A stretch of 64,000 nucleotides of DNA, taken from a phage. The translations under genes were made by a program, and so were the position numbers. The notes under the pieces are model-generated. The model made no database searches. It was not told where the DNA came from and saw nothing but the letters and a program-made list of their open reading frames with translations. The stretch is taken from the NCBI GenBank assembly GCA_038314665.1, contig GCA_038314665.1_3677.1; one strand, 5' to 3'. Below, one piece after another: positions 1 to 64,000 of the stretch (its first letter is position 1; each line of letters opens with the position of its first letter).

Positions 1-10
1 AAAAAAATTA

Positions 11-38
11 TTGACACGCTGCAAAATTAAAGTAAACT
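11..38 (+). promoter_or_regulatory. sigma70-like promoter (TTGACA-N16-TAAACT)
   Basis: TTGACA at 11-16, TAAACT at 33-38, followed by GC hairpin 49-67 and RBS before the ATG at 87. Confidence 0.5.
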
Positions 39-86
39 AGACACAAAAGGCGGGAATGTTTCCCGCCAACACAAAGGAAAAAGATC

Positions 87-482
87 ATGAATAAGAACGT
101 ACGCCGCATCATGAACGAACTGGCAAACGATGAAAAAATTATTGATATGCATTTGGTCAACATTTGCCGCCGTTGTGTAACATATAACAACCGCGCCGCA
201 AAAGCGCGTGAGATGAACGCAAAAGGCACCTTAAAGCCCTTTCAGGTGGTTGTAAAATCTATAGCTAATGCAGCAGGCCAGGCGCATGACCACAACAACG
301 AGAGCACTAATATTGATCCGTCTTACGTAATGAAACGGATCCGGACTTGCAAGAATAAAGAGCAGGTGTATAACGTCATAGATTGGCTGGACTCCATGGG
401 CGATGTGGTTTATAATAGGTTTTCTGCAGCTATCGAGATCCAGCTTGACAGACTGGACGGGAAAGTACTGAAAACTTACTGA
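87..482 (+). CDS. hypothetical early protein (131 aa)
   Basis: ORF with upstream promoter and AAAGGAAAAAG RBS; no recognisable domain. Confidence 0.6.
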   Translation: MNKNVRRIMNELANDEKIIDMHLVNICRRCVTYNNRAAKAREMNAKGTLKPFQVVVKSIANAAGQAHDHNNESTNIDPSYVMKRIRTCKNKEQVYNVIDWLDSMGDVVYNRFSAAIEIQLDRLDGKVLKTY

Positions 483-530
483 GTTTATTTTTAGATGGCC
501 TTGACTCCAGGGCCATCAATAAAGTAAACT
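483..530 (+). repeat. recurrent 48-bp intergenic element, copy 1 (palindrome GATGGCC-N10-GGCCATC around TTGACT, then TAAACT)
   Basis: near-identical copies at 1102-1149 and 4816-4866, degenerate copy at 1437-1487; each starts right after a stop codon. Confidence 0.7.
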
Positions 531-561
531 AACCACAGTTGAGCGGAAAGGGGGCTTAAAG

Positions 562-681
562 ATGAGTACTACACGCCAGCACACAAAGGTAACTATTATC
601 GTTTGCATCATTGGTTACATCCTGGCGCAAATGTTGATGGGTAGCGCCAACGGTATCGCAAAATTTTTCTTAAACTTTTAA
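562..681 (+). CDS. small hydrophobic peptide (39 aa)
   Basis: ATG at 562 after AAGGGGG RBS; hydrophobic core IIVCIIGYILAQMLMG; below the ORF-track size cutoff. Confidence 0.35.
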   Translation: MSTTRQHTKVTIIVCIIGYILAQMLMGSANGIAKFFLNF

Positions 682-709
682 TTGACAAGCTAACTTAGAT
701 CAGTATACT
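682..709 (+). promoter_or_regulatory. sigma70-like promoter (TTGACA-N16-TATACT)
   Basis: TTGACA 682-687, TATACT 704-709, hairpin GGGAAAACTTCCC and RBS before ATG 760. Confidence 0.6.
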
Positions 710-759
710 AAACACATAAACGGGAAAACTTCCCAGAACACACAAAAGGAGAAAACACC

Positions 760-1101
760 ATGACTACTATGACCGCCGCAGAAAAAGCTATGCAGATCGC
801 CGCGCTGAAAAAACAGATCGCAGACCTTGAGAACAAGATCGATAACTTTGAAATCGACGAGGACAAGTACGACGAAAACTATGATGAATGGTTAGACGAG
901 ATCTACGGCGAAATTATGATCGGAAACATTTCTTTTCTTCCGTCGCGTATCCTCAAGGAGCTAGATCCTATCGCTTACCGCTGCGGATTTAGCGACTACA
1001 TCGACAGCCTGGATATTGAGGACGATGAAGAATACCAGGAATTGCAGACAGAGCTTGAAGAAGTGAAAGAAGAGCTTTCAGAGCTGGAAGAAAACGAGTA
1101 A
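760..1101 (+). CDS. hypothetical highly acidic early protein (113 aa)
   Basis: ORF with RBS AAAGGAGAAAAC; Asp/Glu-rich, coiled-coil-like N-terminus. Confidence 0.6.
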   Translation: MTTMTAAEKAMQIAALKKQIADLENKIDNFEIDEDKYDENYDEWLDEIYGEIMIGNISFLPSRILKELDPIAYRCGFSDYIDSLDIEDDEEYQELQTELEEVKEELSELEENE

Positions 1102-1149
1102 ATTTATTTTTAGATGGCCTTGACTCCAGGGCCATCAATAAAGTAAACT
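1102..1149 (+). repeat. recurrent 48-bp intergenic element, copy 2
   Basis: AATTTATTTTTAGATGGCCTTGACTCCAGGGCCATCAATAAAGTAAACT. Confidence 0.7.
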
Positions 1150-1190
1150 TTATACCGTTAACACTGAACTAATACAGAGGAGTTAAAACC

Positions 1191-1436
1191 ATGGCAGCAC
1201 TAATCACCAAATATTACGCCCCTACCAACACCAAAAGCGCCCGTATCATGGTAAAAGGCTTCGGACGTAAAAAGGTTTACACCTGGGATTATTCCCTAGA
1301 CATGGAAGACAACTACACCAACGCGATGACCGATTTTATTAATGAACTAAATAAGCAGATCTTGACAAATTATAAAGTGACAGATATTGCTTATATAGGT
1401 GAAGGCGGGATCTGTTTTGTAGGCATTGTGAAATAG
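1191..1436 (+). CDS. hypothetical protein (81 aa)
   Basis: ORF with GAGGAG RBS. Confidence 0.55.
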   Translation: MAALITKYYAPTNTKSARIMVKGFGRKKVYTWDYSLDMEDNYTNAMTDFINELNKQILTNYKVTDIAYIGEGGICFVGIVK

Positions 1437-1487
1437 TTATTTTTTCGGTGGCCCTGGCTGCAGGACCATCTATAAAGATAATTTACT
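1437..1487 (+). repeat. degenerate copy of the recurrent intergenic element
   Basis: TTATTTTTTCGGTGGCCCTGGCTGCAGGACCATCTATAAAGATAATTTACT; same position after a stop codon, palindrome altered. Confidence 0.45.
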
Positions 1488-1511
1488 AACACCATGAAAG
1501 GAGAAAGTAAC

Positions 1512-1865
1512 ATGATCAGCGGGGCTAGTTTTATTATTGGCGCTATTGCTACGGCTTTAATTGTAAACAAGATCCAGGATAAAAAGGAAAGAGGAAGTAC
1601 CGCCCTTGCAGAATATCCATTTTGGACATTCAACGATAACGAAGATTATATTATAAAGTATAAAAATAAAGAAGGTGACCAAGTAACACCGCGACCGATC
1701 CCGGCTTACAAGATGCAGGAAACACTATACCGCCTGGAAGCGGGTGGCGCAAAAATTGTAGACTTTTGGGGATACGATCACACAGATCAGGAAGCTATAA
1801 AGCGACGTATCAGGGCTATTCAGGCCAATATTGAAGTTAGCAAGGGGGGAATATATGAAGATTAA
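1512..1865 (+). CDS. hypothetical protein with N-terminal transmembrane segment (117 aa)
   Basis: start moved to the ATG at 1512, which has an AAAGGAGA RBS 7 nt upstream (ORF track starts at 1494); N-terminus ISGASFIIGAIATALIV. Confidence 0.5.
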   Translation: MISGASFIIGAIATALIVNKIQDKKERGSTALAEYPFWTFNDNEDYIIKYKNKEGDQVTPRPIPAYKMQETLYRLEAGGAKIVDFWGYDHTDQEAIKRRIRAIQANIEVSKGGIYED

Positions 1866-2052
1866 TTTTGAGAAAATTGTAAAGCGATCTCATGATTCCG
1901 AAGAGCTGCCGGAACGCCGCCAGCGTAACAATAAACTGAATAAGCCAAAAAGATTTGGGAAGATCTGGCGGAATCATTATGATCGTAAATTGCCGGGCCT
2001 CCTTTTGGAACGTGAACGGCAGGCGGAACGATACCGCCACAAAGGCAACTAA
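1855..2052 (+). CDS. hypothetical basic protein (65 aa)
   Basis: ATG at 1855 after GGGGGGAA; ORF track gives a TTG start at 1831; followed by a terminator. Confidence 0.4.
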   Translation: MKINFEKIVKRSHDSEELPERRQRNNKLNKPKRFGKIWRNHYDRKLPGLLLERERQAERYRHKGN

Positions 2053-2062
2053 CAACCACAAC

Positions 2063-2091
2063 GCCCCGCCATCGTGCGGGGCTTTTTATTT
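2063..2091 (+). terminator. rho-independent terminator
   Basis: GCCCCGCC-ATCGT-GCGGGGC hairpin followed by TTTTTATTT. Confidence 0.7.
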
Positions 2092-2212
2092 CTACCGTAC
2101 GAATAGCGCCCCTGGTTGGCCCCACAACGCCCTAAAAGCCCCCTACCCATGCAATCCCATTTCTTAACCTGAAAACATCGTCAAAGGCTGTTTTAAAGCG
2201 TTAAAAATATTG

Positions 2213-2240
2213 TTGACATCTAAAATATTCTAGATATACT
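2213..2240 (+). promoter_or_regulatory. sigma70-like promoter (TTGACA-N16-TATACT)
   Basis: hexamers at 2213-2218 and 2235-2240, upstream of the CDS at 2276. Confidence 0.6.
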
Positions 2241-2275
2241 AATCACATCAAAGCGAGAAGTAAGGAGTAAACGAC

Positions 2276-2536
2276 ATGCGTAAATTGAAAAATTTTGATA
2301 AAGTCGATGTTGTCCTAAATAGTTTTTACTACTGCAATAATAAAGCCGTTTGGTGGCGTGATAGTTCCACCGATAAGGTTAAGGCGCGCTTTCTCCAGGG
2401 GCACTGGCAAGGCCGCCCAGTGATTAAAATCATGGGGCAATTGGTAGCGTTTAAAAATTGCCGCCGTGTTGATGACGTTGAGGAGATTTTAAACATTTTG
2501 CGCCACAATAATTTAAAAAATAGTGTTGACAAGTAA
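2276..2536 (+). CDS. hypothetical protein (86 aa)
   Basis: ORF with AAGGAG RBS. Confidence 0.55.
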   Translation: MRKLKNFDKVDVVLNSFYYCNNKAVWWRDSSTDKVKARFLQGHWQGRPVIKIMGQLVAFKNCRRVDDVEEILNILRHNNLKNSVDK

Positions 2537-2553
2537 ATCTCAATAAGTATAAT
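2526..2553 (+). promoter_or_regulatory. sigma70-like promoter (TTGACA-N16-TATAAT)
   Basis: consensus hexamers; followed by hairpin GGCGGGAAAACTTCCCGCC (2564-2582) and RBS. Confidence 0.65.
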
Positions 2554-2610
2554 TAAACACACAGGCGGGAAAACTTCCCGCCACTAACAAAGAAAACAGG
2601 AGAAAATATC

Positions 2611-3234
2611 ATGACCACCGTTAACATTACCACAGGTTACAATTTATCTTTCGACGTGCTGACCGACGAACAAAAAGAAAAAGCCATTGAAATGGTCCGC
2701 GAAAGAGAAGAACACAGCGGGGATGACTTTTTTGCAGAAAGTGTAATTGAACACTACAAAGAACAAGTTTTTCCAGAGTACGGCCTTGAAGATACCGAAG
2801 TACGTTGGTCCGGCTTTTGGTGCCAGGGTGACGGCGCGTCAATCAGTGCTGAAAACGTGGATTTAGAAAAATTCTTGCGTAAAGTCAAGGCCCTGACCAA
2901 GTTCCGATCAATTCGTCACTTGTTCGGTACAATGCGCGATGGCGAACTATCAGCCAGTGTTGAACGTATCCCGTTTAGCCATTATCACCACGAAAACACA
3001 ATAGGAGGGTGCATCGATACTAATTGGCTAGACCTGACCACCAAGCAAGAGGACAAAGTTGAAGAGCTGGAAGAGCTGATCACCGAGACGGTACGGGAGC
3101 TATCCCGCAAGGTTTACGTAGACCTGGAGGAGGCCTATCTAGAACAGTTCACTACCGAAAACCTGATCGGCCTTATTGAGGCCAATGATTGGCGGTTTGA
3201 TGTGGATGAATATGGGGAGATGAGTTTTTCATAA
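2611..3234 (+). CDS. hypothetical acidic protein (207 aa)
   Basis: ORF with RBS ACAGGAGAAAA; acidic; no confident family assignment. Confidence 0.6.
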   Translation: MTTVNITTGYNLSFDVLTDEQKEKAIEMVREREEHSGDDFFAESVIEHYKEQVFPEYGLEDTEVRWSGFWCQGDGASISAENVDLEKFLRKVKALTKFRSIRHLFGTMRDGELSASVERIPFSHYHHENTIGGCIDTNWLDLTTKQEDKVEELEELITETVRELSRKVYVDLEEAYLEQFTTENLIGLIEANDWRFDVDEYGEMSFS

Positions 3235-3241
3235 ATAAAGT

Positions 3242-3269
3242 GTTGCAATAATCTAAAAACCTGCTATAT
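3242..3269 (+). promoter_or_regulatory. sigma70-like promoter (TTGCAA-N16-TATATT)
   Basis: followed by hairpin GGGGCAAACGTCTTGCCCC and RBS. Confidence 0.5.
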
Positions 3270-3323
3270 TAAAAACTCAAGGGGCAAACGTCTTGCCCCA
3301 CACAAAACAAAGAGGATAACATC

Positions 3324-3704
3324 ATGAAAAACACTACCAAGGCTATTGACACCGTTATGTTTAACCTGGTTACATTCCGTGAAGATATGAAAGATCTTCC
3401 GCGTGAAACAGTGTGCGACCATATCGAAAACTATCGCAAACTGATCAAAGAGTTGCCTTTAAAACGTGATCAATATGCGGCTAACGCCATGCTTAATGCC
3501 ATGATCAAAAAGATGATCCAGTGTGATTTAACTCTGGCCTATGACTATGCGGGTGGTCGTTTTGCAGTATACAATCAGCCCGTGCCCGGTATGGGCACCA
3601 CCGAAGAATTGCACGCGCTCAATCTAAAACAAGACGTGTGGGATAGTATGCCCCGCGTGGTGGTGTGGGCAGAAAGCGGAAAGATTTACGGCGATAATTT
3701 TTAA
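3324..3704 (+). CDS. hypothetical protein (126 aa)
   Basis: ORF with AAGAGGA RBS. Confidence 0.6.
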   Translation: MKNTTKAIDTVMFNLVTFREDMKDLPRETVCDHIENYRKLIKELPLKRDQYAANAMLNAMIKKMIQCDLTLAYDYAGGRFAVYNQPVPGMGTTEELHALNLKQDVWDSMPRVVVWAESGKIYGDNF

Positions 3705-3768
3705 TCAGGTAACAGGCGGCATATTTGCCGCCTTATTGTTAAACAGAACTGCAAAAGAGGTACATAGA

Positions 3769-4140
3769 ATGGAATTTATTATTTTGGCTGTATTGGTTGC
3801 CTTGTTTAACGCCTGGATCGCTGGCAAGATGGGCAGGTCCGCCTTTTTATGGTTTATTATATCTATTTTCCTGGGGGTGGTTGCAACTATTGTATTGGTT
3901 ATCCTTGCAATTGTTGACAAGGGGAATAATAGAAAGGGTAAAGTATTTTCAGACCTGTACGACGCTCAAACGTTTGTCAACGCCTATTATAGTGATCTTC
4001 CAGTCTCCCTACGCTGCAGCCTGGCACAACAGGTTTTTGATGAGGCTAAAACCAGAGATCAAGCCCATGAGATATGTTTAACTGAGGCGGATCGCCTATT
4101 TGAGAGGAATAGAAAATATGTGGGCCAACCGTTTAAATAA
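3769..4140 (+). CDS. small membrane protein, two predicted TM helices (123 aa)
   Basis: start taken at the ATG with AGAGG RBS (MEFIILAVLVALF...); ORF track begins at 3736. Confidence 0.5.
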   Translation: MEFIILAVLVALFNAWIAGKMGRSAFLWFIISIFLGVVATIVLVILAIVDKGNNRKGKVFSDLYDAQTFVNAYYSDLPVSLRCSLAQQVFDEAKTRDQAHEICLTEADRLFERNRKYVGQPFK

Positions 4141-4363
4141 TGCCACGTTAATTAATCCCTTTAGTGAAGATTTGAAGCCAGCCGCCTGGCGTGACGGATT
4201 CAATAACGAACGCTTTATTTTCAGGCCTGATCTTGAGGAATTTTATAACAATGGATCGAACAACAGCGGAGATAATTTTTCTTGTGGTGTGTGTCGTGAT
4301 AGGACTCCTGGGGGCCATTGTAAACCACGTCACTACTACCAGAAGGAAAGGGGGAGACGATGA
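4118..4363 (+). CDS. hypothetical Asn-rich protein (81 aa), frame uncertain
   Basis: ATG after GAGAGGAATAG; an alternative overlapping frame (4251-4376) encodes a TM peptide; cannot be resolved by eye. Confidence 0.3.
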   Translation: MWANRLNNATLINPFSEDLKPAAWRDGFNNERFIFRPDLEEFYNNGSNNSGDNFSCGVCRDRTPGGHCKPRHYYQKERGRR

Positions 4364-4479
4364 CAACCAAGGATAAGCCCAGCACCGATAAGGTGCGCCG
4401 GGTTATGGTATGGCTGGAGATCATCGCCCTTGAAATATTGTTAGGCGTAGGGATGTACTTTATCGCTGTAAGTAACTAA
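4360..4479 (+). CDS. small membrane peptide (39 aa)
   Basis: ATG after AGGAAAGGGGGAG; hydrophobic WLEIIALEILLGVGMYFIAV; followed by a terminator. Confidence 0.4.
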   Translation: MTTKDKPSTDKVRRVMVWLEIIALEILLGVGMYFIAVSN

Positions 4480-4484
4480 GAACG

Positions 4485-4512
4485 GCCCCCGATCATGGGG
4501 GCTTATCTTTTT
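4485..4512 (+). terminator. rho-independent terminator
   Basis: GCCCCCGATCATGGGGGC hairpin followed by TTATCTTTTT. Confidence 0.7.
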
Positions 4513-4614
4513 AAAAATTTTTCTTCCGTGGTGTTGCAATCCGGTCCGGAATGTGGATAATAACAATCAACGGGGAGCTAATCCCCACCACAAAAACCAG
4601 AAAGGAGAAACAAA

Positions 4615-4815
4615 ATGAGCAACAATATCCGCGTTATTAACTTCAAAAAAGAAGAAAAAATTGCCGTGCTGATTGACGGTCAAGAAATCTTCAAGGGCGA
4701 CTATGAAGATCATCAAACGGCGATTAGTATCACTCGCGTGATTGGTTACCATAATTTTTACCCCCAAGGCGCTGAGGCAGCGGTTAAACGAATCAAAGAG
4801 ATTGTAGGCCTGTAA
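4615..4815 (+). CDS. hypothetical protein (66 aa)
   Basis: ORF with AAAGGAGAAAC RBS. Confidence 0.55.
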   Translation: MSNNIRVINFKKEEKIAVLIDGQEIFKGDYEDHQTAISITRVIGYHNFYPQGAEAAVKRIKEIVGL

Positions 4816-4866
4816 AATTTATTTTTAGATGGCCTTGACTCCAGGGCCATCAATAAAGTAAATTTA
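4816..4866 (+). repeat. recurrent 48-bp intergenic element, copy 4
   Basis: AATTTATTTTTAGATGGCCTTGACTCCAGGGCCATCAATAAAGTAAAT. Confidence 0.7.
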
Positions 4867-4899
4867 AACCCTGTTAAAATACCACGCAGTTAACAAGGA

Positions 4900-5208
4900 G
4901 TGATAGACATGTTTATCCAGGCTAATAATCTTTATTTCTTTGATGGTCAGATCGTAGATGGTGTGGAAGTGGAGATCACCGGGTGCCCTGGCGGTCAGGC
5001 TATGACTTTTCGGAATAATGCCTTTAATGATTCTCATATCGTTATGAGAATGGAAGTTACGAAGCTGGATGACAAGAAAACACTTATTGACTATTCTGTG
5101 AAAGATCATCCAGACTACCACATGATCTATGGTGATTTGTGCATTGTTGACCGTGACAAGGTGAGCGGCATTGTGATCGCTATTGTGAACGATGTTTTCT
5201 CAAACTAA
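4900..5208 (+). CDS. hypothetical protein (102 aa)
   Basis: ORF with AAGGAG RBS. Confidence 0.55.
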   Translation: MIDMFIQANNLYFFDGQIVDGVEVEITGCPGGQAMTFRNNAFNDSHIVMRMEVTKLDDKKTLIDYSVKDHPDYHMIYGDLCIVDRDKVSGIVIAIVNDVFSN

Positions 5209-5225
5209 TTTCAACAGGTGATTTT

Positions 5226-5576
5226 ATGAAAGTTAAATTATATTACCTTAATGAGCTTAACCCCCTTGCCCAGGTCCACGCCCTAGCTAATACCTTGATT
5301 TGTGAGAAATCTGTATATTGTGTTGAGCTTAACGCCATGCGTGAACGTCTCAAAGGTGGTTACTTTAACATCCATGCTGCAATCAACGGCCTGAATATGG
5401 AATTTATCCGTTTACGTAACAGCCGCCGGAATCTGGCAAGAATGGAACAAGATCCGGCCCACCTTCGTAAGCTGGTTATTGAAAATCATCTGATGTTTAA
5501 TGCCGAGGGTGATTATTACCATTTTCACCGCAAACGCTGGTACCGTGGCGGCAATACAGGCAAGAATGCAAAATAA
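5226..5576 (+). CDS. hypothetical basic protein (116 aa)
   Basis: ORF 18 nt after the previous stop. Confidence 0.5.
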   Translation: MKVKLYYLNELNPLAQVHALANTLICEKSVYCVELNAMRERLKGGYFNIHAAINGLNMEFIRLRNSRRNLARMEQDPAHLRKLVIENHLMFNAEGDYYHFHRKRWYRGGNTGKNAK

Positions 5577-5613
5577 GGCCCCAGGCAGGGCCTACAGCGA
5601 CCTAAACACTAGC

Positions 5614-5645
5614 AGGCTATGCGATTGCATAGCCTTTATTGTTTT
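5614..5645 (+). terminator. rho-independent terminator
   Basis: AGGCTATGC-GATT-GCATAGCCT hairpin followed by TTATTGTTTT. Confidence 0.6.
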
Positions 5646-5777
5646 GACGTTACAACGGCCCTAAGGCGCTTAAAAAATTTTTAAAGAAGTACTTGCATCA
5701 TTCCCGACAATATGGATAATAAGAGTTGTCGAGGGGGAGGCCCCCAATCATTGACCAGATAGATAGGAGTTAAAATC

Positions 5778-6062
5778 ATGGCTATTGTTACCGCTGGCGA
5801 TGTAGTAGAAATGGAAGCAAAATACTTAAAAGCGGGTATGCATATCCTACGGAATGATCAAGAGTTATTATTAACGATGGTTGACTATAATCCCGGCCAG
5901 GATTATCCAAGCATCGACTACTTTTTTGAGTATGTTAATGAAGAGTTGAAAGAGGATGAGGCCTACTGCGGTGAGTTCTGCAACTTCTTTTGTCCTGATG
6001 AGGTTGTAAAGGTTATTTATCAACCTGGCGTAGCTTTCCCGCTGCACGCTATCAATAAATAA
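5778..6062 (+). CDS. hypothetical protein (94 aa)
   Basis: ORF with TAGGAG RBS; promoter-like TTGCAT...TATGGATAAT upstream. Confidence 0.55.
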   Translation: MAIVTAGDVVEMEAKYLKAGMHILRNDQELLLTMVDYNPGQDYPSIDYFFEYVNEELKEDEAYCGEFCNFFCPDEVVKVIYQPGVAFPLHAINK

Positions 6063-6126
6063 ACCTGGCGGGGCCGAAAAGGCCCCTACAGCATAAAATT
6101 ATGAAAGTAAAGAGAGGTAAATCATC

Positions 6127-6360
6127 ATGATGGAACAAATTAAACGCACCGAGGCTATTAATGGCAATGTGATCTATTTTGTTAGCAATAACGAGAAAGG
6201 CGTACCATATGCGGCGGTAATAGTACAGCCTGACGGTGATTATTGGTTTACTGTATACGGATCTTATTCTTTCGGGCGTCCGGTGCATGATAGAATTTTG
6301 AAAGTAGCGAACCCTACCGGGAAGAATATCACAGCAGAAAAATTTTTTGAAAATAGTTGA
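6127..6360 (+). CDS. hypothetical protein (77 aa)
   Basis: ORF with AGAGAGG RBS. Confidence 0.5.
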   Translation: MMEQIKRTEAINGNVIYFVSNNEKGVPYAAVIVQPDGDYWFTVYGSYSFGRPVHDRILKVANPTGKNITAEKFFENS

Positions 6361-6384
6361 CATGACCATATAAAACTGTAATAT
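6357..6384 (+). promoter_or_regulatory. sigma70-like promoter (TTGACA-N16-TAATAT)
   Basis: followed by hairpin GGGGCCCAAGCCCC and RBS before the ATG at 6436. Confidence 0.55.
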
Positions 6385-6435
6385 ATAAATCAAAGAGGGG
6401 CCCAAGCCCCACCAACCACAAAGAGGATAAAAATC

Positions 6436-6615
6436 ATGGCTATTATTGCAAAGACCGAGATCGTAGGCTTAGATTCTATTCTCCTCGCATATGAGGAAGC
6501 TATAGAAATGTATGTGGTTTCCTATGGTGAGTATATCCGTGAATATGAATCTATTGATCTAGCTTTTGAATGTTATATTCGCCAGGTTAATAAAGCGTAC
6601 GATGATTATCGTTAA
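6436..6615 (+). CDS. hypothetical protein (59 aa)
   Basis: ATG at 6436 with the same leader architecture (CACAAAGAGGATAAAAATC-ATG); below the ORF-track cutoff. Confidence 0.5.
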   Translation: MAIIAKTEIVGLDSILLAYEEAIEMYVVSYGEYIREYESIDLAFECYIRQVNKAYDDYR

Positions 6616-6707
6616 AATAGTTTGACAACAAACAACCATCTAACAAAGCATAATACATAAGGTGGTAGAATGATCCGCCACCCCGGAACAAAGAAGAGGT
6701 AAACACC

Positions 6708-6953
6708 ATGAAAAGCAATAAAGGTTATAACGGTTACAAAAACAAAACTCATTGGAATGTAAGCCTTTGGATTAATAACGATGAGTCATTGTACCGGTTG
6801 GCCCAAGGCTTTATTAACGCTAATGCTAATCGTAATGATGCGGCGCGGGATATGATGCTTTTTCTGGAGCTAACCGGACAAGATAAGACCCCGGACGGCT
6901 TCAAGTACAGCACTACGGCGATCCGTGCCGCGATGGTTGGAATGAAACACTAA
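6708..6953 (+). CDS. hypothetical protein (81 aa)
   Basis: ORF with promoter TTGACA...CATAAT, hairpin GGTGG...CCACC and RBS. Confidence 0.55.
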   Translation: MKSNKGYNGYKNKTHWNVSLWINNDESLYRLAQGFINANANRNDAARDMMLFLELTGQDKTPDGFKYSTTAIRAAMVGMKH

Positions 6954-7144
6954 AAGCACATAGCCGCCTTACCCTGGGGCTGTGGTAGCGGCCCCATGAA
7001 TAAGGTTACTAACAGAAGAGAATAAACACCATAAAACAGAAATTAATCGATGCAGTGATCTTGATTATTGCCCTGGGTATTGGCCTGATTGCAACCATGT
7101 CTAATATGATCTTGTCTTCCAACGGTATCGGGTGAGGTTGGCAA

Positions 7145-7360
7145 ATGATCACTAACAAAACGGGCAAAACAGAATTTTTACGCAACTTACAGATCGGCAA
7201 GCCTGAGATCTGGTACTGCACTAAAACACCGCGTGACGAAATGAAAGACTTCACCGCCACGCTGCAACGGGTAAAGATATCTATCACGCAGAAAAAGGCC
7301 TTACTAGTGGTGGAAGGGGAGATCCCCCAAACCGTTGTTATAGTTGAGCGTACAGCATAG
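7145..7360 (+). CDS. hypothetical protein (71 aa)
   Basis: ORF only; weak RBS. Confidence 0.4.
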   Translation: MITNKTGKTEFLRNLQIGKPEIWYCTKTPRDEMKDFTATLQRVKISITQKKALLVVEGEIPQTVVIVERTA

Positions 7361-7451
7361 TTTAATTTATACCGATACCCGAAAATTAACCAACAAATCA
7401 TAAACAGGCGGTTACCGCCGCCTTAAACGTAGCAGAAAGAGGATAGACACA

Positions 7452-7742
7452 ATGAAAAAGATGATCGCAGTGGTTGCCCTGGTTGTTGGACTTAGTGCGC
7501 CTGCAATGGCTAATGAGCTGGCAAAAGAGGTTAATCTAACGGATATTCATGCCGTCAATCGAATCGGGGTTACTTATCGCTTATGCCTTGCCACTAAAAC
7601 TTTTAATGACGGTACAACAGAGTACTACGGATTCGAGGGTATCCGGTGCGGTGAACTTGCTCGCGACCTTAAGGAAGATCCAGACCTGGAAGATTTGCCG
7701 ATGACGGTAAACGGTAAAGCTTACGTAAACCGCCAACAATAA
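7452..7742 (+). CDS. small secreted protein with Sec-type signal peptide (96 aa)
   Basis: MKKMIAVVALVVGLSAPAMA-NE signal peptide; RBS AGAAAGAGGA. Confidence 0.6.
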   Translation: MKKMIAVVALVVGLSAPAMANELAKEVNLTDIHAVNRIGVTYRLCLATKTFNDGTTEYYGFEGIRCGELARDLKEDPDLEDLPMTVNGKAYVNRQQ

Positions 7743-7758
7743 GTAAGGGCGATGTAAA

Positions 7759-7950
7759 ATGAATACTGAACAAGTTAGAAAGGTATTGGCGGTACTGCGT
7801 TATCATAATCATAAAAAGGTGATAGACGATCCTGATTATGTAGATTCCAGCCTGGAAGAAGACACGCTACAAGCTATAGGCCATATGCAAGAATTGCTTA
7901 AACGCATGACAGAGAAAAACCGACCGGACTACATAGGGGGTAAAATATGA
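7759..7950 (+). CDS. hypothetical protein (63 aa)
   Basis: ORF with RBS. Confidence 0.5.
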   Translation: MNTEQVRKVLAVLRYHNHKKVIDDPDYVDSSLEEDTLQAIGHMQELLKRMTEKNRPDYIGGKI

Positions 7951-8258
7951 TCGCTATTACGCCAACCGTTTTAGATTGGTATCGGCAACGCATAGCGCCT
8001 CCACTGGCTATCTTCAAAGATGCGGAAGCAAAACAACGCCGGATCTCAATACATGAGATCATCAACCTTAACGCTGGAGGCACACCATACCGCCCAGGAC
8101 CTGGCCGTGAGATGGACAATACATTGGCGATCCTGAAGATACGCCGTAAACGGTCCTCCCTTACGCTGGATTCATTACACACAATGCAGTCTCCGTTCCA
8201 GGTGACTGGGAAACGGATCGCCAGGTCCTGGACAAAGGCCAATGACCGGACCGTATAA
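7947..8258 (+). CDS. hypothetical protein (103 aa)
   Basis: ATGA start/stop overlap with the upstream ORF. Confidence 0.5.
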   Translation: MIAITPTVLDWYRQRIAPPLAIFKDAEAKQRRISIHEIINLNAGGTPYRPGPGREMDNTLAILKIRRKRSSLTLDSLHTMQSPFQVTGKRIARSWTKANDRTV

Positions 8259-8476
8259 ATAAAAAGTGTTTTGGTACTGATTTTGGGGTTGACTTGTTCG
8301 GCCCCTTTTGCTATTCTTATTAAACGGGCGGCACTTGGAAACAGGTGGAGACAATCACCGGGCCTGCCTGTCATATAAGAACTATAAAAACCGTTGACAT
8401 CTGCCATGGGGTGGGGTAACATTTATCTTGAAGGGGCAAAGGTGCCCACACAACAACCAGAAGAGAGGAAAACACT

Positions 8477-8749
8477 ATGTCAAGCTGGATTAATCAAGAA
8501 GTCGAATCACGTTTTAATGCTATTTGGGATCTCATCGAAAAAGAAGACGGCACATCAAGCCCCTACCTCAACAATTTGGAATTCCATTTTGTGGAAGCGA
8601 TGAACGCAGAACATGATCACGAAGGTGGTGCGGACGAGTTCGCTAAAGGGTATGGCTTCAACAATGCCAACGAAATGATCGAGGCGGTTGTACTCCAGGC
8701 TGAGGAAGATTATCAATTAAAAACGCTTGAATTCTGCCGCCGTAAGTAA
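8477..8749 (+). CDS. hypothetical acidic protein (90 aa)
   Basis: promoter TTGACA (8395) and RBS AGAGAGGAAAAC; preferred over the overlapping ORF 8394-8603. Confidence 0.55.
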   Translation: MSSWINQEVESRFNAIWDLIEKEDGTSSPYLNNLEFHFVEAMNAEHDHEGGADEFAKGYGFNNANEMIEAVVLQAEEDYQLKTLEFCRRK

Positions 8750-8809
8750 TAAGATAATGACACGGGCCGGGAGGCCCACTAATCAGAACCACACAAAGAG
8801 GTAAACATC

Positions 8810-9073
8810 ATGAAACGTCTTGATCAGCTTAAACTAGTTCAGTACATGGCCTACAAAGTTCTTGAAGTCCAAAAAGGTAGCAAAAAAGAGGTTTGCGAGA
8901 AAGCATATAAGATCTTTACCCGTAAAAAAGATGATTGGATGTTACGCCAGACTAAAAAAGCCGATATCCTGGGGTACCTGGAAGAAGAGATCCGACTTGA
9001 AGAGCAAGAAGAGATCCGCCGCAGTGAGGCAGATTATCAGGCAGCCTGGGAAAACTGGATGAGTAACAAATAA
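8810..9073 (+). CDS. hypothetical protein (87 aa)
   Basis: ORF with RBS AAAGAGGTAAAC and hairpin GGGCCGGGAGGCCC in the leader. Confidence 0.55.
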   Translation: MKRLDQLKLVQYMAYKVLEVQKGSKKEVCEKAYKIFTRKKDDWMLRQTKKADILGYLEEEIRLEEQEEIRRSEADYQAAWENWMSNK

Positions 9074-9140
9074 TACAACAAGTTGCACGATCAGGGGGCA
9101 ATAAAGCCCCTTGATCACATAAAAATTATGCTATCCTTGG

Positions 9141-9169
9141 TTGACAAGGATCGGCAGTTTTGCTATATT
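9141..9169 (+). promoter_or_regulatory. sigma70-like promoter (TTGACA-N17-TATATT)
   Basis: upstream of the CDS at 9219. Confidence 0.6.
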
Positions 9170-9218
9170 CTTTTTTGAAGGGAAGTTGTAAGAAAATTAA
9201 CTAAGAGGTAAAAACACC

Positions 9219-9638
9219 ATGAACATTAAATCTAATAATCCGGCATATAGCTTTGATAACGCTTTTTGTCACGGTCCGGCGGCGAAAGGATTCGAAATCG
9301 ATGGTAAACTAATTATTGTCAATGTTGACGGGGAAGAGGTTGCAGTATATCCGGTGGCAGACGTAAAAAGCCGTTTACAATGCCGCATTGATGTTACCGC
9401 CTATCAGCTTGATCCGGTCCGCATAGTTGCCCTGGTCCTGGAAGAAGAAATTAAAGCCATGCACCATAGCAACAGGTTTATTGGTGACGCTCAGGATAAT
9501 ATGAAGGTGTGCCGCCATAAAGTTAATGAAGTGCTTAAAGAGTACGGTTATAAAGATCTGATGATCAAACGTGAGGAAAAATTCCGCTACCGTAACGACC
9601 TGGCAAATCGAATCTATGAAATATACGAATCATTATAA
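9219..9638 (+). CDS. hypothetical protein (139 aa)
   Basis: ORF with AAGAGG RBS; last gene of the plus-strand early block. Confidence 0.6.
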   Translation: MNIKSNNPAYSFDNAFCHGPAAKGFEIDGKLIIVNVDGEEVAVYPVADVKSRLQCRIDVTAYQLDPVRIVALVLEEEIKAMHHSNRFIGDAQDNMKVCRHKVNEVLKEYGYKDLMIKREEKFRYRNDLANRIYEIYESL

Positions 9639-9656
9639 TTTCTTAACTAAACTATC

Positions 9657-9685
9657 AGGGGCTTTAAAAGGCCCCTTTCTTTTTG
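9657..9685 (+). terminator. rho-independent terminator
   Basis: GGGGC-TTTAAAAG-GCCCC hairpin followed by TTTCTTTTTG. Confidence 0.7.
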
Positions 9686-10292
9686 TCTGTATTTCTCCTA
9701 CCACAAACGGCCCCACCTGGCAAGTGGAATAATTGACTAGCCATCAATCCCACACACTGTACAAACATACATGTAAAATAACTATTGCATAATTTTTCAT
9801 TGTGTGGTAGCAGGGCCATTTTTACCCGTTTTCTCTCTCAAAATTGCACGTAATGCCGCTATTGCACAAAATTTAACCTGATGCATATCTTCAATAGCTT
9901 GTCAACAACTAAAAATCTTTATAAGTCATACACTTACACACTCACAAAAGCGTGTTCTACGTGAAAAATCGAGTATAACTATAGCCGCCAGATCTCAGAA
10001 TTTACGTACGTTCACCATTCTATAGTCTGCTAAGTATTTATTCCAACCATAGAATAATGGAATAGTCAATACCTGCATAAAATAATTATTCGTATAAACT
10101 GCATAACATAAATCAGCTTAGGTGTCAACATTTTTCGTAAACAGCCTGAAATTATCACGGTGAGTTATCATAAACAGAGAAATCTTTAGTCGTCTAATGT
10201 TTACTGTACATTACTATACTTACTGGAATCATTAGATGACTAAGAGAAAGATAAGAAATAATTAACAATACAATTATTTTATATGTAACAAT

Positions 10293-10483
10293 AAGGCAAC
10301 TATGCAAACGAATGGCATGGCGCGACGGAGTCGCGACATAATATAAAAGCAGTAACCATCACCCCCGTGATAGTTTGTCTGCAATCTATTAATCAGATCA
10401 TAGTTGCCTTGTATTTAGTTAATCATGACATAACAAGCAAGGCAACTATAGATCTGCTAATAGTTGCCCTGCTTTTATATTAT
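10293..10483. repeat. nested inverted-repeat / hairpin cluster
   Basis: GGCAACTAT and ATAGTTGCC alternate four times; 15-bp inverted repeat ATAATATAAAAGCAG / CTGCTTTTATATTAT; palindromes CGCGAC..GTCGCG and GTGACTAAAGGTCAC; flanked by 20-bp direct repeats ATGCAAACGAATGGCATGGC (10303) and ATGCAAACGAATGTCATGGC (10609). Confidence 0.6.
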
Positions 10484-10629
10484 GTCATAGAAACACCCGA
10501 AGGGGTGACTAAAGGTCACCTGGCATAGCCAGTGAAAGATTATTAACCTGCTAATTGTCAGCTTATTGGCTGTTAGCTTGTCAATTGTTAACTTGTTAAT
10601 TGTTATCATGCAAACGAATGTCATGGCTT

Positions 10630-10800
10630 ATCATTTTTGTGTAAACAGTCAATCATGTAAATGATAAGTATGTGAACAGTTATCCATGTAAACTATTAGA
10701 TATGTAAACTATCGGTTATGTAAACAGTAAGAGCGTGAACAGTAAAGGGAGTGAATAGTAATAGCGTGAATAGTGACAGCGTAAACAGTCAGGCATGTCA
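10630..10800. repeat. tandem degenerate short repeats (ATGTAAAC / GTGAACAGT / GTGAATAGT units)
   Basis: at least ten units, roughly 11-14 bp period, visible by eye; non-coding. Confidence 0.6.
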
Positions 10801-11363
10801 ATTATGTTTAATGTGCCCAGTATGTCAAAGGTGTCATGTTATGTCACTATTGTGTCAGACAAGTTTTTCTCCTCTTTGTCAAGTGCTGCATGAAAAATTT
10901 ACAATCTGGTATGGTAGCATTTTTGCGGCCCTGTTTACATTCAGTTGTGTATGTATAATCCTTGTTGTGCGGGCGTTTGGACGTCTAGATGGTTGGAAGT
11001 CTGCAGGTCAATATCTAATCTATCGGCTGTTAACTATATCCCACACAAATAGTAAGAAATATAATTGTTATATGCGTAAACAGTAACTCATGTTATCAAT
11101 CCCTGTATGTATCGCCAGTGGTGCGCATAATGGGTATTATGTTAAATTGCCCGTAATGATAACTATTCTCACAATGATAGGTATTCTCATTCAATCCCAC
11201 AAGATAGGTTGCAAATGTTGTGCCACTGTGTGAACGGCCTCACCTATTAATTTGCCACACTGCCCCGATATTTGAGAATTGTTATAAGAATGAGAAGTAT
11301 TCCCATTTCGTCCGCCTGGCAGCACTCCAGTCGCTACCGCTTATGACAGGGCAGAGCTAGACC

Positions 11364-11512
11364 CTCTTCAGATATTTCTGGCTGACTCTTCAGGTCTGTG
11401 TGGGAAAAGCCAATCTCTCCGGCGGCGGGGAGGGGGTCAATTAAAAAATTTATGTGGTGTATGAAGCGCTCTTCAGGTAAGGCATGTATTATGGGATGAA
11501 ACCCTCTTCAGG
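11364..11512. repeat. cluster of CTCTTCAGG motifs
   Basis: copies at 11364, 11386, 11469 and 11504, with further copies at 11894 and 12544; interleaved G-rich GGCGGGGAGGGGGT (11421) and CCCGGCGGGGCAGGGG (11566). Confidence 0.5.
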
Positions 11513-12253
11513 TGATGATATTTGTGGGTGTGATATTTGCTGGAAAGTCAGATATGACGGGACTCCCGGCGGGGCAGGGGTAGTACAGACAGGGAAAATA
11601 TGGGGATGTAGTTGGGGAAATTGATCAGACAGGTGGAGTATAGTATATGTTACAAGTATGTTAAATAGAGAGGTTTAATATCTGTAAGATTTGTGTGTAA
11701 AATCAAAGACTTAAGTGGTGTTGTGGTATTTTCTATAAATAATTCAAGTTTAATAGGGAATATTTGTCAGAAAGGCAGGTTCAGGTTATTTAAAGTGGTA
11801 TTTCAGATGCATGTTTACAGAAGCAGGTAACCCCCCTCCCCCTTCGGCTACCATTCACCTTTTCCTCTGACTGGTACTTAAACACTTATTCAGACTCTTC
11901 AGGTTATCACCCATATATCATATGGCAGTGACTGGTGTCCTCCGGCCCCTCTTTCGTCACCCGTCCGCTTCGCCATGCTAATGCCATAGCCAGTGGTTCG
12001 GTTGTTCACCCTGTTCACTCAGGTGTATCTCCATACCCCTTCAAACCGAAGAGAACAGAAAACCCGAATTACTCGGTAAAAGAAAAGAGAAGAACTTAAT
12101 TTTATCAGGATAGGCAAGAATGTCAAGGCATGACTGCTCACTAAACAAGCAAACAGTCATGTGTGGGAGGTAAGTGATTGTGGTGGTAGGAAATTTAGTT
12201 GAAAGATGTGTTATGGGTGCTCCCAGCACTTTAGCCGGGCAATTAATTGTGTG

Positions 12254-12469
12254 TCAGTCCAGTGGTTCATCCCCTACTTCACTGAAATCGATGTTCATGG
12301 TCTCCTCCCAACCATCAATCTCAGCACCAGAGTAGAGATCTTTAGGACTTACTCCCAAAGCCTCAGCAACAGAGTCCATATTTAACACCTCTGGCAGGTA
12401 TGATTCATCGAATTCAAGGTAAATCAGGCCACGAGTGTTGTCAGCTCCACCAAATATTTCTATCTTCAT
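12254..12469 (-). CDS. hypothetical small acidic protein (71 aa)
   Basis: last ORF of the minus-strand array; acidic C-terminus. Confidence 0.5.
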   Translation of the reverse strand: MKIEIFGGADNTRGLIYLEFDESYLPEVLNMDSVAEALGVSPKDLYSGAEIDGWEETMNIDFSEVGDEPLD

Positions 12470-12590
12470 GAAATCTCCTCTGGAAATGAGAGTGTGAACA
12501 GGGTTTTATACGTCCCAATGCACAGGAATTATGCACGTTTGCCTCTTCAGGCCATGCTTTAGCATGAGGAACCTGTGTGGGCTCGGTGCT

Positions 12591-12896
12591 TCATAGTCTA
12601 CCACCCCTGAACTCTTCGTGCTCAGGCATAATAGAGAACCAGATAACTACGATGTCTTCCCACGTTAGGTCATCAGCCTCAGGATCTACCTGGAGTGAAG
12701 ATGGAGAATCTTCAGAATCGAAGTTTTCCTCTTGCACTGGCTCAGTCAAGGGACATACAGTCACTCCTTTGGATGTCTCTTCAGATGCATGTGTGTTTAT
12801 CATGTTCCACCCGTGAGTATTCCGGCAACAGCCGCTATGGACATAATGATCATCAGGATCACCACAAAAACCTCTGACAATGTTCTCATTGTGCAC
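12591..12896 (-). CDS. hypothetical acidic protein (101 aa)
   Basis: ORF only; start uncertain. Confidence 0.3.
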   Translation of the reverse strand: MHNENIVRGFCGDPDDHYVHSGCCRNTHGWNMINTHASEETSKGVTVCPLTEPVQEENFDSEDSPSSLQVDPEADDLTWEDIVVIWFSIMPEHEEFRGGRL

Positions 12897-13162
12897 TCCA
12901 TATTCTTCAGACTATGTGTGGATACTATCACTGGAGCGGTAATGTGTCAACAGAAACGCCGCGAGGGTTTGGTTAAAATCCGAGCGTATGGTGATTTGGG
13001 TCAAAACGGACGTGCGTTCTCGCTACGCTCGAAATAGAGAGTTGTTTGTAGAAAGCTCTTAAACGCTCTGTAATGAGATTATCTGTCCAAGGTATGCAAT
13101 CGTGCACCAGATAAAGAAAAGGACGCCACAGAGCGTCCTAGGTGTCTTAAATTTGATATTTT

Positions 13163-13474
13163 CTATACCCATGAGGGCTTATCAAGGTTGGAGTAGCTGA
13201 AAGGTGTCAAAAGGTGACTGTCAAAATCCCTCAAACTATCCAAATCTTTTTCCTCGTCCTGACACCATCTGTGCCTACATTTATTGTTGTAGTGCATGGA
13301 ATGCATAGCGTTCTGCAACTTAACAGGCACAAGTGATTCAGGAGTAGATAGTATTGCAGGGTATGCCAGAACCACCTCAAACAGTGGAAACACATCGAAA
13401 CTAAAGTCTACCTCTGCAGAGGTTGATGGCATGTAGGAGTATTTAGCCGCCTTTGTAGACATAATCCACCTCAC
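13163..13474 (-). CDS. hypothetical protein (103 aa)
   Basis: ORF overlapping the upstream stop. Confidence 0.4.
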   Translation of the reverse strand: MRWIMSTKAAKYSYMPSTSAEVDFSFDVFPLFEVVLAYPAILSTPESLVPVKLQNAMHSMHYNNKCRHRWCQDEEKDLDSLRDFDSHLLTPFSYSNLDKPSWV

Positions 13475-13797
13475 ACAGGTTTGATAATACCTTTACCGAA
13501 TAATTCTTCGTATCTAATCTTATCCGGATCCCACTCCTGGATAATTTCGAAGACAATATCCAACCCAGGGATAATCACTTCTCCAGTGTCAAGTTTGGCA
13601 AGAACAAAACCAGAAGGCTGAATGGTTTCCCAGTTGCGACGATTGGAATAGAAGACCTCGAAAATATCACCGACCTTGATCTGTTGATCAAGATGTTCAA
13701 GATTCTCTTTCATATAGACGCAGCGGATTTTTCGTGCAGGCCATAGACCACCTGCATCACGTTCATTCAATTCTTTTACAGTGATCGGCATACCCAT
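13471..13797 (-). CDS. hypothetical protein (108 aa)
   Basis: ORF with RBS; no domain recognised. Confidence 0.5.
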   Translation of the reverse strand: MGMPITVKELNERDAGGLWPARKIRCVYMKENLEHLDQQIKVGDIFEVFYSNRRNWETIQPSGFVLAKLDTGEVIIPGLDIVFEIIQEWDPDKIRYEELFGKGIIKPV

Positions 13798-13850
13798 CTC
13801 AAGTCTCCTTCATAGATAGTAAAAAGAGGGGCCCAAGCCCCTCTTTGTCA

Positions 13851-14156
13851 TTATTCTACAGAGCGTTTGAACAGAATGTCTGCCTCAGACATGTGCTCAA
13901 CCTCTTCTTCGATTTTAGCTCGACGTTTTTCCGCCTCATAGCGAATATCGAACTCGGTAGCCACCAGAGATTTGATGAATTTAGGAGAATACAGATGATC
14001 CTGCTTCTCAACGAGAATGATATCCTTAATGGCATCTTTCAGATCTTTAATCTGAAGTTGGAGTTCCACCAGTTCTTCGATTGTTTTGCGAAGGCGATCA
14101 CGCTCTGCAGTGTCAGAAGGAAGAGAGGTGAACAGTTCAACTTTAGATTTAGCCAT
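13851..14156 (-). CDS. hypothetical coiled-coil protein (101 aa)
   Basis: AAGGAGA RBS; heptad-like EELVELQLQIKDLKDAIKD. Confidence 0.55.
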   Translation of the reverse strand: MAKSKVELFTSLPSDTAERDRLRKTIEELVELQLQIKDLKDAIKDIILVEKQDHLYSPKFIKSLVATEFDIRYEAEKRRAKIEEEVEHMSEADILFKRSVE

Positions 14157-14184
14157 AGTAAGAGTCTCCTTATGTTGTTTTAAA

Positions 14185-14436
14185 TTAACGTTCTACAAAA
14201 ATACCGTTCAGTTCAATAACCAGGAATTTCTGGTCTTCACTATCGTCTCGTGCCAGCACCTCACAGACGTATCGGTCATCTCCATCATCATCGCAGTCAA
14301 ATACAAGACTGAGGACTTTATCATGATAAACCTTCGCCACTACCGCCTCGTAAGTATTGCCGATTGTGAATCCAAGATAATCTCCAATGCATTTGACAAC
14401 AACATGATCGCCAGCATTCAAGTCAATCTTCGTCAT
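14185..14436 (-). CDS. hypothetical acidic protein (83 aa)
   Basis: start taken at the internal ATG (MTKIDLNAG...) which has an AAGGAGCG RBS; ORF track extends to 14502. Confidence 0.5.
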   Translation of the reverse strand: MTKIDLNAGDHVVVKCIGDYLGFTIGNTYEAVVAKVYHDKVLSLVFDCDDDGDDRYVCEVLARDDSEDQKFLVIELNGIFVER

Positions 14437-14591
14437 TACTGCGCTCCTTGGGTAATAATACTGTATGTAAAACTTTAACCAGAGATGTGAATAACGCCCC
14501 AAAACACACCGATAGCGCTAAAACAGACAAGGCCATCATTAAAGCTTCAGTAAAATCAGTCACTCCTCACCTCTTGTTAGTCACTATACTG

Positions 14592-14855
14592 TCATTTATC
14601 CTTGCCGTCAAGAACTTTTTTAAATCTTTCAGGGATATCGCCTGTTCTTAGATAGCTCATGACCTCACAAGGTTCCCACTTGAATTTCTTACAAAGCAGG
14701 GCGGCTGAGATTGTTTCATTGCGAAAAGAAAGGATATTAATATCCCATTCTGAGAACCCCAACTTCCGAAGGGTAGCTACAGAAATCCTCACCGCAACCC
14801 AGCAGCAAAAACATGCAACAAACGCCACTGCTATAACCCACATCAGGATGTTCAT
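14592..14855 (-). CDS. small membrane protein (87 aa)
   Basis: N-terminal TM helix ILMWVIAVAFVACFCCWVAV. Confidence 0.5.
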   Translation of the reverse strand: MNILMWVIAVAFVACFCCWVAVRISVATLRKLGFSEWDINILSFRNETISAALLCKKFKWEPCEVMSYLRTGDIPERFKKVLDGKDK

Positions 14856-14944
14856 ACAAGCACCTCACTGAAATACAAGACACAGTGTTAAGGTTACAGA
14901 CCAGCAAATAATTAACAGTGCCGTTGCAACCTTGGCAAGATTTA

Positions 14945-15232
14945 TCATAGTGCCTCTAAGATTTCATATCCTTCGGGTCGGAATACAAGCCACTCCGTGG
15001 ATCCGTTTGGTCGATACGCTTTATACAGAACAACCTGATCTCGGCACATGCACATAGCTACATAGTTTTCATCCACACCTGCAGCCTGCATTGCAGCTTC
15101 TTCTCCGGCAACTGCTTTGCTTACAACCTCCTTAGTAGGCAGGTGTGCGATCAGCTCGTCACCATCATTAATTCCAAAATGGCTGAGTTCTCCATTGGTA
15201 TCTTTAATCTTAATCTTAACCAGATCTTTCAT
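14945..15232 (-). CDS. hypothetical small acidic protein (95 aa)
   Basis: overlapping stop/start with neighbours. Confidence 0.55.
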   Translation of the reverse strand: MKDLVKIKIKDTNGELSHFGINDGDELIAHLPTKEVVSKAVAGEEAAMQAAGVDENYVAMCMCRDQVVLYKAYRPNGSTEWLVFRPEGYEILEAL

Positions 15233-15561
15233 TAGTCTTCCTCCAGGTTCAAAGGCCCTAAGATTTCATATGCCAGATTAGAAGTTACCAAAGGATCTTC
15301 TGCATCTTTAGTATTGTACCACCCATGAATAACCAGGGTCCCACTTTGTTTCATGTCCAACTGGAACTCTTCTGCCGTTTCCTCATCCAGCTCCAAGATT
15401 TCCATAAGGTATTTGATGTTAGGAAGGTATGCAGCTGTTACAGTTCCCTCCACCAAACCTTCGGGCCAACCTACATCCGGATGACAAGTAGGAACCAAGT
15501 TGGTCAGCTTAATGGTGTACGCTTTTTCTGCACGAGCTTTCAGTAACTGGTCAATCTTCAT
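15232..15561 (-). CDS. hypothetical small acidic protein (109 aa)
   Basis: translationally coupled ORF. Confidence 0.55.
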   Translation of the reverse strand: MKIDQLLKARAEKAYTIKLTNLVPTCHPDVGWPEGLVEGTVTAAYLPNIKYLMEILELDEETAEEFQLDMKQSGTLVIHGWYNTKDAEDPLVTSNLAYEILGPLNLEED

Positions 15562-15911
15562 TATTCGTCCTCCTCTTCGGTGCCTGCTTCCAGTAATAAG
15601 TTAAGAATATCTTCTGCACAAGGCTCATAAAACTCTTGGCCTTCATTATCGATGATTTTGTAGTCATCTCCACGAATAATCAGGGGATCACTCTCAAAAT
15701 TATCAAGACCTTTAACAACGACAACACGATCGATTGCCATCATTGTAAGAACTTTATCGACATCTTCCTCTGCTACACCGTACTGCAGCAGAATGTCTTT
15801 GGTAGGAGGAACAGCATCCACCACAACACCGTTACCAAAACCTTCCGGAAGATTAGCTAAAATATCTTCCGGAACCACATTAACATCAAAACCAGTAATT
15901 TCTACTTTCAT
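15561..15911 (-). CDS. hypothetical small acidic protein (116 aa), C-terminal EEEDE tail
   Basis: translationally coupled ORF. Confidence 0.55.
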   Translation of the reverse strand: MKVEITGFDVNVVPEDILANLPEGFGNGVVVDAVPPTKDILLQYGVAEEDVDKVLTMMAIDRVVVVKGLDNFESDPLIIRGDDYKIIDNEGQEFYEPCAEDILNLLLEAGTEEEDE

Positions 15912-16172
15912 TTACAGCACCTCTTCGTCAACTACTTCATAAAAATGGCCTGGGATTGCAATAGCGTTCTCACCTTCACCTACAAACACAGTTCCGTCAA
16001 GAATCAACATCATAAGAATTTCTGGAATATCCTCTTCCGGAACGTTGCCAAAACCTTTAATCAGCTTGTAGGTTGGAAGATTTACCTCTAAGATGTCACC
16101 ATCTTTAGAGCGGAAATCAACACCATCCTGAATCTCTGCCATTTCAAGGTTTTTCAGTTTAATCTTCATCAA
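15912..16172 (-). CDS. hypothetical small acidic protein (86 aa)
   Basis: ORF with RBS. Confidence 0.55.
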   Translation of the reverse strand: MMKIKLKNLEMAEIQDGVDFRSKDGDILEVNLPTYKLIKGFGNVPEEDIPEILMMLILDGTVFVGEGENAIAIPGHFYEVVDEEVL

Positions 16173-16248
16173 TCAGTCTCCTGTCTTGTTAAGATGAAGG
16201 TATTATTTCACACAGGGTTGGTGTTGTCAACACCTGTGTGCAAGAAAA

Positions 16249-16644
16249 TTACTGAAACAGTGCGGATAAATTACCTTCTGGTGGGAACTTATCTGCCAAA
16301 AACGGTGTTAGCACAGTAGCCTTCTGAAGATCTGGGGTCCACTCGTTGTTCAGAACATCCCAGTAGTACGCAATGTTGCTGTGTGGGTGCCGCATTACGA
16401 ACTTTTTCCCTTCGTAATCATCTGAAACCTCTACAGAAGAAATAACAACAGAATCTTCAAGGGTTTCTTCATAGAAAGATCCGCCTTCAAATTTCCAACG
16501 AGATGCAAGAGCTCCTGCCTTGAACGCTGCAGATAAAGGACTGTCGGCAAGAACATACATTTCTTGCACTCTGTCGCTGCGATCTTTGCTTCTTACGTTG
16601 TATACAGTATCTGAGCTATACTCGACACGGTATAGGCTTATCAT
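16249..16644 (-). CDS. hypothetical protein, paralog family B (131 aa)
   Basis: shares FVMRHPHS..YYW....WTP with the ORF at 18457-18855. Confidence 0.55.
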   Translation of the reverse strand: MISLYRVEYSSDTVYNVRSKDRSDRVQEMYVLADSPLSAAFKAGALASRWKFEGGSFYEETLEDSVVISSVEVSDDYEGKKFVMRHPHSNIAYYWDVLNNEWTPDLQKATVLTPFLADKFPPEGNLSALFQ

Positions 16645-16976
16645 TACCGCACCTCCTCAATAACTTCCACATCTGAACCAACAACAAATGCAAAAGGACA
16701 GGTTTCATGAAAGACATCCGGATCGCCGCCAAGCTTGCTAACAATTTCTCCACCATTAATAAACACAAGCTCACCAATATTCATCAGATTGCTGAAATAG
16801 TATCCATAATGATTAAAGAATGCAGCGGGGTCAGGTAGACTAGTGGCCTCAAGTTCTACATCGGTTGAGATTACTTTCTTATCATAACCTCTCGCCTTCT
16901 GAGATGCAAGATCTGCAGAATCTTCAGGCGACCGGAGATGCACAGGAATTGTTTCACCAATAAAGCGTACTTTCAT
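16644..16976 (-). CDS. hypothetical protein (110 aa)
   Basis: start taken at the ATG (MKVRFIG...) 4 nt after the upstream stop; ORF track uses a TTG at 17003. Confidence 0.5.
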   Translation of the reverse strand: MKVRFIGETIPVHLRSPEDSADLASQKARGYDKKVISTDVELEATSLPDPAAFFNHYGYYFSNLMNIGELVFINGGEIVSKLGGDPDVFHETCPFAFVVGSDVEVIEEVR

Positions 16977-16980
16977 ATTA

Positions 16981-17244
16981 TCACCCAACAACCATAGCTT
17001 CAAAAGGGGTCATGAACGAATAAACGGCATCATCATCTGCTTCAGGGAATGCTCCCAAAGACTTCATGTCTGAGCCCTTGACAAATACAAGGTTTTGATC
17101 AAAAGCTTCTTGGGGGTCAATCCGATACATATTTCGTAGAATATCACCTACCTCTTCATCAAGAGGTGAGTATGCTGTGCACGTTTTTCCGATCAAGCTT
17201 TGAGAATCAGGGTATCCACCTGAAGTTTTAAAATAAACAATCAT
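16981..17244 (-). CDS. hypothetical small acidic protein (87 aa)
   Basis: ORF only. Confidence 0.5.
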   Translation of the reverse strand: MIVYFKTSGGYPDSQSLIGKTCTAYSPLDEEVGDILRNMYRIDPQEAFDQNLVFVKGSDMKSLGAFPEADDDAVYSFMTPFEAMVVG

Positions 17245-17338
17245 ATAGTATCACCTCTGGTAAGAGATTGGGATTCCTTTCCCACAAATAATTACAAACT
17301 TCTCTTTTTATTGAGGAAGCATGCTAATCCAAGCAGGA

Positions 17339-17608
17339 TTACTCTTCTACAATCTCATACACATCAGGGGTTACAATCAACTCTTCTCCGTTACCCGGTG
17401 CAACAAACACCACCATGCCTTCAGGTGTGTGCTTTTTAGCCATCTCGATAACATCTTCTCGCAGAGCTGGTTCCATCAGATCAAAACCTTCACCCAAGGC
17501 ATCACGAACTACCTTCATGTAGTCTACTGGTTGTGCTTCAACGATCATGCCTTCAACCAGTCCACAGTTTTTGTCTGCCAGCTCGGTTTTGAATAATTTA
17601 ATTTTCAT
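17339..17608 (-). CDS. hypothetical small acidic protein (89 aa)
   Basis: ORF with GGAGACC RBS; C-terminal EIVEE. Confidence 0.55.
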   Translation of the reverse strand: MKIKLFKTELADKNCGLVEGMIVEAQPVDYMKVVRDALGEGFDLMEPALREDVIEMAKKHTPEGMVVFVAPGNGEELIVTPDVYEIVEE

Positions 17609-17745
17609 TTAGAGGTCTCCTCAATTATTTGATATTAATAGCCGTAACCTAACACATTAACTACAACTGCGATTGCAAACATAATTTCAAAGCATGCAAT
17701 CTCTACACTTGGGACTAATTTCTTAATCACGCCCATTGTAGCACC

Positions 17746-18063
17746 TCATTCTCCAAAGTCAATCTTTACTTTTCCTTTCCCTTTACCTTTCTTTCCACCG
17801 CATTTAGCCAGTTGACGTGCTGCAACATCTACCATACGGTCAGTTGCCTCGTAAGCATCACTGCCTTTAGCCTTGGCAATAACTTCTTTTCCAGAATTGT
17901 CAAAAATGAACGCCATAACTTCCTGGTGATCATTTTCAACTTTTACACTCACACGTGCATAGTTGGCAGAGGGGTGCAAACGCTCCAGCTTGGACATTTT
18001 GTGGGAAATGAAAGACACCATACCTTCAGTGATTTCTACGTTGCCAGTGATTTCAATTTGCAT
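17746..18063 (-). CDS. hpf: ribosome hibernation promoting factor / RaiA (YfiA) family homolog with Lys/Gly-rich C-terminal tail (105 aa)
   Basis: MQIEITGNVEITEGM...KLERL...ARVSVKVE...AKAKGSDAYEATDRMVDVAARQLAK matches the HPF/YhbH pattern MQLNITGxNVEITEAL..F..KLE..V.LKVEK...A.G.DMYAAID.L.DKL.RQL.K, recalled from memory. Confidence 0.7.
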   Translation of the reverse strand: MQIEITGNVEITEGMVSFISHKMSKLERLHPSANYARVSVKVENDHQEVMAFIFDNSGKEVIAKAKGSDAYEATDRMVDVAARQLAKCGGKKGKGKGKVKIDFGE

Positions 18064-18148
18064 AACGTGCTCCTTTTAAGGAAGAGAGTAACAACCATCT
18101 CTCTTTGAAAACAATAATACTACAGCTGAAGCATTGTGTCAACAGTTT

Positions 18149-18439
18149 TTACAGATTGTTGTCGATAGTATTTAAAATATCTACAGCAAGATCTGCCATT
18201 TTTCGAACATACTCTGCAAACTCAACAGGATCCTTGATCAAAGAATTCACAGGGTCGTACCCTAGAGCGTTCAAAATGGCTGCAGCATCTACAACCTTTT
18301 CATCGTTTGCAGAGATCTCTCCGTCAAACTTATATGTCCATTTTGAGTCAATCTTGGCAGGGCATGGTTTGTCTATGCTTGTTACACCATCGTCTTTAAC
18401 CTCTCCTGCGTTATCAATATTCAGAACTAAATCCATCAT
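18149..18439 (-). CDS. hypothetical acidic protein (96 aa)
   Basis: ORF with RBS. Confidence 0.5.
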   Translation of the reverse strand: MMDLVLNIDNAGEVKDDGVTSIDKPCPAKIDSKWTYKFDGEISANDEKVVDAAAILNALGYDPVNSLIKDPVEFAEYVRKMADLAVDILNTIDNNL

Positions 18440-18456
18440 AGTGGAACCTCACTGTT

Positions 18457-18855
18457 TCAGTTTAGCTTTTCTTCAACAACCCCATAGCTCGGGGCAGAGT
18501 CAAGAGCTTTTTGGTTTAAAAGTGGTGTAGCAGAATCTGCAAACGGTGTCCAAGTTTTTGTTCTGGCATTCCAATAATGCTTCACTCTGGAATCTGGATG
18601 CACTATAACAAAAACTTTTTCACTTGTCAACACATTAATCTCTTCTACACCCTTGCTGATAATTTCTCCGTCATAGCCCCCAGTCTGGTATCCTTCGTAC
18701 CAGGTTCTTGCATAGGCATAGCCAGCCTGCCAGCATGCAGCCTCCTCCGAGGTGGAGACTACGTAGAAGTGTTTCTCAAATTCTGGGATACGCCCTTGCT
18801 TTACGCTCCAAGCTCCGCGAATTTTCATTGTAACTTTGAACAGTTTATTTTTCAC
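18457..18855 (-). CDS. hypothetical protein, paralog family B (132 aa)
   Basis: FVIVHPDSRVKHYWNARTKTWTP aligns with the ORF at 16249-16644. Confidence 0.55.
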   Translation of the reverse strand: MKNKLFKVTMKIRGAWSVKQGRIPEFEKHFYVVSTSEEAACWQAGYAYARTWYEGYQTGGYDGEIISKGVEEINVLTSEKVFVIVHPDSRVKHYWNARTKTWTPFADSATPLLNQKALDSAPSYGVVEEKLN

Positions 18856-18867
18856 AACGGTTACCCA

Positions 18868-19122
18868 TCACAGCTCTACAATATCTGCATCTGACCCTGC
18901 CCCAAAGGCATAATATGAGTCCTCTCCGAAATAATACTCCGGGGCACCAGCCGCGATCAGGTCTGATCCCAAGATGAACACCACATTGTGGCCTACATAG
19001 CTGTGATTTTGCCGCACAGGATCATCCCACGGCAACCCTTCGAAGTATACAGCAGGTACTACCTTTCCTTTCAGGAAGGATTGTCCCAAGTAGACATTAG
19101 AATCAAGAATTTTAACCTTCAT
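18868..19122 (-). CDS. hypothetical protein, paralog family A (84 aa)
   Basis: MKVKILD...Y.GQ..L.GKV...DLIAAGA shared with the ORFs at 19112 and 22765. Confidence 0.55.
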   Translation of the reverse strand: MKVKILDSNVYLGQSFLKGKVVPAVYFEGLPWDDPVRQNHSYVGHNVVFILGSDLIAAGAPEYYFGEDSYYAFGAGSDADIVEL

Positions 19123-19339
19123 GATCGTCCTCCACTATCTCTACATCCTCACCTAGGGCAAAGTTGTAGGTCCACTGACTGTCAAAGCATTCCTGAGATG
19201 CACCAGCGGCAATAAGATCTGCCCCTTTTATTTTTAAAAGGTCAGGGTAATCTTCGTTAGGGACAGCAGTAAACACTTTCCCTACTAAAGGCTCCTGACC
19301 AATATAGAAGCTTGAATCTAAAACTTTAACTTTCATCAA
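19112..19339 (-). CDS. hypothetical protein, paralog family A (75 aa)
   Basis: MMKVKVLDSSFYIGQEPLVGKV...GADLIAAGA; overlaps the downstream start. Confidence 0.55.
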   Translation of the reverse strand: MMKVKVLDSSFYIGQEPLVGKVFTAVPNEDYPDLLKIKGADLIAAGASQECFDSQWTYNFALGEDVEIVEDDHEG

Positions 19340-19623
19340 CGGTCTCCATCAGGTGGTTGTGGGACGTAAACACTGTTACGAATATCGTCCGCAGTATAGT
19401 AATAAGTGTCTCCAACCCTATCTCTGGCTGCAATGTACTCTGCTATACCAATAAGTGCCATTGATTTGGTGGCGTATCTTCCCAACTCGTTAGCTCCCCA
19501 ATAGAATTTAGACCAATAGGGAATAAGACCGAACAAATATACCTTTTGACGAACTTCCCAGTAAGTGCCTTTCCCGACAAGTTTAAACTCGACTTCACCA
19601 CTGTTAATCTTTTTCATTATCAA
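19336..19623 (-). CDS. hypothetical protein (95 aa)
   Basis: ATGA-coupled ORF. Confidence 0.5.
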   Translation of the reverse strand: MIMKKINSGEVEFKLVGKGTYWEVRQKVYLFGLIPYWSKFYWGANELGRYATKSMALIGIAEYIAARDRVGDTYYYTADDIRNSVYVPQPPDGDR

Positions 19624-19916
19624 TCTCCCTCCACCGTGGTCGGATTGTCAGTAAGAAATTGAGCATTAGCTGGAGGCACACCTGACATTTTCCACACAAC
19701 CATAAGTTTGTAACCAGGCACTCTATTAAGTGCAGATCGAGTAGAGTTTGTGCACGTATACTTTCGCTTTCCAAACCCGTTCTCCATCATAATCCAGTAC
19801 CCAGTATCTTTGTCACCAGGTATTGGTAGACCACCTTCATCAACCCACTGAATGGACCACGGCACGATGGCTACAGCTTTATATTTAAACTTTTTAAACC
19901 ACTCAAAAAGTTTCAT
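19620..19916 (-). CDS. hypothetical protein (98 aa)
   Basis: ATGA-coupled ORF. Confidence 0.5.
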   Translation of the reverse strand: MKLFEWFKKFKYKAVAIVPWSIQWVDEGGLPIPGDKDTGYWIMMENGFGKRKYTCTNSTRSALNRVPGYKLMVVWKMSGVPPANAQFLTDNPTTVEGD

Positions 19917-20011
19917 AATTCAGCCTCGCATAGACATAATCACTATAAACAGGCAAACAATGAATCCGAATGCCACGCCACCCATAAACGTTAATATTGA
20001 TGCAATCATAG

Positions 20012-20197
20012 TCAATCAGCCTCGCTTGGCAACTCTTCTACCTTAACATGCCGAAAAGTGTTACCGTAATGGTTGATCCATGACATCAGCTCGCTTTCTT
20101 GCTCTTTCTCTGGGATGCACTCTCGAATGCTGACAAGTTTTAAGAAAACCCAATCACAATCTGCACCCATTCTACCAGATAGACAATAGTGCTTCAT
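20012..20197 (-). CDS. hypothetical protein (61 aa)
   Basis: ORF only. Confidence 0.4.
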   Translation of the reverse strand: MKHYCLSGRMGADCDWVFLKLVSIRECIPEKEQESELMSWINHYGNTFRHVKVEELPSEAD

Positions 20198-20215
20198 AAA
20201 ACCCTCTACCTTGGT

Positions 20216-20416
20216 TTAGAATACTGCCTCTTTTAATGATCCAAGGAGCAGTAGGTGTGAAATCTGATCCACATTCATGGTAGATTCAATCTCCTCTTTT
20301 TTGAAAGGTTCTCTGCAAAACAGTACTACATTTGGGTTTTCGCTACGCACTATATAATACAGATCGTTCAAATCATTCTCATAGTAGGTATTAAATTTAA
20401 GAATTTTGTCACTCAT
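20216..20416 (-). CDS. hypothetical protein (66 aa)
   Basis: ORF only. Confidence 0.45.
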   Translation of the reverse strand: MSDKILKFNTYYENDLNDLYYIVRSENPNVVLFCREPFKKEEIESTMNVDQISHLLLLGSLKEAVF

Positions 20417-20700
20417 TTTTTGGTCCTCTTCTTAGATTTTTGGGAAGAAACGCTTTCTGCAATACGAGACAAACGTTCTTCTGAAGCCTTACCTATCCCA
20501 GGTTTTTTGAGTGGATTATCTTTATGACCACAATCCAGCTGGATATTGGATACCTCTCCAACTTTGTAAGTCAATTCTAGCAAAAGGTTGTCGTCCTTGT
20601 CAAATGTTTTTACGATAAATTTTTTATCGTCCTCCTGAACTTCATACCTGGTACCTGCAGTATACAGCATGGTGCCATCAGCATAGGATATCCAGATCAT
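20413..20700 (-). CDS. hypothetical protein with basic C-terminal tail (95 aa)
   Basis: coupled ORF. Confidence 0.5.
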   Translation of the reverse strand: MIWISYADGTMLYTAGTRYEVQEDDKKFIVKTFDKDDNLLLELTYKVGEVSNIQLDCGHKDNPLKKPGIGKASEERLSRIAESVSSQKSKKRTKK

Positions 20701-21044
20701 TGATCCTCCTTCTGCTGCAACAGCATTAACTCTTTGTTAGAGATCTTTACTGCTGTTTTTATTGTTCCATCTTCACGGAACCACGACCAGAACTCTACAG
20801 TGTCACCACTGTCAAGCAAAGCATGCCCATGGTAAAAATCTTTGTCCTTAGACAGTTTCTCATCTATATCTGCATCAACACATTCGTGATCCATAGCGTT
20901 TTGCCTGAACGCATCGGTTATGCCAATGCACGCCTTGCTCTCAAGACTGGTATATCCGATATCTTTTAATTCAGTTTCCCAAGTCCAGTACCCTATAAAA
21001 GCCACAACAGCTACCCACATTAATATCGATTTAATCTTTGGCAT
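20697..21044 (-). CDS. membrane-anchored or secreted protein (115 aa)
   Basis: N-terminal hydrophobic segment ILMWVAVVAFIGYWTW. Confidence 0.5.
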   Translation of the reverse strand: MPKIKSILMWVAVVAFIGYWTWETELKDIGYTSLESKACIGITDAFRQNAMDHECVDADIDEKLSKDKDFYHGHALLDSGDTVEFWSWFREDGTIKTAVKISNKELMLLQQKEDQ

Positions 21045-21104
21045 TCTCTCTACCTCTTTCTTAGTTTATTTAGTTATGGCACATCCTCTGTGCCTTATTG
21101 CACA

Positions 21105-21566
21105 CTACTTAAACAACAGTTCAAGATAGTGCAAAATTAACAGAAGTTGAATTACGCCCAGCACAACGGCAAGTATGTTAATCTTAGAATCAAAAAACTT
21201 CTTAACTTTTACCCTAAAAGGTTCCTTAATGTCCTTTACGATCCTATCTATAGATGACCTCATATCTCTGATTACCATCCTGAACATTAAAGACGGATGC
21301 TCACTCTCTGTAACGGAATCGAAAACATACTCTCTTCGGTCATAAGGGCCGCCAGCTCTGCGTATTAACCTCTCCACAGATACCTCGAACGTCACACCTG
21401 TAACGTAATCATCTATAACAAGTAGTGACGGATCTTTACTGTCAAGAGGTATCAAAGTTATCTTTCCAGATTTTGTTAAAATTTCTCCTTTTTCAAGCAA
21501 GGTGTACCAATGCTCTCTGCCAAGGCTGTTGAGGCACGTTTTTACATATTTAACAAACATCGTCAC
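21105..21566 (-). CDS. hypothetical protein with C-terminal TM anchor (153 aa)
   Basis: C-terminus ILAVVLGVIQLLLILHYL. Confidence 0.5.
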   Translation of the reverse strand: MTMFVKYVKTCLNSLGREHWYTLLEKGEILTKSGKITLIPLDSKDPSLLVIDDYVTGVTFEVSVERLIRRAGGPYDRREYVFDSVTESEHPSLMFRMVIRDMRSSIDRIVKDIKEPFRVKVKKFFDSKINILAVVLGVIQLLLILHYLELLFK

Positions 21567-21766
21567 CCCTCATCGCACGTCTGATATAACCACTCTATAA
21601 AATCTTGATACCATTCACCCTCTGAGCGCTCCGTAGGCCAATAATCTTCACCCTCTCGTGCATTAAAATCTGAGTATTCAACTTTCCACTCCTTTACCAG
21701 CTCGTGGAGAAGGTTTTCAGCCTGCTCTAAAGATTTATTTTTTACCATTGCTGTCTCCTTTTTCAA
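21563..21766 (-). CDS. hypothetical acidic protein (67 aa)
   Basis: coupled ORF. Confidence 0.45.
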   Translation of the reverse strand: MKKETAMVKNKSLEQAENLLHELVKEWKVEYSDFNAREGEDYWPTERSEGEWYQDFIEWLYQTCDEG

Positions 21767-21967
21767 GATAGTTATACATCAGAACTGCACCACCTAAGAT
21801 GGCTACCAGTAACAATACCCCGGATAGCATTTCAATAAACATGGCTTGAAACACTGGAAGATCTCCCTAAATTAATGCACCATTTTAAATACATGCTCTT
21901 TTCCCATAAAGGTGCCTGGCTAAGATCTGCGTAGAACGCAATCTCTTTAAGAACAGTATAAACAGTT

Positions 21968-22204
21968 TTAGGTGCGGTCTCCATCCCTGCTCTCCTTTTT
22001 CTCCTTACGGGTATTCTTGTAGTAATCAACTAGGCACATTATTACGATGAAGATAACAACAGGCCAAAAAGGTGCAGCAGTGATGATGGTGATAAAATCA
22101 TCAAACTTCACCCTTCGTCTGGACACGATGCATACACCTGTCAAGAATACTGCCGTTATAACGGCTATTACCAGGTAACCTATTAGCGCAACATCTATAC
22201 TCAT
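21968..22204 (-). CDS. small membrane protein, two TM helices (78 aa)
   Basis: hydrophobic segments IGYLVIAVITAVFLTGVCIV and FWPVVIFIVIMCLV. Confidence 0.45.
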   Translation of the reverse strand: MSIDVALIGYLVIAVITAVFLTGVCIVSRRRVKFDDFITIITAAPFWPVVIFIVIMCLVDYYKNTRKEKKESRDGDRT

Positions 22205-22234
22205 TAGTCCTCCCTTTGTAGGTTAAATTATATA

Positions 22235-22768
22235 CTACAGATGGTTGCTGATGGTGTCAAGAAAATTATCTCGTTCTTTCTCGGAGTTTTCACGGGTGTA
22301 GTTGAAAAACATATCTAGAATAACCTTATTGATATATTCCAGCTCCTCTGTGTTCAGGTATTTAGCAGGATCTACAATGACATCCCAAGTCTCATACAGA
22401 CCACACTCATGATACCCCCAACGCTGCTCAATTGTCAAACTGATCGGCAAAGCTTTACCGTCACAAACAACCTTCCATCTGCAAATGCTGGTATCTGGGC
22501 GTACCTGTGCACGGTATACCTGCACAAAATCCAATTTGAATTTGAGATACTCGTCATACAATTTAAGTACAAAGCTCTCGATTTGTGGAGACACTTTTGC
22601 AGAAAACTGTGCGTATTTGTACTTGCACTGGATAATCTTTCTGCGTTTCGCAGTTAAATTTTTTGCAGCCAGTTGTTCTTCAGTATATCTCCATCTACGA
22701 TCAACAAACGCAACAGGGTCTTTGTCCCCATAGAGATCTTCCCAGTTAATAAGAAGCATACCTGTCAC
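22235..22768 (-). CDS. hypothetical protein (177 aa)
   Basis: ORF; no domain recognised. Confidence 0.55.
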   Translation of the reverse strand: MTGMLLINWEDLYGDKDPVAFVDRRWRYTEEQLAAKNLTAKRRKIIQCKYKYAQFSAKVSPQIESFVLKLYDEYLKFKLDFVQVYRAQVRPDTSICRWKVVCDGKALPISLTIEQRWGYHECGLYETWDVIVDPAKYLNTEELEYINKVILDMFFNYTRENSEKERDNFLDTISNHL

Positions 22769-22998
22769 TCCTCCACAACTTCAAGGCCTTTGCCGCCTCG
22801 TTCTGGTAGATTACTTAAAGATAGGTAATATGTATAGTCAGGAGAGATCCTGCCAGACTCTGCACCTGCGGCTAGTAAATCCTTTCCCTTAACCAGGACA
22901 ACATTCTCGTTTGCAGATAGCCGTTTTGCTTCCACAATTTTACCAACGCAGTCAACCAAGGAAGGGTACCCTAAATCTGTAAGAAATTTAACTTTCAT
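22765..22998 (-). CDS. hypothetical protein, paralog family A (77 aa)
   Basis: start taken at the ATG (MKVKFLTDLGY...) preceded by an AGGAGG RBS; ...GKDLLAAGA...EVVEE. Confidence 0.55.
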   Translation of the reverse strand: MKVKFLTDLGYPSLVDCVGKIVEAKRLSANENVVLVKGKDLLAAGAESGRISPDYTYYLSLSNLPERGGKGLEVVEE

Positions 22999-23037
22999 GC
23001 TACCTCCTGCTTCTACCGTCCCTGGCAAGATAAATTA

Positions 23038-23436
23038 TTACTGAACAGAGCGTGGGGCTGGGAAGGATAACTCTTCTAAGGAGAAGATTTCATTTCCTAC
23101 CACCCAAGTTGCTGGATCATCTGGATCAACAGGTTTAATAATCATTACCTCATCCGCCTCGCACACACGTTTCCCACCTGTAGTGTGGTCAGCCACCAGC
23201 ATGCGCGGTTCTTCAGAAATGCACAGGTAGCCTCCTCGGCCCACTGTTCCTTCCACGGGATCCTGCCCTTTGACCACAATGAATACCTTCTCTCCTGTGG
23301 AGATATTACTTTTCACACTAACAGTTTGACCAACTTTAGATGTACCGATCTTGGTGGCTTCAAACATTAAATCCCGAATTACTGTTGCATAGCTGCCGGA
23401 CACTTTCTTACCTTCTTTAGTAATCTCAATCTTCAT
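23038..23436 (-). CDS. hypothetical protein (132 aa)
   Basis: ORF with AAGGAG RBS. Confidence 0.55.
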   Translation of the reverse strand: MKIEITKEGKKVSGSYATVIRDLMFEATKIGTSKVGQTVSVKSNISTGEKVFIVVKGQDPVEGTVGRGGYLCISEEPRMLVADHTTGGKRVCEADEVMIIKPVDPDDPATWVVGNEIFSLEELSFPAPRSVQ

Positions 23437-23708
23437 AATCTAGGCTCCTTAAATGAATCTATGTAATCAATTAAATCCCAAGCATCGCGATGGGCTGTCA
23501 GAGGGTATACTTCTCCGAGGGGGATCATAGCAATAAGTCTATCAAAAACCCAGTCTGGACGCAACATTTTATGGTGATATTCCCACTCACCTTCCACAGA
23601 TTTTTTCTGAGTGATCAGGATCTCTGTGTAGTGTTTCGCCTGTCTTGAGTAGATTGAAAATGACTTGTACATAAATGACCCCCTCTTGTTGAAAACAACA
23701 ATACACAA
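23433..23708 (-). CDS. hypothetical protein (91 aa)
   Basis: coupled ORF. Confidence 0.5.
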   Translation of the reverse strand: MCIVVFNKRGSFMYKSFSIYSRQAKHYTEILITQKKSVEGEWEYHHKMLRPDWVFDRLIAMIPLGEVYPLTAHRDAWDLIDYIDSFKEPRL

Positions 23709-24023
23709 CTACCAAGTTACTGTCAAGTAGGCAACCGTATTATTTTTCTCTGGGGAGATGCCAACAACATCTACCTGCAGACCTCCTGCCCTTAAATCTC
23801 CAACAATGTGCGGGAAGTAATCTGAGAGATGCGAGGGTAGATTTATCGAAAATCCGCACCCCAGAAAGCCTGCTAACGCTTTATTTTGTATCTCCCCTAC
23901 AATCGCATCATAAATGGAGTTAAGCTCGTCAGGGAGCGTTACAGGGCGTTTTAGCGCTAGCTGGTGTAATTTGTCCTTAGCACTCATTTTCATTTCAGGT
24001 CTACCTCTGGGGGTGCCAACCAC
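23709..24023 (-). CDS. hypothetical protein (104 aa)
   Basis: ORF only. Confidence 0.45.
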   Translation of the reverse strand: MVGTPRGRPEMKMSAKDKLHQLALKRPVTLPDELNSIYDAIVGEIQNKALAGFLGCGFSINLPSHLSDYFPHIVGDLRAGGLQVDVVGISPEKNNTVAYLTVTW

Positions 24024-24523
24024 ATAAACGGCGGCAAGTCTAAACGGTTTTTCTTATCCCACACAAAATATGCATATGCTTGCCCGTCAGTTCTGCCGTT
24101 TGATTGAAATGATGGACGCTTAGATATTGTGATCACAGTAGTAGGTGCATTATCAAGCCACCATTCAAATCTGGCTTTGCTTTCCAGAAAATTAAGACGC
24201 AAAAGCATAATAACTACGTCAGCATCTTTCAACGCCTTGTCTACAAACTCACGAGCCAGGCTGTATGGTGGGTTGGTGATAATACAGTCAACATGGTTGT
24301 ATTCTGTATTCAGATAGTCAACACCTTCTTGTATTTCTCCCCATGCAGATCCTAACGGCATACGGGAGTAGAACACACCTGAGGCACTATTCCTGCAAGG
24401 CTCTAAGTAGGTCCAGTCTTCTGGGAACGGAATAAGGTCATACAGCCCTTCTGCACACCACTCCGGTGTCACATACTCATCGTAGGCGTTACGTTGTTCA
24501 TCAGGTTTTCTAGCACAAGTCAT
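23990..24523 (-). CDS. DNA N6-adenine (or N4-cytosine) methyltransferase, small NPPY type (177 aa)
   Basis: catalytic motif IV ITNPPY. Confidence 0.65.
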   Translation of the reverse strand: MTCARKPDEQRNAYDEYVTPEWCAEGLYDLIPFPEDWTYLEPCRNSASGVFYSRMPLGSAWGEIQEGVDYLNTEYNHVDCIITNPPYSLAREFVDKALKDADVVIMLLRLNFLESKARFEWWLDNAPTTVITISKRPSFQSNGRTDGQAYAYFVWDKKNRLDLPPFMWLAPPEVDLK

Positions 24524-24574
24524 GCAAATCTCCAGATCATAAAAGCCCTCCGAAGAGGGCTTTAGAATTAATGT

Positions 24575-25624
24575 TTAAGCTTCTTCGACAATTCCTGCAC
24601 CCAGGATTTTTTCATTGAGCTCTTTTGCTGTTTTAATAATATTGTCCACCAGACGCTTGCGAGTCTTATCTTTCACCTTAACCTCTTCACCGCCGTTCAG
24701 AGTAGTCTTCAATTGAGACAGAATATCCTGAAGTTCGACGACAGAGAATCGCTGCAGATCTTCTAAAGTAATTTCACCCAGGGCGATCCGGACGGTCTCG
24801 CCACTTTCCATCTGCAGATTCAGGAACACAGTGTGAACATCGCCTTTCATACCATTTGCTTTTGCAGACTCAACAGCATGAACCAGCTCGTCCAGAGATG
24901 TGCATTGGTGAATCTCTGGCAGGCCTGCTTCGCCTAGCACACCTTCTTCATCACTTTTTGCCAAAAGCTTTTTCGGTTTCTGTCCATTCTGAATGCGATG
25001 AATGTTTTCATCGTCCAGAATGATAGCACCAGTTCTAGATGCCAGCTCTTCTCCATCTAACCACACTTCACCGCCAGCTGTGATGGATGCTATCTCATCT
25101 TCTGTTAACACCCCACCGTAGTATTTTTCGATCAGGCGTTCAAAACGTTTCTTCCAGTAGTTGATCTGGGTATTCATGTTCACACCGTTACCATAGGTGC
25201 CACCTTGGTAGTAGTGGAACATAAACTCTGTGTCCGGAGCAACAGTGCGCTCTTTGCAACCCAGCCATAAGATTGTTCCAGCAGAGCAGCACATCCCTTC
25301 AGCATGTGCAACAACGCTTGCCTGAGACTCACGGAATGCCTGCAGATAAGCCATTGCAATGTGCACGCAACCCCCAGGGCTATTGATGATCACTCGAATG
25401 CTTTCTTCCGGCTGAGCCATACGGATCGTCTGCAGACGAGACATATGATCTTGTAAGTCTTCCAAATCGTCGATATAAAGAACGTGGTCAACAACTGGTG
25501 TTGGGTAGCTGTATGTTTCCATAATACCACCTGGCATACCAAACATTTTATTACTCATAGGTTCGAAACCGTTCTGTTTTTCTTTCATGCCGTGTACCAT
25601 GGTGCTGCGAGGTGTTAAATTCAT
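24575..25624 (-). CDS. ClpP-family (S14-like) serine peptidase with ~150-aa C-terminal extension (349 aa)
   Basis: RVIINSPGG and GMCCSAG resemble ClpP INSPGG and the catalytic Ser motif. Confidence 0.65.
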   Translation of the reverse strand: MNLTPRSTMVHGMKEKQNGFEPMSNKMFGMPGGIMETYSYPTPVVDHVLYIDDLEDLQDHMSRLQTIRMAQPEESIRVIINSPGGCVHIAMAYLQAFRESQASVVAHAEGMCCSAGTILWLGCKERTVAPDTEFMFHYYQGGTYGNGVNMNTQINYWKKRFERLIEKYYGGVLTEDEIASITAGGEVWLDGEELASRTGAIILDDENIHRIQNGQKPKKLLAKSDEEGVLGEAGLPEIHQCTSLDELVHAVESAKANGMKGDVHTVFLNLQMESGETVRIALGEITLEDLQRFSVVELQDILSQLKTTLNGGEEVKVKDKTRKRLVDNIIKTAKELNEKILGAGIVEEA

Positions 25625-25683
25625 GAGAAATCCTTAATATTGGAAGTTGAAAGCTATTTATTAAACCTGATTCACATTTACCT

Positions 25684-25995
25684 TTATTTAGCAATCACTA
25701 TAGAATACTTACGATTGTCAGAAGCATCACAACTCAATGATTGCCAGTCTACCACATACCACGTATCATTGTCAACAATTACTTTATCGCCTGTTCTGTA
25801 GCAGGTGCTGCTTTCAATAATCCGAGACTCGATAAAGAATCTGTGTCGGCGCTCACGTAGCAACGCTAAGTTGATTATATTACCACCACTGTCCTTGATC
25901 CATACATTCTTGGATCCTTTATATGCCAGAATTGTCTCGCCGTTATAGACAAACAGGCAGTATATTTTATTCAGTTTCTCTTGTACTGTAGCCAT
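25684..25995 (-). CDS. hypothetical protein (103 aa)
   Basis: ORF only. Confidence 0.5.
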   Translation of the reverse strand: MATVQEKLNKIYCLFVYNGETILAYKGSKNVWIKDSGGNIINLALLRERRHRFFIESRIIESSTCYRTGDKVIVDNDTWYVVDWQSLSCDASDNRKYSIVIAK

Positions 25996-26093
25996 ACTAT
26001 CTCCTTCTCCTTGTCCGATAATAATATCTAAAGCTTACCTGTTTGTCAACAAATGTTTTAGATATCTAAGGGTGGAATAACCACCCTTCTGTG

Positions 26094-26882
26094 TTACTCG
26101 GAAACAGGGGTCCAAATATGATTTGCACGATCCTCAATAAGATTGAGTGCAATCTGACGACCCAATCCGGAACGAACGACATCGTCTGGACTATCAAAGC
26201 TGATCATTCCAACCTCAGGATCTGGATGACGAGTAAAGAAATCCGTCACCCATGCAAGTCCAGATTTACCAGGGATGTCACGTTGGCTATTATCGCCCAT
26301 GATTACAAGGGTGGCCTGATCAGAGATCCTTGTGATAATTGACAACATTTCTTCAGGGTTAGTTTGCTGTGCCTCGTCAATCAGGACAAAGCACCGCTCA
26401 TCGAAACTACGACCACGAATGCTTTCAACCTCACAAATCTCGATACGGCTGTTCTGACCATCTCCCAGCATTGCGGCAAAAGCACCTTTGCCAACACGAC
26501 GACAAATAGTGTCCATCATGCTTCGAAGATAAGGCCACAGTTTCTGCATTGCATTACCGGGTTTAAATCCTGAAGTCTTTCCTGTCTGAACGTAAGGACG
26601 TGCAACAATGATCTTATCAATCTCGTTCTTACGCAGAAGATCACCTGCATATGCAGATGCCATGAATGTCTTACCGGATCCAAACACACCGTTTACAATA
26701 ATAATCTTACGTGACCCTAGATAATCAAGATACTTTTGCTGCTTCTTATTCATTGGTCGGAGAGCTGGAGCGGTGTGCTCTCGTTCGTCAGCAAATTTCT
26801 CAGCAGCCTTACGCAGGCGATCAGATTTGCGAGCCTCTCTAGCTTCATCACGCATGCGTTTTGTTTCTTTAGCTCGACCCAT
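26094..26882 (-). CDS. phoH: PhoH-like ATPase (262 aa)
   Basis: P-loop GVFGSGKT and Walker B LIDEAQ in a PhoH-like arrangement. Confidence 0.7.
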   Translation of the reverse strand: MGRAKETKRMRDEAREARKSDRLRKAAEKFADEREHTAPALRPMNKKQQKYLDYLGSRKIIIVNGVFGSGKTFMASAYAGDLLRKNEIDKIIVARPYVQTGKTSGFKPGNAMQKLWPYLRSMMDTICRRVGKGAFAAMLGDGQNSRIEICEVESIRGRSFDERCFVLIDEAQQTNPEEMLSIITRISDQATLVIMGDNSQRDIPGKSGLAWVTDFFTRHPDPEVGMISFDSPDDVVRSGLGRQIALNLIEDRANHIWTPVSE

Positions 26883-26920
26883 GTTGGGACTCCTTTCAGA
26901 TTGAGATGTGCCAAGTACTT

Positions 26921-27271
26921 TTACTGCAACAGTTTTTCAATAGCCGCCTCCATGCTGCTTGCAACAGCCTGAACTCGGATATTCATCTCTTCTTGGTGGA
27001 TCAGCTCCTTAAGCTCTTTAATGGTAAATTCTTTAGAGAAACCTTCCACCATAATCTTGTGTAAGGCTTCTTGCGTGCCTACTTGCAAGAACTTTTCCAG
27101 TTTGTTGGCAGAGGCTTCTAAATCAGCCCGAATACGAGGGTCATCTGTGCGATTCAGCATTAGGCGTAAGCCATCAAGATTAGTAGAAATAGCGTCTGCA
27201 TGTTGAGTAACTAACCGTGGCAAAATGAGATCTACAAACTTATTAGCCAAATCGATACGTTCTTGTGTCAC
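26921..27271 (-). CDS. hypothetical protein (116 aa), GTG start
   Basis: GTG start overlaps the stop of a small upstream ORF (GTGA). Confidence 0.5.
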   Translation of the reverse strand: MTQERIDLANKFVDLILPRLVTQHADAISTNLDGLRLMLNRTDDPRIRADLEASANKLEKFLQVGTQEALHKIMVEGFSKEFTIKELKELIHQEEMNIRVQAVASSMEAAIEKLLQ

Positions 27272-27381
27272 TGTTGCACCCCCTCTTCATCCTCATGATA
27301 TTTCTTTTCACGCTTGTGTTTTTTCTTAAGCTCAAGCGCAATTTCTTTTTTGTACGCCTTCTTCAAGGCTTTTTTAGCCAT
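27268..27381 (-). CDS. small highly basic protein (37 aa)
   Basis: strong RBS GGAGGTG; Lys-rich; coupled to the downstream gene; below the ORF-track cutoff. Confidence 0.4.
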   Translation of the reverse strand: MAKKALKKAYKKEIALELKKKHKREKKYHEDEEGVQQ

Positions 27382-27445
27382 TTGGCACCTCCTCCGCTTT
27401 CATTTTACGATAATTATACCTATCTAAACAAAACTTTGTCAACAA

Positions 27446-27919
27446 CTAGTCTACCTGAACCCAACCGCCTGGTACTTTTTTAAACATTCTTTGGTTATCA
27501 CTGCCTCGGAACGGTTTCTTGGTTGGTAAATCTTTTACATACTTACCGTCAATGATGATATCAGCCAGTTTAAGAACATCACTAGAGATATGGTCAAATG
27601 TGAACCCAGTATATACAAGAATAGTTTTCTTGTCACCAAATTTTTCCTTAATTTTCTCCATCAAGCTAATAATATCTGGCTCATTATAGTATGCTAAGGG
27701 TTCTCCCCCCAGCAGAGAGATACCGCACACAGATGGGTTATCTAAATCTGACAAGATTTTTTGTAAATCTTCTTCAGTGAACTCTCTCCCCTTATCTTTT
27801 GACCAAAATGCCTGATTAAAGCAACCAGGGCAAGCGTGTGGGCACCCAGATACCCACAAGGCAGTTCTAATACCTGGCCCTTCGGTGTAAGATATTTCTG
27901 CGTATCCGACAATATTCAT
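27446..27919 (-). CDS. nrdG: anaerobic ribonucleotide reductase activating protein (radical SAM), 157 aa
   Basis: CPHACPGC cluster; start taken at MNIVGY (ATGA overlap with the small upstream ORF). Confidence 0.8.
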   Translation of the reverse strand: MNIVGYAEISYTEGPGIRTALWVSGCPHACPGCFNQAFWSKDKGREFTEEDLQKILSDLDNPSVCGISLLGGEPLAYYNEPDIISLMEKIKEKFGDKKTILVYTGFTFDHISSDVLKLADIIIDGKYVKDLPTKKPFRGSDNQRMFKKVPGGWVQVD

Positions 27920-28032
27920 AGATACTCCGCATCGCATTCAGGGCAATGCCAAATAAAATCGTCCAGTGCCTTGCACCAACGAAGATTGCAACGACAACCG
28001 CACTTGCAAATTTTATAAATACCTGTAGACAT
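27916..28032 (-). CDS. small Cys-rich putative zinc-ribbon protein (38 aa)
   Basis: strong RBS AGGAGG; KICKCGCRC...HCPEC; coupled to nrdG. Confidence 0.4.
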   Translation of the reverse strand: MSTGIYKICKCGCRCNLRWCKALDDFIWHCPECDAEYL

Positions 28033-28093
28033 ACTGTACCTCCTAACTCGCTGTGCCAACAATATGCCACATCCTTGTGGATTTTGTCAAGTA

Positions 28094-29356
28094 TCAGCAA
28101 CCACAACTTCCGTAGTGCTTAACCCGTTCTATAACTTCCGCTTGCTTACCTTTATTGTAAGGACGGGAGTTTGGACTAGACAGGTACCCGGATACACGTC
28201 TGATCACACTGATCGTTCCCTCTTCATGGTTTCCACACTCTGGGCATACAAAGCCTTTAGCTGTTGCACTAAACTCACCAGAGAAACCACACTTGAGACA
28301 TTTATCCACAGGTTGGTTAATACCAAAATACATAATGTGTTTATACCCGAAGTCAACAAGAGCCTCTAAAGCATCTAAATTGTTTTTCAGATTTGGTGTC
28401 TCTACGTATCCGATGTTGCCGCCAGAGGAGATCATAGCAAAACCCTCCTCATACTCCCACTTATCAAAAGGAGAACTATTGATCCACACTGGCTGATGGA
28501 AACTGTTGGTGAGATATTCATGCTCGTGCTTCAACACTTCAGGATATTCACGATCCAGACAGGTTGCAGCTTTATAGCATAGACTCTCAGAAGGGGTGCC
28601 GTACAAGCTAAACGCTAGTCTACTTTCCTTCTTGTATCGCTCACAAGCATCTCTCATGTGCTGGAGTATTCCAAGAGCTAAAGCCTTGTCACCCTCCCTG
28701 CCCAAAATCTGACAGGTTTCATACACACCAATATACCCAATACTGATGGAAGCGTACCCGTCATAGAAGAGTTTATCAATACTCTCTTCAGGATCCAGGC
28801 GAGCAAGAGCGCCTTCACACCACATGATAGGGTTCTGCCCTGCTTTGGTGCCTTTCAGACGGTTAACCCTTACAAGGTGAGCTTCATATGCCAAATCCAG
28901 ATACTCGTCAAGAACGGCAAAGAAATCAACACCTTCCGTCTTAGCTTTTGCCGCAATCATTGGCAGGTTAAGACTAACAACACCCAAGTTGAATCTGCCG
29001 AGGTATTTCTCCTCACCTGTTTCCAAGTCATTGTATTTGCTAAGAAAACTCCGGCAACCCATGCTCGTTACTTTGCCATCTGTCGAGCCTGTCACTTTAC
29101 GATTTAGTGGAACAGAAACAAAGTCAGGATAAATCCTCTCTGCAGAGCATTCCAGAGCTAATCGTTTCAAATCATAGTTAGGATCTCCAGGGTTCATGTT
29201 GACACCCTCTTCTAGGAAGAACAGCACTTTAGGGAACACAGGTGTGATACGTTCTTCACCAAGACCCATTTTGTGGACTTTCAAGTAGTTTTTGGTAATC
29301 ATTCTACCAAAGACTGAGGTATCCAGTCCTAAACTTAATGTGATGAATGGAGTCTG
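28094..29356 (-). CDS. nrdD: anaerobic ribonucleoside-triphosphate reductase, exon 2 (C-terminal part)
   Basis: TPFITLSLGLDTS...EGVNMNPGDPNYDL and C-terminal CxxC..CPEC zinc ribbon plus RVSGY Gly-radical region; exon start inferred from frame, preceding G and alignment to NrdD. Confidence 0.75.
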   Translation of the reverse strand, partial: QTPFITLSLGLDTSVFGRMITKNYLKVHKMGLGEERITPVFPKVLFFLEEGVNMNPGDPNYDLKRLALECSAERIYPDFVSVPLNRKVTGSTDGKVTSMGCRSFLSKYNDLETGEEKYLGRFNLGVVSLNLPMIAAKAKTEGVDFFAVLDEYLDLAYEAHLVRVNRLKGTKAGQNPIMWCEGALARLDPEESIDKLFYDGYASISIGYIGVYETCQILGREGDKALALGILQHMRDACERYKKESRLAFSLYGTPSESLCYKAATCLDREYPEVLKHEHEYLTNSFHQPVWINSSPFDKWEYEEGFAMISSGGNIGYVETPNLKNNLDALEALVDFGYKHIMYFGINQPVDKCLKCGFSGEFSATAKGFVCPECGNHEEGTISVIRRVSGYLSSPNSRPYNKGKQAEVIERVKHYGSCGC

Positions 29357-30154
29357 CTGTCTCCTCCCCTGTGTTTCCACAGGGCCAGACTATCTCTTAC
29401 TCTACTTCAATAAGATAATAACCCTTTATTGTGAGATGCTTACCTTCGGCATTTCCTTCGATAGCCCTATGAACGTTACCTACGTTCAAATTTAAGGCTT
29501 TTGCACAGGCATAGAGTGAAGGATATTCACCCACCAAGGTTTTCCCTTTGTATGCCTGTACTTTCCTATAGCACTTACCTGGACAAAGTCCTGTTCGGAA
29601 AGCATGTCTCTTATTATCTTCCGGCAAAACCCACTCTAGGTTAGACGGATGATCATTCAATGTATTGCCATCTTTATGATTCACTTCCCAGTTTTCAGGG
29701 TCTTCTGGGACATCTGGCAAACAATACAAGGCAACAATCCTTGAGGTTTGGATTCGAATCTTTTTACCTTTGTGGTTGAAAGAGTACATATAACGGCGTT
29801 TAACATGCTTGTTACCTTTTCCATAACCTCCCCACAATATTGGGTGTAGCATTCCACGTTTTCCGTATACGTTTCCGACCTCATCAATCACATAGTTTGA
29901 TTCTTCACCATTAAGAATGATCTTTTTCATAGAGCCTCTCCATTTCGAAGTTAGTATTTCAACTAACCCCTACACTACTTGGTTCAGAAATGTTTGTCAA
30001 GCATCTCTGCCTTTCGTTAGTCGTTACAACCGTTCCAACTCCTGTAAGAACTAGTCACGGGATTGGCATAGCTTTCGCCTTAGCGTTCCCCGTTAGCCGG
30101 ATTTACCGACCCCTCTTATGAGGTTAGGAGAGTTTTACAACGGCCAGTTTGTTA
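29357..30154 (-). other. group I self-splicing intron (IA-like) in nrdD, carrying an HNH homing endonuclease ORF
   Basis: 5' exon ends in U then UAA; guide GCCGUUG complementary to exon end CAACGGU; R-like GTTGTAACGACTAACGAAAG (30011-30030); S-like AAGAGATAGTCTGG (29385-29398); GNRA hairpin CCCTGTG-GAAA-CACAGGG. Confidence 0.75.
29397..29930 (-). CDS. intron-encoded HNH homing endonuclease (177 aa)
   Basis: HNH motif EVNHKDGNTLNDHPSNLEWVLPEDNKRHA; sits between the two halves of nrdD. Confidence 0.75.
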   Translation of the reverse strand: MKKIILNGEESNYVIDEVGNVYGKRGMLHPILWGGYGKGNKHVKRRYMYSFNHKGKKIRIQTSRIVALYCLPDVPEDPENWEVNHKDGNTLNDHPSNLEWVLPEDNKRHAFRTGLCPGKCYRKVQAYKGKTLVGEYPSLYACAKALNLNVGNVHRAIEGNAEGKHLTIKGYYLIEVE

Positions 30155-31015
30155 ACCGTTGACAGAGGTTAACGTATTGATTTGATAGAGCAACGTCTGC
30201 ATGCTGTCAAACACGTCTTTATCTGTCATTTGCATTGCAACAGTCTCAGCATCTGGCAACCAGTGCTCCTGGCAAAATTTAAGATTCTTCTCATAGGTCG
30301 CCTCAGCATACTGTGCCAGATAATGATCAATATGGCTCATAGTCTGACCTCCATATTGAGCACTAGCTACTGCACTAGAGATTTGGCTAAGGATTGTTGT
30401 TGCAACCCCTATTGACTTCGGCTTACTGACATGGGCGTTGCCAATGTTGAATCCGTTTTCCAACATATCTGGATAATTTACCAAACAACAGTTTGTTAAC
30501 GGACTGATCAAGTAGTCAAGATCATGCACATGGATGAAGCCTTTATTGTGCTCTTCTGAGACACGGTCTGGCAGGATCTGTGTTGATGCAAGGTGTTTGC
30601 TAAGGATGCCTGCAAGCAGGTCACGATGAGTGTGTACATGATTGGTAGGCTTATTTGCGTTTTCTTTTGTAAATTCATCACAAGTGCGATCCAAGAAGCC
30701 ACTAATATCTGCAAGCAGTTTTCCACCTGCCTCTCTGTTATTATCTCTTGTCTGCCTATACTGGATGTATTCTCTGGCTGCACATTTTAAACCCATATCC
30801 ATAAGAGCGTCTTCAACAAGGATATGGATATTTTTTACAGAGATCGTGCACTGGTCGGTTGGTAGATTGTTAGCAACAACTTCATTAACCGCGCAGGCGA
30901 TCCGGTAAGCTTCTTCTTCAGTATGTCCAGACTCAAGTAAGGCGGACTCTGCCGCCTTGATCACCTTAATTCCGTTATAGACCTCTTCTCTACCGTCCCG
31001 TTTTACAACTTTCAC
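30155..31015 (-). CDS. nrdD: anaerobic ribonucleoside-triphosphate reductase, exon 1 (ATP-cone N-terminal part)
   Basis: VVKRDGREEVYNGIKV ATP-cone start; ORF ends at the UAA that begins the intron. Confidence 0.75.
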
Positions 31016-31290
31016 TTTTTCTCTCCAAAATCATTCTTAACAAAAGAGATGAAATCGTCGGCACCACCTACATGGACACTATCAAGATCGCTTTCTAAGA
31101 AGATCTGCGGTAACGTTCTTGGGACGATTGGACTACACTTCTCAATAAGCTCTTCTTTTGTGTATCCCTCTCCAAGTGTCTTATATACAAAAGGCAGACC
31201 TTTACTGACTGCAAATTCTTTTGCTCTTACACAATGTGGGCAGTTATCTTTACCGTAAATAATAAAGAAAAAAGATTTTTCACAGCTCAT
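31012..31290 (-). CDS. glutaredoxin / NrdH-like redoxin (92 aa)
   Basis: CPHC active site in a thioredoxin-fold context, adjacent to nrdB. Confidence 0.7.
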   Translation of the reverse strand: MSCEKSFFFIIYGKDNCPHCVRAKEFAVSKGLPFVYKTLGEGYTKEELIEKCSPIVPRTLPQIFLESDLDSVHVGGADDFISFVKNDFGEKK

Positions 31291-31293
31291 ATA

Positions 31294-32382
31294 TTAAAAC
31301 TCCCAAATTTCTTCTTCAGCGTCGTTAACAGTTGTGTTGACTCGGTAGTCGGTGTTCGACATTTCCTGGTTAGCCGTCTGTTGCAATGAAGGTTTCATCC
31401 ACACCTGCATAAACGGTAGCGGGTCCTTTGTTGGCGGCACAAAATCTTTGTCGATGTCGTAGTAATCATAAATCGGTGAGCAGTTATAGTCAACCCATTC
31501 TTTAAGCAACGGTGAGTTAAGACCTATAATCGCTCTTCCTTCGCTGAAAATATAGTCACTCCAACCGTACTCCTTGGTTCGTACTTCATCAAGAATCTCT
31601 TTTAACTCTCCCTTTATCTCAAGGAAGCTTTTCTCCCATGCTGGATCATTAAGCAGGATATCAATGATGGCAAAATCACCTTTCGAATGCAGCATTTCGT
31701 CAAGCATGATTTTTTGAACAAGCTGCGCCACCTGAACAAAAATACCCTGTTCAGCTACTGCGAAAGTGCATGCAAAACTTGCAATAAACTCAATACTCTC
31801 TAGAGCTAAAAGTGCAAAAAGCGCTCTAAGAATGCATTTCCGCACAGTATCTTCTTCAACACTAGAAGGATCCAGTCGATATTTTGCACCAATAATCTCA
31901 AGCTCTTGCATGTATTTGACAATAACTCCAGATCTGCTCAGTACGTTCTGGTTTTCCTGAATCTCTTCTATAATCTCCCGAGCATTAGGAAGGCATTGTC
32001 TAACAATCTCTGAGTAGGTTAGTGCGTGAAGAACTTCAATCTCTGACTGTTTCATCAATAGAGTGAAAAGCTCACTATTAGTGATGAATGGTGAAAAGAG
32101 GCAGATGATCGATCTTGCCGCAACGCTATCAGCCTCCCATTGCCACATCAAGGTCTGCACCATCACGTCATAAGTTGACTTGGAGCATGTTACAAAATCT
32201 GAAATAGATTGCGACAAATCCACTTCATCCTCTGCCCAGTCTTGTTCTTTTTGTTTTTTGTACAGTTCGAACAGTTGTGGATATTTTTTGTTAATAGAGT
32301 CGTACATACCCATTTGCTGTCCTAAAAACAGCGGATAGTCACCAGTTTTATGAGCAGTGTTCTCAGCATTAAATACAGCCAT
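31294..32382 (-). CDS. nrdB: ribonucleotide reductase class Ia beta subunit (362 aa)
   Basis: di-iron/tyrosyl radical region SFACTFAVAEQG...DEMLH resembling NrdB. Confidence 0.85.
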   Translation of the reverse strand: MAVFNAENTAHKTGDYPLFLGQQMGMYDSINKKYPQLFELYKKQKEQDWAEDEVDLSQSISDFVTCSKSTYDVMVQTLMWQWEADSVAARSIICLFSPFITNSELFTLLMKQSEIEVLHALTYSEIVRQCLPNAREIIEEIQENQNVLSRSGVIVKYMQELEIIGAKYRLDPSSVEEDTVRKCILRALFALLALESIEFIASFACTFAVAEQGIFVQVAQLVQKIMLDEMLHSKGDFAIIDILLNDPAWEKSFLEIKGELKEILDEVRTKEYGWSDYIFSEGRAIIGLNSPLLKEWVDYNCSPIYDYYDIDKDFVPPTKDPLPFMQVWMKPSLQQTANQEMSNTDYRVNTTVNDAEEEIWEF

Positions 32383-32421
32383 TATTCTACCTCTAAGACA
32401 GGGGCCGAAGCCCCTTTAAAA

Positions 32422-34737
32422 TTACAGTGCACAGCTTTCGCAATACGGATCTTCAACTGAACTATCTGCAATCAAAGGATAGTTCTTTCTGGTTTCATCT
32501 TCAGCCTGTTTCTTGGCATGAAGTTCCTCTGCCAAGGAGTCACCAGCACCAACCCTGGAGTTTAAATAATACCATGTCTTCATCCCGAATTTAGTGGCAC
32601 GGATAAGGTACCCTAGCTGCTCCTTCATTGAAATTTTACCATCTTTCAACTTGGTGTAGTCTATGTATAAATCCGCGCTGATTGCCTGGCCTGTGAATTT
32701 TTGAATCACAGCATACATATCGATCATGTCGTTAGTATCAACGTCCCAAGCCGAAGTGTAATACTCTTTCAGCTCATCGTATTCAGGAACGATAAACAGC
32801 ACCTGCCCTTGTGGCGATTTTTTAAAGATAATGTGCTCACGGACAGGATAAACACCGTTAGTGGTGTTTGTTGCCAGCGAAGAGCTTTCATTAGGCATAT
32901 ATGCTTCAAGAACGCTATTACGTAGCCCACCATTTTCAATGATTTCTTTACGTAACCCTTCCCAATCCTGTTTAAGAGAAGGATCTTTCACCACGCTATC
33001 GACCTCTTTGTTATAGGTGTCGATTGGTAACCAACCTTCTGGATATTTTGTTTTATGCATCCACTCGCAGACACCACGCTCTTTTGCCAACCGTAAACTT
33101 GCCTTATGCAAGCTGTAGCTGTGAAGTTCTGCAAGATCGTGAACAAGCTGTTTACTTTCAGGAGATCCGTAAGTAACCTTGTGGCTGGCAATAAAATGTG
33201 CAACATTGGTAAGGCCAACCCCGATGGATCTGCGTTTTTTAACAGTACTCTCCATATTTTCATATGGATATGTCATGATTTCCATAACATTGTCAATCAT
33301 AAGCACCGTATAGTATGCAACATCCTCATACTCCTCTGGGGTAACCCTTCCAGCTACAAGAGATGACAGGAAGCACAATGCAACCTCACCATCATCAACA
33401 TCGTACTTGAAGATATTACGCATATCTGAATAGCCTTTTGTCGGGAGGGCTATTTCTGCACACAGGTTACTTGAATAGATCACATCTTTAAAAGGTGTAT
33501 GTCTATTCATCTCATCTGTCCAGTATACGTACAGCCTTCCCACTTCGGTACGCTGTGTGATCAGCTCAACAGCAAGATCTCTAGCTCGGATCCATGTTTT
33601 AGGAATACTGTCATCTTTAGCGATACGATCAACCTCTGCATCAAACTCCTCCATAGACATGGTGAAGATACCTTCATGCAGTTGAGGCGCGTGCTTATAA
33701 GAAACAAGCATCCAATCTAAATTCTTAGCCACACGGTTGATAAACGACCTGTTAATACCTATAGAGTAATCCATGGTGTTGATTCTTTTTGAAGCAACAG
33801 TCATAGGGTTTCTCAAACGGATTAGCTCATCAATCTGCGGGTCTAGTGCAAGGAATGATACTGTTGCAGAACCGCCACGTGATTGTTGTCTGTTCTCCTT
33901 AACCCCAGCATCAATACCTCGATAATATGGAATCTTACCCATGTGTTTAATAGTGTTACCACGAACACCATCGCCTGCAGATCTTGACGATAAATAGTAG
34001 CCGATACCTGCTTGGTTAACCGTCATTGTGTACGCAACTTCACGTGCCACACCAATAGATTTTGCTGTATCGTCAGCTTTTATTACACAACAAGATGCAT
34101 ACCCTGTCTTACCTGTGCGCAGCCCGTTTAAGTACGGTGTCGGAGCATTGATCTTTAAGTCGGACAGATAATTGTATAATTTTACAACATCGTTGATACG
34201 ACGTTCTTTCGGCATATTCTTCATGACAGCCATTGCTATCCCCATAAACATCATCTGGGGAGATTCAAACAGGGTGTCTTTAAGAGTATCCTTGATCCCG
34301 TATTTGTCGCGAAACTGTTTAAGGACTGCATAGCCGTAACCGAGATCTTTACTGTGGTCAATAACAGCGCCTAAAGTATTTAGCTCGGTAAAGCTATAAC
34401 CCATATCCTCCCAATACCCTTTCTCAACCATGGTATTGTAAAATGATGGTAATGAAGGGATCTTTGTAAACCCTCCAAAAGCCTCCTTATAAATCTGACC
34501 AATAAGAACACGACCAGCCATACGGGAATGTGCTTCGTCTTTACGGCTAACACAGGAGTCTATGATAGCTTGGTTAACTTCTTTGGTCGTACATCCATCA
34601 TACAGTCGTTTGTATGCATCCAGTGCAATGTGTGACCAATTGCCGTTACCGTCGTCACCGAAAATAGCTGCCTTATTTAAACGTTCTGGATCGAATGCCA
34701 CTTCACATCCGTTGCTTTTAATTACCTTGGTGATCAA
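32422..34737 (-). CDS. nrdA: ribonucleotide reductase class Ia alpha subunit (771 aa)
   Basis: ATP-cone N-terminus and active-site region SNLCAEIALPT. Confidence 0.9.
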   Translation of the reverse strand: MITKVIKSNGCEVAFDPERLNKAAIFGDDGNGNWSHIALDAYKRLYDGCTTKEVNQAIIDSCVSRKDEAHSRMAGRVLIGQIYKEAFGGFTKIPSLPSFYNTMVEKGYWEDMGYSFTELNTLGAVIDHSKDLGYGYAVLKQFRDKYGIKDTLKDTLFESPQMMFMGIAMAVMKNMPKERRINDVVKLYNYLSDLKINAPTPYLNGLRTGKTGYASCCVIKADDTAKSIGVAREVAYTMTVNQAGIGYYLSSRSAGDGVRGNTIKHMGKIPYYRGIDAGVKENRQQSRGGSATVSFLALDPQIDELIRLRNPMTVASKRINTMDYSIGINRSFINRVAKNLDWMLVSYKHAPQLHEGIFTMSMEEFDAEVDRIAKDDSIPKTWIRARDLAVELITQRTEVGRLYVYWTDEMNRHTPFKDVIYSSNLCAEIALPTKGYSDMRNIFKYDVDDGEVALCFLSSLVAGRVTPEEYEDVAYYTVLMIDNVMEIMTYPYENMESTVKKRRSIGVGLTNVAHFIASHKVTYGSPESKQLVHDLAELHSYSLHKASLRLAKERGVCEWMHKTKYPEGWLPIDTYNKEVDSVVKDPSLKQDWEGLRKEIIENGGLRNSVLEAYMPNESSSLATNTTNGVYPVREHIIFKKSPQGQVLFIVPEYDELKEYYTSAWDVDTNDMIDMYAVIQKFTGQAISADLYIDYTKLKDGKISMKEQLGYLIRATKFGMKTWYYLNSRVGAGDSLAEELHAKKQAEDETRKNYPLIADSSVEDPYCESCAL

Positions 34738-34985
34738 TTTGCTTCCTCCACTTCATTAACGTATTTATCAAGGCAGGTATCAGTATCTTGCTGGATAAAG
34801 GTATCCTCTTCTACAGAGATATTTATAATTTTACCTGTATACTCGTCATAATAAACATCATCATACATTTTAATATCGTTTGTCAGACCGTTGAACCAAA
34901 GCCAACCAACATACTCTGCCCGACTTGCAAAACCAAGATCCTTCCACTTGGAGCTATGACTCATCTTCACCACCTTAGCTTTCAA
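34734..34985 (-). CDS. hypothetical protein (83 aa)
   Basis: coupled ORF. Confidence 0.5.
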   Translation of the reverse strand: MKAKVVKMSHSSKWKDLGFASRAEYVGWLWFNGLTNDIKMYDDVYYDEYTGKIINISVEEDTFIQQDTDTCLDKYVNEVEEAN

Positions 34986-35475
34986 TACCGAATAATTTTT
35001 CTAGGCGATGCAGATCTTCAAAATTGAAAGGTTCATCAACAATATGAATATCTTCAGCCTTTTCAGATTGTTTTGTATACTTTCTTACATTAACACGATC
35101 TTCTACTGGGATATCATACGGAAGATCTTGAACAAGCATTGCCTCACCAGGTGCTTTATCTACATCTAAAATATCTACACCGTTATACATTTGTGGGTAT
35201 CTAAAGTCTGCACGCATGACACCAGCAAATACATCTGCCTTTCGATAATGGGTTGGCTTATTTTTGCATCGAACGTTTTTTCCACGGAGAACATCAATAT
35301 TTTTTAAATCAAAGCCTACGGCGAAGAGTGCAGCTCTGAGACCGTTTCGTGTGCGAACGTTAAACCCAGGTACGGTAGATAGGAAATCTAAAGTAACTGA
35401 AATAAATGTCTTTTTAGGAATCATAACATTACTCATATCTGTCTCCATTTCTGGCTCACCAACAAAGTGAGCCAT
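34975..35475 (-). CDS. hypothetical protein (166 aa)
   Basis: ORF; no domain recognised. Confidence 0.5.
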   Translation of the reverse strand: MAHFVGEPEMETDMSNVMIPKKTFISVTLDFLSTVPGFNVRTRNGLRAALFAVGFDLKNIDVLRGKNVRCKNKPTHYRKADVFAGVMRADFRYPQMYNGVDILDVDKAPGEAMLVQDLPYDIPVEDRVNVRKYTKQSEKAEDIHIVDEPFNFEDLHRLEKLFGIES

Positions 35476-35534
35476 TATTATAGATTATCTGATAATATTA
35501 GTCAACACAAAAGTTACCTATCGCTGTGATAGGA

Positions 35535-36518
35535 TTAACCTTTCACGAAGTGGTTATTAAGCAGTTGTCTGTGCTGAACCCACCCACAAAAGTTGGCAGA
35601 CCAGAATTTACCATCACGGTCTTGATGGGTTACACCTTCCTGCCAAACACAGCTGTCTTGTGTGATTTCACATGAAGATAGATAGTAGTTTAAACGTTCC
35701 ATTGCGTTATCGTGATCCATAGGTGTTGCCTGGTGCTCGTAAGGGCTTGCATGAATACGATCCCCACCAATCAATTTTTTAGCCACACTATCTGCCTTTT
35801 CAAACGTGCTGTCAATATTTCGATAAGATACTTGTGCACAGCAACTAGCACTAATAGACAGAGCTTCTTTAGTATCGAGAATACAGAGCTTTCCTTCTGT
35901 GTCACGTACAGCGTAGTTAAACTCTCCGTCCAAATAAACGTGCTCTACATATGGTGTGTGCCATTGACCAGGTTTAAGGATTTCAGGAGTGCTATTCACA
36001 AGAGCCTCCCACATGCAATTAGCCAACATCTGAATAGTAGGGTCAGCATCGTGCCAGCAACGGAGATGGAAGAAATTATTCCACTCTGTGCTTGTTACAA
36101 CTGTTTTCATGCGCTGAAACGGCTCCACTAAGCGGTTACATACTTGCTTATGGTAACCAGCAAGGGCGAACTTCTCTGCATGCCAAGCGGCGTTTTTTGC
36201 AGCTTCTTTCCAAAACTCTTCAGGAGTTAGCTCCATGTCGGTGTACTCTACACGGATCTTTTGATCGTGTTCCCCGCCATCTTCCATCCCCCGCTTATTT
36301 ACACCGAAGCGGGCTGGCATTGCCGGATTCTCCACAATCTGTTGCAGCATCTTGCCGACAGGCACTGCACGGGAAGACATGGCGTTTCGGCTGAACACTC
36401 GGTGCGTCATAAGCTCTGAGTGAATAATTCGAGGATACTCTAGCTCAAAAGTGGTGATACGCTTACCTTTCTCGGAAATGCTGTCAGCAATGATCTTTGC
36501 AGTGCACAGTTTTAGCAT
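35535..36518 (-). CDS. thyX: ThyX-like flavin-dependent thymidylate synthase (327 aa), motif variant
   Basis: THR-X7-S (MTHRVFSRNAMSSR) resembles the ThyX signature RHR-X7-S but with Thr for the first Arg. Confidence 0.55.
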   Translation of the reverse strand: MLKLCTAKIIADSISEKGKRITTFELEYPRIIHSELMTHRVFSRNAMSSRAVPVGKMLQQIVENPAMPARFGVNKRGMEDGGEHDQKIRVEYTDMELTPEEFWKEAAKNAAWHAEKFALAGYHKQVCNRLVEPFQRMKTVVTSTEWNNFFHLRCWHDADPTIQMLANCMWEALVNSTPEILKPGQWHTPYVEHVYLDGEFNYAVRDTEGKLCILDTKEALSISASCCAQVSYRNIDSTFEKADSVAKKLIGGDRIHASPYEHQATPMDHDNAMERLNYYLSSCEITQDSCVWQEGVTHQDRDGKFWSANFCGWVQHRQLLNNHFVKG

Positions 36519-36718
36519 TATTTAGCTCTCCTTGTTTTAATTTTGGAAATTTCGTCTGGGCTTATGTTAGCCTTAAATGCAAGGTATCTGTTAAACATAT
36601 CAGAGCACATGTCTTGGGTGATCCTGGAGGCATACACTAGCTTGCCTCCCAGATCATATACCTCCAGCCAGTCACCGTATCTGACTACAGGATCGCCACC
36701 TTTAGAACATCTGCCCAT
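36518..36718 (-). CDS. hypothetical protein (66 aa)
   Basis: coupled ORF. Confidence 0.4.
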   Translation of the reverse strand: MGRCSKGGDPVVRYGDWLEVYDLGGKLVYASRITQDMCSDMFNRYLAFKANISPDEISKIKTRRAK

Positions 36719-36719
36719 T

Positions 36720-37313
36720 TCAAATACCTTCTAAAAACTTCCCTATTTTATACCAGCTATTAGCGGTATAGTCAACACTGACCTTTAACTCCTCGAATTG
36801 CTCATAAGGTGTGTCTTTTAGGATTTTAATAACTTCAGGTCGTGAAGCGAATTGGTTCAGGTATTCATGCCTGTCGTCAATTATAACATCTACAGCCACA
36901 TTACCTTTGAAATGTGTGGCGTAGAAGCCGTGACCCTGGGTGTGATCATCCAGATCCATAAAATCACTGGTCCAACGCTTTAAGAACCTTGATTTAGATG
37001 CCAGGTGACCTTTCTTGCATACCGAGATAAATGCGAGCTTGTGACCGCGAGCCACCAAATCTTTCATAACCTCAATAGCCCCCTCTTCAGGCTTAAGAAA
37101 GTCGTAGAGGAACGGATCACTCCAGAAATCAAAAGGTCCTATGATGTTTTCTTTGGGGCGATCAGGCCAATACTTTGATAGATCGTAATACATCAGCCCA
37201 TTAGAAGGTTTAACAACTGTCTTACTGGCTGGACCATACAAACGCTCCAACCACTCCCACCATGCTGTTCCTGAATCTACCAGTGTCAAATCTACATCAA
37301 TTCCGATTAACAT
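36720..37313 (-). CDS. HAD-superfamily phosphatase, likely 5'-deoxynucleotidase (197 aa)
   Basis: HAD motif I IGIDVDLT and motif IV VIIDDR. Confidence 0.6.
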   Translation of the reverse strand: MLIGIDVDLTLVDSGTAWWEWLERLYGPASKTVVKPSNGLMYYDLSKYWPDRPKENIIGPFDFWSDPFLYDFLKPEEGAIEVMKDLVARGHKLAFISVCKKGHLASKSRFLKRWTSDFMDLDDHTQGHGFYATHFKGNVAVDVIIDDRHEYLNQFASRPEVIKILKDTPYEQFEELKVSVDYTANSWYKIGKFLEGI

Positions 37314-37924
37314 TCTTCTTGGGCCTCTTTAGCATCAATATACTTGCACACAATCTCCGATGCACATTCCCAAGGTGCACCTTCAGGATTTACAACATCG
37401 AACTCAATCCCTTTTATTCCGTTCTTTTCCAGACTTAGATAGGTTCTGGAATCATTTCCCCAGTCATATCCGACACGGTGAATACGGAACAACAACAGAT
37501 CTCCACCTGTGCTGTATGCGTACTCACTAAGGCACGCCAGCTCCTCTTTAAATCCACCATCGGAGTAAACAACAACCCCTTTACCTTTAGGGAAATCTTT
37601 CTTCAATGATGTGACTGCGGCCTTACCGAAAGCATCTTCACCAAAGATAGGTTTAATCAGATTTTCACTACAATGGATCATCCACTCTCGCGGAGAAACA
37701 TGCTTGCCGTCTATCATTAAGAAAGGGCAAGGCTCTTCTTTGTAGTGGCGGTCATAAAGTGCATTCCAGAGTTGAGGAGTTACACCAGCTGCCTTAATTG
37801 CCACGCTGAAGAGCATCTCCTTAACCTCACGATGGTGTGAGTTAGGAATAGCTTCCAACAAGAGATCTGCAATGTGATCCTTACCACTGCTGGGTGGGGC
37901 GTTAAGAACAATAATATCCATCAA
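37307..37924 (-). CDS. deoxynucleoside monophosphate kinase (205 aa)
   Basis: IVLNAPPSSGKDHIADL resembles the T4 gp1 dNMP kinase N-terminus IFLSGVKRSGKDTTADF. Confidence 0.65.
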   Translation of the reverse strand: MMDIIVLNAPPSSGKDHIADLLLEAIPNSHHREVKEMLFSVAIKAAGVTPQLWNALYDRHYKEEPCPFLMIDGKHVSPREWMIHCSENLIKPIFGEDAFGKAAVTSLKKDFPKGKGVVVYSDGGFKEELACLSEYAYSTGGDLLLFRIHRVGYDWGNDSRTYLSLEKNGIKGIEFDVVNPEGAPWECASEIVCKYIDAKEAQEEC

Positions 37925-38124
37925 AAACCTCCGTGGTATTCTTCAACTGCATCAATAATACTTTTACACTTATCTACTAGCTCGTTAGCCACTACAGCAT
38001 CGTCTTCCCAAACAGCTTCCTCAATCTGATCAAGCAATGATCGCATCTTACCCATCATTTCTGGGATAAAGTTTTCTGAAAATCTGTCTGGAATTGTTAA
38101 CTTTAGTGTCATTGCGGTCTCCAA
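37921..38124 (-). CDS. hypothetical protein (67 aa)
   Basis: coupled ORF. Confidence 0.4.
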   Translation of the reverse strand: METAMTLKLTIPDRFSENFIPEMMGKMRSLLDQIEEAVWEDDAVVANELVDKCKSIIDAVEEYHGGF

Positions 38125-38139
38125 TCATACTATGCGTTA

Positions 38140-38598
38140 TTAGAAGTTTGTTTTTACACGTCCCTTTTCATCAACTTCGTTGTTAGCTAAAAGCGTTACA
38201 AAGTCTGTGAAACGGACATGAAGAACTCTTTTCTTATCAAGGTATCCTAAAGCCACCCCTGAAAAATTTAGCATCAAGGGGGCTAAAGAAGCTCTAGCAC
38301 TGAAATGCTGTTGTTCTACTCTTCCAACACCCTTAGTGTAGGATGGGTTAAGATTGTAAGTTCTGAATCCCAGTTTTGTTGGAGCTTTAGAATTAAAAAC
38401 AACTTTATAGCGTTTCTTACTCAACTTATGCTCCAGGATAAGAATTCCCTTATCACCTTTGATAAGTTGAAAATCTGTAAAGTGCTCTTTTAAGACGAAA
38501 GGTAGTGCCAGTCCCATAGCCTGGCCTCTTTGTACCGCTGTCTCACCAAAAGCTTTTGCATCAGTAAGTTCTTTGGTCAAGTCTATGCTTTTGATCAT
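38140..38598 (-). CDS. hypothetical protein (152 aa)
   Basis: ORF; no domain recognised. Confidence 0.5.
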   Translation of the reverse strand: MIKSIDLTKELTDAKAFGETAVQRGQAMGLALPFVLKEHFTDFQLIKGDKGILILEHKLSKKRYKVVFNSKAPTKLGFRTYNLNPSYTKGVGRVEQQHFSARASLAPLMLNFSGVALGYLDKKRVLHVRFTDFVTLLANNEVDEKGRVKTNF

Positions 38599-39409
38599 AC
38601 CGGGTCTCCAAAATGTATTGTAGTTCTTTCTTGCCTATACTCTTCATTCCAGCAGTCTTACCTGCTTCTTCTTGAAAAGAAGAATAGCATTCAGCAAACA
38701 CTCTGTCAACACCGTCAACTAAAGATTTTATGAAATATGTAGATTCTTCAGATTTTGGATCATCATCGCCCAATACTTTTCCAGCGTTATACCCAACACG
38801 TCTTACACAGAAGTCGTAGTCATCCGGTGTGCTAAAAGAAAATAACTTATTCTCTCCAATCTCTACAGGATCCCTATTGCACGCCTTTTTCTCCCAAATT
38901 TGGAAAACACATGGCACGTCATAAGGTTTGCCATTAAGTAAAAACGAGTTCTTAGGGCACCTTTCGCTGTGGACAAGGTGCATAGACATGTCCAGTTTGT
39001 TTGCAAAAAATATTTTTTCAAATGTCCGTGGCAAGATGAAGGCTATAGCCCCGCCAAGCTCTAGCAACGATGCACAATGGTTAAAGAATTTGCAAGCTAA
39101 AGATGAATTCTTACCAAATGGTGGGTTACCTATGAAGACATCTGCCTTGGGATGAACCTCCAAGAAGTTTGCCTGAATGCATGGTATTGGTCCTTCAAAT
39201 TCAGGATCTGGTACTAGATCGTACGACAGTATCTCTGAAAATAGTTTTGAAAAAGAACCCCTTCCAGCAGAAGGCTCAACGTATGCACAATTCCCATACT
39301 TGTCTTTTACTCTACCAACAAGATATTCTGCATACTCAGGGTTTGTGTAGTATTTGTCGTTAGACTCTTTCTTGCTCAAAGTGCCTCCAAAAGGAAAAGG
39401 GAGGCGCAA
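38561..39409 (-). CDS. DNA N6-adenine methyltransferase, gamma-class-like (282 aa)
   Basis: motif I EPSAGRGSF and motif IV IGNPPFG; N-terminal YYTNPEY. Confidence 0.65.
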   Translation of the reverse strand: MRLPFPFGGTLSKKESNDKYYTNPEYAEYLVGRVKDKYGNCAYVEPSAGRGSFSKLFSEILSYDLVPDPEFEGPIPCIQANFLEVHPKADVFIGNPPFGKNSSLACKFFNHCASLLELGGAIAFILPRTFEKIFFANKLDMSMHLVHSERCPKNSFLLNGKPYDVPCVFQIWEKKACNRDPVEIGENKLFSFSTPDDYDFCVRRVGYNAGKVLGDDDPKSEESTYFIKSLVDGVDRVFAECYSSFQEEAGKTAGMKSIGKKELQYILETRYDQKHRLDQRTY

Positions 39410-39424
39410 GCCTCCCTCTCCTTG

Positions 39425-40408
39425 TTAGATTATCTGAATCAGGGTGTTTTTCATCTCTTCTCTGGTACGGATGTTGTTACGATCACGAACAACAGATCCA
39501 CAACCTTCACAGCGGTATGTTTTAAATGCACTCAGCTGAGTATATGCCAAAGCTTCTTCCTCGTGAAGGTGTTCTCCACCACAGCGTGGGCAACGAACCT
39601 TTGGCTCCTCGTCCTGGTAGTACAATGACATGTTTGGGTGCTGCTTAGCAAACGGGCGAGCCAGCAAATACAGTCCTTCCAGAGACAGGATATCACCAAC
39701 ATTATACTCCCGCATCTGTTTAAATGCCTCAATATCACCATGGACACACTTGATCCACATTTCAAATGTGTGATCAATCAGTTTCTGTCGGGCCAGTTGG
39801 AAGTATTTGCATGCATACTCCAAAGTGTTTGCATTCAAACGGAATGCCTTTTTGATCATTTTAAGGGTGTCAACCTCTTTGTAGGGGCTTGTTGGAGGCA
39901 ACCCGTGAAATGCAAATCGTTGGTTGGCCCACCCGCAGTCAAAACCTGAATTGTGGGCTACTGCGACATCGCATTTATCCAGATAATACCACAAATCCTG
40001 AATCAATTCGAGATCATTGTGAATATCCTCATCCCACATTTTGTAATCGGGAAGAGCGCAGTCAACCACACTAGGGCTGTCTAACCACTTACCTGCGAAA
40101 GTCAGCATATAAGGCATAACTTCAATACCACAGGTTTGAATGTTGGTCTTATAGTGCCCAAAAAACCAGCCGTTTGTTGGGGATGTCTCTGTATCATACA
40201 CCCAAACTTTAGCGCCTTTGTGCTCTTCAAGGAAGCGCTCCGTTGCTTCTCCTACAATCTCTGACATATTCTCTTGTGCACGTTTAAGCTGTAGTCGGAT
40301 CCAGCTCTCACGTGACTCACGGCCTAAAAATTCACGAGCAATTTGTCTATTAGTGTATCCCTGTTGCTTTAGTGTTAAAATTTGCTCAAGAGTTAACTTT
40401 GTCATCAT
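39425..40408 (-). CDS. DEDD-type 3'-5' exonuclease with N-terminal HTH and C-terminal zinc ribbon (327 aa)
   Basis: Exo I VYDTET, Exo II AHNSGFD; CPRCGG...CEGCG. Confidence 0.55.
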   Translation of the reverse strand: MMTKLTLEQILTLKQQGYTNRQIAREFLGRESRESWIRLQLKRAQENMSEIVGEATERFLEEHKGAKVWVYDTETSPTNGWFFGHYKTNIQTCGIEVMPYMLTFAGKWLDSPSVVDCALPDYKMWDEDIHNDLELIQDLWYYLDKCDVAVAHNSGFDCGWANQRFAFHGLPPTSPYKEVDTLKMIKKAFRLNANTLEYACKYFQLARQKLIDHTFEMWIKCVHGDIEAFKQMREYNVGDILSLEGLYLLARPFAKQHPNMSLYYQDEEPKVRCPRCGGEHLHEEEALAYTQLSAFKTYRCEGCGSVVRDRNNIRTREEMKNTLIQII

Positions 40409-40420
40409 CGTTAAGATTCC

Positions 40421-40642
40421 TTAGTAAAACTGAAGAATGTCTTTTAAAGCGAAGTCACGATATTCGCCCTTGTCTACATCGAAGGCACGCATCAACCACT
40501 GCTCTTCTTTATGATACTCTGTAGAGCCAAACCATAAATTAGGCTCAGTAACGCAGCGATCTGCAACAACACCTTTCCAGTTACGGTATTTCATCCTGAT
40601 CAGGACTGAGTCGCAAGGATTGAATACCTTTTTCATCCCCAT
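40421..40642 (-). CDS. hypothetical protein (73 aa)
   Basis: ORF only. Confidence 0.45.
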   Translation of the reverse strand: MGMKKVFNPCDSVLIRMKYRNWKGVVADRCVTEPNLWFGSTEYHKEEQWLMRAFDVDKGEYRDFALKDILQFY

Positions 40643-41060
40643 AGAAATCTCTCTCCTCAGTTTTCTTTATAAACTCCTGCATGTAGAACTCAATAGCCTC
40701 ATGCTTGGTGCACTCCGGATTAATGACAAGATTGAGATCTGATTCTGCTCGTGCAATAATCGTAGCTTTAGAGCATCTCCTCAAGAACTTTGTCATATCA
40801 TCTCTGTAGTTTTTGTGGAGCGGGAAGTCGCTGTAGTCTTTCTCCAAATAGTCAGCCATCCGGCGCAACGCCTCTGATAAACTGCAATCTGTATACTCGT
40901 TACAGTATTTCATCCAGTATTTAAGCACATACCCCTCAAAGGTATTAGTGCACTGAGACAAAACACCCCTGCAACGACCAGTCAGATGATCATGATCTAA
41001 ACAAGGCTTACGAAGTGGCTCGCACAAGATCGGATCAAGACCATCCTGCTCATCTGACAA
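40581..41060 (-). CDS. endonuclease VII-like recombination junction resolvase (159 aa)
   Basis: LDHDHLTGRCRGVLSQCTNTFEG resembles T4 gp49 HLDHDHELNGPKAGKVRGLLCNLCNAAEG. Confidence 0.65.
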   Translation of the reverse strand: MSDEQDGLDPILCEPLRKPCLDHDHLTGRCRGVLSQCTNTFEGYVLKYWMKYCNEYTDCSLSEALRRMADYLEKDYSDFPLHKNYRDDMTKFLRRCSKATIIARAESDLNLVINPECTKHEAIEFYMQEFIKKTEERDFYGDEKGIQSLRLSPDQDEIP

Positions 41061-41137
41061 TTCTTTTCGAAAGTTGGCTATGTCCTTAGAATCTTTTAAC
41101 CACCCGTTATGAACTGGGGCTTTGACAGCTTTCTTTC

Positions 41138-41767
41138 TTATTTTACGCTTTGCGATAATCCCTCCAGATGAGCCCTACCTATCCAATAAGCATCTGCGAG
41201 ATCGGCCTTACCTTGTACCAAATTGATCCCGTCTAGGAACCCAGGTTCAGATACTTCGCAGGCCTTAACCATCAACTTTTTATCCATTGTAACAGGTTTC
41301 TTCACAGTATGCTCTTTACCTGTCTTTTTGTCAAGCTTTTTCTTCTCCTCAAAAGCAAGTTCTTCAGGAAGATGACTACGAGCAAACTTTTTGGCAGTTG
41401 TTGGTGTCACTGTGTGGACCTTAAACAGGCCGTCATTTGCACAATCAGCTAAGGCATCCCAAAGCATAATTTCAAGACCGTAAAACAACCCGGCCAGTTC
41501 ACGTGTGGCATCCCCGCGTGATCCAAAGGAAAGCCCTTCCATAACCACGGTGTCAACTCCGTGCGTGTGGATATAATATCTGACCTGTTTGCAGATCCAG
41601 TCAATACGCTCAGCAGCTGTTGCAAAAGAAACCGTCCCTGGTTTCTTTTCTTTTGCAGATGAGCTTTGAGTTCGTAACACAACCTTATGAACAGGCTTTC
41701 CATCGTCCCATACAACGCAGGCTGTGTGGGTAAGAGACTGATCTATAGACAGCAGTCTTTCTCTCAT
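41138..41767 (-). CDS. RuvC-like Holliday junction resolvase-fold nuclease (209 aa)
   Basis: LLSIDQSLTHTACVV and LADAYWI resemble RuvC catalytic regions. Confidence 0.5.
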   Translation of the reverse strand: MRERLLSIDQSLTHTACVVWDDGKPVHKVVLRTQSSSAKEKKPGTVSFATAAERIDWICKQVRYYIHTHGVDTVVMEGLSFGSRGDATRELAGLFYGLEIMLWDALADCANDGLFKVHTVTPTTAKKFARSHLPEELAFEEKKKLDKKTGKEHTVKKPVTMDKKLMVKACEVSEPGFLDGINLVQGKADLADAYWIGRAHLEGLSQSVK

Positions 41768-42090
41768 ACTGTTTCCTCTTCATCTGGGGAATAAGCTTTG
41801 TCTTTGAACAGCACAAGAGAGCAAAGCTTAACGTCTGTTTCCACGCTGGTAAACATGCATAGCCGCTCGCCCTCAATCAGCTCACAATCCTCTTTTAACA
41901 CAGCAGACCATACACGATCATCTGCGTAATCATCAGTATACAAGATGTATGCAATAGTGTCATCTTCATACAACCGCCACATACCTGTGGCAACAATAAA
42001 TGTATTTTTTGTTTTAAGGGCTCCTGTTGTATGATCATCCTCAAAAACAGCTTCCATAATTGCACTATCTACAGAATTTTTAGTCATCAA
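41764..42090 (-). CDS. hypothetical acidic protein (108 aa)
   Basis: coupled ORF. Confidence 0.5.
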   Translation of the reverse strand: MMTKNSVDSAIMEAVFEDDHTTGALKTKNTFIVATGMWRLYEDDTIAYILYTDDYADDRVWSAVLKEDCELIEGERLCMFTSVETDVKLCSLVLFKDKAYSPDEEETV

Positions 42091-43226
42091 ATTGCTCCAA
42101 CATTTCTAAGAACGTTAACAAGTTTTGTTTGATCATTGAATGTTCTCTTCATATACAAACAGTCAAAAATTATACTCATCCATTGACCTACGGAAATTCT
42201 ACGATCAATACCATTGAAATCAGTATACTTAACAACACCTTTCGGGAACCACTTCTTGTACTGATCAATAATAGCCACCCACATCTCCTTTGGAGTGCTG
42301 CACTGAGACAGTAGGTAGAATGCTGAGGCATCCCCGAACTTACCCTTACCGATAAGTCCTTGATACGGCTTGATATTGTCAGCAGAGTCACCACACAGCA
42401 TTTGGTATCCAAAGAACAGCATTCCGTAACCACCAACCTCTCCATTAGGCTTCATGAAGATGTTCCCCATACCGTTATCGATCAGCATAGGGGTTTCCCT
42501 TACAAAATCTCCCTTATCGTTTCGCATGGGATCGAACACAAGCCCCGGTAGTGTTCTTTGGTCCTTATCAATAGAGATAATAAACTTGTTGAACTTACCT
42601 GTTTTTTGGTAGTGGTTCCAACCTTCAAATTGCTGGATAGCTAACCAGTCGTCAGCCTCGATACCATTGATCACTTGAGCATTATACTGCTTTTGGAGAT
42701 ACTGTCTTGCATCTTCAAGCAGCAGTGGTCGAAGAGTATTGTTACGGTTAGCTTTGTATCTTTCCGGCATTGGAAGATCCAGTCTGAAGTTACCTGTGCC
42801 TCCCAACACCCCGACACATCGCTCTTCCGGAATACCAAGATAGTTAAGAACTGCATTTGCCTTACATTTTATTGTGTGCAAGCAGTTCTCTACAGGGTCA
42901 GGTGTTTGGATATCCAAGACATCAAAATCTTCACGTGTCCACGGAATAAACTCCTTACCAGACTTTTTACATGCGGCTTCACGGTTGGTATTCTCAGCTT
43001 TTAACCAACCACCAACGGTGTTCTTCTGCCTCCCCCAGAACTCTGTTCGTGTTTTAAACATCTTCTTACGTCCGGAGGCTTTGTGTGTTACCTCAATTGT
43101 CCTTTTTTCACAACTTGCCGCAGCTTGATATGCAACCTGGTCGAAGTCATAATAAACTATAGCGTCAGGTTCGAGAAGATCAGCAAGACAATCTACAGAT
43201 TCAATAAGTGGATATTCTCTACTCAA
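42087..43226 (-). CDS. 5'-3' exonuclease / flap endonuclease (379 aa)
   Basis: IEADDWLA and CGDSADNI resemble FEN/T4 RNase H-type motifs. Confidence 0.65.
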   Translation of the reverse strand: MSREYPLIESVDCLADLLEPDAIVYYDFDQVAYQAAASCEKRTIEVTHKASGRKKMFKTRTEFWGRQKNTVGGWLKAENTNREAACKKSGKEFIPWTREDFDVLDIQTPDPVENCLHTIKCKANAVLNYLGIPEERCVGVLGGTGNFRLDLPMPERYKANRNNTLRPLLLEDARQYLQKQYNAQVINGIEADDWLAIQQFEGWNHYQKTGKFNKFIISIDKDQRTLPGLVFDPMRNDKGDFVRETPMLIDNGMGNIFMKPNGEVGGYGMLFFGYQMLCGDSADNIKPYQGLIGKGKFGDASAFYLLSQCSTPKEMWVAIIDQYKKWFPKGVVKYTDFNGIDRRISVGQWMSIIFDCLYMKRTFNDQTKLVNVLRNVGAI

Positions 43227-43527
43227 AGCCCCTCCTGTTAGTTATTCTGCAAGATGGTTGGATGCTGTAATGAAATGCATCATCACTCTCTGCAATAAGT
43301 GACTCAACATCCCAATACTTTTCAAAAAGGAACGGATTAGACCCCCAGTGGTGGGTTATTTTCATCAAGGAGTCTGGTATCATATAACCACAGATCTTAA
43401 TTACATCGCCCGGTTGAATTGTGTTTTCATGAAGGTTTTTTGCCTTCTTCAGAATCATACCTTTGTGATTCTCATTTGCATACAACTGGACAATATCTTT
43501 ATCTTCAACAATAAAAATTTTAAGCAT
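43219..43527 (-). CDS. hypothetical protein (102 aa)
   Basis: coupled ORF. Confidence 0.5.
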   Translation of the reverse strand: MLKIFIVEDKDIVQLYANENHKGMILKKAKNLHENTIQPGDVIKICGYMIPDSLMKITHHWGSNPFLFEKYWDVESLIAESDDAFHYSIQPSCRITNRRGFE

Positions 43528-43586
43528 ACCTAGTTCTCCTAGTTAATAAATAGTTAACTGATAATATCAGATCAGAGACTCATTTG

Positions 43587-43880
43587 TCAAGACTTTTTAG
43601 TCTTTCTTGGAGAGCTTTTTGTTGATCTTTTTCTTTTGTGGTAAATTCCAAGTGCAGCATTTTCTTGGGCACACGTTTTAACGGTTTTTAGATCAGAGCT
43701 TTCAGCTTTAGGTAGATTAAGCTCCCACCAACCCAACCAGTAAAGCTCTGATTCCGACAGCTGCTCAGATTCAGACTTCCGATACAAGGCTTGCATACCT
43801 CTGATGATATCGTCCAAAGGTGTATCGAATACAAAAGCTGTCTTATCAAATTTCTCTTTTACAGGTTTCTTAGCCATCAA
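43587..43880 (-). CDS. hypothetical protein with basic C-terminal tail (97 aa)
   Basis: ORF only. Confidence 0.45.
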   Translation of the reverse strand: MMAKKPVKEKFDKTAFVFDTPLDDIIRGMQALYRKSESEQLSESELYWLGWWELNLPKAESSDLKTVKTCAQENAALGIYHKRKRSTKSSPRKTKKS

Positions 43881-44334
43881 GGTAACCCTCTATCCACGAA
43901 AAGTCAGTCTTCCATTCTGGGACTTTACTAAGCTCACGCCACTCTGCAAAGCAGTCTCGGTAATACGCCTCTGCCATACCCTTGGTGATCTTATTCACCT
44001 TAGCCAACTGATTAACTGCCTGAGCATACTTTCCACGGATATTTGCTAACCCAGGATGCACCGATGTGTGACAATCTGGGCACAACGCTATCAGTCCGAC
44101 AAGCCGGATCACTCCCTCTTCGAAAGTGTAAAGTTCATGACACTCCACCGGATGTTTGCTGCCTTTACCTCCGCACACCTCACAAGTGTAGTTGGCTTCT
44201 CTGTAGCACTTCTTACGGATCTTATCCCACTCACTCTTCTTCACAGCGTTTCGTAGGTTATTATACCAAGCGGTTTCTGGGATCAGTTGCACAATAAGCC
44301 TGCGTTCAGACTTCATTAAACGTCCGTCTTCCAC
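43870..44334 (-). CDS. putative HNH-like zinc-finger nuclease (154 aa)
   Basis: CEVCGG...HPVECHE...LCPDCHTSVH. Confidence 0.4.
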   Translation of the reverse strand: MEDGRLMKSERRLIVQLIPETAWYNNLRNAVKKSEWDKIRKKCYREANYTCEVCGGKGSKHPVECHELYTFEEGVIRLVGLIALCPDCHTSVHPGLANIRGKYAQAVNQLAKVNKITKGMAEAYYRDCFAEWRELSKVPEWKTDFSWIEGYLDG

Positions 44335-44343
44335 GTATTCTCC

Positions 44344-44550
44344 TCATTCAAAGAAATGGGTGCGAGGACAAGATCCAGCCTCGCCTTGTTTCACAAGCTC
44401 GTAGAGCTCACCTTGACTTGTCTCATAAAGGCAAATACGTTTACCATTGTCCCGATATACATCGACAAGATACGCTGTCTCACCTGCAAACACGACACCA
44501 CAGGCCAGACATGCTGCCATGAACAAAATTGCCAACAGAAAATCTTTCAT
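44344..44550 (-). CDS. small membrane or lipoprotein-like protein next to the endolysin (68 aa)
   Basis: N-terminal hydrophobic LLAILFMAACLACGVVFAG. Confidence 0.45.
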   Translation of the reverse strand: MKDFLLAILFMAACLACGVVFAGETAYLVDVYRDNGKRICLYETSQGELYELVKQGEAGSCPRTHFFE

Positions 44551-44613
44551 GGTTAAACCCTCCTAAACGTTTTATGAGGCAACAATACCACGTCCATGTG
44601 GTTATGTCAATGA

Positions 44614-45084
44614 TCAATCAAGGACAACACCGCCTGCCTTTTTAAACACCTCGATCAACTTCTCGATCTTCTGTTCATGCTGACCATATCCAGCACCAGG
44701 TAACGAAGCCCAGCGGGAACGGCATTTATGGATAGCCTCGTGGATACGCCCTTCGTCAATGTCGGAGAGAGCCTTGCACTCACGGATCAGTTGCAACGCA
44801 ATCTTGTCCTGACTGGCAGGGCCAAAATCTGGCAATCCTAACTGTTCCATGTAGTGTTTAGCAAACTTCTCCAAAACCTGGTAACGCCCAGCAGCGGATG
44901 AGGTAAGTTTAGCATTTAGCTTAACGTACACACCTGGATGCTTGCTGTAATCGCTAAACAGCTTGCCACCAACTATGACATCATAGCCCCGATCCTTGGT
45001 GGGTTGTCTACCATTATCTGTACCTTCTGAATATGCGATCATATCCAAGAAAGCTTTTTGTTGAACATTTTTATCAAGTTTCAT
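44614..45084 (-). CDS. endolysin, lambda R-type lytic transglycosylase (156 aa)
   Basis: QQKAFLDMIAYSEGTDNGRQPTKDRGYDVIVGG closely matches lambda R NQRKAFLDMLAWSEGTDNGRQKTRNHGYDVIVGG. Confidence 0.9.
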   Translation of the reverse strand: MKLDKNVQQKAFLDMIAYSEGTDNGRQPTKDRGYDVIVGGKLFSDYSKHPGVYVKLNAKLTSSAAGRYQVLEKFAKHYMEQLGLPDFGPASQDKIALQLIRECKALSDIDEGRIHEAIHKCRSRWASLPGAGYGQHEQKIEKLIEVFKKAGGVVLD

Positions 45085-45208
45085 TTTTCATACTCTCCAG
45101 TTTACTCATAACTAACCAGATCAACAACACTACGCAGTGTGGTTATGTAGGTGCCAATTGAAAAACCATCATTCGATTGGCTACCGTTACCTACTAAACC
45201 TTCCTACA

Positions 45209-46492
45209 TCATTCCAGAACCTCCCAAGTGTCTGGGTTAACATTTCGGACGCAGATACCGACAGGGAATTGGTAGTTGTTGTCTTCTGTCCTTGATTGAT
45301 ATTTGAAGGTGACAAACTTGCCGATCATTTCCTGCATCCTGTCATAGCTACGCTCCTCGTGCGTGCCTTTCATCTTCATTTTAACAATAACACCTTCCTT
45401 GTCAACACAGATAAGAACACCTTCGTCATTCTTATCTTTCTCAACGTCAATAACTTTCACCTCTGCGTCGTTGAACTTTTTCCATTTCAATGCTTCAGAT
45501 GTTCGCTGACCGTACTCGTATTTACCGCAGAAATTACGCATGATAGTACCTTCATATCCTTCGGACATGAATATACCAACAGAGTCTTCGCAATGATCAA
45601 CTGTGTACGCAAGCTCTGCGTCAACAACCTTGATATGATCAAGCATCAGAGTGGTAACGGTATCCTCTGCATCCATAAGATCCTTGCAGCGTCCAGACTC
45701 TGTTTCTGGATCCCACCACACCTTGTCGCTAGGAATATCAAAAATGTGATACTCCAGATCGTAGCTACAGTACCCACCGTAACGCAAATCATCACGAACA
45801 GGCTCAACATCGACAGGAATATCTACCTTGTTGAAGTTTTTATATGTTGATAAGCCTGCCTTAATTGCGGCATGACGGCGTTTTTTATCTGCCTCATAGT
45901 CTTTATCGATCTCGGCCTGAATCTCTTCTTGTGTGCGCCACCGTTTAGCAAGAGATACTATTTTCTGCAAAGGAAGACCATGAATGTATAGTTCCCCATC
46001 AAGTTGTTTAATCCCAGTGGTAGAATGGAAAGAACGAAGTTGCTCTAAAAGCTTTCCTTGAATAGGGTAGGACTTATTACCACGGGAAATAAATTTAGGC
46101 TCACCATTTTGGAAAACAACAAGCAGACGAAGGCCATCTAACTTACGCAAGATCCAGCAAGGTAATTTAAGTGCCTTGCCACGCTTCAGGTAGTCATGCA
46201 CCAGCATGGGTAAAAGGTCAACACCCTGCTCGCAATCTTCCATGTTTTCAACATACCCCAGACGGACTTGTTTTTCCCACTTACTGATCGCTTCCAGCTC
46301 GGCCTGTTGCTCAGCTGTAGTTTCATTGGCACGACCAACGTTCTTAGGTGTGCAGATCGTCTCTTTGTATTGCAGTTTACCATCAAGCTTGCCAAACTCT
46401 ACGATAACCTTATCACCATCCGTGAATACTTTCCACTGTTGGTAGCTGCCATCTTTATTCAGTGCGTACAGTGTTGTTTTGATCTGATGCAT
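45209..46492 (-). CDS. ATP-dependent DNA ligase (427 aa)
   Basis: nucleotidyltransferase motif I KLDGLR. Confidence 0.65.
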   Translation of the reverse strand: MHQIKTTLYALNKDGSYQQWKVFTDGDKVIVEFGKLDGKLQYKETICTPKNVGRANETTAEQQAELEAISKWEKQVRLGYVENMEDCEQGVDLLPMLVHDYLKRGKALKLPCWILRKLDGLRLLVVFQNGEPKFISRGNKSYPIQGKLLEQLRSFHSTTGIKQLDGELYIHGLPLQKIVSLAKRWRTQEEIQAEIDKDYEADKKRRHAAIKAGLSTYKNFNKVDIPVDVEPVRDDLRYGGYCSYDLEYHIFDIPSDKVWWDPETESGRCKDLMDAEDTVTTLMLDHIKVVDAELAYTVDHCEDSVGIFMSEGYEGTIMRNFCGKYEYGQRTSEALKWKKFNDAEVKVIDVEKDKNDEGVLICVDKEGVIVKMKMKGTHEERSYDRMQEMIGKFVTFKYQSRTEDNNYQFPVGICVRNVNPDTWEVLE

Positions 46493-46761
46493 TACTCGGC
46501 CTCTTCCTTAAAAATTTTAAACATCTCTTCTTTACTCATTACCAACCAGTCTCCCATAAAGTCAACTAGCCAATCTCCCTGGTACAAGACAAGGTTACCA
46601 AAAGGCTCGACAAGCTCACACATGCGACGAAGATCTCTGGTCCGAACAGGTGACGATGTAAACACACCTGTATCAATCCACCGTTGCAGATCAGATACTG
46701 ATGAAGAGCTTCCGTCAAACTGGTGGGCTTCTACAGGTTTAGCAAGATTAAATAACGGCAT
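46492..46761 (-). CDS. hypothetical protein (89 aa)
   Basis: coupled ORF. Confidence 0.45.
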   Translation of the reverse strand: MPLFNLAKPVEAHQFDGSSSSVSDLQRWIDTGVFTSSPVRTRDLRRMCELVEPFGNLVLYQGDWLVDFMGDWLVMSKEEMFKIFKEEAE

Positions 46762-47056
46762 TGCAGTCCTCCTTCTGTAGTAGGTCTTTTATAGGATAAA
46801 CAAGTAAGTGTGGATCGGAATAACGTATAGTCCTATTCTGCCACACTATGAACTTTATTACAACCAAATTTACAATATCTTTATCACCATGTAGCCCAAC
46901 ACACACATTTGTCCATATTTTGTGGTTGAAGATCTTGCTATCGATGTAGATTTTAGTGTCAAACTTATCTTCCATTCTACCAATAAGTTTGATCAGCTCC
47001 TTCATCTGGTCGCCAAACACAGCATCTTTTTCAAGATCTCTGGAATGCTTGTACAT
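46748..47056 (-). CDS. hypothetical protein (102 aa)
   Basis: ORF only. Confidence 0.45.
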   Translation of the reverse strand: MYKHSRDLEKDAVFGDQMKELIKLIGRMEDKFDTKIYIDSKIFNHKIWTNVCVGLHGDKDIVNLVVIKFIVWQNRTIRYSDPHLLVYPIKDLLQKEDCNAVI

Positions 47057-47118
47057 AACTAACTACCTCACTGCATACTTTCCATAATAAGTAAAGCCGG
47101 GTAATCCCGGCTATGTTG

Positions 47119-47832
47119 TTAAATATACTCTGTTACATCCTTGAAGCTCGAAGGCTTCATAATCTTACCTTTACTGTCAAGGAATATAATAACTTTATTG
47201 CCGTTGTAGAACTCCTCTTTAGCAACGAAACCTTCGTAGCGACCACCAAAACGACGCTCAAGATCTTTAATCTCCAACTCGATGAGTTGTTCAGCAGGCA
47301 TATCTGCACTGGCACCGTGTGAATGCCGTAGATGGTTGATCCGTGCAAACTTACTGTCATTAGATTTTAGAACCTTCCGCATCATCCCACACACATCCCC
47401 GCTAAGCTGGAACAGCAAAGCTGTTGACAACTCTGCTAAGCGGTAAGCTGACGCTCTTTGCTTGGATGTGTTTTTCGCAGCGATCAGTGTATCATAGAAC
47501 TCACCGATCTTGAACTTAAGACCTCGTGGATTATCAAACAGGTTTGACCACTTTTCGTGATTGTCATTAACAAGATAAGCTGCATAACTTGTGACAACGT
47601 GAAGATCGCAGGCCTCTTTTAGCAGGTGATCTCCACCATCACCTTTCTCCAGCTCTTCCAAAACCTCATTGAACTCTTCCTCAATGAAGCTAAGCTGTAA
47701 TTCGAATGGTGTGTATGATTTCTTCACTTTAGCTGCCACACGGTTCCAGTTTTCCACCCAGTTGGCAGACCAAAGGTAGTTTTCAGGCTGAGACAGTTTT
47801 TCCAGGTTGTCGATCAGTTTAGTATTTAGCAT
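47119..47832 (-). CDS. putative MazG-like NTP pyrophosphohydrolase (237 aa)
   Basis: EExxE-type helix FIEEEFNEVLEELEKGD; weak assignment. Confidence 0.4.
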   Translation of the reverse strand: MLNTKLIDNLEKLSQPENYLWSANWVENWNRVAAKVKKSYTPFELQLSFIEEEFNEVLEELEKGDGGDHLLKEACDLHVVTSYAAYLVNDNHEKWSNLFDNPRGLKFKIGEFYDTLIAAKNTSKQRASAYRLAELSTALLFQLSGDVCGMMRKVLKSNDSKFARINHLRHSHGASADMPAEQLIELEIKDLERRFGGRYEGFVAKEEFYNGNKVIIFLDSKGKIMKPSSFKDVTEYI

Positions 47833-47846
47833 TAAAAGGTCACCTC

Positions 47847-48608
47847 TTACAGTTCCATAAAGTTTTCTACAGTTTCAATAAATTCTTTATCAGAGAAAGC
47901 GTCAACAGCACCGTTAAACCATACAGGGATCCCGCGATCCTCATATTGATAAAGGTCGCTACGTGAAATGCCACTTCCATCTGCACTCTGCGAATCATAC
48001 TTGTTTACAATCAGCAGTTTTGTGCCTTTACAAGTAGCAGGAAACAATTCCCAGTTAAAATTAATAACTGTGTTAGAACAACCTACCAGGATCACCATAT
48101 CATTGCTGGTAAGAGATGTCAACAGGTCATACATGTCTGTATACTTAGGAGCAACCTCACCGAAGAACACTACATTGGGCTTAACCCAGGTATACTTGCC
48201 TGTATCTACCTCAGTGTATCCGATATTTTTAATTACATCATTACCTTCAGCATCTTCGTAGGTGATTTCAGGCAAATACCCGTGGACATGTAAAATATCT
48301 TCATGTTTTACACCAGCACGCTCCAGCAAATCATCTACATTGGTAGTAAGGTTGATTACACGACCAGACCAGCGGGAATACCACTCAGCGATCCGAAGAT
48401 GTGCAAGGTTAGGATCAACACTGCCAAGAGCTACACGACGTGCATTGTAAAAGTCATGCACCTTATAGTAGTTCTTGGCAAAGGTGTGGATATTGCACAC
48501 CTCATCGATGCTGAAATTCTCCCACATTGCAGTGCTACCAGATCGGAAAGTGGGAATACCAGATTCAGCGCTCAAACCAGCACCGGAGATAATAATCAGT
48601 CGTCGCAT
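47847..48608 (-). CDS. Sir2-family NAD-dependent deacylase / ADP-ribosyltransferase-like protein (253 aa)
   Basis: Sir2 motif ISGAGLSAESGIPTFRS. Confidence 0.65.
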   Translation of the reverse strand: MRRLIIISGAGLSAESGIPTFRSGSTAMWENFSIDEVCNIHTFAKNYYKVHDFYNARRVALGSVDPNLAHLRIAEWYSRWSGRVINLTTNVDDLLERAGVKHEDILHVHGYLPEITYEDAEGNDVIKNIGYTEVDTGKYTWVKPNVVFFGEVAPKYTDMYDLLTSLTSNDMVILVGCSNTVINFNWELFPATCKGTKLLIVNKYDSQSADGSGISRSDLYQYEDRGIPVWFNGAVDAFSDKEFIETVENFMEL

Positions 48609-48616
48609 AAGTGTCC

Positions 48617-48967
48617 TCAGTAGATGTTTTGTTTAATCTCTATTCCAAACTTCTTGAATGAGTCAGCAGCAAGCATAAATTTACGAGCTGCCGATGGATT
48701 AGAAGTATGCACGAAAATAATCACGTTGTCAATAAGTGGTGGCTTTCCGAATACAAGTTTCTCCTCTAGCGCAGAGAAGCAGTCGTACCCTTCAAACACT
48801 TCACCTAGATCATTGTCAAAATACCACTCAGATACGCGTCTGTAGAGCTTTCTCTTATCATTAAGAAAATCCATAAACTCAGAAGAATTCTTTAGCCACA
48901 GAGCGTCTGGGAGTCCATAATCTGACGGATCTCTAAAATCATCAAGCCACACAATCCACTTCTTCAT
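48617..48967 (-). CDS. hypothetical protein (116 aa)
   Basis: coupled ORF. Confidence 0.45.
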   Translation of the reverse strand: MKKWIVWLDDFRDPSDYGLPDALWLKNSSEFMDFLNDKRKLYRRVSEWYFDNDLGEVFEGYDCFSALEEKLVFGKPPLIDNVIIFVHTSNPSAARKFMLAADSFKKFGIEIKQNIY

Positions 48968-49899
48968 TGCATATAGTCCTCGTTGTGGAAATAGTAGTCC
49001 AGTATCTCACGACGCTCCTGCTCTAATAAGCAATTCCACACATCTTCTGTATAGTTGCTACGAATAAATTTTACCATACCGTAAAACTCTTCGTCAACAC
49101 GTTTAAAGATATCATCATCCCAAATCTTCCAAGCTTTACCCCTCATTACGGCCTTCCGTGCCAGATAGTATGGAGACTTGATCTTCAGCTGCAGATCATA
49201 AGGGTAGTAAGGCTTACGAATCATATACCCTTCACCTCTTGTTTCTGCAGCTAATTCTTTTGCATAGCTGAACGGAATTTCACGCACAGTGTGAGGACGT
49301 TTTGCACCAAGGTATTTGGCAATCCCATCTAAAGCTGCTTCTGGTAGCATTATTCCAGAATCATTATATCTGCAACCTATCAAATATGCGCCATGATCTT
49401 CCTGAACAATATGCGGATCTGAAGGGTGGCAAATTTCAAACATGAATGTCATGTTTTCATTGCCCATAACCTTCTTGATAAGATCTAAATTACCACATTG
49501 CTCCCTGATGGTTTCTTTTGCGAGGTTACAATATGGGGAATCAAGAGACCCGGTTGTTGAGAACAACAGTTCACCTTTATGAGATGATACCACACCGAGG
49601 AATCCGTTCTTTTTCTCTACCGCAGTAACAAGTTTACTGTCCGGTAGGTTGGTGGAGTTTTCTCCTAAGTTGAATACTTTTGTGAAAGGCCATGCCACAA
49701 CATTCCCCTCATTGCCAACAACAATACCTCGGCACTCCAGTAAACGCGGAGACAAATGCCACAGATTGTTGTAGAATACTTTTCTGGCATATTTATAGAT
49801 CTTTAATCCAAGATCTGGATAATACCGACTGGTTACAAGACCTTTGTCTACTAGGTCATCTGCATTAAAATACTTCATCATACGTTCCTCATTTGTCAT
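48964..49899 (-). CDS. RNA ligase, T4 Rnl1-like (311 aa)
   Basis: LLECRGIVV and EKKNGFLGVV resemble T4 RnlA ALECRGIMF and the KEDGSL adenylation motif. Confidence 0.6.
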   Translation of the reverse strand: MTNEERMMKYFNADDLVDKGLVTSRYYPDLGLKIYKYARKVFYNNLWHLSPRLLECRGIVVGNEGNVVAWPFTKVFNLGENSTNLPDSKLVTAVEKKNGFLGVVSSHKGELLFSTTGSLDSPYCNLAKETIREQCGNLDLIKKVMGNENMTFMFEICHPSDPHIVQEDHGAYLIGCRYNDSGIMLPEAALDGIAKYLGAKRPHTVREIPFSYAKELAAETRGEGYMIRKPYYPYDLQLKIKSPYYLARKAVMRGKAWKIWDDDIFKRVDEEFYGMVKFIRSNYTEDVWNCLLEQERREILDYYFHNEDYMQ

Positions 49900-49999
49900 T
49901 TTGTCAGTCTATCTTGCCACACAAATAACCTAGTGTCAACACTTGAAATTAACAAAACAGTTAGGTATACTATCATTAAAATTAAAACGGAGGATTGCT

Positions 50000-50410
50000 A
50001 TGTCTAAAATGCTATATATCGTGCGTGGTCTGCCAGGGTCTGGCAAATCAACACTGGCAAATGCGCTATCTTTAGAAGGCCTGTATCCACATTTTGAGAA
50101 CGACATGTTCTGGTATGACGATGACGGCAATTACAACTGGGATGCAAGTAAAGTAACACTCGCAGCAAAATGGTGCAAAGATAACGTAGAAGATATGATG
50201 CGTATGGGATACGACCGTATCGTGGTAAGTAATACGTTTACAAAAGAAAAACATGTGCAGGAATATGTTGACATGGCAATCAGTCATGGGTATAGTTATA
50301 CCGTGATCGTGGTTGAAAACCGCCACGGTAATAAAAGCATTCATGATGTTCCAGACAAGATTGTGGATCGTATGGAACGCCAGCTTAAAAACTGCATTAA
50401 ACTTAAATGA
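50000..50410 (+). CDS. polynucleotide 5'-kinase domain protein (136 aa)
   Basis: start taken at the ATG with GGAGG RBS; P-loop GLPGSGKST as in the T4 Pnk kinase domain GCPGSGKST. Confidence 0.65.
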   Translation: MSKMLYIVRGLPGSGKSTLANALSLEGLYPHFENDMFWYDDDGNYNWDASKVTLAAKWCKDNVEDMMRMGYDRIVVSNTFTKEKHVQEYVDMAISHGYSYTVIVVENRHGNKSIHDVPDKIVDRMERQLKNCIKLK

Positions 50411-50417
50411 GGAATGT

Positions 50418-50972
50418 ATGAAATACTTTGTAACAAGCGATACGCACTTTCTCCACCAGCGGGTCATGGAGTTTGAGTCATGTCAAAAACACAGATCTCA
50501 GTATGATCACAATCTTGATAGTATGAATGCTGGAATCATCACCGAGTGGAACTCTGTTGTGTCACCTGCAGACACTGTGTTCCACCTGGGAGATATTGCG
50601 TGCACTAATGATAAGAATATCAACAACTTACTTCCAGATATTCTAAATATGTTGAACGGACATATTATTCTTGTTCGTGGCAACCATGACACAAGAACGA
50701 CTGTCAGAATTATGAAAGAGTTCGGTCATGAGGTTGTAGATTATTACGAGCTTCGCCACAACAAGAATTTGATCTGTATGAGCCATTACCAGTTTGCAAA
50801 GTGGAACAGAAAGCCTCACGGATCAGTCCAACTGTTCGGTCATGCTCACGGAACCACACAACAGTTGTTTGGCAGGCAGCTTGATGTCGGTTGGGATGTG
50901 TGGGGGAGACTCTTACCATTAGAAGAGGCATACCGTATTGCAATGAGTTTTGATATTGACAGCAGGGAGTAA
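50418..50972 (+). CDS. calcineurin-like metallophosphoesterase (184 aa)
   Basis: start taken at the ATG after AGGAA; DxH...GD...GNHD metallophosphatase motifs. Confidence 0.6.
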   Translation: MKYFVTSDTHFLHQRVMEFESCQKHRSQYDHNLDSMNAGIITEWNSVVSPADTVFHLGDIACTNDKNINNLLPDILNMLNGHIILVRGNHDTRTTVRIMKEFGHEVVDYYELRHNKNLICMSHYQFAKWNRKPHGSVQLFGHAHGTTQQLFGRQLDVGWDVWGRLLPLEEAYRIAMSFDIDSRE

Positions 50973-51019
50973 TCCCTGCTATTTTAAAGAAAATTGCCAC
51001 ACAAGGAGAATCAGGAGAT

Positions 51020-51370
51020 ATGAAAGATGGGGATAAGCTGCTATATCTTAAAGTCCCCCTTGAAATACTATCTATGTCAAAAGTTTTGAATGACACAACT
51101 GGGGAGGTTGTTGTTCTTGACTTGTATGACAAGATTGTATACTGCTACCTGCACAACTGGTATAAGCTTGGAGGAAATTCACACTTCACACCAAGCACAA
51201 GGAAAATTGCAGCAGATGTTGGGATAAAGAAAACAAAAGCAGCAGCGTGCGTTAAAACTTTAGAATGTGCAGGAGTTGTTGAAACATCCACACAAGGGAG
51301 AGGTAAAAGATGCACATTTTCCAAAGTTTTGCCACCAGAAGAAGTTATTCGAATGTCAACAACTGGTTAG
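51020..51370 (+). CDS. putative DNA-binding protein (116 aa)
   Basis: helix-turn-helix-like STRKIAADVGIKKTKAAACV; lies just upstream of the iteron array. Confidence 0.45.
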   Translation: MKDGDKLLYLKVPLEILSMSKVLNDTTGEVVVLDLYDKIVYCYLHNWYKLGGNSHFTPSTRKIAADVGIKKTKAAACVKTLECAGVVETSTQGRGKRCTFSKVLPPEEVIRMSTTG

Positions 51371-51444
51371 ACCAGTAAAAACTTAAATATCTGTACTATA
51401 AGTATTTGTATGTTTTATGTTCACCATGGAACAGAAACTATTAA

Positions 51445-51526
51445 CTGTCCGTGATACGGACACTACTGCCCGTCACGCGGACACATCTGTCCGTAATACG
51501 GACACTAACTGTCCGTGATACGGACA
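51445..51526. repeat. four tandem 21-bp palindromic iterons (CTGTCCGT-N3-ACGGACAC)
   Basis: units at 51445, 51466, 51487 and 51508, followed by an AT-rich palindromic stretch to about 51660. Confidence 0.7.
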
Positions 51527-52030
51527 CATAAAGAATATAACTAAAATAACTAAATAATAAAAAATAAAAGATCTAGTACTTATGGTACTAAGTACATATA
51601 CTTAACTTATGTAGAATATACTAGATCCTAAGTACCATGTTTTAAATTTATTACTTTCTATAGGTAGTGTCGGCCCTTCATTGGCACTCGCCTACGAGGG
51701 GCGAGATGCCGGGCCTCCATAGTGCACACAATAACAGAAGTGCATACATGCAGGTCTGTTAACATGTGTGGGAGCGAAGCGATAGCGCAGGCCAAAGGCC
51801 GAGCACTAATGTGGACCACCGACGAAAGCTTGCCAGCGCCGTAAGGAGTCGGTTGAGAGCCTCCAGCGCGAGTTTGGATAAAGTTTATGTGTGGAAACGG
51901 ACAATGAGGCCCCTAAATCGCTCCACAGCCATATAAACTATACCAAGTAAGGCAATCGCACCAGTTTGATAGAAAAGCTCGTTACAAAGCGATACAGTGA
52001 GTTTTTCTATAACTTGAAGAGGAGGCAGCT

Positions 52031-52609
52031 ATGAGTCCACGCAAAGATGACCGTGAAAAGATTGCAAAACGTTATCAGAATGAAGAGCAGATGGAGAAAA
52101 CTTTCAAGTGGAAGCCAGGTTTCCAGCGTAATCATTCTAACGCTCGTGATCGTAAGCATCCGGATAAGTGGTTAACACCGCCAAATGATGGCATGCAGGT
52201 TGGTGATGAGAAGGAGCTGTCACCTGGAAAAGATGGCAACTACATTCGCACTAAGGAAGCAGGTCCAAAGGATGACAGCTATCTTGTAGATAAGGTTCTT
52301 GATGGTATTGATGTAGATGTTGACACTGCACGAAACCTTTTTCTTGGTTGGTATCGTACAGGGTTTTTCGACATCAAGGCTATTCGTCGTGTTTGCGATA
52401 TTAAAAAGTCTGCCTATGATGATGACTCTCTACATCGCACTCTGAGACAATACTCAGAGAGATACGGTCATCCAGTTATCACTCTTGACGATATTAACGA
52501 AGTGATGTATCATGCAGAGGTTGTTGCAGGTAGATTCGGTGATGCATATTTCAGTATTCTTTCTGCAAAAGATGAGGTAATGTTAAATAAGATTTACCAT
52601 GAACGCTGA
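52031..52609 (+). CDS. hypothetical protein (192 aa)
   Basis: ORF with GAGGAGG RBS. Confidence 0.55.
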   Translation: MSPRKDDREKIAKRYQNEEQMEKTFKWKPGFQRNHSNARDRKHPDKWLTPPNDGMQVGDEKELSPGKDGNYIRTKEAGPKDDSYLVDKVLDGIDVDVDTARNLFLGWYRTGFFDIKAIRRVCDIKKSAYDDDSLHRTLRQYSERYGHPVITLDDINEVMYHAEVVAGRFGDAYFSILSAKDEVMLNKIYHER

Positions 52610-52619
52610 GGAGTGCTTA

Positions 52620-52808
52620 ATGAACAACCCGGTAGCAAAGAACTGTAATAAGTTCAACAAGTCTGCAATTCACACTGACAGGAAAAAGAGCTGGTCTCCT
52701 GACATTGACGAGGAGCTTGAGAGTTACTTTGAATACCTGGTCACTAATGCAGATGAGGTTGCGATTAAAGAATACGCAGACAGGAAGGATAAGGCCGGAA
52801 TCTGTTGA
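52620..52808 (+). CDS. hypothetical protein (62 aa)
   Basis: start taken at the ATG after GAGGAGTG. Confidence 0.4.
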   Translation: MNNPVAKNCNKFNKSAIHTDRKKSWSPDIDEELESYFEYLVTNADEVAIKEYADRKDKAGIC

Positions 52809-52884
52809 CAAAAATAGTGTTACCTGATAAGATCTGCAATATGATGTGATGCAATTTTAACTTACGAGGTCTACAGGTAATGCT

Positions 52885-53127
52885 ATGTTTAAGGTTAAGC
52901 TCGTTTTTCGTTCCATGAATGAGGATTATTTAGAAGATGAAGGTGAATTTCGTGCACTGGATGATGCAATAGATTTTGCCAACGACTTAGCTTGTATGAA
53001 TACAGGTTATGGGCTATGCTGTTGGGATGGTGGTGTTCAGATCGGTGATAGCAAGATCTTCTACTTCTACCCTGAGCCTGATAACAAACAAATTAAGTAT
53101 GTTTTATTTATTTGTGCTTTACAATGA
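52885..53127 (+). CDS. hypothetical acidic protein (80 aa)
   Basis: ORF with RBS. Confidence 0.5.
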   Translation: MFKVKLVFRSMNEDYLEDEGEFRALDDAIDFANDLACMNTGYGLCCWDGGVQIGDSKIFYFYPEPDNKQIKYVLFICALQ

Positions 53128-53416
53128 GGTTGTTTTCGTGTATCATGATGAATATCCAATTTAAAGATGAATTTGATGGCTTTATCTCCGGATGCTTTGA
53201 AACAGGGTTCGGAGAAGACTGAGTTCCCCTTAGAGGGCTTGATAGTGCACCACACTTAAAATGGTAGGGGCAGCCAGCACATGACGATGTGACCCCAGCC
53301 AACCTGTAACAAGGTCGAGCCGAAGCGCGGGTAATAGGCCTCTGGTAACCCACTTGTTGGGTCTTGCTGGTCCAGGACGCTGGACAAGTCGCAGGGAATA
53401 CCACCCTGCGGCGAAC

Positions 53417-53445
53417 TTGACAATCAGTATTTGCTATGATAAAAT
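53417..53445 (+). promoter_or_regulatory. sigma70-like promoter (TTGACA-N17-TAAAAT) with palindrome TATCACGTGATA downstream
   Basis: upstream of the CDS at 53474. Confidence 0.55.
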
Positions 53446-53473
53446 CCACCTATCACGTGATAATGGAGGAAAC

Positions 53474-53812
53474 ATGGCGGATACAACTAAAAAGCGTCGC
53501 CGTAGAGGCAGACCTCTGAAAGAGGAGTCCAACGCCATTCAGCTAGAGAAGAACATCCTTGATATGAAGGAATCTTTTATAGCGATGGTTCCAGAAGCTC
53601 ACAAAGTTTTAAGAGAGCTGATGTTGGACCCGAAAACCAAACAAAATATTCGTCAAAGCATTGCAGAGTATGTTCTTGATAAGGCAGACCGAATGCAGGA
53701 AGAATATGATGAGATGTTTGGTGAAGAGGAAGAGGTGGTAGTAGAAGAGGCTGAAAAACCAGCACCTTTTATGCCATTTACCACAGAAATACAGCCTGTT
53801 AGCAATAGCTAA
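53474..53812 (+). CDS. hypothetical protein with N-terminal basic patch KKRRRRGRP (112 aa)
   Basis: ATG after GGAGGAAAC; ORF track extends upstream to 53354. Confidence 0.5.
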   Translation: MADTTKKRRRRGRPLKEESNAIQLEKNILDMKESFIAMVPEAHKVLRELMLDPKTKQNIRQSIAEYVLDKADRMQEEYDEMFGEEEEVVVEEAEKPAPFMPFTTEIQPVSNS

Positions 53813-53821
53813 AATATTTTC

Positions 53822-53850
53822 TTGACAAACTTTGCTTAACAGTGTAATAT
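53822..53850 (+). promoter_or_regulatory. sigma70-like promoter (TTGACA-N17-TAATAT) for the tRNA cluster
   Basis: about 60 nt upstream of the first tRNA. Confidence 0.6.
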
Positions 53851-53908
53851 TGTAAACATGGTCTCCCACCTTTTCTGGCGGCTAAGGTGTAAAAGAAAGC
53901 CACCCAGT

Positions 53909-53983
53909 GCCCTGTTAGCTTAGTGGATAAAGCAGCGGCCTTCTAAGCCGTTGACACTGGTTCGAGTCCAGTACGGGGTGCCA
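53909..53983 (+). tRNA. tRNA-Arg (anticodon TCT)
   Basis: manual cloverleaf: acceptor GCCCTGT/ACGGGGT, anticodon loop CTTCTAA, T-loop TTCGAGT, encoded CCA. Confidence 0.75.
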
Positions 53984-54113
53984 AGTTCTTTTTAATGTAG
54001 CTTACTTTAGCAGAGTAAATCTTCGGCAAGTGGCGGTAACCACTTTACCGATACCTCATAGTTAGTGGTGAGAACACTAGCTATTTTAAAAAGAATTTAA
54101 ATATTAGTATTTA

Positions 54114-54201
54114 GGTGAGTTAATTCCGTAGGGGTAGCGGGGCAGACTGTAAATCTGTTATCATTGCGATTCGGGTGGTTCGACTCCATCACTCACCACC
54201 A
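54114..54201 (+). tRNA. tRNA-Tyr (anticodon GTA)
   Basis: acceptor GGTGAGT/ACTCACC, anticodon loop CTGTAAA, long variable arm, CCA. Confidence 0.8.
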
Positions 54202-54315
54202 AATTTATATTTTTAAATGCATAAATCATACAGATAATGGCATTGATATTTATCGTCGTTTATACTAGTCACTAACTGCTCGAAAATCAGTGTCATTATC
54301 AGTATAATTTATAAA

Positions 54316-54406
54316 GGAGGGTAGGGAGCAATGGTGCTCAAGCGGTCTTGAAAACCGTCCCATTGAGGATGACTCGATGATGGTTCGATTCCATTACTCT
54401 CCGCCA
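54316..54406 (+). tRNA. tRNA-Ser (anticodon TGA)
   Basis: acceptor GGAGGGT/ACTCTCC, anticodon loop CTTGAAA, long variable arm, CCA. Confidence 0.75.
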
Positions 54407-54504
54407 CATTGTTGACCTTGTAATTAAGCGAAAGCCGGAAGCAGAACCGGATTATCAAATGTTACAGTCGTCATCGCCGACTAGCAACATGGTCAACATA
54501 CTGA

Positions 54505-54603
54505 GCTAGGTAAGCCCTTTGGCAAGGGCGAGGATTTTTAATCCTGAAAATAGACGAGGTAGTCGTTGAATACATAGGTGGTTCGATTCCACCGCCTAGC
54601 ACC
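54505..54603 (+). tRNA. atypical tRNA-like gene (99 nt), anticodon possibly TTT
   Basis: acceptor GCTAGGT/GCCTAGC and T-arm GGTGG-TTCGATT-CCACC are clear; loop TTTTTAA on a short stem; about 30 nt between anticodon arm and T-arm. Confidence 0.4.
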
Positions 54604-54608
54604 TTTTT

Positions 54609-54684
54609 GCTGATGTAGCACAATTGGCAGTGCAATTGATTTGTAATCAATAGGTTGCAGGTTCAAGTCCTGCCATCAGCACCA
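54609..54684 (+). tRNA. tRNA-Thr (anticodon TGT)
   Basis: acceptor GCTGATG/CATCAGC, anticodon loop TTTGTAA, T-loop TTCAAGT, CCA. Confidence 0.8.
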
Positions 54685-54685
54685 A

Positions 54686-54760
54686 GGCCCTGTAGCTGGA
54701 AGGTTCAAGCAAGCGACTCATAATCGCCAGACGGTGGTTCAATTCCACCCAGGGCCACCA
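54686..54760 (+). tRNA. tRNA-Met (anticodon CAT; elongator Met or Ile2 type)
   Basis: acceptor GGCCCTG/CAGGGCC, anticodon loop CTCATAA, CCA. Confidence 0.7.
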
Positions 54761-54771
54761 AATGGTAAATA

Positions 54772-54848
54772 CTCCGCGTAGCTCAGCTTGGTAGAGCGCC
54801 TGATTTGGGATCAGGAGGTCGAGTGTTCGAATCACTCCGTGGAGACCA
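54772..54848 (+). tRNA. tRNA-Pro (anticodon TGG)
   Basis: acceptor CTCCGCG/CGTGGAG with C1-G72, anticodon loop TTTGGGA, T-loop TTCGAAT, CCA. Confidence 0.8.
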
Positions 54849-54894
54849 CTTTCAGTTATACTTTAAACATATACACACAAAAGGAACCTTTAAA

Positions 54895-55164
54895 ATGTAT
54901 ACACTTAAAATTGTAGAGCGTGTAAATCCAACAAATACTGTAGATTTTCGTGACGATTTCAATCCTCTGGCTGTAAATCTTCGAGAGTCATATCATGAAC
55001 TCAGCTGCGATGCAGTGGTGGTCTTTTTTGAAGACAACTCTGAAGGGGCGGTAGCTTGTGTTGTTGATAGTGAGCAGAAGTTTTATATTTACAGAGATGT
55101 AGATGCATACTTGATGAATGAAAATGCAGTTACTGTTAGAATCATCCACCGAGTGCCTCGATAA
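54895..55164 (+). CDS. hypothetical protein (89 aa)
   Basis: ATG after AAAAGGAACC; followed by a strong terminator. Confidence 0.5.
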   Translation: MYTLKIVERVNPTNTVDFRDDFNPLAVNLRESYHELSCDAVVVFFEDNSEGAVACVVDSEQKFYIYRDVDAYLMNENAVTVRIIHRVPR

Positions 55165-55216
55165 GTATTAGTCTCCTTTTAGTTAGTTTCGATCTATTTA
55201 GGTTACTAAATTTTAA

Positions 55217-55252
55217 CCCGCCCCGTTAGCTGTATAGCTGCGGGGTTTTTTC
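55217..55252 (+). terminator. rho-independent terminator
   Basis: CCCGCCCCG...CGGGG hairpin followed by TTTTTT. Confidence 0.75.
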
Positions 55253-55269
55253 GTTTCTGGAGCCTTAAA

Positions 55270-55668
55270 ATGATTTCAGGTTTAACATGGCTTAGTAGGT
55301 ATAGAGGGATCATAAAAGGTTTAGTTTTTGCAGCGGCTATAGGTACAGCTTATCTTGGGGCCGTGTATTGGTTTAACTCTAAGCTTAATGATGCCTACCA
55401 AGAGGGTGTGTCAGCAACAGAGTTAAAGTGGGAACGGATCCTTGATCAGCAACAAAAGCAGGCCGACAAAATTAAAATGGGCCACGCAGAGGAGGTTAAA
55501 AACCTTGAAAAATCTCTTTCTGATCTGCAGGATAAATTAAATATAGCTGAGAGGGCAGGTAGAGAAAAGCAGATTATCTACCTCCAATCATCTGAAGGTA
55601 AGAAGTCAACACTTCCTGATCAGCTTATAGATATTTATAATGAGAGTATCAATCAGGAGGATCGATGA
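55270..55668 (+). CDS. i-spanin (Rz-like), 132 aa
   Basis: N-terminal TM helix followed by a coiled-coil periplasmic domain; immediately upstream of a lipoprotein ORF. Confidence 0.65.
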   Translation: MISGLTWLSRYRGIIKGLVFAAAIGTAYLGAVYWFNSKLNDAYQEGVSATELKWERILDQQQKQADKIKMGHAEEVKNLEKSLSDLQDKLNIAERAGREKQIIYLQSSEGKKSTLPDQLIDIYNESINQEDR

Positions 55669-55952
55669 GAGTTGCTACACTGTTTATTGTGTGCTTGTTA
55701 TTATGTGGGTGTGCAACCAGCGTTGAGAGAGAATACAGGATTGACACTCCAGATGTAGGAAGGTTGATTGTTAAACCCCCAGAAGGTGCCATGAAACCAC
55801 CTGCTAGAGCTATGCCTTTGAAGAAAGGTGCGCCAGATGCGGTGAATTCTGGCATTATGAGGGATAATAATCTGTCTTGTAGCAATGATAGAGCTAAATT
55901 GATCATTTTGCAAGACTATATTAGAACACTGTTTCCAAAGGAGAGAGGTTAA
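55665..55952 (+). CDS. o-spanin (Rz1-like outer-membrane lipoprotein), 95 aa
   Basis: lipoprotein signal FIVCLLLCGC, Pro-rich mature part; ATGA overlap with the i-spanin. Confidence 0.65.
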   Translation: MRVATLFIVCLLLCGCATSVEREYRIDTPDVGRLIVKPPEGAMKPPARAMPLKKGAPDAVNSGIMRDNNLSCSNDRAKLIILQDYIRTLFPKERG

Positions 55953-56377
55953 TGTCTAAGATTTACGGACCGTGTTCTGAAAAGCAGAAGATGATCCTAG
56001 AAAACGATGCAGATATTTTGGTAATCGGAGGTGCCGCAGGGTCTGGCAAGTCGTTCCTCTTGCAGTTGATGCCACTTAAAATTATTGATGACCCCCACAG
56101 CTCTGTGGTTATGTTCCGAAGAACAACCCCACAGTTGGAAGGTGAGGGTGGACTATGGCCTAAAGCAGTAGCTATTTATAGTGATCTGCCTGAAAACATT
56201 AAGCCAAAGTTCAGAGAGAAGGATCATAAGTTCATTTTTCCACGGTTTGATCCGAACACTGGTAAGTGGGATAGAAGCAAAAAGGGGGCTGTTGTAAAAT
56301 ACTGCCACATGGAGTATGTACAAGATAAGCTTAACCACCAGGGGCTTGAGTACACCATGGTTTGCTTCGATGAGGGT
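55952..56377 (+). CDS. terL: terminase large subunit, exon 1 (ATPase N-terminal part)
   Basis: Walker A GGAAGSGKS and Walker B MVCFDE; ORF ends at the UAA that begins the intron. Confidence 0.8.
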
Positions 56378-56696
56378 TAATTTGTAGCTCTCGTAAAACC
56401 TCCCTAATTGCGGGGAAATCTTTATTATTGACACCACCAACCTGTTATGGTAACATAATAGAGGCTTCGAAGAGAGATCGAAGGTATGGTAACAGTGTGT
56501 TAATTTAGATAATCCGCAGCGAAGCATCCGATAGGATGAACGTTCAACGACTAGTCGAAAGACGTAGAATCAAGCGATTCGAAACGGGAGGGTAAGCGGT
56601 TGTTGTCGCTTATAAGATATAGTCTGGTCTGCATGGAGACATGCAGCTGCCTGAAAATGGCGGGGCAAGACTAGCGACCTTGCCCGAACATAAACG
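56378..56696 (+). other. group I self-splicing intron (IA-like, no ORF) in the terminase large-subunit gene
   Basis: P-like AATTGCGGGGAAA 56406-56418, Q-like AATCCGCAGC 56511-56520, R-like GTTCAACGACTAGTCGAAAG 56542-56561, S-like AAGATATAGTCTGG 56614-56627; guide GCTCTC 56387-56392; ends in G. Confidence 0.8.
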
Positions 56697-57818
56697 ACAC
56701 AATTCGAATGGGAGCAGATAGACTATCTGATGTCTCGTCTGCGATCTCAGTCAAAGTATCCATCAAGGATGGTTATCAGCTGTAACCCCGATTCAGAACA
56801 CATGCTTGCCAAACTGGTTAGATGGTGGTTGGACGATGAAGGGTATCCAGATCCGGAGAAGTGCGGTAAGAAAAGATATTTTATCCGACGCGACGGTGAA
56901 TTTATTTGGGGAGACTCTAAGGAAGAGTTGATAGAGAAATACACCACGGTTAACGGACTGGGTGTAGAGATCAAGCCAAGACCGTTGTCATTCTCGTTCA
57001 TAGGCGCAACAATATTCGATAATCCTGTCTGTTTGAGAGACAACCCAGAATACCTTGCTTTCCTCGAAGGTCTACCAGAGCTGGAAAAAGCTCAGCTTCT
57101 CCATGGTAACTGGTTTGCAAAGCCTGAGGGTGCAAACTATTTTCAAAGATCTTTCCTTCGTGATGCCGATAGAGTACCCCTTGGATCAGTATCTTGCAGG
57201 GCATGGGATAAGGCAGGAACCGAGAGAACTTCTGGCAATAAATTTCCTGACTTTACTGCCAGTATTAAGGTAAGTAAAGATAGCGACGGCTTTTATTACC
57301 TGTCAGGGGATTATTGTCCTGAAAACGTGGATGACGGGAGGTATTCCACAGGTCTGGAAGGCAAGTTCTGTAAAAAGGCTGGTGAACGAGATGTGATCAT
57401 CAGGAAACAGGCGCAGTTTGATGGTGATGATTGCATAATCGTATTCTCTGTGGACCCTGGTCAGGCAGGTAAGAGTGAGTTCTTAACCTCATCCAGATCC
57501 TTGCTCGCAGAAGGGTTCAGGGTTGAAGAAGACCCAATGCCTTCCAACAAGTCTAAACTGACAAGGTTCTCACCTTTTGCCAATCTTGCCCAACAAGGGA
57601 TGGTGAGGATTGTAAAATCCAGTTTCCATCCTGATACTCTGGAAGCATTTCTGACCGAACTTGAAAAATTCAACGGGGAAAGATCAACATTTAACAGAAA
57701 AGACGACTGGGCTGACTGTGTAGCTTCTGCAATTAATTTCCTGGAGAAAGAGGAGGTAGCACTTCCTTGTGTGATTCCATCAATCTCATCACCTTCTATG
57801 TTCAAGCGTTTTATCTAA
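56697..57818 (+). CDS. terL: terminase large subunit, exon 2 (ATPase coupling motif plus nuclease domain)
   Basis: ISCNP coupling-type motif and nuclease-domain-sized C-terminus; exon 2 start inferred from frame, preceding G and continuity after Walker B. Confidence 0.75.
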   Translation, partial: TQFEWEQIDYLMSRLRSQSKYPSRMVISCNPDSEHMLAKLVRWWLDDEGYPDPEKCGKKRYFIRRDGEFIWGDSKEELIEKYTTVNGLGVEIKPRPLSFSFIGATIFDNPVCLRDNPEYLAFLEGLPELEKAQLLHGNWFAKPEGANYFQRSFLRDADRVPLGSVSCRAWDKAGTERTSGNKFPDFTASIKVSKDSDGFYYLSGDYCPENVDDGRYSTGLEGKFCKKAGERDVIIRKQAQFDGDDCIIVFSVDPGQAGKSEFLTSSRSLLAEGFRVEEDPMPSNKSKLTRFSPFANLAQQGMVRIVKSSFHPDTLEAFLTELEKFNGERSTFNRKDDWADCVASAINFLEKEEVALPCVIPSISSPSMFKRFI

Positions 57819-57920
57819 GTGTTGCCAATCTTAATTAGATGTGGTAGAATAGATTAATCGGAGATACTAGCCCTCTAACACGAGGGCTATTTTGTTATAC
57901 TGTTTTGAGGGGTAAAGCTT

Positions 57921-59477
57921 GTGTCCAAAAAGAACCGCAGGAAACACAACGCCACAGCCAAAACTGTGAATAAATCTGGGAACGCAGGCGCACCAACTCA
58001 TAATGTTCGTATGAGTGAGATCGGTTCTGGCGCACTTTCCCAAATTATGGCAGAATCGCAATCTATGATGGTTGAGGAATTGCGTTGGCCTCAGCTGATT
58101 GCTACAGTGGAGACTATGAAATGTGATTCCACAGTTGCTACTGCCTTAGATACAAAATATGTTTTCATCACGAAAGCATTTAATGATTTTAAGATCCTTT
58201 ATAATGTTAAAAGTGAAGACTCTAAGAAAGCTGCCGAGCTTATAGAGTATTCTTTGCGTAATTTGGCAAACCAACAAACCCTTCGGGATATTGCAAGAAG
58301 CGCAGCTACCTTTAACGAGTATGGTTTTTCACTGTTTGAGAAAGTATACCGCAGAGAGAAAGAAGGTAAATATGCCGGGATGCTTCTTATTGATAAAATT
58401 GCATTCCGACCTCAGGCCAGTCTGTCCAGATCAGAGCCGTTTGTCTTTGACAAGAATAGTAGAACACTGACAGGTATTTATCAGTCACCTAATGCATTTC
58501 TAAACACTCAGAATGCACGCTGGGCTGGACCTCTTGCTGCAATGCCTTCAAAAGGCTTTAATGAGCCTGAAATTTTCATCCCTGCTAAAAAGCTTATGCT
58601 CATGACCCTGTCAGGAACAGAATCTAACCCTGCAGGTGTGTCACCTATGATAGGTTGCTACAGATCTTTCCGTGAGAAAGTTCTGATTGAAAACCTTGAG
58701 GTTGTTGGCTGTTCCAAAGACCTTGGTGGTGTGCTTGAGCTGAAAATTCCTTCCAATATTTTGAACAAGGCCAGCATTGACCCGAATTCAATGGAAGGGA
58801 GAATGGTTGCAGATCTTATGCTTGACGCAGCAAACGCCCATAGTGGTGAGCAAAGTTTCTTTATACTTCCGTCTGATAGAGATAAGTCTGGTAAAGAGCT
58901 TTACTCCATGACCCTGAAGGGGGTTGACGGTATGGGTAAGCAGTATTCCACTAAAGATTTGATTGATGCCCGTAAGAAGGCGATTCTTGACCGTTTCGGT
59001 GCTGGCTTTATTAACCTCGGTAACGATAACGTTGGATCCTTCTCTCTGTCTGAGTCAAAACAGTCTATCCATGGTCATTTTGTTCAGCGTGATATAGATA
59101 TTATCACTGAAGCCTTCAATAAAGATCTTATTCCACAGCTTCTGGCATTGAATGGTATCATCCTTGAAGATGATGATATGCCTAAACTGAAACCTGGTCT
59201 GATTGAAGAGGTGGACATGGAGAGCTTCTCCAAGTTTGTCCAGAGGATCGGTGCTGTAGGTTACTTGCCAAAAACTCCTGCAGTAATTAATAAGATTCTT
59301 GAAGTAGGTGGGTTTGATGAAAGATTTGACGAGGACATGGATCAGGAAGAGCTGATGAAGCTCTTGGGCCAGGACATTAGTAGAGCTGGTGATGGAATGG
59401 CTGCAGGATCCACTGGTAACGGCACTTCTAAGATGTCATCAACCAGAGATAATTCCATATCCAACATGGAAAATTAA
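57921..59477 (+). CDS. putative portal protein (518 aa), GTG start
   Basis: size and position directly downstream of terL; no motif confirmed by eye. Confidence 0.5.
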   Translation: MSKKNRRKHNATAKTVNKSGNAGAPTHNVRMSEIGSGALSQIMAESQSMMVEELRWPQLIATVETMKCDSTVATALDTKYVFITKAFNDFKILYNVKSEDSKKAAELIEYSLRNLANQQTLRDIARSAATFNEYGFSLFEKVYRREKEGKYAGMLLIDKIAFRPQASLSRSEPFVFDKNSRTLTGIYQSPNAFLNTQNARWAGPLAAMPSKGFNEPEIFIPAKKLMLMTLSGTESNPAGVSPMIGCYRSFREKVLIENLEVVGCSKDLGGVLELKIPSNILNKASIDPNSMEGRMVADLMLDAANAHSGEQSFFILPSDRDKSGKELYSMTLKGVDGMGKQYSTKDLIDARKKAILDRFGAGFINLGNDNVGSFSLSESKQSIHGHFVQRDIDIITEAFNKDLIPQLLALNGIILEDDDMPKLKPGLIEEVDMESFSKFVQRIGAVGYLPKTPAVINKILEVGGFDERFDEDMDQEELMKLLGQDISRAGDGMAAGSTGNGTSKMSSTRDNSISNMEN

Positions 59478-59544
59478 AAATTATCAACACAGGGGGTTGC
59501 AAAACCTCCTTTGGCGTGATAAAATAATCCACATGGGGAATAAG

Positions 59545-59964
59545 ATGCCACAGGAAGAAATGATTTCCTACGAAATCATCTACGAGCCTGACACTAAAGA
59601 TGCTCACGGTGAGTGGATGAGTAAAGACACCATCAAAAAGGCTAAAGATAACTGGGACGCAGCATACGCCGCAGGACTAGTTTCTGAAAACCTTTTTCAC
59701 TTGACCTCTACAGATGCTTTCACTATTGAAAAGACGTGGATTCAAGAAGAGTTTGATGTTGTAGTAATTGGCACTGAGCAGGTCATCAAGGCTGGCTCTT
59801 GGGTTGCTAAAGTTAAATACAATAATCCTGAATTATGGGAAGCTAAGAAGGCTGGTATTGTTGGTGGCCTAAGCATTCAGGCAACTGGTAATGTTGATGA
59901 AGAGACTGGTGAAATTACCAACGTAAACTTCGGGATCAGTGTTGTAGAAGAGGGCAATGAATAA
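59545..59964 (+). CDS. putative head maturation protease-like protein (about 139 aa)
   Basis: motif YEIIYEPDTKDAHGEWM resembles XkdF/S78-type prohead proteases; start uncertain (in-frame ATGs at 59533, 59545, 59560). Confidence 0.35.
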   Translation: MPQEEMISYEIIYEPDTKDAHGEWMSKDTIKKAKDNWDAAYAAGLVSENLFHLTSTDAFTIEKTWIQEEFDVVVIGTEQVIKAGSWVAKVKYNNPELWEAKKAGIVGGLSIQATGNVDEETGEITNVNFGISVVEEGNE

Positions 59965-60941
59965 TGTCTGAAAAAACGATTACTATTAAAGAGAAGGGGA
60001 TTGCCCTGTGCCATAAGGCTCAAGGCTATAGCGCTAACAACAGACCTGTATCCCTTCTGATGAAGAGTGATCTTCGGCCTGAGCAATTAACAGAGGATAT
60101 TGTTAAGGCACTTCGCCAAGTTACTGTGGAGCTTAGTTTTGAAGAATACCTGCGTCGTTTCTTCGATATGTGGTATGATGATGCTAAAGCACTTGCACAC
60201 ATGCTTGGCTTTGAGATTGAAGAAGAGGCTTGGGCTAAAGAGCATCCTGATTGGGAATGGGCGCAAGCTGACGCAGAGTCTTGTATTGCATGGCTGGAAG
60301 AGCGTTGTGATAACGTGACCATTCATAAAGCTGCAAAAGAAGGCAAGCAGCTTAGTGTGGTAGATCAATACAGTCTGTTAAAAACACAACAGATTTTTGA
60401 ACAAGTAACCGCTGATCTCTTCGATAAAGAAGGGAACCTGATTAAGGCGGTACAGGAACCTGCTGAGGTGGATAAAACTACCGAGGCGGATGATATTGAA
60501 AAATCCGCAAATACCGAGGAGAATCCGGTGGACGTAACCAAAACCAAAGAGTACCTGGACCTGCTGAAGCAAGTAGAAGAGCTGAAAGCGACCCAGAGTA
60601 AAGCTGAAGAAATTATTAAGGCCCAGGTTGAAGTTGAAAAAGCTAAAATGCTGACTAAGGCTCAAGCTTTAAGCTTTGTTGGTGAAGAAGATCATGCAAC
60701 CTTGGTTGACTTCATGCTGGAAAAAGCTAACGAACCTATCGTAGCTATGCTGGAGAAAGCTCAAGCAAAAATTGAAGAGCTGGAAGCAGAGGTGCATAAA
60801 ACTAAAGAAGAGTTTGCCACCACTGAACATGGTAATGATGGCGAACCTGTTGTGGATGATATTGCAAAATCCGCAGAAGAAATTCTTGCTGAAAACGTTG
60901 CAAAAGCACTTGCTCGTGCACGTGCAGAATCTAACAAATAA
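59964..60941 (+). CDS. putative scaffolding protein (325 aa)
   Basis: acidic, long predicted coiled-coil; located between the portal and capsid genes. Confidence 0.5.
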   Translation: MSEKTITIKEKGIALCHKAQGYSANNRPVSLLMKSDLRPEQLTEDIVKALRQVTVELSFEEYLRRFFDMWYDDAKALAHMLGFEIEEEAWAKEHPDWEWAQADAESCIAWLEERCDNVTIHKAAKEGKQLSVVDQYSLLKTQQIFEQVTADLFDKEGNLIKAVQEPAEVDKTTEADDIEKSANTEENPVDVTKTKEYLDLLKQVEELKATQSKAEEIIKAQVEVEKAKMLTKAQALSFVGEEDHATLVDFMLEKANEPIVAMLEKAQAKIEELEAEVHKTKEEFATTEHGNDGEPVVDDIAKSAEEILAENVAKALARARAESNK

Positions 60942-60961
60942 GACATTAACGGGGGAAATAA

Positions 60962-61351
60962 ATGATTACCGCTCAATATTCTGATATCGTGCTCGGCAAA
61001 GTTGATTCTAGCGATGCTGGCTACAATTTTAAAGAGATGGAAATTACACTGACAGAGCACCATCATGCTGGCACGGTTGTGACCAAAGATGGTAGCATTG
61101 CCAATCAGGACGGTTCAGACGCCTATGGCGTTCTGGTGGATCGTGCTTTAATTCCGGACGCTGCTGGTAAAGTACATATCGCTGAACCTCTTGGCACAAA
61201 GAAATATAAACTGGTTGTTGCTGTGCGTGGTGTTACTTTTGCCAAGGATAAATTGCTGGCAACTGGTGGTGCTAAAGCAGAACAGGCTGTGTTAGACAAG
61301 CTTGAGGCTCTGGGTAACAAGGTTCAGGTCCAGACTCTTGGTGAAGAGTAA
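60962..61351 (+). CDS. putative head decoration or accessory head protein (129 aa)
   Basis: immediately upstream of the major capsid gene, as in lambda D-E order; no sequence match confirmed. Confidence 0.4.
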   Translation: MITAQYSDIVLGKVDSSDAGYNFKEMEITLTEHHHAGTVVTKDGSIANQDGSDAYGVLVDRALIPDAAGKVHIAEPLGTKKYKLVVAVRGVTFAKDKLLATGGAKAEQAVLDKLEALGNKVQVQTLGEE

Positions 61352-61399
61352 GCCCTAAATTGTTCGGGAAAATATTTAAGTTTTACTTTGGAGAAATAA

Positions 61400-62410
61400 A
61401 TGATTACTCGTAAAGATGAATTTGGCATTGTTGATTTAGGTGCTACTCTGGACCTTGTTCCGCGTCAATTCCGACTGATTACTGGTATGGATCTGTTCGA
61501 AACCCGTCTCGGCACCTCAACGATTGCTCAGATCGAGCGTGTTGATGAAGTTGTAACCGACATTCCGGCACGCCGTCGTGGTGGTGAGCGTAACTACGTT
61601 GGTAATGAACGTGCTCAGGTTAAAAACCTGAACATCCCGTTCTTCCCTCTGGACAAAGGCATCACCGCCGCAGATGTTCAGAACTTCCGTCGTTACTTCA
61701 CCCCTGATGCTCCGAAAACTGTTCAGGACGTAGTAACCCGCGTTGTTCGTCGTATCCGTGTTTCCCATGAAGCACTGCGTGAGAAAGCGCTGTTCCAGGC
61801 TATTCTTGGTAAATCCTATGCACCTGGTGACGCTACCTGCCAGTATGATTACTACACTCTGTGGGGCGTAGAGCAGAAATCTGTAGAAATCGATCCTGCA
61901 AAAGCAGATCAGGACCCGATGGAAGTTCTGGAAGACGCTCGTCTGCATATCGCCCTGCAAGCTGGTGACAACGCTGCTGGCTACCGTATCGTGGCTCTGT
62001 GCTCTCCTGAGTTCTTCAGTGCAGTCACTCACCACCCGCTGGTAGAGCTGGCATACACCTACTACGGCTCTGCTCAGGAACCTCTGCGTCGTCGTCTGGG
62101 TGCTGGCGGTCAGGACAGCGTTTATCGTGTGTTCGAACATAAAGGTATCACCTTTATCGAAGATATCTCTGGCAATATTCCTAAGAAAGAAGCTCGCATT
62201 CTGCCGATGGGTATTGATCAGATGTTCCAGCTGCACTTTGCTCCGGCAGATGATGTTAACGAAGCAAATACCCCGGCACAGGAACTGTATATGTGGTATA
62301 AACACTCTGCATACCTGCGTGAAGAGAAGATTGAATCTGAAACTTCTATGCTGGCAGTTAACACCCGTCCAGAGCTGGTTGTTAAAGCAACTCTGAAAGG
62401 TGGTGAATAA
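61400..62410 (+). CDS. putative major capsid protein (336 aa)
   Basis: size and position in the head module, strong RBS GGAGAAATAA, strong terminator immediately downstream. Confidence 0.6.
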   Translation: MITRKDEFGIVDLGATLDLVPRQFRLITGMDLFETRLGTSTIAQIERVDEVVTDIPARRRGGERNYVGNERAQVKNLNIPFFPLDKGITAADVQNFRRYFTPDAPKTVQDVVTRVVRRIRVSHEALREKALFQAILGKSYAPGDATCQYDYYTLWGVEQKSVEIDPAKADQDPMEVLEDARLHIALQAGDNAAGYRIVALCSPEFFSAVTHHPLVELAYTYYGSAQEPLRRRLGAGGQDSVYRVFEHKGITFIEDISGNIPKKEARILPMGIDQMFQLHFAPADDVNEANTPAQELYMWYKHSAYLREEKIESETSMLAVNTRPELVVKATLKGGE

Positions 62411-62434
62411 TCACTGAGGTGATTCATCCCATAT

Positions 62435-62467
62435 GGGGAGGGGGTTCTCCCCCTCCCCTTTTTATTT
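62435..62467 (+). terminator. rho-independent terminator
   Basis: GGGGAGGGGG-TTCT-CCCCCTCCCC hairpin followed by TTTTTATTT. Confidence 0.8.
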
Positions 62468-62491
62468 ATTAGGGTTTAACAGGAGTGCCCC

Positions 62492-63316
62492 GTGAAGAGA
62501 GCCGTATATCCAGTTGAGTATGATCCTCTATTAAGAGTTTTCAACAATCAGTTAAGTTTTTATCAATTTTTAGCACAATATAATCCAGAAATCAATGTTG
62601 GTTTATCAGCCCTTCTGCCACCAACAGAATTCGTTATTGGCAGTGTTCACTATCCATGTAGAACGATTGTAGACTTCTTCGAGAAGATTGCAAAACATAC
62701 AGGTCTGCCAATTGATACTGGTATTTCAACTATCCGTATGGGTGTTATTCTTCTGTTCTTCACAGAAAACCTTGATGAAAGCACTTTAACACTTCAAAGT
62801 GGTGATGTCAACATTACACTTACCCCTTCAGTGTTTAAAGAGGTAGATGCTGCTTTCAAGGTTTCCGTGGCAGAGGGCCATCTATGGGACCCTGCAGGAA
62901 TGCCTAAAAAAGTGACCATAAACGATGAGCAATGCAACATTGTTTATGAAGAAGATACCCAAACTTTCACCATTGAGTGGCCTAAGAAACGTTCTCAGGT
63001 TATAAATCTGGGTTTGACTTCTACAGTAGCACCTGAACCAGAACCTGAGCCTGAACCAGAGCCTGAGCCGCCTGGAGAGGGTGACGGTGAAGGTCCTGCA
63101 GCAGATCCACAAGATGTGGCTGTAGCCTCTTTCGCATCTGCAGCTGTTGAGAATAAGGATGAAATCCTTAAACAGGCCGCAGCTCTTAACAACGAAGATG
63201 ACAAAAGTGGTTCAAAAGATGCACTCCAAACCTTCGCTAAAGAGTACGGTGTTACCTTAAGTAAGGCAAAAACTTTCCAAAATATGATGAAAGATTTTGA
63301 GGCTGCACTGGCATAA
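62492..63316 (+). CDS. hypothetical head-associated protein with (Pro-Glu)7 linker (274 aa), GTG start
   Basis: PEPEPEPEPEPEPP encoded by a tandem hexanucleotide repeat at 63032-63070. Confidence 0.5.
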   Translation: MKRAVYPVEYDPLLRVFNNQLSFYQFLAQYNPEINVGLSALLPPTEFVIGSVHYPCRTIVDFFEKIAKHTGLPIDTGISTIRMGVILLFFTENLDESTLTLQSGDVNITLTPSVFKEVDAAFKVSVAEGHLWDPAGMPKKVTINDEQCNIVYEEDTQTFTIEWPKKRSQVINLGLTSTVAPEPEPEPEPEPEPPGEGDGEGPAADPQDVAVASFASAAVENKDEILKQAAALNNEDDKSGSKDALQTFAKEYGVTLSKAKTFQNMMKDFEAALA

Positions 63317-63325
63317 TTTTGTTAA

Positions 63326-63360
63326 GGCCCCTTCCAAATCAGGAATGGGGCTTTATTTTT
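63326..63360 (+). terminator. rho-independent terminator
   Basis: GCCCCTTCC...GGAATGGGGC hairpin followed by TTTATTTTT. Confidence 0.6.
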
Positions 63361-63375
63361 ACGAGGTATTTTCAA

Positions 63376-63996
63376 ATGGCATGGTATGAAGATGAAGAGA
63401 TTATCCCGTCCCCGCCTAACCATGATGGTGTAGTCGATACCCCAGCAGAGCCACCAAAAGAAGATCCTGTACCTCCGGAACCTGATCCAGACCAACCTCT
63501 TATTAATATTATGAGGTTGTTGCTTGGCAATGTTGATGAGGAAACCCTCCCTGATGAGGTAATTAAAACATTCCTTGACATGGAGAAGTTAAAACTAAAT
63601 TATCCGGCAGATCCTGATAAGCTTCCCCTACTTAAGTACAATGTGCTTGTGCAGCTTGTGCGGTGGCTGATGATGCAGGAAGTGTCCAGCGGTAATGCAA
63701 GTATAACTTCCCGTCTGGAAAAAATAGGTGATGAGACCATAGAGATTCGTGGTGGATCTTCCTACGCCCAATGGAAAGATTTCCTTGATTGGCTGCTGGC
63801 ACACCCAGACTATGTAGATTCTGAGCTAGATGCTTACAGCAGAATGATTATCATTGGTGGTGTTCGTGTAGATGAAGGAATTCGGGTTAAATTTAATGAA
63901 AACAGCAACGGGCCGTTCGATGTCCAGGGTATTACACCTATCAGTGGTCTAAATAACCAACCTCCTCGCCACCCAAGACGCAAACGCAGTTTTTAA
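63376..63996 (+). CDS. hypothetical structural-module protein (206 aa)
   Basis: start taken at the ATG downstream of the terminator; ORF track extends to 63319. Confidence 0.5.
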   Translation: MAWYEDEEIIPSPPNHDGVVDTPAEPPKEDPVPPEPDPDQPLINIMRLLLGNVDEETLPDEVIKTFLDMEKLKLNYPADPDKLPLLKYNVLVQLVRWLMMQEVSSGNASITSRLEKIGDETIEIRGGSSYAQWKDFLDWLLAHPDYVDSELDAYSRMIIIGGVRVDEGIRVKFNENSNGPFDVQGITPISGLNNQPPRHPRRKRSF

Positions 63997-64000
63997 AAAT

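Follow-up and report, generated by a model that had tools for sequence, protein, structure and literature searches.

What kind of RNA is encoded by a 99-nt tRNA-like gene in the middle of a phage tRNA cluster, and what might it do for the phage? The question arises from a 64,000-nt stretch of phage DNA (GCA_038314665.1_3677.1; hereafter the window), in which the gene spans 54505-54603 (+). The original prediction had placed it at these positions exact to the base, and both a direct reading and ARAGORN return the same coordinates, although ARAGORN calls it 'tRNA-???' with a four-base anticodon 'atcc'. The Rfam tRNA model (RF00005) accepts the window copy only barely (31.0 bits against a gathering score of 29), and its alignment puts a 26-nt insertion in the variable region. 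Previous annotation of the element is equally uneven. The rV5 genome paper counts six tRNAs and passes over the element, and no feature is annotated at the locus in the rV5 and BP9 records. In other rV5-like records it is labeled 'tRNA-Lys, isotype prediction inconsistent' (LL12), 'tRNA-Lys AAA' (BASEL phages), 'tRNA-Stop(tta)' (SophiaRose), 'tRNA-OTHER', or 'tRNA-???(atcc)'; in other genera it appears as 'tRNA-sup(tca)' (Hena1), lies hidden beneath a hypothetical protein, or is unannotated, and ARAGORN detected none of the non-rV5 versions. Our literature search found no paper describing the element. As set out below, it belongs to a strongly conserved family of tRNA-like phage RNAs that had not been described before, and it represents the rV5 type within this family.

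The window comes from an rV5-like Escherichia phage (Vequintavirus, Vequintavirinae): over 53800-55000, around the element, it shares 97-99% identity with such phages, among them BP9, YN3, and rV5. ARAGORN and Rfam agree on a tRNA cluster at 53909-54848 (+) that comprises, besides the element, tRNA-Arg(UCU) (53909-53983), tRNA-Tyr(GUA) (54114-54198), tRNA-Ser(UGA) (54316-54406), tRNA-Thr(UGU) (54609-54684), tRNA-Met/Ile2(CAU) (54686-54760), and tRNA-Pro(UGG) (54772-54848), all on the plus strand. A predicted sigma-70-like promoter (TTGACA-17-TAATAT; 53822-53850, +) lies upstream, at the place where the rV5 record annotates P(tRNA), and makes it likely that the element is co-transcribed with the cluster. 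Since the element ends 5 nt before tRNA-Thr, RNase P processing of tRNA-Thr would free its 3' side. The element is lost in phages V18 and JES2013, where deletions fuse the 5' part of tRNA-Tyr to the 3' part of the element; it is thus dispensable in culture, as would fit an accessory function. A predicted tRNA-repair module sits 3.5-5.5 kb upstream (47847-50972, mixed strands), with Pfam matches to Sir2 (47847-48608, -), cREC (48617-48967, -), a T4 Rnl1-family RNA ligase (48964-49899, -), a P-loop kinase (49943-50410, +), and a calcineurin-type phosphoesterase (50313-50972, +). Iyer, Burroughs, and Aravind describe the same neighborhood, 'prototyped by Escherichia phage V5 and Proteus phage Mydo', and predict that it is NAD-dependent and repairs tRNAs cut by host nucleases (PMC9503650). 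Its link to the element is putative. In diverged metagenomic lineages, distant homologs of the module genes (24-52% identity) likewise occur at 6-11 kb from the element; the flanks examined of the N4-like carrier described below and of the family member L026 showed none.

Read from its 5' end, the element runs GCUAGGU-AA-GCCC UUUGGCAA GGGC-G-AGGA UUUUUAA UCCU-GAAAAUA and continues GACGA GGUAG UCGUU-GAAUACAUA-GGUGG UUCGAUU CCACC-GCCUAGC-A-CC. In its minimum free energy fold (-37 kcal/mol, z = -3.8) the acceptor, D-, anticodon-like, and T-helices are joined by a fifth, the extra hairpin, and 1 of 200 shuffles folded as well. The seven-pair acceptor stem is formed by GCUAGGU (54505-54511) and GCCUAGC (54594-54600). 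The D-arm, GCCC-UUUGGCAA-GGGC (54514-54529), carries G18 and G19, is preceded by A8 and A9, and could alternatively be extended to a 6-bp stem with a 4-nt loop. The anticodon-like arm, AGGA-UUUUUAA-UCCU (54531-54545), has a canonical loop on a stem of only four Watson-Crick pairs, bracketed by the invariant G54530 and G54546. Between this arm and the T-stem lie 31 nt (54546-54576), in keeping with the original count of about 30 nt and its claim that the segment exceeds a standard variable arm. The segment consists of a 5' linker, GAAAAUA (54546-54552), with a near-invariant GAAAA core; an extra hairpin, GACGA-GGUAG-UCGUU (54553-54567), which is a short version of the 20-24-nt hairpin of other genera; and a 3' linker, GAAUACAUA (54568-54576), with an invariant AUACAUA. 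The T-arm, GGUGG-UUCGAUU-CCACC (54577-54593), has a canonical T-loop (UUCRANY), and the gene ends with the discriminator A73 and CC (54601-54603), so that CCA is incompletely encoded. In the family alignment, A73 is confined to the rV5 type and all non-rV5-type members have U73-CCA. The acceptor, D-, and T-arms had all been described as canonical. For the acceptor stem and T-arm this holds, as both are 100% paired in 29 sequences, but the D-arm region is not fully canonical, because A8 and U14 stand in for the usual U8 and A14 and are invariant across the family.

To assess whether this structure is under selection, we scored pairing in the four cloverleaf helices on structure-blind MAFFT alignments of 21 and 29 sequences. 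In these alignments 99.6% and 98.7% of cells, respectively, were paired, with 10 pairs changed on both sides in the smaller alignment and 12 of 23, or 77 cells, in the larger. Shuffling never did as well in 500 attempts, and slid controls were 32-50% paired (33-48% for the larger alignment); the few unpaired cells stem from a one-nucleotide register shift in the Seuna- and Mydovirus copies. Covariation is found throughout the cloverleaf: 5 of 7 acceptor pairs changed on both sides, 3 of 4 variable D-stem pairs covary, and the anticodon-like stem passes from AGGA/UCCU through AGGU/ACCU to GGGC/GCCC. It reaches the tertiary elbow pair 19-56, which is G-C in 25 sequences and U-A in 4 and is never unpaired: in the Mydovirus copies, the D-loop UUUGUCAA is combined with the T-loop UUAGAUU, so that G19-C56 becomes U19-A56. 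The extra hairpin is predicted to fold in every member and shows compensatory changes within its classes (ACGA/UCGU to ACGG/CCGU, that is A-U to G-C, in Av-05; C-G to U-A in L175). Within the rV5/Av-05 clade all stem substitutions are neutral to pairing, with two compensated doubles and three singles that preserve pairing as G-U. By comparison, pairing under ARAGORN's fold with the 'atcc' anticodon dropped to 39% of cells, which is within the range of the slid controls, so a change of register does not turn the gene into a standard tRNA. The covariation and the failure of this alternative show that the originally predicted register, a TTTTTAA loop with nominal anticodon TTT on a short stem, was right, and the suggestion that the gene is a pseudogene is rejected. 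Judging from these substitutions, the tRNA body together with its extra domain is maintained by selection.

We next asked how widely the element occurs. A BLAST search with the window copy matched 127 phage records, nearly all rV5-like, together with diverged copies in Av-05 (Avunavirus) and Salmonella phage NINP13076 (Seunavirus). Searches of IMG/VR, metagenomes, and genomes with three patterns (the 3' motif, the D-arm alone, and a degenerate pattern) yielded further variants in IMG/VR and metagenome contigs, and BLAST with an Erwinia-phage variant added 45 records from Henunavirus, Mydovirus, Seunavirus, and Cronobacter and Enterobacter phages. The homologs thus come from Vequinta-, Avuna-, Seuna-, Henuna-, and Mydovirus, from metagenomic phage contigs, and from one N4-like podovirus, Salmonella phage UTK0002 (Schitoviridae), in which the element again lies within a tRNA cluster. 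A covariance model built from 29 distinct sequences (R1) scored family members at 103-121 bits and the window copy at 105.5 bits over its full length. The best non-member was a deletion chimera (33 bits); ordinary tRNAs, including long-arm Ser, Leu, and Tyr tRNAs, reached at most 32 bits, and about 80 unrelated control loci gave only two matches, at 19-23 bits. The window copy has the features that define the family: a tRNA body with A8/U14, a short arm flanked by G...G, G(A/U)AAA-hairpin-AUACAUA, and a T-arm. A gapped pattern, GAAAAYAG...TGAATAC, returned about 120 chance loci that served solely as negative controls, and the single match in genome_contigs, from Sporosarcina (L160), was discarded, having no cloverleaf and being absent from the R1 matches. 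A host origin was rejected, as BLAST against 5,426 E. coli genomes gave no match to the tRNA body, and so was descent from a neighboring Leu(UAA), Gly(UCC), or Ser tRNA, for which identities were at background level. The element is present in one copy per locus; in Seuna- and Mydoviruses it is adjoined by a second aberrant 'tRNA-Ile' with a degenerate loop.

No known RNA family accounts for the element, as Rfam at permissive thresholds returned only tRNA or sub-threshold tRNA-Sec. The nearest structural analog is the class II tRNA (Leu, Ser, and bacterial Tyr), which shares the 7/5 acceptor/T arrangement, the elbow of G18G19 and T-loop, an additional helix that separates the anticodon arm from the T-arm, the location in tRNA clusters, and the CCA encoded in most members. 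In class II tRNAs, however, the region between anticodon arm and T-stem measures about 13-24 nt rather than the 31-41 nt of the family, and the extra helix emerges directly, whereas the family hairpin is bounded by single strands of 5-8 and 7-10 nt. The family further differs in its 15-16-nt arm, A8/U14, and non-conserved loop, and R1 separates the two by more than 70 bits. tRNA-Sec and allo-tRNAs share with the family the long extra arm, a D-stem that could comprise 6 bp and close a 4-nt loop, and, for many members, UCA, and tRNA-Sec (RF01852) is the best Rfam match of non-rV5 members, although below threshold (22-27 bits against a gathering score of 47). Yet they are built as 8/5, 8/4, or 9/3 with G73, unlike the 7/5 family with U73 or A73 and A33, and the window copy has a nominal UUU and not UCA. 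The species 1 and 2 RNAs of T4 (rnaC and rnaD) are stable non-tRNA RNAs that are also encoded in a phage tRNA cluster, and rnaC resembles a tRNA in its T-arm and ends in a stem, but both are without a cloverleaf of D-arm and anticodon-like arm; homology was rejected, as R1 with filters off scored rnaC at 8.8 bits and did not match rnaD at all, compared with more than 100 bits for members. The bacterial Y RNA YrlA is reported to be a non-decoding mimic of the tRNA elbow encoded near RtcB/RtcA RNA repair genes (PMC4201824; PMC7790460). Its ends, however, form a Ro-binding helix with the tRNA-like part internal, while the ends of the element form an acceptor stem, and the Rfam YrlA model (RF02553) did not match the element. 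ARAGORN found no tmRNA, and the Rfam search gave just a 17-bit tmRNA match elsewhere in the tRNA cluster. Functionally, the closest analogs may be the T4 cluster-encoded stable RNAs and the nuclease-evading tRNAs of T5, namely tRNA-Lys (against PARIS) and tRNA-Tyr (against retron Eco7). The latter are also phage cluster tRNAs with anticodon stem-loops unlike the host's at nuclease sites, just as the rV5 type is similar to tRNA-Lys(UUU) except for its stem (PMC11464382; PMC10264068); they are otherwise canonical and chargeable with a fixed anticodon, whereas the family combines an invariant extra domain with a drifting loop. That a natural tRNA fold tolerates an invariant domain of 30-40 nt in its variable region is of interest for tRNA structure and for the engineering of tRNA scaffolds.

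The distribution of variation across the family is the reverse of that in a decoding tRNA, in that the loop is free to change and the linkers are near-invariant. In the 29-sequence alignment 9 of 10 columns of the anticodon-loop region vary, as compared to 1 of 5 in the 5' linker, none of 7 in the 3' linker AUACAUA, 2 of 7 in the T-loop, and 3 of 8 in the D-loop. The invariance of AUACAUA is not an ascertainment artifact, because it also holds for copies found through the D-arm pattern or BLAST. The original suggestion of a tRNA with an insertion matches only superficially: the extra segment is ancient, and no part of the RNA is more conserved than its flanks. The loop reads UUUUUAA in the rV5 type and UUUAUAA in Av-05; CAUCAAA, UAUCAAA, or AAUCAAG in Henunavirus, N4-like, and metagenomic members; and CAUCCA, CCUCCA, CCGCCA, or CCUCAA, on a 5-bp stem, in Seuna- and Mydovirus. 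Its length ranges from 6 to 8 nt, U33 is mostly absent and mostly replaced by A33, and the whole arm is always 15-16 nt rather than 17 (4 bp plus 7 nt, or 5 bp plus 6 nt). Two close Mydovirus copies have 3 differences, of which 2 fall in the 6-nt loop. As a control, we analyzed the tRNA-Thr(UGU) beside the element in the same 11 genomes, where 48 of 76 columns vary and UUGUAA is invariant. Orthologs of a canonical decoder would be expected to conserve their anticodon, which is not seen here, and to combine U8-A14 with a variable region of at most about 24 nt, the upper end for known decoders; the family has A8/U14 and variable regions of 31 nt in the window and 38-41 nt elsewhere. Carriers also encode canonical tRNAs with the same nominal anticodon, such as Gly(UCC) in PVP-SE1 and Lys(UUU) in L026.

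We propose that the element may be a non-decoding tRNA mimic that takes part in the phage-host contest over tRNA cleavage, either competing with host tRNAs or serving as a decoy, a reading to which we give roughly an even chance. The element would be transcribed and processed together with the phage tRNA cluster, and it folds into an L-shaped tRNA body of acceptor, T-arm, D-arm, and elbow, with the near-invariant linker-hairpin-linker domain in the place of the variable loop. With its short anticodon-like arm and a loop free to change, it would not serve as an ordinary codon reader. Instead, the RNA would engage a host factor that binds tRNAs, for which an anticodon-type nuclease is the most plausible candidate; its fast-changing loop would be the bait, and its invariant domain would provide a fixed shape or contact. 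In the rV5 type this bait would copy the host tRNA-Lys(UUU), which is a target of both PrrC and PARIS (PMC11464382; PMC10264068). The anticodon arm of the host tRNA (GUUGA-CUUUUAA-UCAAU, verified in 5426 of 5426 E. coli genomes) and that of the window copy ((G)AGGA-UUUUUAA-UCCU(G)) are identical at 10 of the 11 positions 30-40, a stretch in which PrrC cuts (33/34) and which also covers the 5' side of the cut site of PARIS AriB (40/41).

The nominal UUU could also be taken at face value, in which case the element would be a working tRNA-Lys(UUU) with an oversized variable arm, charged by LysRS, that replaces host tRNA-Lys destroyed by anticodon nucleases and is itself protected from them by a changed anticodon stem and the bulk of its extra arm, similar to the T5 tRNA-Lys variant that withstands PARIS. 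We regard this as the main rival, though clearly less probable than mimicry. In the window copy the 7-nt loop is canonical, carrying U33, UUU, A37, and A38, and the discriminator is A73, all of which are LysRS identity elements; A73 occurs only in the rV5 type, other members having U73. Moreover, tRNAscan-based annotations say tRNA-Lys, ARAGORN finds no other tRNA-Lys in the phage, the stem is unlike the host's at the AriB cleavage site, and the predicted tRNA-repair module is nearby. Set against this, the stem of four Watson-Crick pairs, A8/U14, and the 31-nt variable region, which is longer than in any known decoder, bear out the original view that this is not a normal tRNA-Lys. In addition, one depositor marks the tRNAscan isotype as inconsistent, and the sister lineage Av-05 combines UAU with U73 or C73, which fits no identity set. 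The orthologs are not decoders of fixed identity, and yet the rV5 type keeps the family linkers, so the simplest inference is that it has retained the ancestral function of the family. A stop-codon suppressor, ochre (UUA in a shifted register) in the rV5 types and opal (UCA) elsewhere, was likewise among the original suggestions and is echoed by the GenBank labels 'tRNA-Stop(tta)' and 'tRNA-sup(tca)' and by UCA at nominal positions 34-36 in many members. We consider it very improbable and rejected it, as the window copy has a nominal UUU and the 'tta' reading requires a non-standard register, the UCA types carry A33 instead of U33, and elsewhere in the family the loop measures 6 or 8 nt or the nominal anticodon is UCC, GCC, or UUU. 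TGA is also not avoided: Hena1, a UCA type, ends 15 of 55 annotated genes in TGA, several of them in ATGA overlaps, and a crude ORF call gave TGA ends in 14 of 54 cases for the window and 14 of 51 for Hena1. Together, the variable loop, the conserved tRNA-Thr control, the duplicate anticodons, and the normal use of TGA indicate that the family is neither a codon reader of fixed identity nor a suppressor.

Two further explanations leave decoding aside. The tRNA body might serve processing and stability only, with the linker-hairpin-linker as a payload that binds or titrates a factor unrelated to tRNA nucleases, such as an RNA-binding protein or a sequence-specific endoribonuclease of host or phage. 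The linkers are the most conserved part of the element, the hairpin loops fall into conserved classes (for example, GAACUAACAGUAC and CUUUUAGGG) on covarying stems, and the element has moved into an unrelated N4-like phage; the principle is also reported to work in engineered tRNA scaffolds (PMC3401473). This explanation nevertheless appears unlikely, given that the tRNA body is too tightly constrained for a mere scaffold (U73-CCA outside the rV5 type, elbow pair), that the hairpin is drastically shortened in the rV5 type, and that we found neither an antisense target in the window nor an Rfam motif match. An antisense regulator in particular was rejected, as nothing in the window but the element itself is perfectly complementary to the conserved 3' linker; matches of the 5' linker in the window were ordinary chance matches. 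Alternatively, the element could be a decaying relic, a former tRNA or tRNA-like gene that is now neutral in rV5-type phages. The rV5 type does show signs of reduction compared with other genera (a shorter hairpin, no encoded CCA, and a changed discriminator), and V18 and JES2013 are viable after deletion of the element. However, all stem substitutions in the rV5/Av-05 clade preserve pairing, both linkers are intact, and the element is found in more than 120 sequenced rV5-like genomes, which makes decay highly improbable.

The decoy or competitor reading has difficulties of its own. Outside the rV5 type, no loop is a clear copy of a host anticodon arm, which makes the bait idea depend mainly on a single lineage, in which the loop could have reached its A/U composition by drift. 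A decoy alone leaves the invariant linkers unexplained, a stoichiometric decoy would require high abundance, and the linkage between repair module and element is inseparable from the shared ancestry of the myoviruses. The signs of reduction in the rV5 type also count against this reading. More tentatively, we speculate that the element could be the founding example of phage tRNA-mimic anti-defense RNAs, in which an interchangeable loop would bait nucleases (PrrC, PARIS, or similar) and the invariant domain would block cleavage or trap the enzyme, alongside the sirtuin-Rnl1 repair module and with the aberrant 'tRNA-Ile' as another decoy; we would sooner expect this broader scenario to fail than to hold. 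Either way, the element offers a testable candidate for an RNA-based counter-measure against tRNA-targeting immunity (PrrC, PARIS, retrons, and Schlafens), for which, to our knowledge, the only known counters are canonical phage tRNAs and repair enzymes. Phages similar to rV5, PVP-SE1, and Mydo are widespread in typing, biocontrol, and therapy, and their genomes have been annotated hundreds of times; recognizing the element as one family corrects tRNA counts and codon-usage arguments in the phages that carry it.

Finally, we considered whether the RNA has an obligate protein partner. The candidate, a protein of about 202 amino acids with no assigned function, was rejected, as it is absent from rV5-type and Av-05 phages. 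Most N4-like phages that encode the protein do so without the RNA, and the protein shows no relationship to the window ORF at 52031-52609. In several lineages, including the N4-like phage that carries the element, the gene for this protein lies 30 nt to 1.3 kb from the element.

The tRNA cluster of this rV5-like phage lies 3.5-5.5 kb downstream of a predicted tRNA-repair module, which is complete in the window (47847-50972) and comprises Sir2, cREC, a T4 Rnl1-family RNA ligase, a P-loop polynucleotide kinase and a calcineurin-type phosphoesterase. This module matches the gene neighbourhood published for phages V5 and Mydo (PMC9503650). Within the cluster, the 99-nt tRNA look-alike gene (the element; 54505-54603, plus strand) has been truncated by deletion in two loci, those of phages V18 (L007, ~1450-1545) and JES2013 (L008, ~1440-1530). 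Both deletions removed tRNA-Ser and the 5' half of the element, leaving chimeras that begin with the 5' part of tRNA-Tyr and continue with the element's 3' part, and in JES2013 the element is kept only from the T-arm onward. In both chimeras, mismatch is now found between the acceptor strands.

Three of the intervals in the cluster are themselves structured. A structured insert of ~127 nt (z = -3.4) occupies the tRNA-Arg/tRNA-Tyr interval (53984-54113) in the window and in BP9, and is partially present in JES2013; rV5 is without it, its tRNA-Arg and tRNA-Tyr being 4 nt apart. The Tyr-Ser spacer (54199-54315) folds into a long and almost perfect hairpin (z = -4.9), the end of which is the TATAAT-like box directly 5' of tRNA-Ser, and the 98-nt spacer 5' of the element (54407-54504) is moderately structured (z = -2.6). 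The long-arm tRNA-Tyr(GUA) at 54114-54198 was missed by ARAGORN and scores 39 bits in Rfam; related records annotate the corresponding gene. The 'tRNA-Met(CAU)' at 54686-54760, annotated in the BASEL record as tRNA-Ile (codon ATA), is probably of the lysidine-dependent tRNA-Ile2 type and not a tRNA-Met. In a 152-kb metagenomic phage contig, ARAGORN calls an amber-reading tRNA with anticodon CUA ('tRNA-Pyl'; L167, 7862-7934) at the extreme end of the locus, where the call is possibly truncated.

In five loci (L180, 5698-6306; L181, 2168-2779; L006, 602-1213; L026, 5553-6209; L016, ~11671-12276), the element has a gene for a ~202-aa protein at a distance of 30 nt to 1.3 kb; no Pfam domain was found in this protein. 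Non-rV5 Vequintavirinae share the protein with many N4-like podoviruses (92 records); rV5-type phages lack it, and most of the N4-like phages that encode it are without the element RNA. The protein looks like a tRNA-cluster resident.

Immediately 5' of the element, Seuna- and Mydoviruses carry a second aberrant tRNA-shaped gene (L006, 2419-2494; L186, 103-178; L189, 223-298; L183, 222-298; L184 and L187, 224-298), which is absent from the window. It has a cloverleaf of normal size and a G73-CCA end, and its anticodon loop (ACGAUUC, AAGAUUC, ACAGAUCC (8 nt) or ACGAUA (6 nt)) lacks U33 and has a pyrimidine at position 37. Existing annotations read it as Ile, Ser or '???'.

Over the tRNA-cluster region, 18 GenBank records titled 'Campylobacter phage' (MG0656xx) share 97-99% identity with rV5-like E. 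coli phages. Probably, either their host assignments are wrong or the samples were contaminated.

What the first reader, a model, noticed from the sequence alone, without database searches (positions are those of the whole stretch)
56378..56696. ORF-less group I intron splits the terminase large-subunit gene
The terL reading frame stops at a UAA directly after Walker B (MVCFDEG) and resumes about 320 nt later in another frame. The gap has no ORF and contains all four conserved group I core elements in the right order and with the right complementarity: P AATTGCGGGGAAA, Q AATCCGCAGC (P/Q pair TGCGG/CCGCA), R GTTCAACGACTAGTCGAAAG and S AAGATATAGTCTGG (R/S pair GACTA/TAGTC). The 5' exon ends in U followed by UAA, as at the T4 td intron junction; an internal guide GCUCUC can pair with the exon end GAGGGU; a GNRA-capped hairpin follows S; the last intron base is G. 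Introns in a packaging gene are uncommon, and splicing would be required to make a functional terminase.
Basis: partly seen in the sequence, partly recalled or inferred. Interest (0 to 1): 0.85.

Follow-up and report, generated by a model that had tools for sequence, protein, structure and literature searches.

The report
Known self-splicing intron in phage terminase gene

Summary
Confirmed and already known. Window 56378-56696 is a 319-nt ORF-less group I intron. It splits terL directly after the Walker B codons (…FDEG|TQFEW…). Rfam RF00028 scores 84.3 bits (cut-off 50, E 5e-20). All stated core elements, the U·G splice-site pair, the GNRA-capped P9 and the terminal G are present.

The predicted 515-aa spliced product is identical to the deposited TerL of phage rV5 (ABI79304.1) and LL12 (AXC42742.1). 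It also matches contiguous terL genes of intron-less relatives. The T4 td 3' splice site aligns with window position 56696.

The ribozyme is td-like (IA-type, with P7.1/P7.2 and P9.1/P9.2). Its 3' two-thirds are supported by covariation in 101 related introns (96.5% paired against 61% shuffled).

The intron is polymorphic. In a sample of 50 Vequintavirus terL genes, 27 have no intron and 22 carry this intron. Nine of those are ORF-less and 13 carry an Endonuclease_7 homing-endonuclease cassette that replaces P8.

Only exon positions -1 (U/C) and +3 (A/G) segregate with intron presence.

Kropinski et al. 2013 described the rV5 terL introns. A different terL intron 6 nt upstream in phage CB7 was shown to splice. 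Splicing of this particular intron has not been shown directly.

The parts
55952..56377 (+). terL exon 1 (142 codons; Walker A GGAAGSGKS, Walker B MVCFDE-G). The last base, U56377, is the 5' splice-site U.
   Evidence: ORF list. Pfam Terminase_6N matches the spliced product. The alignment with homologs is gapless.
56378..56696 (+). Group I intron, 319 nt, ORF-less, td-like (IA-type). It begins with an in-frame UAA and ends with omega-G.
   Evidence: Rfam RF00028 84.3 bits. Own model R1 201.8 bits. Boundaries fixed by intron-less alleles and by the td alignment.
56697..57818 (+). terL exon 2 (373 codons plus stop), starting ACA CAA TTC GAA TGG (TQFEW).
   Evidence: Spliced product identical to ABI79304.1 and AXC42742.1.
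56370..56394 (+). P1: exon AUGAGGGU (56370-56377) paired with the internal guide GCUCUCGU (56387-56394); U56377·G56387 wobble at the 5' splice site.
   Evidence: Read from the sequence. Rfam alignment. Constrained fold.
56399..56404 (+). P3 5' strand CCUCCC, which pairs with GGGAGG at 56586-56591.
   Evidence: Rfam alignment. T4 td has UCUAUC/GAUAGA at the same places, so both sides changed.
56408..56519 (+). P4 (UUGCGG 56408-56413 with CCGCAG 56514-56519) enclosing P5 and a peripheral P5 extension of about 80 nt (56418-56510). The extension includes an 8-bp hairpin capped by GUAA and a CUUCGA/UCGAAG hairpin.
   Evidence: Rfam alignment shows a 73-nt insertion in the P5 loop. MFE fold. The SL2 relative lacks the extension. 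The extension fold is a prediction only.
56520..56542 (+). P6/P6a hairpin (CG..CAUCC GAUA GGAUG..CG).
   Evidence: Compensatory differences in SL2 and phiAGATE.
56549..56624 (+). P7 (GACUA 56549-56553 with UAGUC 56620-56624). It encloses P7.1 (56554-56563, GAAA loop), P7.2 (56567-56580), the P3 3' strand (56586-56591) and P8 (56593-56612).
   Evidence: All pairs are canonical. Covariation in 101 sequences: P7.1 99.6%, P7.2 98.3% and P8 97.3% paired, with every pair of these three helices changed on both sides.
56629..56684 (+). P9 (56629-56646, GAGA loop), P9.1 (56647-56663) and P9.2 (56664-56684).
   Evidence: 82% identity to the T4 td 3' domain, with compensatory changes. Covariation: P9 99.7%, P9.1 81.5% and P9.2 about 98% paired.
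56696..56696 (+). Omega-G, the last intron nucleotide (3' splice site ...GAACAUAAACG|ACACAA).
   Evidence: Aligns with the experimentally known td omega-G (...GAACAUAAUG|CUACCG). SL2 and phiAGATE introns end in G at the same column.

Best explanation
Window 56378-56696 is a 319-nt ORF-less group I intron of the T4 td-like (IA-type) kind, inside the essential large terminase gene of an rV5-like coliphage (Vequintavirus).

How it most likely works:
1. The gene is transcribed through the intron.
2. The intron RNA folds. P1 forms between the exon end AUGAGGGU and the guide GCUCUCGU. The core is P3-P8, P4-P6 and P7, with peripheral P7.1/P7.2, P9.1/P9.2 and a P5 extension.
3. A guanosine cofactor attacks after U56377.
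4. The freed exon 1 then attacks after G56696.
5. This joins GGU to ACA and gives a 515-aa TerL with an intact ...MVCFDEG-TQFEWEQ... segment just after Walker B.

Ribosomes reading unspliced RNA stop at the UAA that forms the first three intron bases. They would make only a 142-aa N-terminal fragment.

This copy has no homing endonuclease. Sibling phages carry the same intron with an Endonuclease_7-type ORF cassette in place of P8. That enzyme, or ordinary recombination in mixed infections, can spread the intron into intron-less alleles with a very short co-conversion tract.

Shown here: the sequence and structure match, the boundaries, the polymorphism and the identity of the product. Inferred: the splicing chemistry, autonomy of splicing, and mobility in trans.
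For: - Rfam RF00028: 84.3 bits against a cut-off of 50, E 5e-20, full-length match. It is the only group I hit in the window.
- Negative control: the intron-less locus L007 has no hit.
- P1 with a U·G pair, the P/Q/R/S elements, GNRA-capped P9 and the terminal G are all present.
- The td intron's known 3' splice site aligns with 56696, and P9.1/P9.2 show compensatory changes.
- Covariation on 101 distinct td-like introns: 96.5% of cells paired against 61.2% in shuffles and at most 45.4% when slid; 32 of 37 pairs changed on both sides; score 0.738 against 0.158.
- The spliced protein hits Terminase_6N and Terminase_6C. It aligns without a gap with contiguous homologs across the junction, with D140, E141 and F145 invariant.
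- Intron-less natural alleles exist: L007 and isolates such as AlexBoehm, FV3 and I29. They encode the same protein at the junction.
- The exact 515-aa product equals rV5 TerL ABI79304.1 and LL12 TerL AXC42742.1.
- GenBank annotates joined CDS features for this gene.
- Kropinski 2013 describes 'Introns in terminase' for rV5. The LL12 announcement says terL is disrupted by a predicted intron.
- All 8 intron-bearing alleles examined have U at -1, as the U·G pair needs. All 6 intron-less alleles have C.
- These phages are plaque-forming isolates and terL is essential, so the intron must be removed.
Against: - I found no RNA-level evidence (RT-PCR, RNA-seq or in vitro splicing) for this intron in any Vequintavirus.
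- P10 is weak: only ACA/UGU, and offset by one nucleotide.
- P2 is absent.
- The related phiAGATE terL intron spliced in vivo but not in vitro (PMC11878797), so autonomous self-splicing cannot be assumed.
- The covariation alignment was fitted to the model, which favours the structure.
Confidence: 0.95

Rival explanations
1. It is a group I intron that splices only with help in the cell (RNA chaperones, ribosome passage or a phage or host protein) and is not autocatalytic in vitro.
For: The related phiAGATE terL intron (68% identical to the window intron over nt 134-316) spliced in vivo but not in vitro (PMC11878797). This intron lacks P2 and has only a weak P10. The in-frame UAA at the first intron codon, as in td, suggests coupling to translation.
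Against: The core is complete and canonical. Peripheral stabilising elements are present (P7.1/7.2, P9.1/9.2, and GNRA loops on P5b, P7.1 and P9). Its closest well-studied relative, td, is known from the literature to self-splice (my own knowledge, not tested here).
Confidence: 0.15
2. The intron is a decayed remnant that no longer splices, and TerL is made as two separate polypeptides (142 aa, plus about 362 aa from ATG 56730) that assemble in trans.
For: Automatic annotation often calls the two ORFs separately. For example, the 142-aa fragment is on record on 417 and 281 contigs and as separate CDS features in several phage records.
Against: No Shine-Dalgarno-like sequence precedes ATG 56730, and starting there would drop the conserved TQFEWEQIDYL segment. 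All core elements are intact. Sequence differences among Vequintavirus copies in the 3' domain fall in loops, not stems. Intron-less alleles encode a single chain. No homolog is naturally split at this point without an intron.
Confidence: 0.02
3. The 319-nt gap is crossed by the ribosome (programmed bypass or frameshift, as with the T4 gene 60 gap) rather than removed from the RNA.
For: A stop codon directly follows the take-off codon GGU, which superficially resembles gene 60.
Against: The gap is 319 nt and matches a ribozyme model at E 5e-20 with covariation support. There is no matching landing codon: GGU at 56375 has no GGU directly before 56697.
Confidence: 0.005

Closest known systems
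terL intron 1 of Escherichia phage rV5 (NC_011041/DQ832317, 'ORF64ABC'; Kropinski et al. 2013, PMC3606486), and the same intron in LL12 and the BASEL Vequintavirus isolates
   Same: It is the same element at the same site: 98.7% identity over all 319 nt and an identical spliced protein. Rfam hits at the corresponding coordinates in rV5 and RudolfGeigy.
   Different: rV5 also has a second terL intron carrying an HNH endonuclease. The window does not; its site at 57013|57014 is empty. Other relatives carry an Endonuclease_7 ORF in P8 of this intron.
T4 td (thymidylate synthase) group I intron, subgroup IA2
   Same: The 3' domain is 82% identical over 79 nt. P7.1, P7.2, P8, P9, P9.1 and P9.2 align with compensatory changes. 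The splice-site context is the same: GGGU|UAAUU at the 5' end and GAACAUAAxG| at the 3' end.
   Different: td is 1016 nt, with the I-TevI ORF in P6, and it has a P2. The window intron is 319 nt, ORF-less and lacks P2, has a P5 extension of about 80 nt, and sits in a different gene.
ORF-less intron in the RNA polymerase beta-subunit gene of phiKZ-like Pseudomonas phages (e.g. SL2, NC_042081)
   Same: It is the closest ribozyme outside Vequintavirus: 72% identity over intron nt 130-316 and 86% over nt 16-44. Rfam scores 84.2 bits. It is ORF-less and begins with UAA.
   Different: It sits in a different host gene, lacks the P5 extension and has extra 5' sequence where P2 would lie. In the relative PhiPA3, an intron in an RNA polymerase beta-subunit gene encodes an HNH endonuclease used in phage-phage competition (PMC11620839).
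terL intron of Pectobacterium phage CB7 / phiTE (Certrevirus, same subfamily Vequintavirinae)
   Same: It is a group I intron in the orthologous terL at the Walker B motif, and splicing was shown by RT-PCR and Sanger sequencing (PMC7344957). Model R1 also matches it, at 77.6 bits.
   Different: It is inserted between the D and E codons (GAU|UGA...AUG|GAA), 6 nt upstream of the window's site. It carries an HNH_3 endonuclease. By blastn it is only about 80% similar to the window intron, around the S element.
terL introns of Lactobacillus phage LL-H (Mikkonen and Alatossava 1995, cited in PMC3606486) and of Bastillevirinae phages phiAGATE and SIOphi (PMC11878797)
   Same: They are group I introns in large terminase genes. 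The phiAGATE intron is 68.5% identical to window intron nt 134-316 and Rfam scores it at 60.2 bits.
   Different: They are in unrelated terminase families and at different insertion points. phiAGATE exon 1 ends ...FPTNR, which is not Walker B. LL-H was not examined here.

Membership tests
Group I catalytic intron (Rfam RF00028) | Covariance-model score at or above the curated gathering score | tested here: met
   84.3 bits against 50, E 5.3e-20, model positions 1-253 of 253.
Group I catalytic intron (Rfam RF00028) | P1 helix between the 5' exon end and an internal guide sequence, with a U·G wobble at the splice site | tested here: met
   AUGAGGGU (56370-56377) pairs with GCUCUCGU (56387-56394), with U56377·G56387. 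All 8 intron-bearing alleles have U at -1 and all 6 intron-less alleles have C.
Group I catalytic intron (Rfam RF00028) | Conserved core: P3, P4/P6 and P7/P8 pairings (the P, Q, R and S elements) | tested here: met
   All helices are canonical. P7, P7.1, P7.2, P8 and P9-P9.2 are supported by covariation. P3 is CCUCCC/GGGAGG here and UCUAUC/GAUAGA in td. P4-P6 rests on the Rfam alignment and on four-sequence comparisons only.
Group I catalytic intron (Rfam RF00028) | Terminal G (omega-G) and exon ligation that restores the host reading frame | tested here: met
   G56696 aligns with the td omega-G. The ligated frame gives TerL identical to deposited proteins and to intron-less alleles.
Group I catalytic intron (Rfam RF00028) | P10 pairing of the 3' exon with the guide sequence | tested here: inconclusive
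   Only 3 bp are possible (exon ACA 56697-56699 with UGU 56383-56385), offset by one nucleotide from P1.
Group I catalytic intron (Rfam RF00028) | Guanosine-initiated self-splicing | not testable with these tools
   No RNA data were found for this intron. An intron in the orthologous terL gene of CB7, 6 nt upstream, and the phiAGATE terL introns do splice in vivo.
td-like phage introns (subgroup IA2 in the classical scheme) | P7.1 and P7.2 hairpins between P7 and the 3' strand of P3 | tested here: met
   GUC-GAAA-GAC (56554-56563) and GAAUC-AAGC-GAUUC (56567-56580). They are 99.6% and 98.3% paired, with every pair changed on both sides.
td-like phage introns (subgroup IA2 in the classical scheme) | P9.1/P9.2 extension and sequence homology to the td 3' domain | tested here: met
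   82% identity over 79 nt. Compensatory changes. Covariation.
td-like phage introns (subgroup IA2 in the classical scheme) | P2 hairpin between P1 and P3 | tested here: not met
   Only GUAAAA separates P1 from P3, and the Rfam alignment deletes the P2 positions. I therefore call it td-like/IA-type rather than making a formal subgroup assignment. The 2025 Bastillevirinae paper also finds IA2 heterogeneous.
Mobile (homing) group I intron | Presence/absence polymorphism at one precise site among close relatives | tested here: met
   In a spread sample of 50 full-length Vequintavirus terL genes, 27 have no intron and 22 carry this intron. The site is identical in all 14 alleles inspected. Both states occur within the species Vequintavirus murica: LL12 has the intron and EduardKellenberger does not.
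Mobile (homing) group I intron | Intron-encoded homing endonuclease | tested here: not met
   There is no ORF in the window copy. Sibling copies carry a 196-aa PF02945 Endonuclease_7 ORF in a P8 cassette. Any mobility of this copy would have to be in trans or by recombination.
Mobile (homing) group I intron | Co-conversion of flanking exon sequence | tested here: inconclusive
   Of 147 variable terL sites plus position -1, only -1 and +3 segregate perfectly with the intron. HMD-6 (intron present) has the exon haplotype of the intron-less EduardKellenberger and SYGMH1 except at -33, -3, -1 and +3. This is suggestive, but the sample is only 14 alleles.
Terminase large subunit, Terminase_6 type (PF03237/PF17289) | Pfam domain matches above the curated cut-offs on the spliced product, with Walker A and B | tested here: met
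   Terminase_6N 72.2 bits (cut-off 22) and Terminase_6C 27.0 bits (cut-off 22.6). GGAAGSGKS and FDE are conserved.

The most novel reading that the evidence does not exclude
The ORF-less intron may not be a mere passenger. By interrupting the target site GAGGGC|ACGCAG, it could make this phage immune to the Endonuclease_7-type homing enzyme carried by sibling Vequintaviruses. It would then act as a cheap defence in phage-against-phage interference competition of the kind shown for the PhiPA3/PhiKZ RNA polymerase intron. Its guanosine dependence could also tie terminase production to the GTP level late in infection.
Probability: 0.25. Interest if true: 0.45.

Novelty: already known. Interest (0 to 1): 0.15.

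Why it matters
For annotation: terL here must be annotated as a joined CDS (55952..56377, 56697..57818). Many automatic records still split it into two 'terminase' ORFs.

For biology, it adds nothing categorically new. The population picture in public genomes does make the Vequintavirus terL locus a convenient natural system for studying intron homing, endonuclease gain or loss, and intron-mediated competition between coliphages. That picture has four parts:
- Intron-less alleles, ORF-less introns and endonuclease-bearing introns co-circulate.
- The swap is a clean P8 cassette.
- The co-conversion tract is a few nucleotides long and includes the splice-site U.
- A second, different intron sits 6 nt away in a sister genus.

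Tried and rejected
1. I first wondered whether the contiguous 515-aa Logan protein P0001/L007 came from a spliced transcript. I rejected that. L007 carries the C/G/G variants typical of intron-less DNA alleles and is 99.9% identical to isolates with an uninterrupted 1548-nt gene.
2. I tested whether the inteins in longer TerL homologs sit at the intron site. They do not. All nine examined are in Walker A.
3. I tested whether the experimentally spliced CB7 terL intron is the same element. It is not. It lies 6 nt upstream and carries a different endonuclease.
4. The MAFFT alignment of window, SL2, phiAGATE and td misaligned the variable P7.1 and P8 hairpins. I therefore seeded the covariance model from three near-identical Vequintavirus copies with a hand-written structure.
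5. Rfam at the gathering threshold does not detect the endonuclease-bearing copies (L003, L004) or T4 td (L008), because the ORF breaks the alignment. Absence of a hit there means nothing.
6. The 124-aa minus-strand ORF 56153..56527 is mechanical. Its start lies inside the intron, so it cannot exist in intron-less alleles.
7. Protein comparison alone cannot separate boundaries 56378-56696 from 56377-56695, because both give DEG|TQF. The group I rules (exon ends in U, intron ends in G) and the td alignment decide for 56378-56696.
8. Literature searches found no splicing experiment for any Vequintavirus.

Full report
**What is there.** The window comes from an rV5-like coliphage (genus Vequintavirus). 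The terL region is 99.3% identical to phage LL12 and 97-99% identical to about a hundred other records.

The ORF 55952..56380 encodes the N-terminal 142 residues of a Terminase_6-type large terminase. It ends ...MVCFDEG followed by TAA.

The reading frame resumes at 56697 (ACA CAA TTC GAA TGG = TQFEW) in a different frame and runs to 57818. The 319 nt in between have stops in all three forward frames.

**Is it more than chance?** Yes. Rfam's group I model RF00028 matches 56368-56646 at 84.3 bits (cut-off 50), E 5.3e-20, over the whole model. It is the only such hit in the 64 kb; the other hits are five tRNAs. The intron-less relative L007 gives no hit, which serves as a negative control.

**Boundaries.** Three independent lines fix 56378..56696.

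1. Natural intron-less alleles exist: a Logan contig (L007) and isolates such as AlexBoehm, FV3, EduardKellenberger and SYGMH1. They read GAG GG**C** AC**G** CAG, where the window reads GAG GG**T** | intron | AC**A** CAA.
2. The experimentally defined 3' splice site of the T4 td intron (...GAACAUAAUG|CUACCG) aligns with ...GAACAUAAACG|ACACAA. In that call I also checked that td coordinates 565..1580 give the 1016-nt intron and an intact thymidylate synthase.
3. Only this placement leaves the exon ending in U and the intron ending in G. The alternative shifted by one base gives the same protein but breaks both rules.

The spliced product is 515 aa. It hits Terminase_6N and Terminase_6C. It aligns without a gap with contiguous homologs across the junction, with D140, E141 and F145 invariant. 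It is residue-for-residue the TerL deposited for rV5 (ABI79304.1) and LL12 (AXC42742.1).

**Structure.** Numbering the intron from 56378 = 1:

| Helix | Intron positions | Note |
|---|---|---|
| P1 | exon -8..-1 with 10-17 | U·G at the splice site |
| P2 | absent | |
| P3 | 22-27 / 209-214 | |
| P4 | 31-36 / 137-142 | |
| P5 | about 41-44 / 130-133 | plus a predicted extension of about 80 nt that includes a GUAA-capped hairpin |
| P6 | within 143-165 | |
| P7 | 172-176 / 243-247 | |
| P7.1 | 177-186 | GAAA loop |
| P7.2 | 190-203 | |
| P8 | 216-235 | |
| P9 | 252-269 | GAGA loop |
| P9.1 | 270-286 | |
| P9.2 | 287-307 | |
| omega-G | 319 | |

All proposed pairs are canonical.

To test the fold I built a covariance model of nt 166-319 from three near-identical Vequintavirus copies. 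I searched it against 94 IMG/VR loci, taken from the 120 retrieved with the pattern GTTCAACGACTA-N40-70-AGATATAGTC, together with the window and five reference loci.

This gave 105 matches, 101 of them distinct. In these, 96.5% of cells are paired, against 61.2% in shuffles and at most 45.4% when the partner is slid. 32 of 37 pairs show changes on both sides. The covariation score is 0.738 against 0.158. The caveat is that the alignment was fitted to the model.

P3 also covaries with td: CCUCCC/GGGAGG here against UCUAUC/GAUAGA there. Among Vequintavirus copies, the few substitutions in this domain fall in loops or single strands.

P10 is weak (3 bp, offset by one nucleotide). The fold of the P5 extension is only a prediction.

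**Relatives of the ribozyme.**
- The 3' domain is 82% identical to T4 td.
- It is about 72% identical to an ORF-less intron in the RNA polymerase beta gene of phiKZ-like Pseudomonas phages.
- It is about 68% identical to a terL intron of Bacillus phage phiAGATE.
- All of these begin with an in-frame UAA straight after the splice-site U.

The ribozyme is therefore td-like, IA-type, with P7.1/P7.2 and P9.1/P9.2. It lacks P2 and has an enlarged P5.

**Population picture.** I took an evenly spaced sample of 50 full-length Vequintavirus terL genes and classified them by the length of the matched span.

| State | Count |
|---|---|
| No intron | 27 |
| This intron, ORF-less | 6 |
| This intron with an endonuclease gene | 10 |
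| Second intron only | 1 |
| Both introns, both ORF-less | 2 |
| This intron ORF-less plus second intron with HNH | 1 |
| This intron with endonuclease plus second intron with HNH | 3 |

So 22 of 50 carry this intron: 9 ORF-less and 13 with the endonuclease.

In the endonuclease-bearing form, nt 217-234 (the top of P8) are replaced by 582 nt. A different 10-bp stem, GAAUGUGUAA/UUACACAUUC, brackets a 196-aa Endonuclease_7 (PF02945) ORF. Its start codon lies in the 5' strand of that stem, and its stop codon is the UAG inside the S element.

The window lacks the second intron. Its site is empty at 57013|57014.

**Exon signature.** Among 14 alleles there are 147 variable terL sites. Only -1 (U with the intron, C without) and +3 (A against G) segregate perfectly with the intron. 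The U at -1 is exactly what the splice-site U·G pair needs.

Phage HMD-6 carries the intron. It has the exon haplotype of the intron-less phages EduardKellenberger and SYGMH1 except at -33, -3, -1 and +3. That is what homing or recombination with a very short co-conversion tract would leave. The sample is small, so I treat this as suggestive.

**How it most likely works.** It works like standard group I splicing of a td-like ribozyme, which restores the conserved segment just after Walker B and so makes a functional packaging ATPase. This is inferred from the intact, covarying core and from the fact that these are viable lytic phages with an essential terL. I found no direct RNA evidence for any Vequintavirus.

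Indirect support comes from two relatives. A different intron 6 nt upstream in the orthologous terL of Pectobacterium phage CB7 was shown to splice by RT-PCR and sequencing. The terL introns of phiAGATE, one of which is related to this ribozyme, splice in vivo but not in vitro. That second result keeps open a cofactor-dependent variant of the explanation.

**What is already known.**
- rV5's GenBank record annotates terL as a three-part join, 'ORF64ABC', with an HNH gene inside.
- Kropinski et al. 2013 has a section 'Introns in terminase' and thanks D. Shub for placing the intron.
- LL12's record says 'intron-containing gene', and its announcement says terL is disrupted by a predicted intron.
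- The BASEL phage records use joined CDS features.
- Group I introns in terL are also published for LL-H, Certrevirus, Bastillevirinae and others.

**Verdict.** Interest is 0.15.

The most novel reading still open is that the ORF-less intron serves as immunity against the sibling phages' intron endonuclease, by analogy with PhiPA3/PhiKZ. It might also act as a GTP-dependent switch for terminase synthesis. Neither idea has been tested.

Noticed in passing
L035 (about 119-7104, minus strand) and L034 (7380-8921, minus strand), both from IMGVR_UViG_3300033074_000206 (111 kb): One uncultivated viral contig carries about 15 complete group I introns: Rfam RF00028 gives 10 hits in L035 and 5 in L034. 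Many lie head to tail with spacers of only about 8-100 nt (for example seven between L035 119 and 2223). Exon pieces between them match tail sheath profiles (phrog_23, phrog_20545). A structural gene cut up by that many introns with micro-exons looks unusual and deserves its own study.
   Followed up: partly
L025 (2279-6473, plus strand; IMGVR_UViG_3300029780_000150): A second viral contig has six td-like ribozyme 3' domains (model R1) and three Rfam group I hits within about 4 kb. The interrupted gene was not identified.
   Followed up: no
window 57013|57014: This is the empty insertion site of the second Vequintavirus terL intron (window ACAAT|ATTCGAT, inside FIGATIFDNP). RudolfGeigy has a 268-nt ORF-less intron here (Rfam 95.6 bits), and rV5 and HdK5 have a version carrying an HNH_3 endonuclease. 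The intron-bearing allele differs synonymously next to the site (ACC against ACA).
   Followed up: partly
L003 1143-1735 and L004 1143-1735 (DrSchubert, HdK5), replacing window 56594-56611: In sibling phages the P8 hairpin of this intron is replaced as a cassette. A new 10-bp stem flanks a 196-aa Endonuclease_7 (PF02945) ORF whose stop codon is the UAG of the catalytic S element. The ORF-less and ORF-bearing forms therefore differ by a clean swap, not by a simple insertion into the old P8 loop.
   Followed up: partly
L011 (Pectobacterium phage CB7) 385-1347, compared with window 56371/56372: The sister genus Certrevirus has a different group I intron, carrying an HNH_3 endonuclease, inserted between the D and E codons of the same Walker B motif. 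That is 6 nt upstream of the window's site, so two independent introns target one motif.
   Followed up: partly
Alignment A1 columns about 50-480 (homologs P0037, P0047, P0064, P0077, P0084, P0088, P0093, P0103, P0119); corresponds to window about 56032-56047: Nine longer TerL homologs carry inteins, some with LAGLIDADG or Hom_end domains, inserted in the Walker A P-loop (GGAAG|...|SGKS). In this terminase family, inteins target Walker A and introns target Walker B.
   Followed up: partly
window 53909-54845: A cluster of five tRNA genes on the plus strand lies about 1 kb upstream of the spanin and terL genes (Rfam RF00005, 39-77 bits).
   Followed up: no
window 55270-55952: i-spanin (55270-55668) and o-spanin (55665-55952) genes lie directly upstream of terL. 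The o-spanin stop codon overlaps the terL start (TAATG at 55950-55954). Annotation was taken from the relatives' records.
   Followed up: no
GenBank MG065635, MG065646, MG065655, MG065661 etc. ('Campylobacter phage C12, D1, C2, C9...', UNVERIFIED): Eighteen records named Campylobacter phages are 96-99.9% identical to coliphage Vequintavirus terL and are classified as Vequintavirus. The host label looks doubtful.
   Followed up: no
proteins P0122 and P0123 (142 aa; equal to window 55952-56380): The exon-1 fragment alone is on record on 417 and 281 contigs, many named 'terminase family protein [Escherichia coli]'. Automatic pipelines routinely mis-annotate this split gene, and the phage turns up in many E. 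coli assemblies.
   Followed up: no
window 56378-56380; L008 565-567; L010 2402-2404; L009 2437-2439; L005 about 1561-1563: Every td-like intron inspected begins with an in-frame UAA immediately after the splice-site U: the window intron, T4 td, SL2, phiAGATE and Vequintavirus intron 2. CB7 begins with UGA. This looks like a family trait that stops ribosomes at P1.
   Followed up: partly
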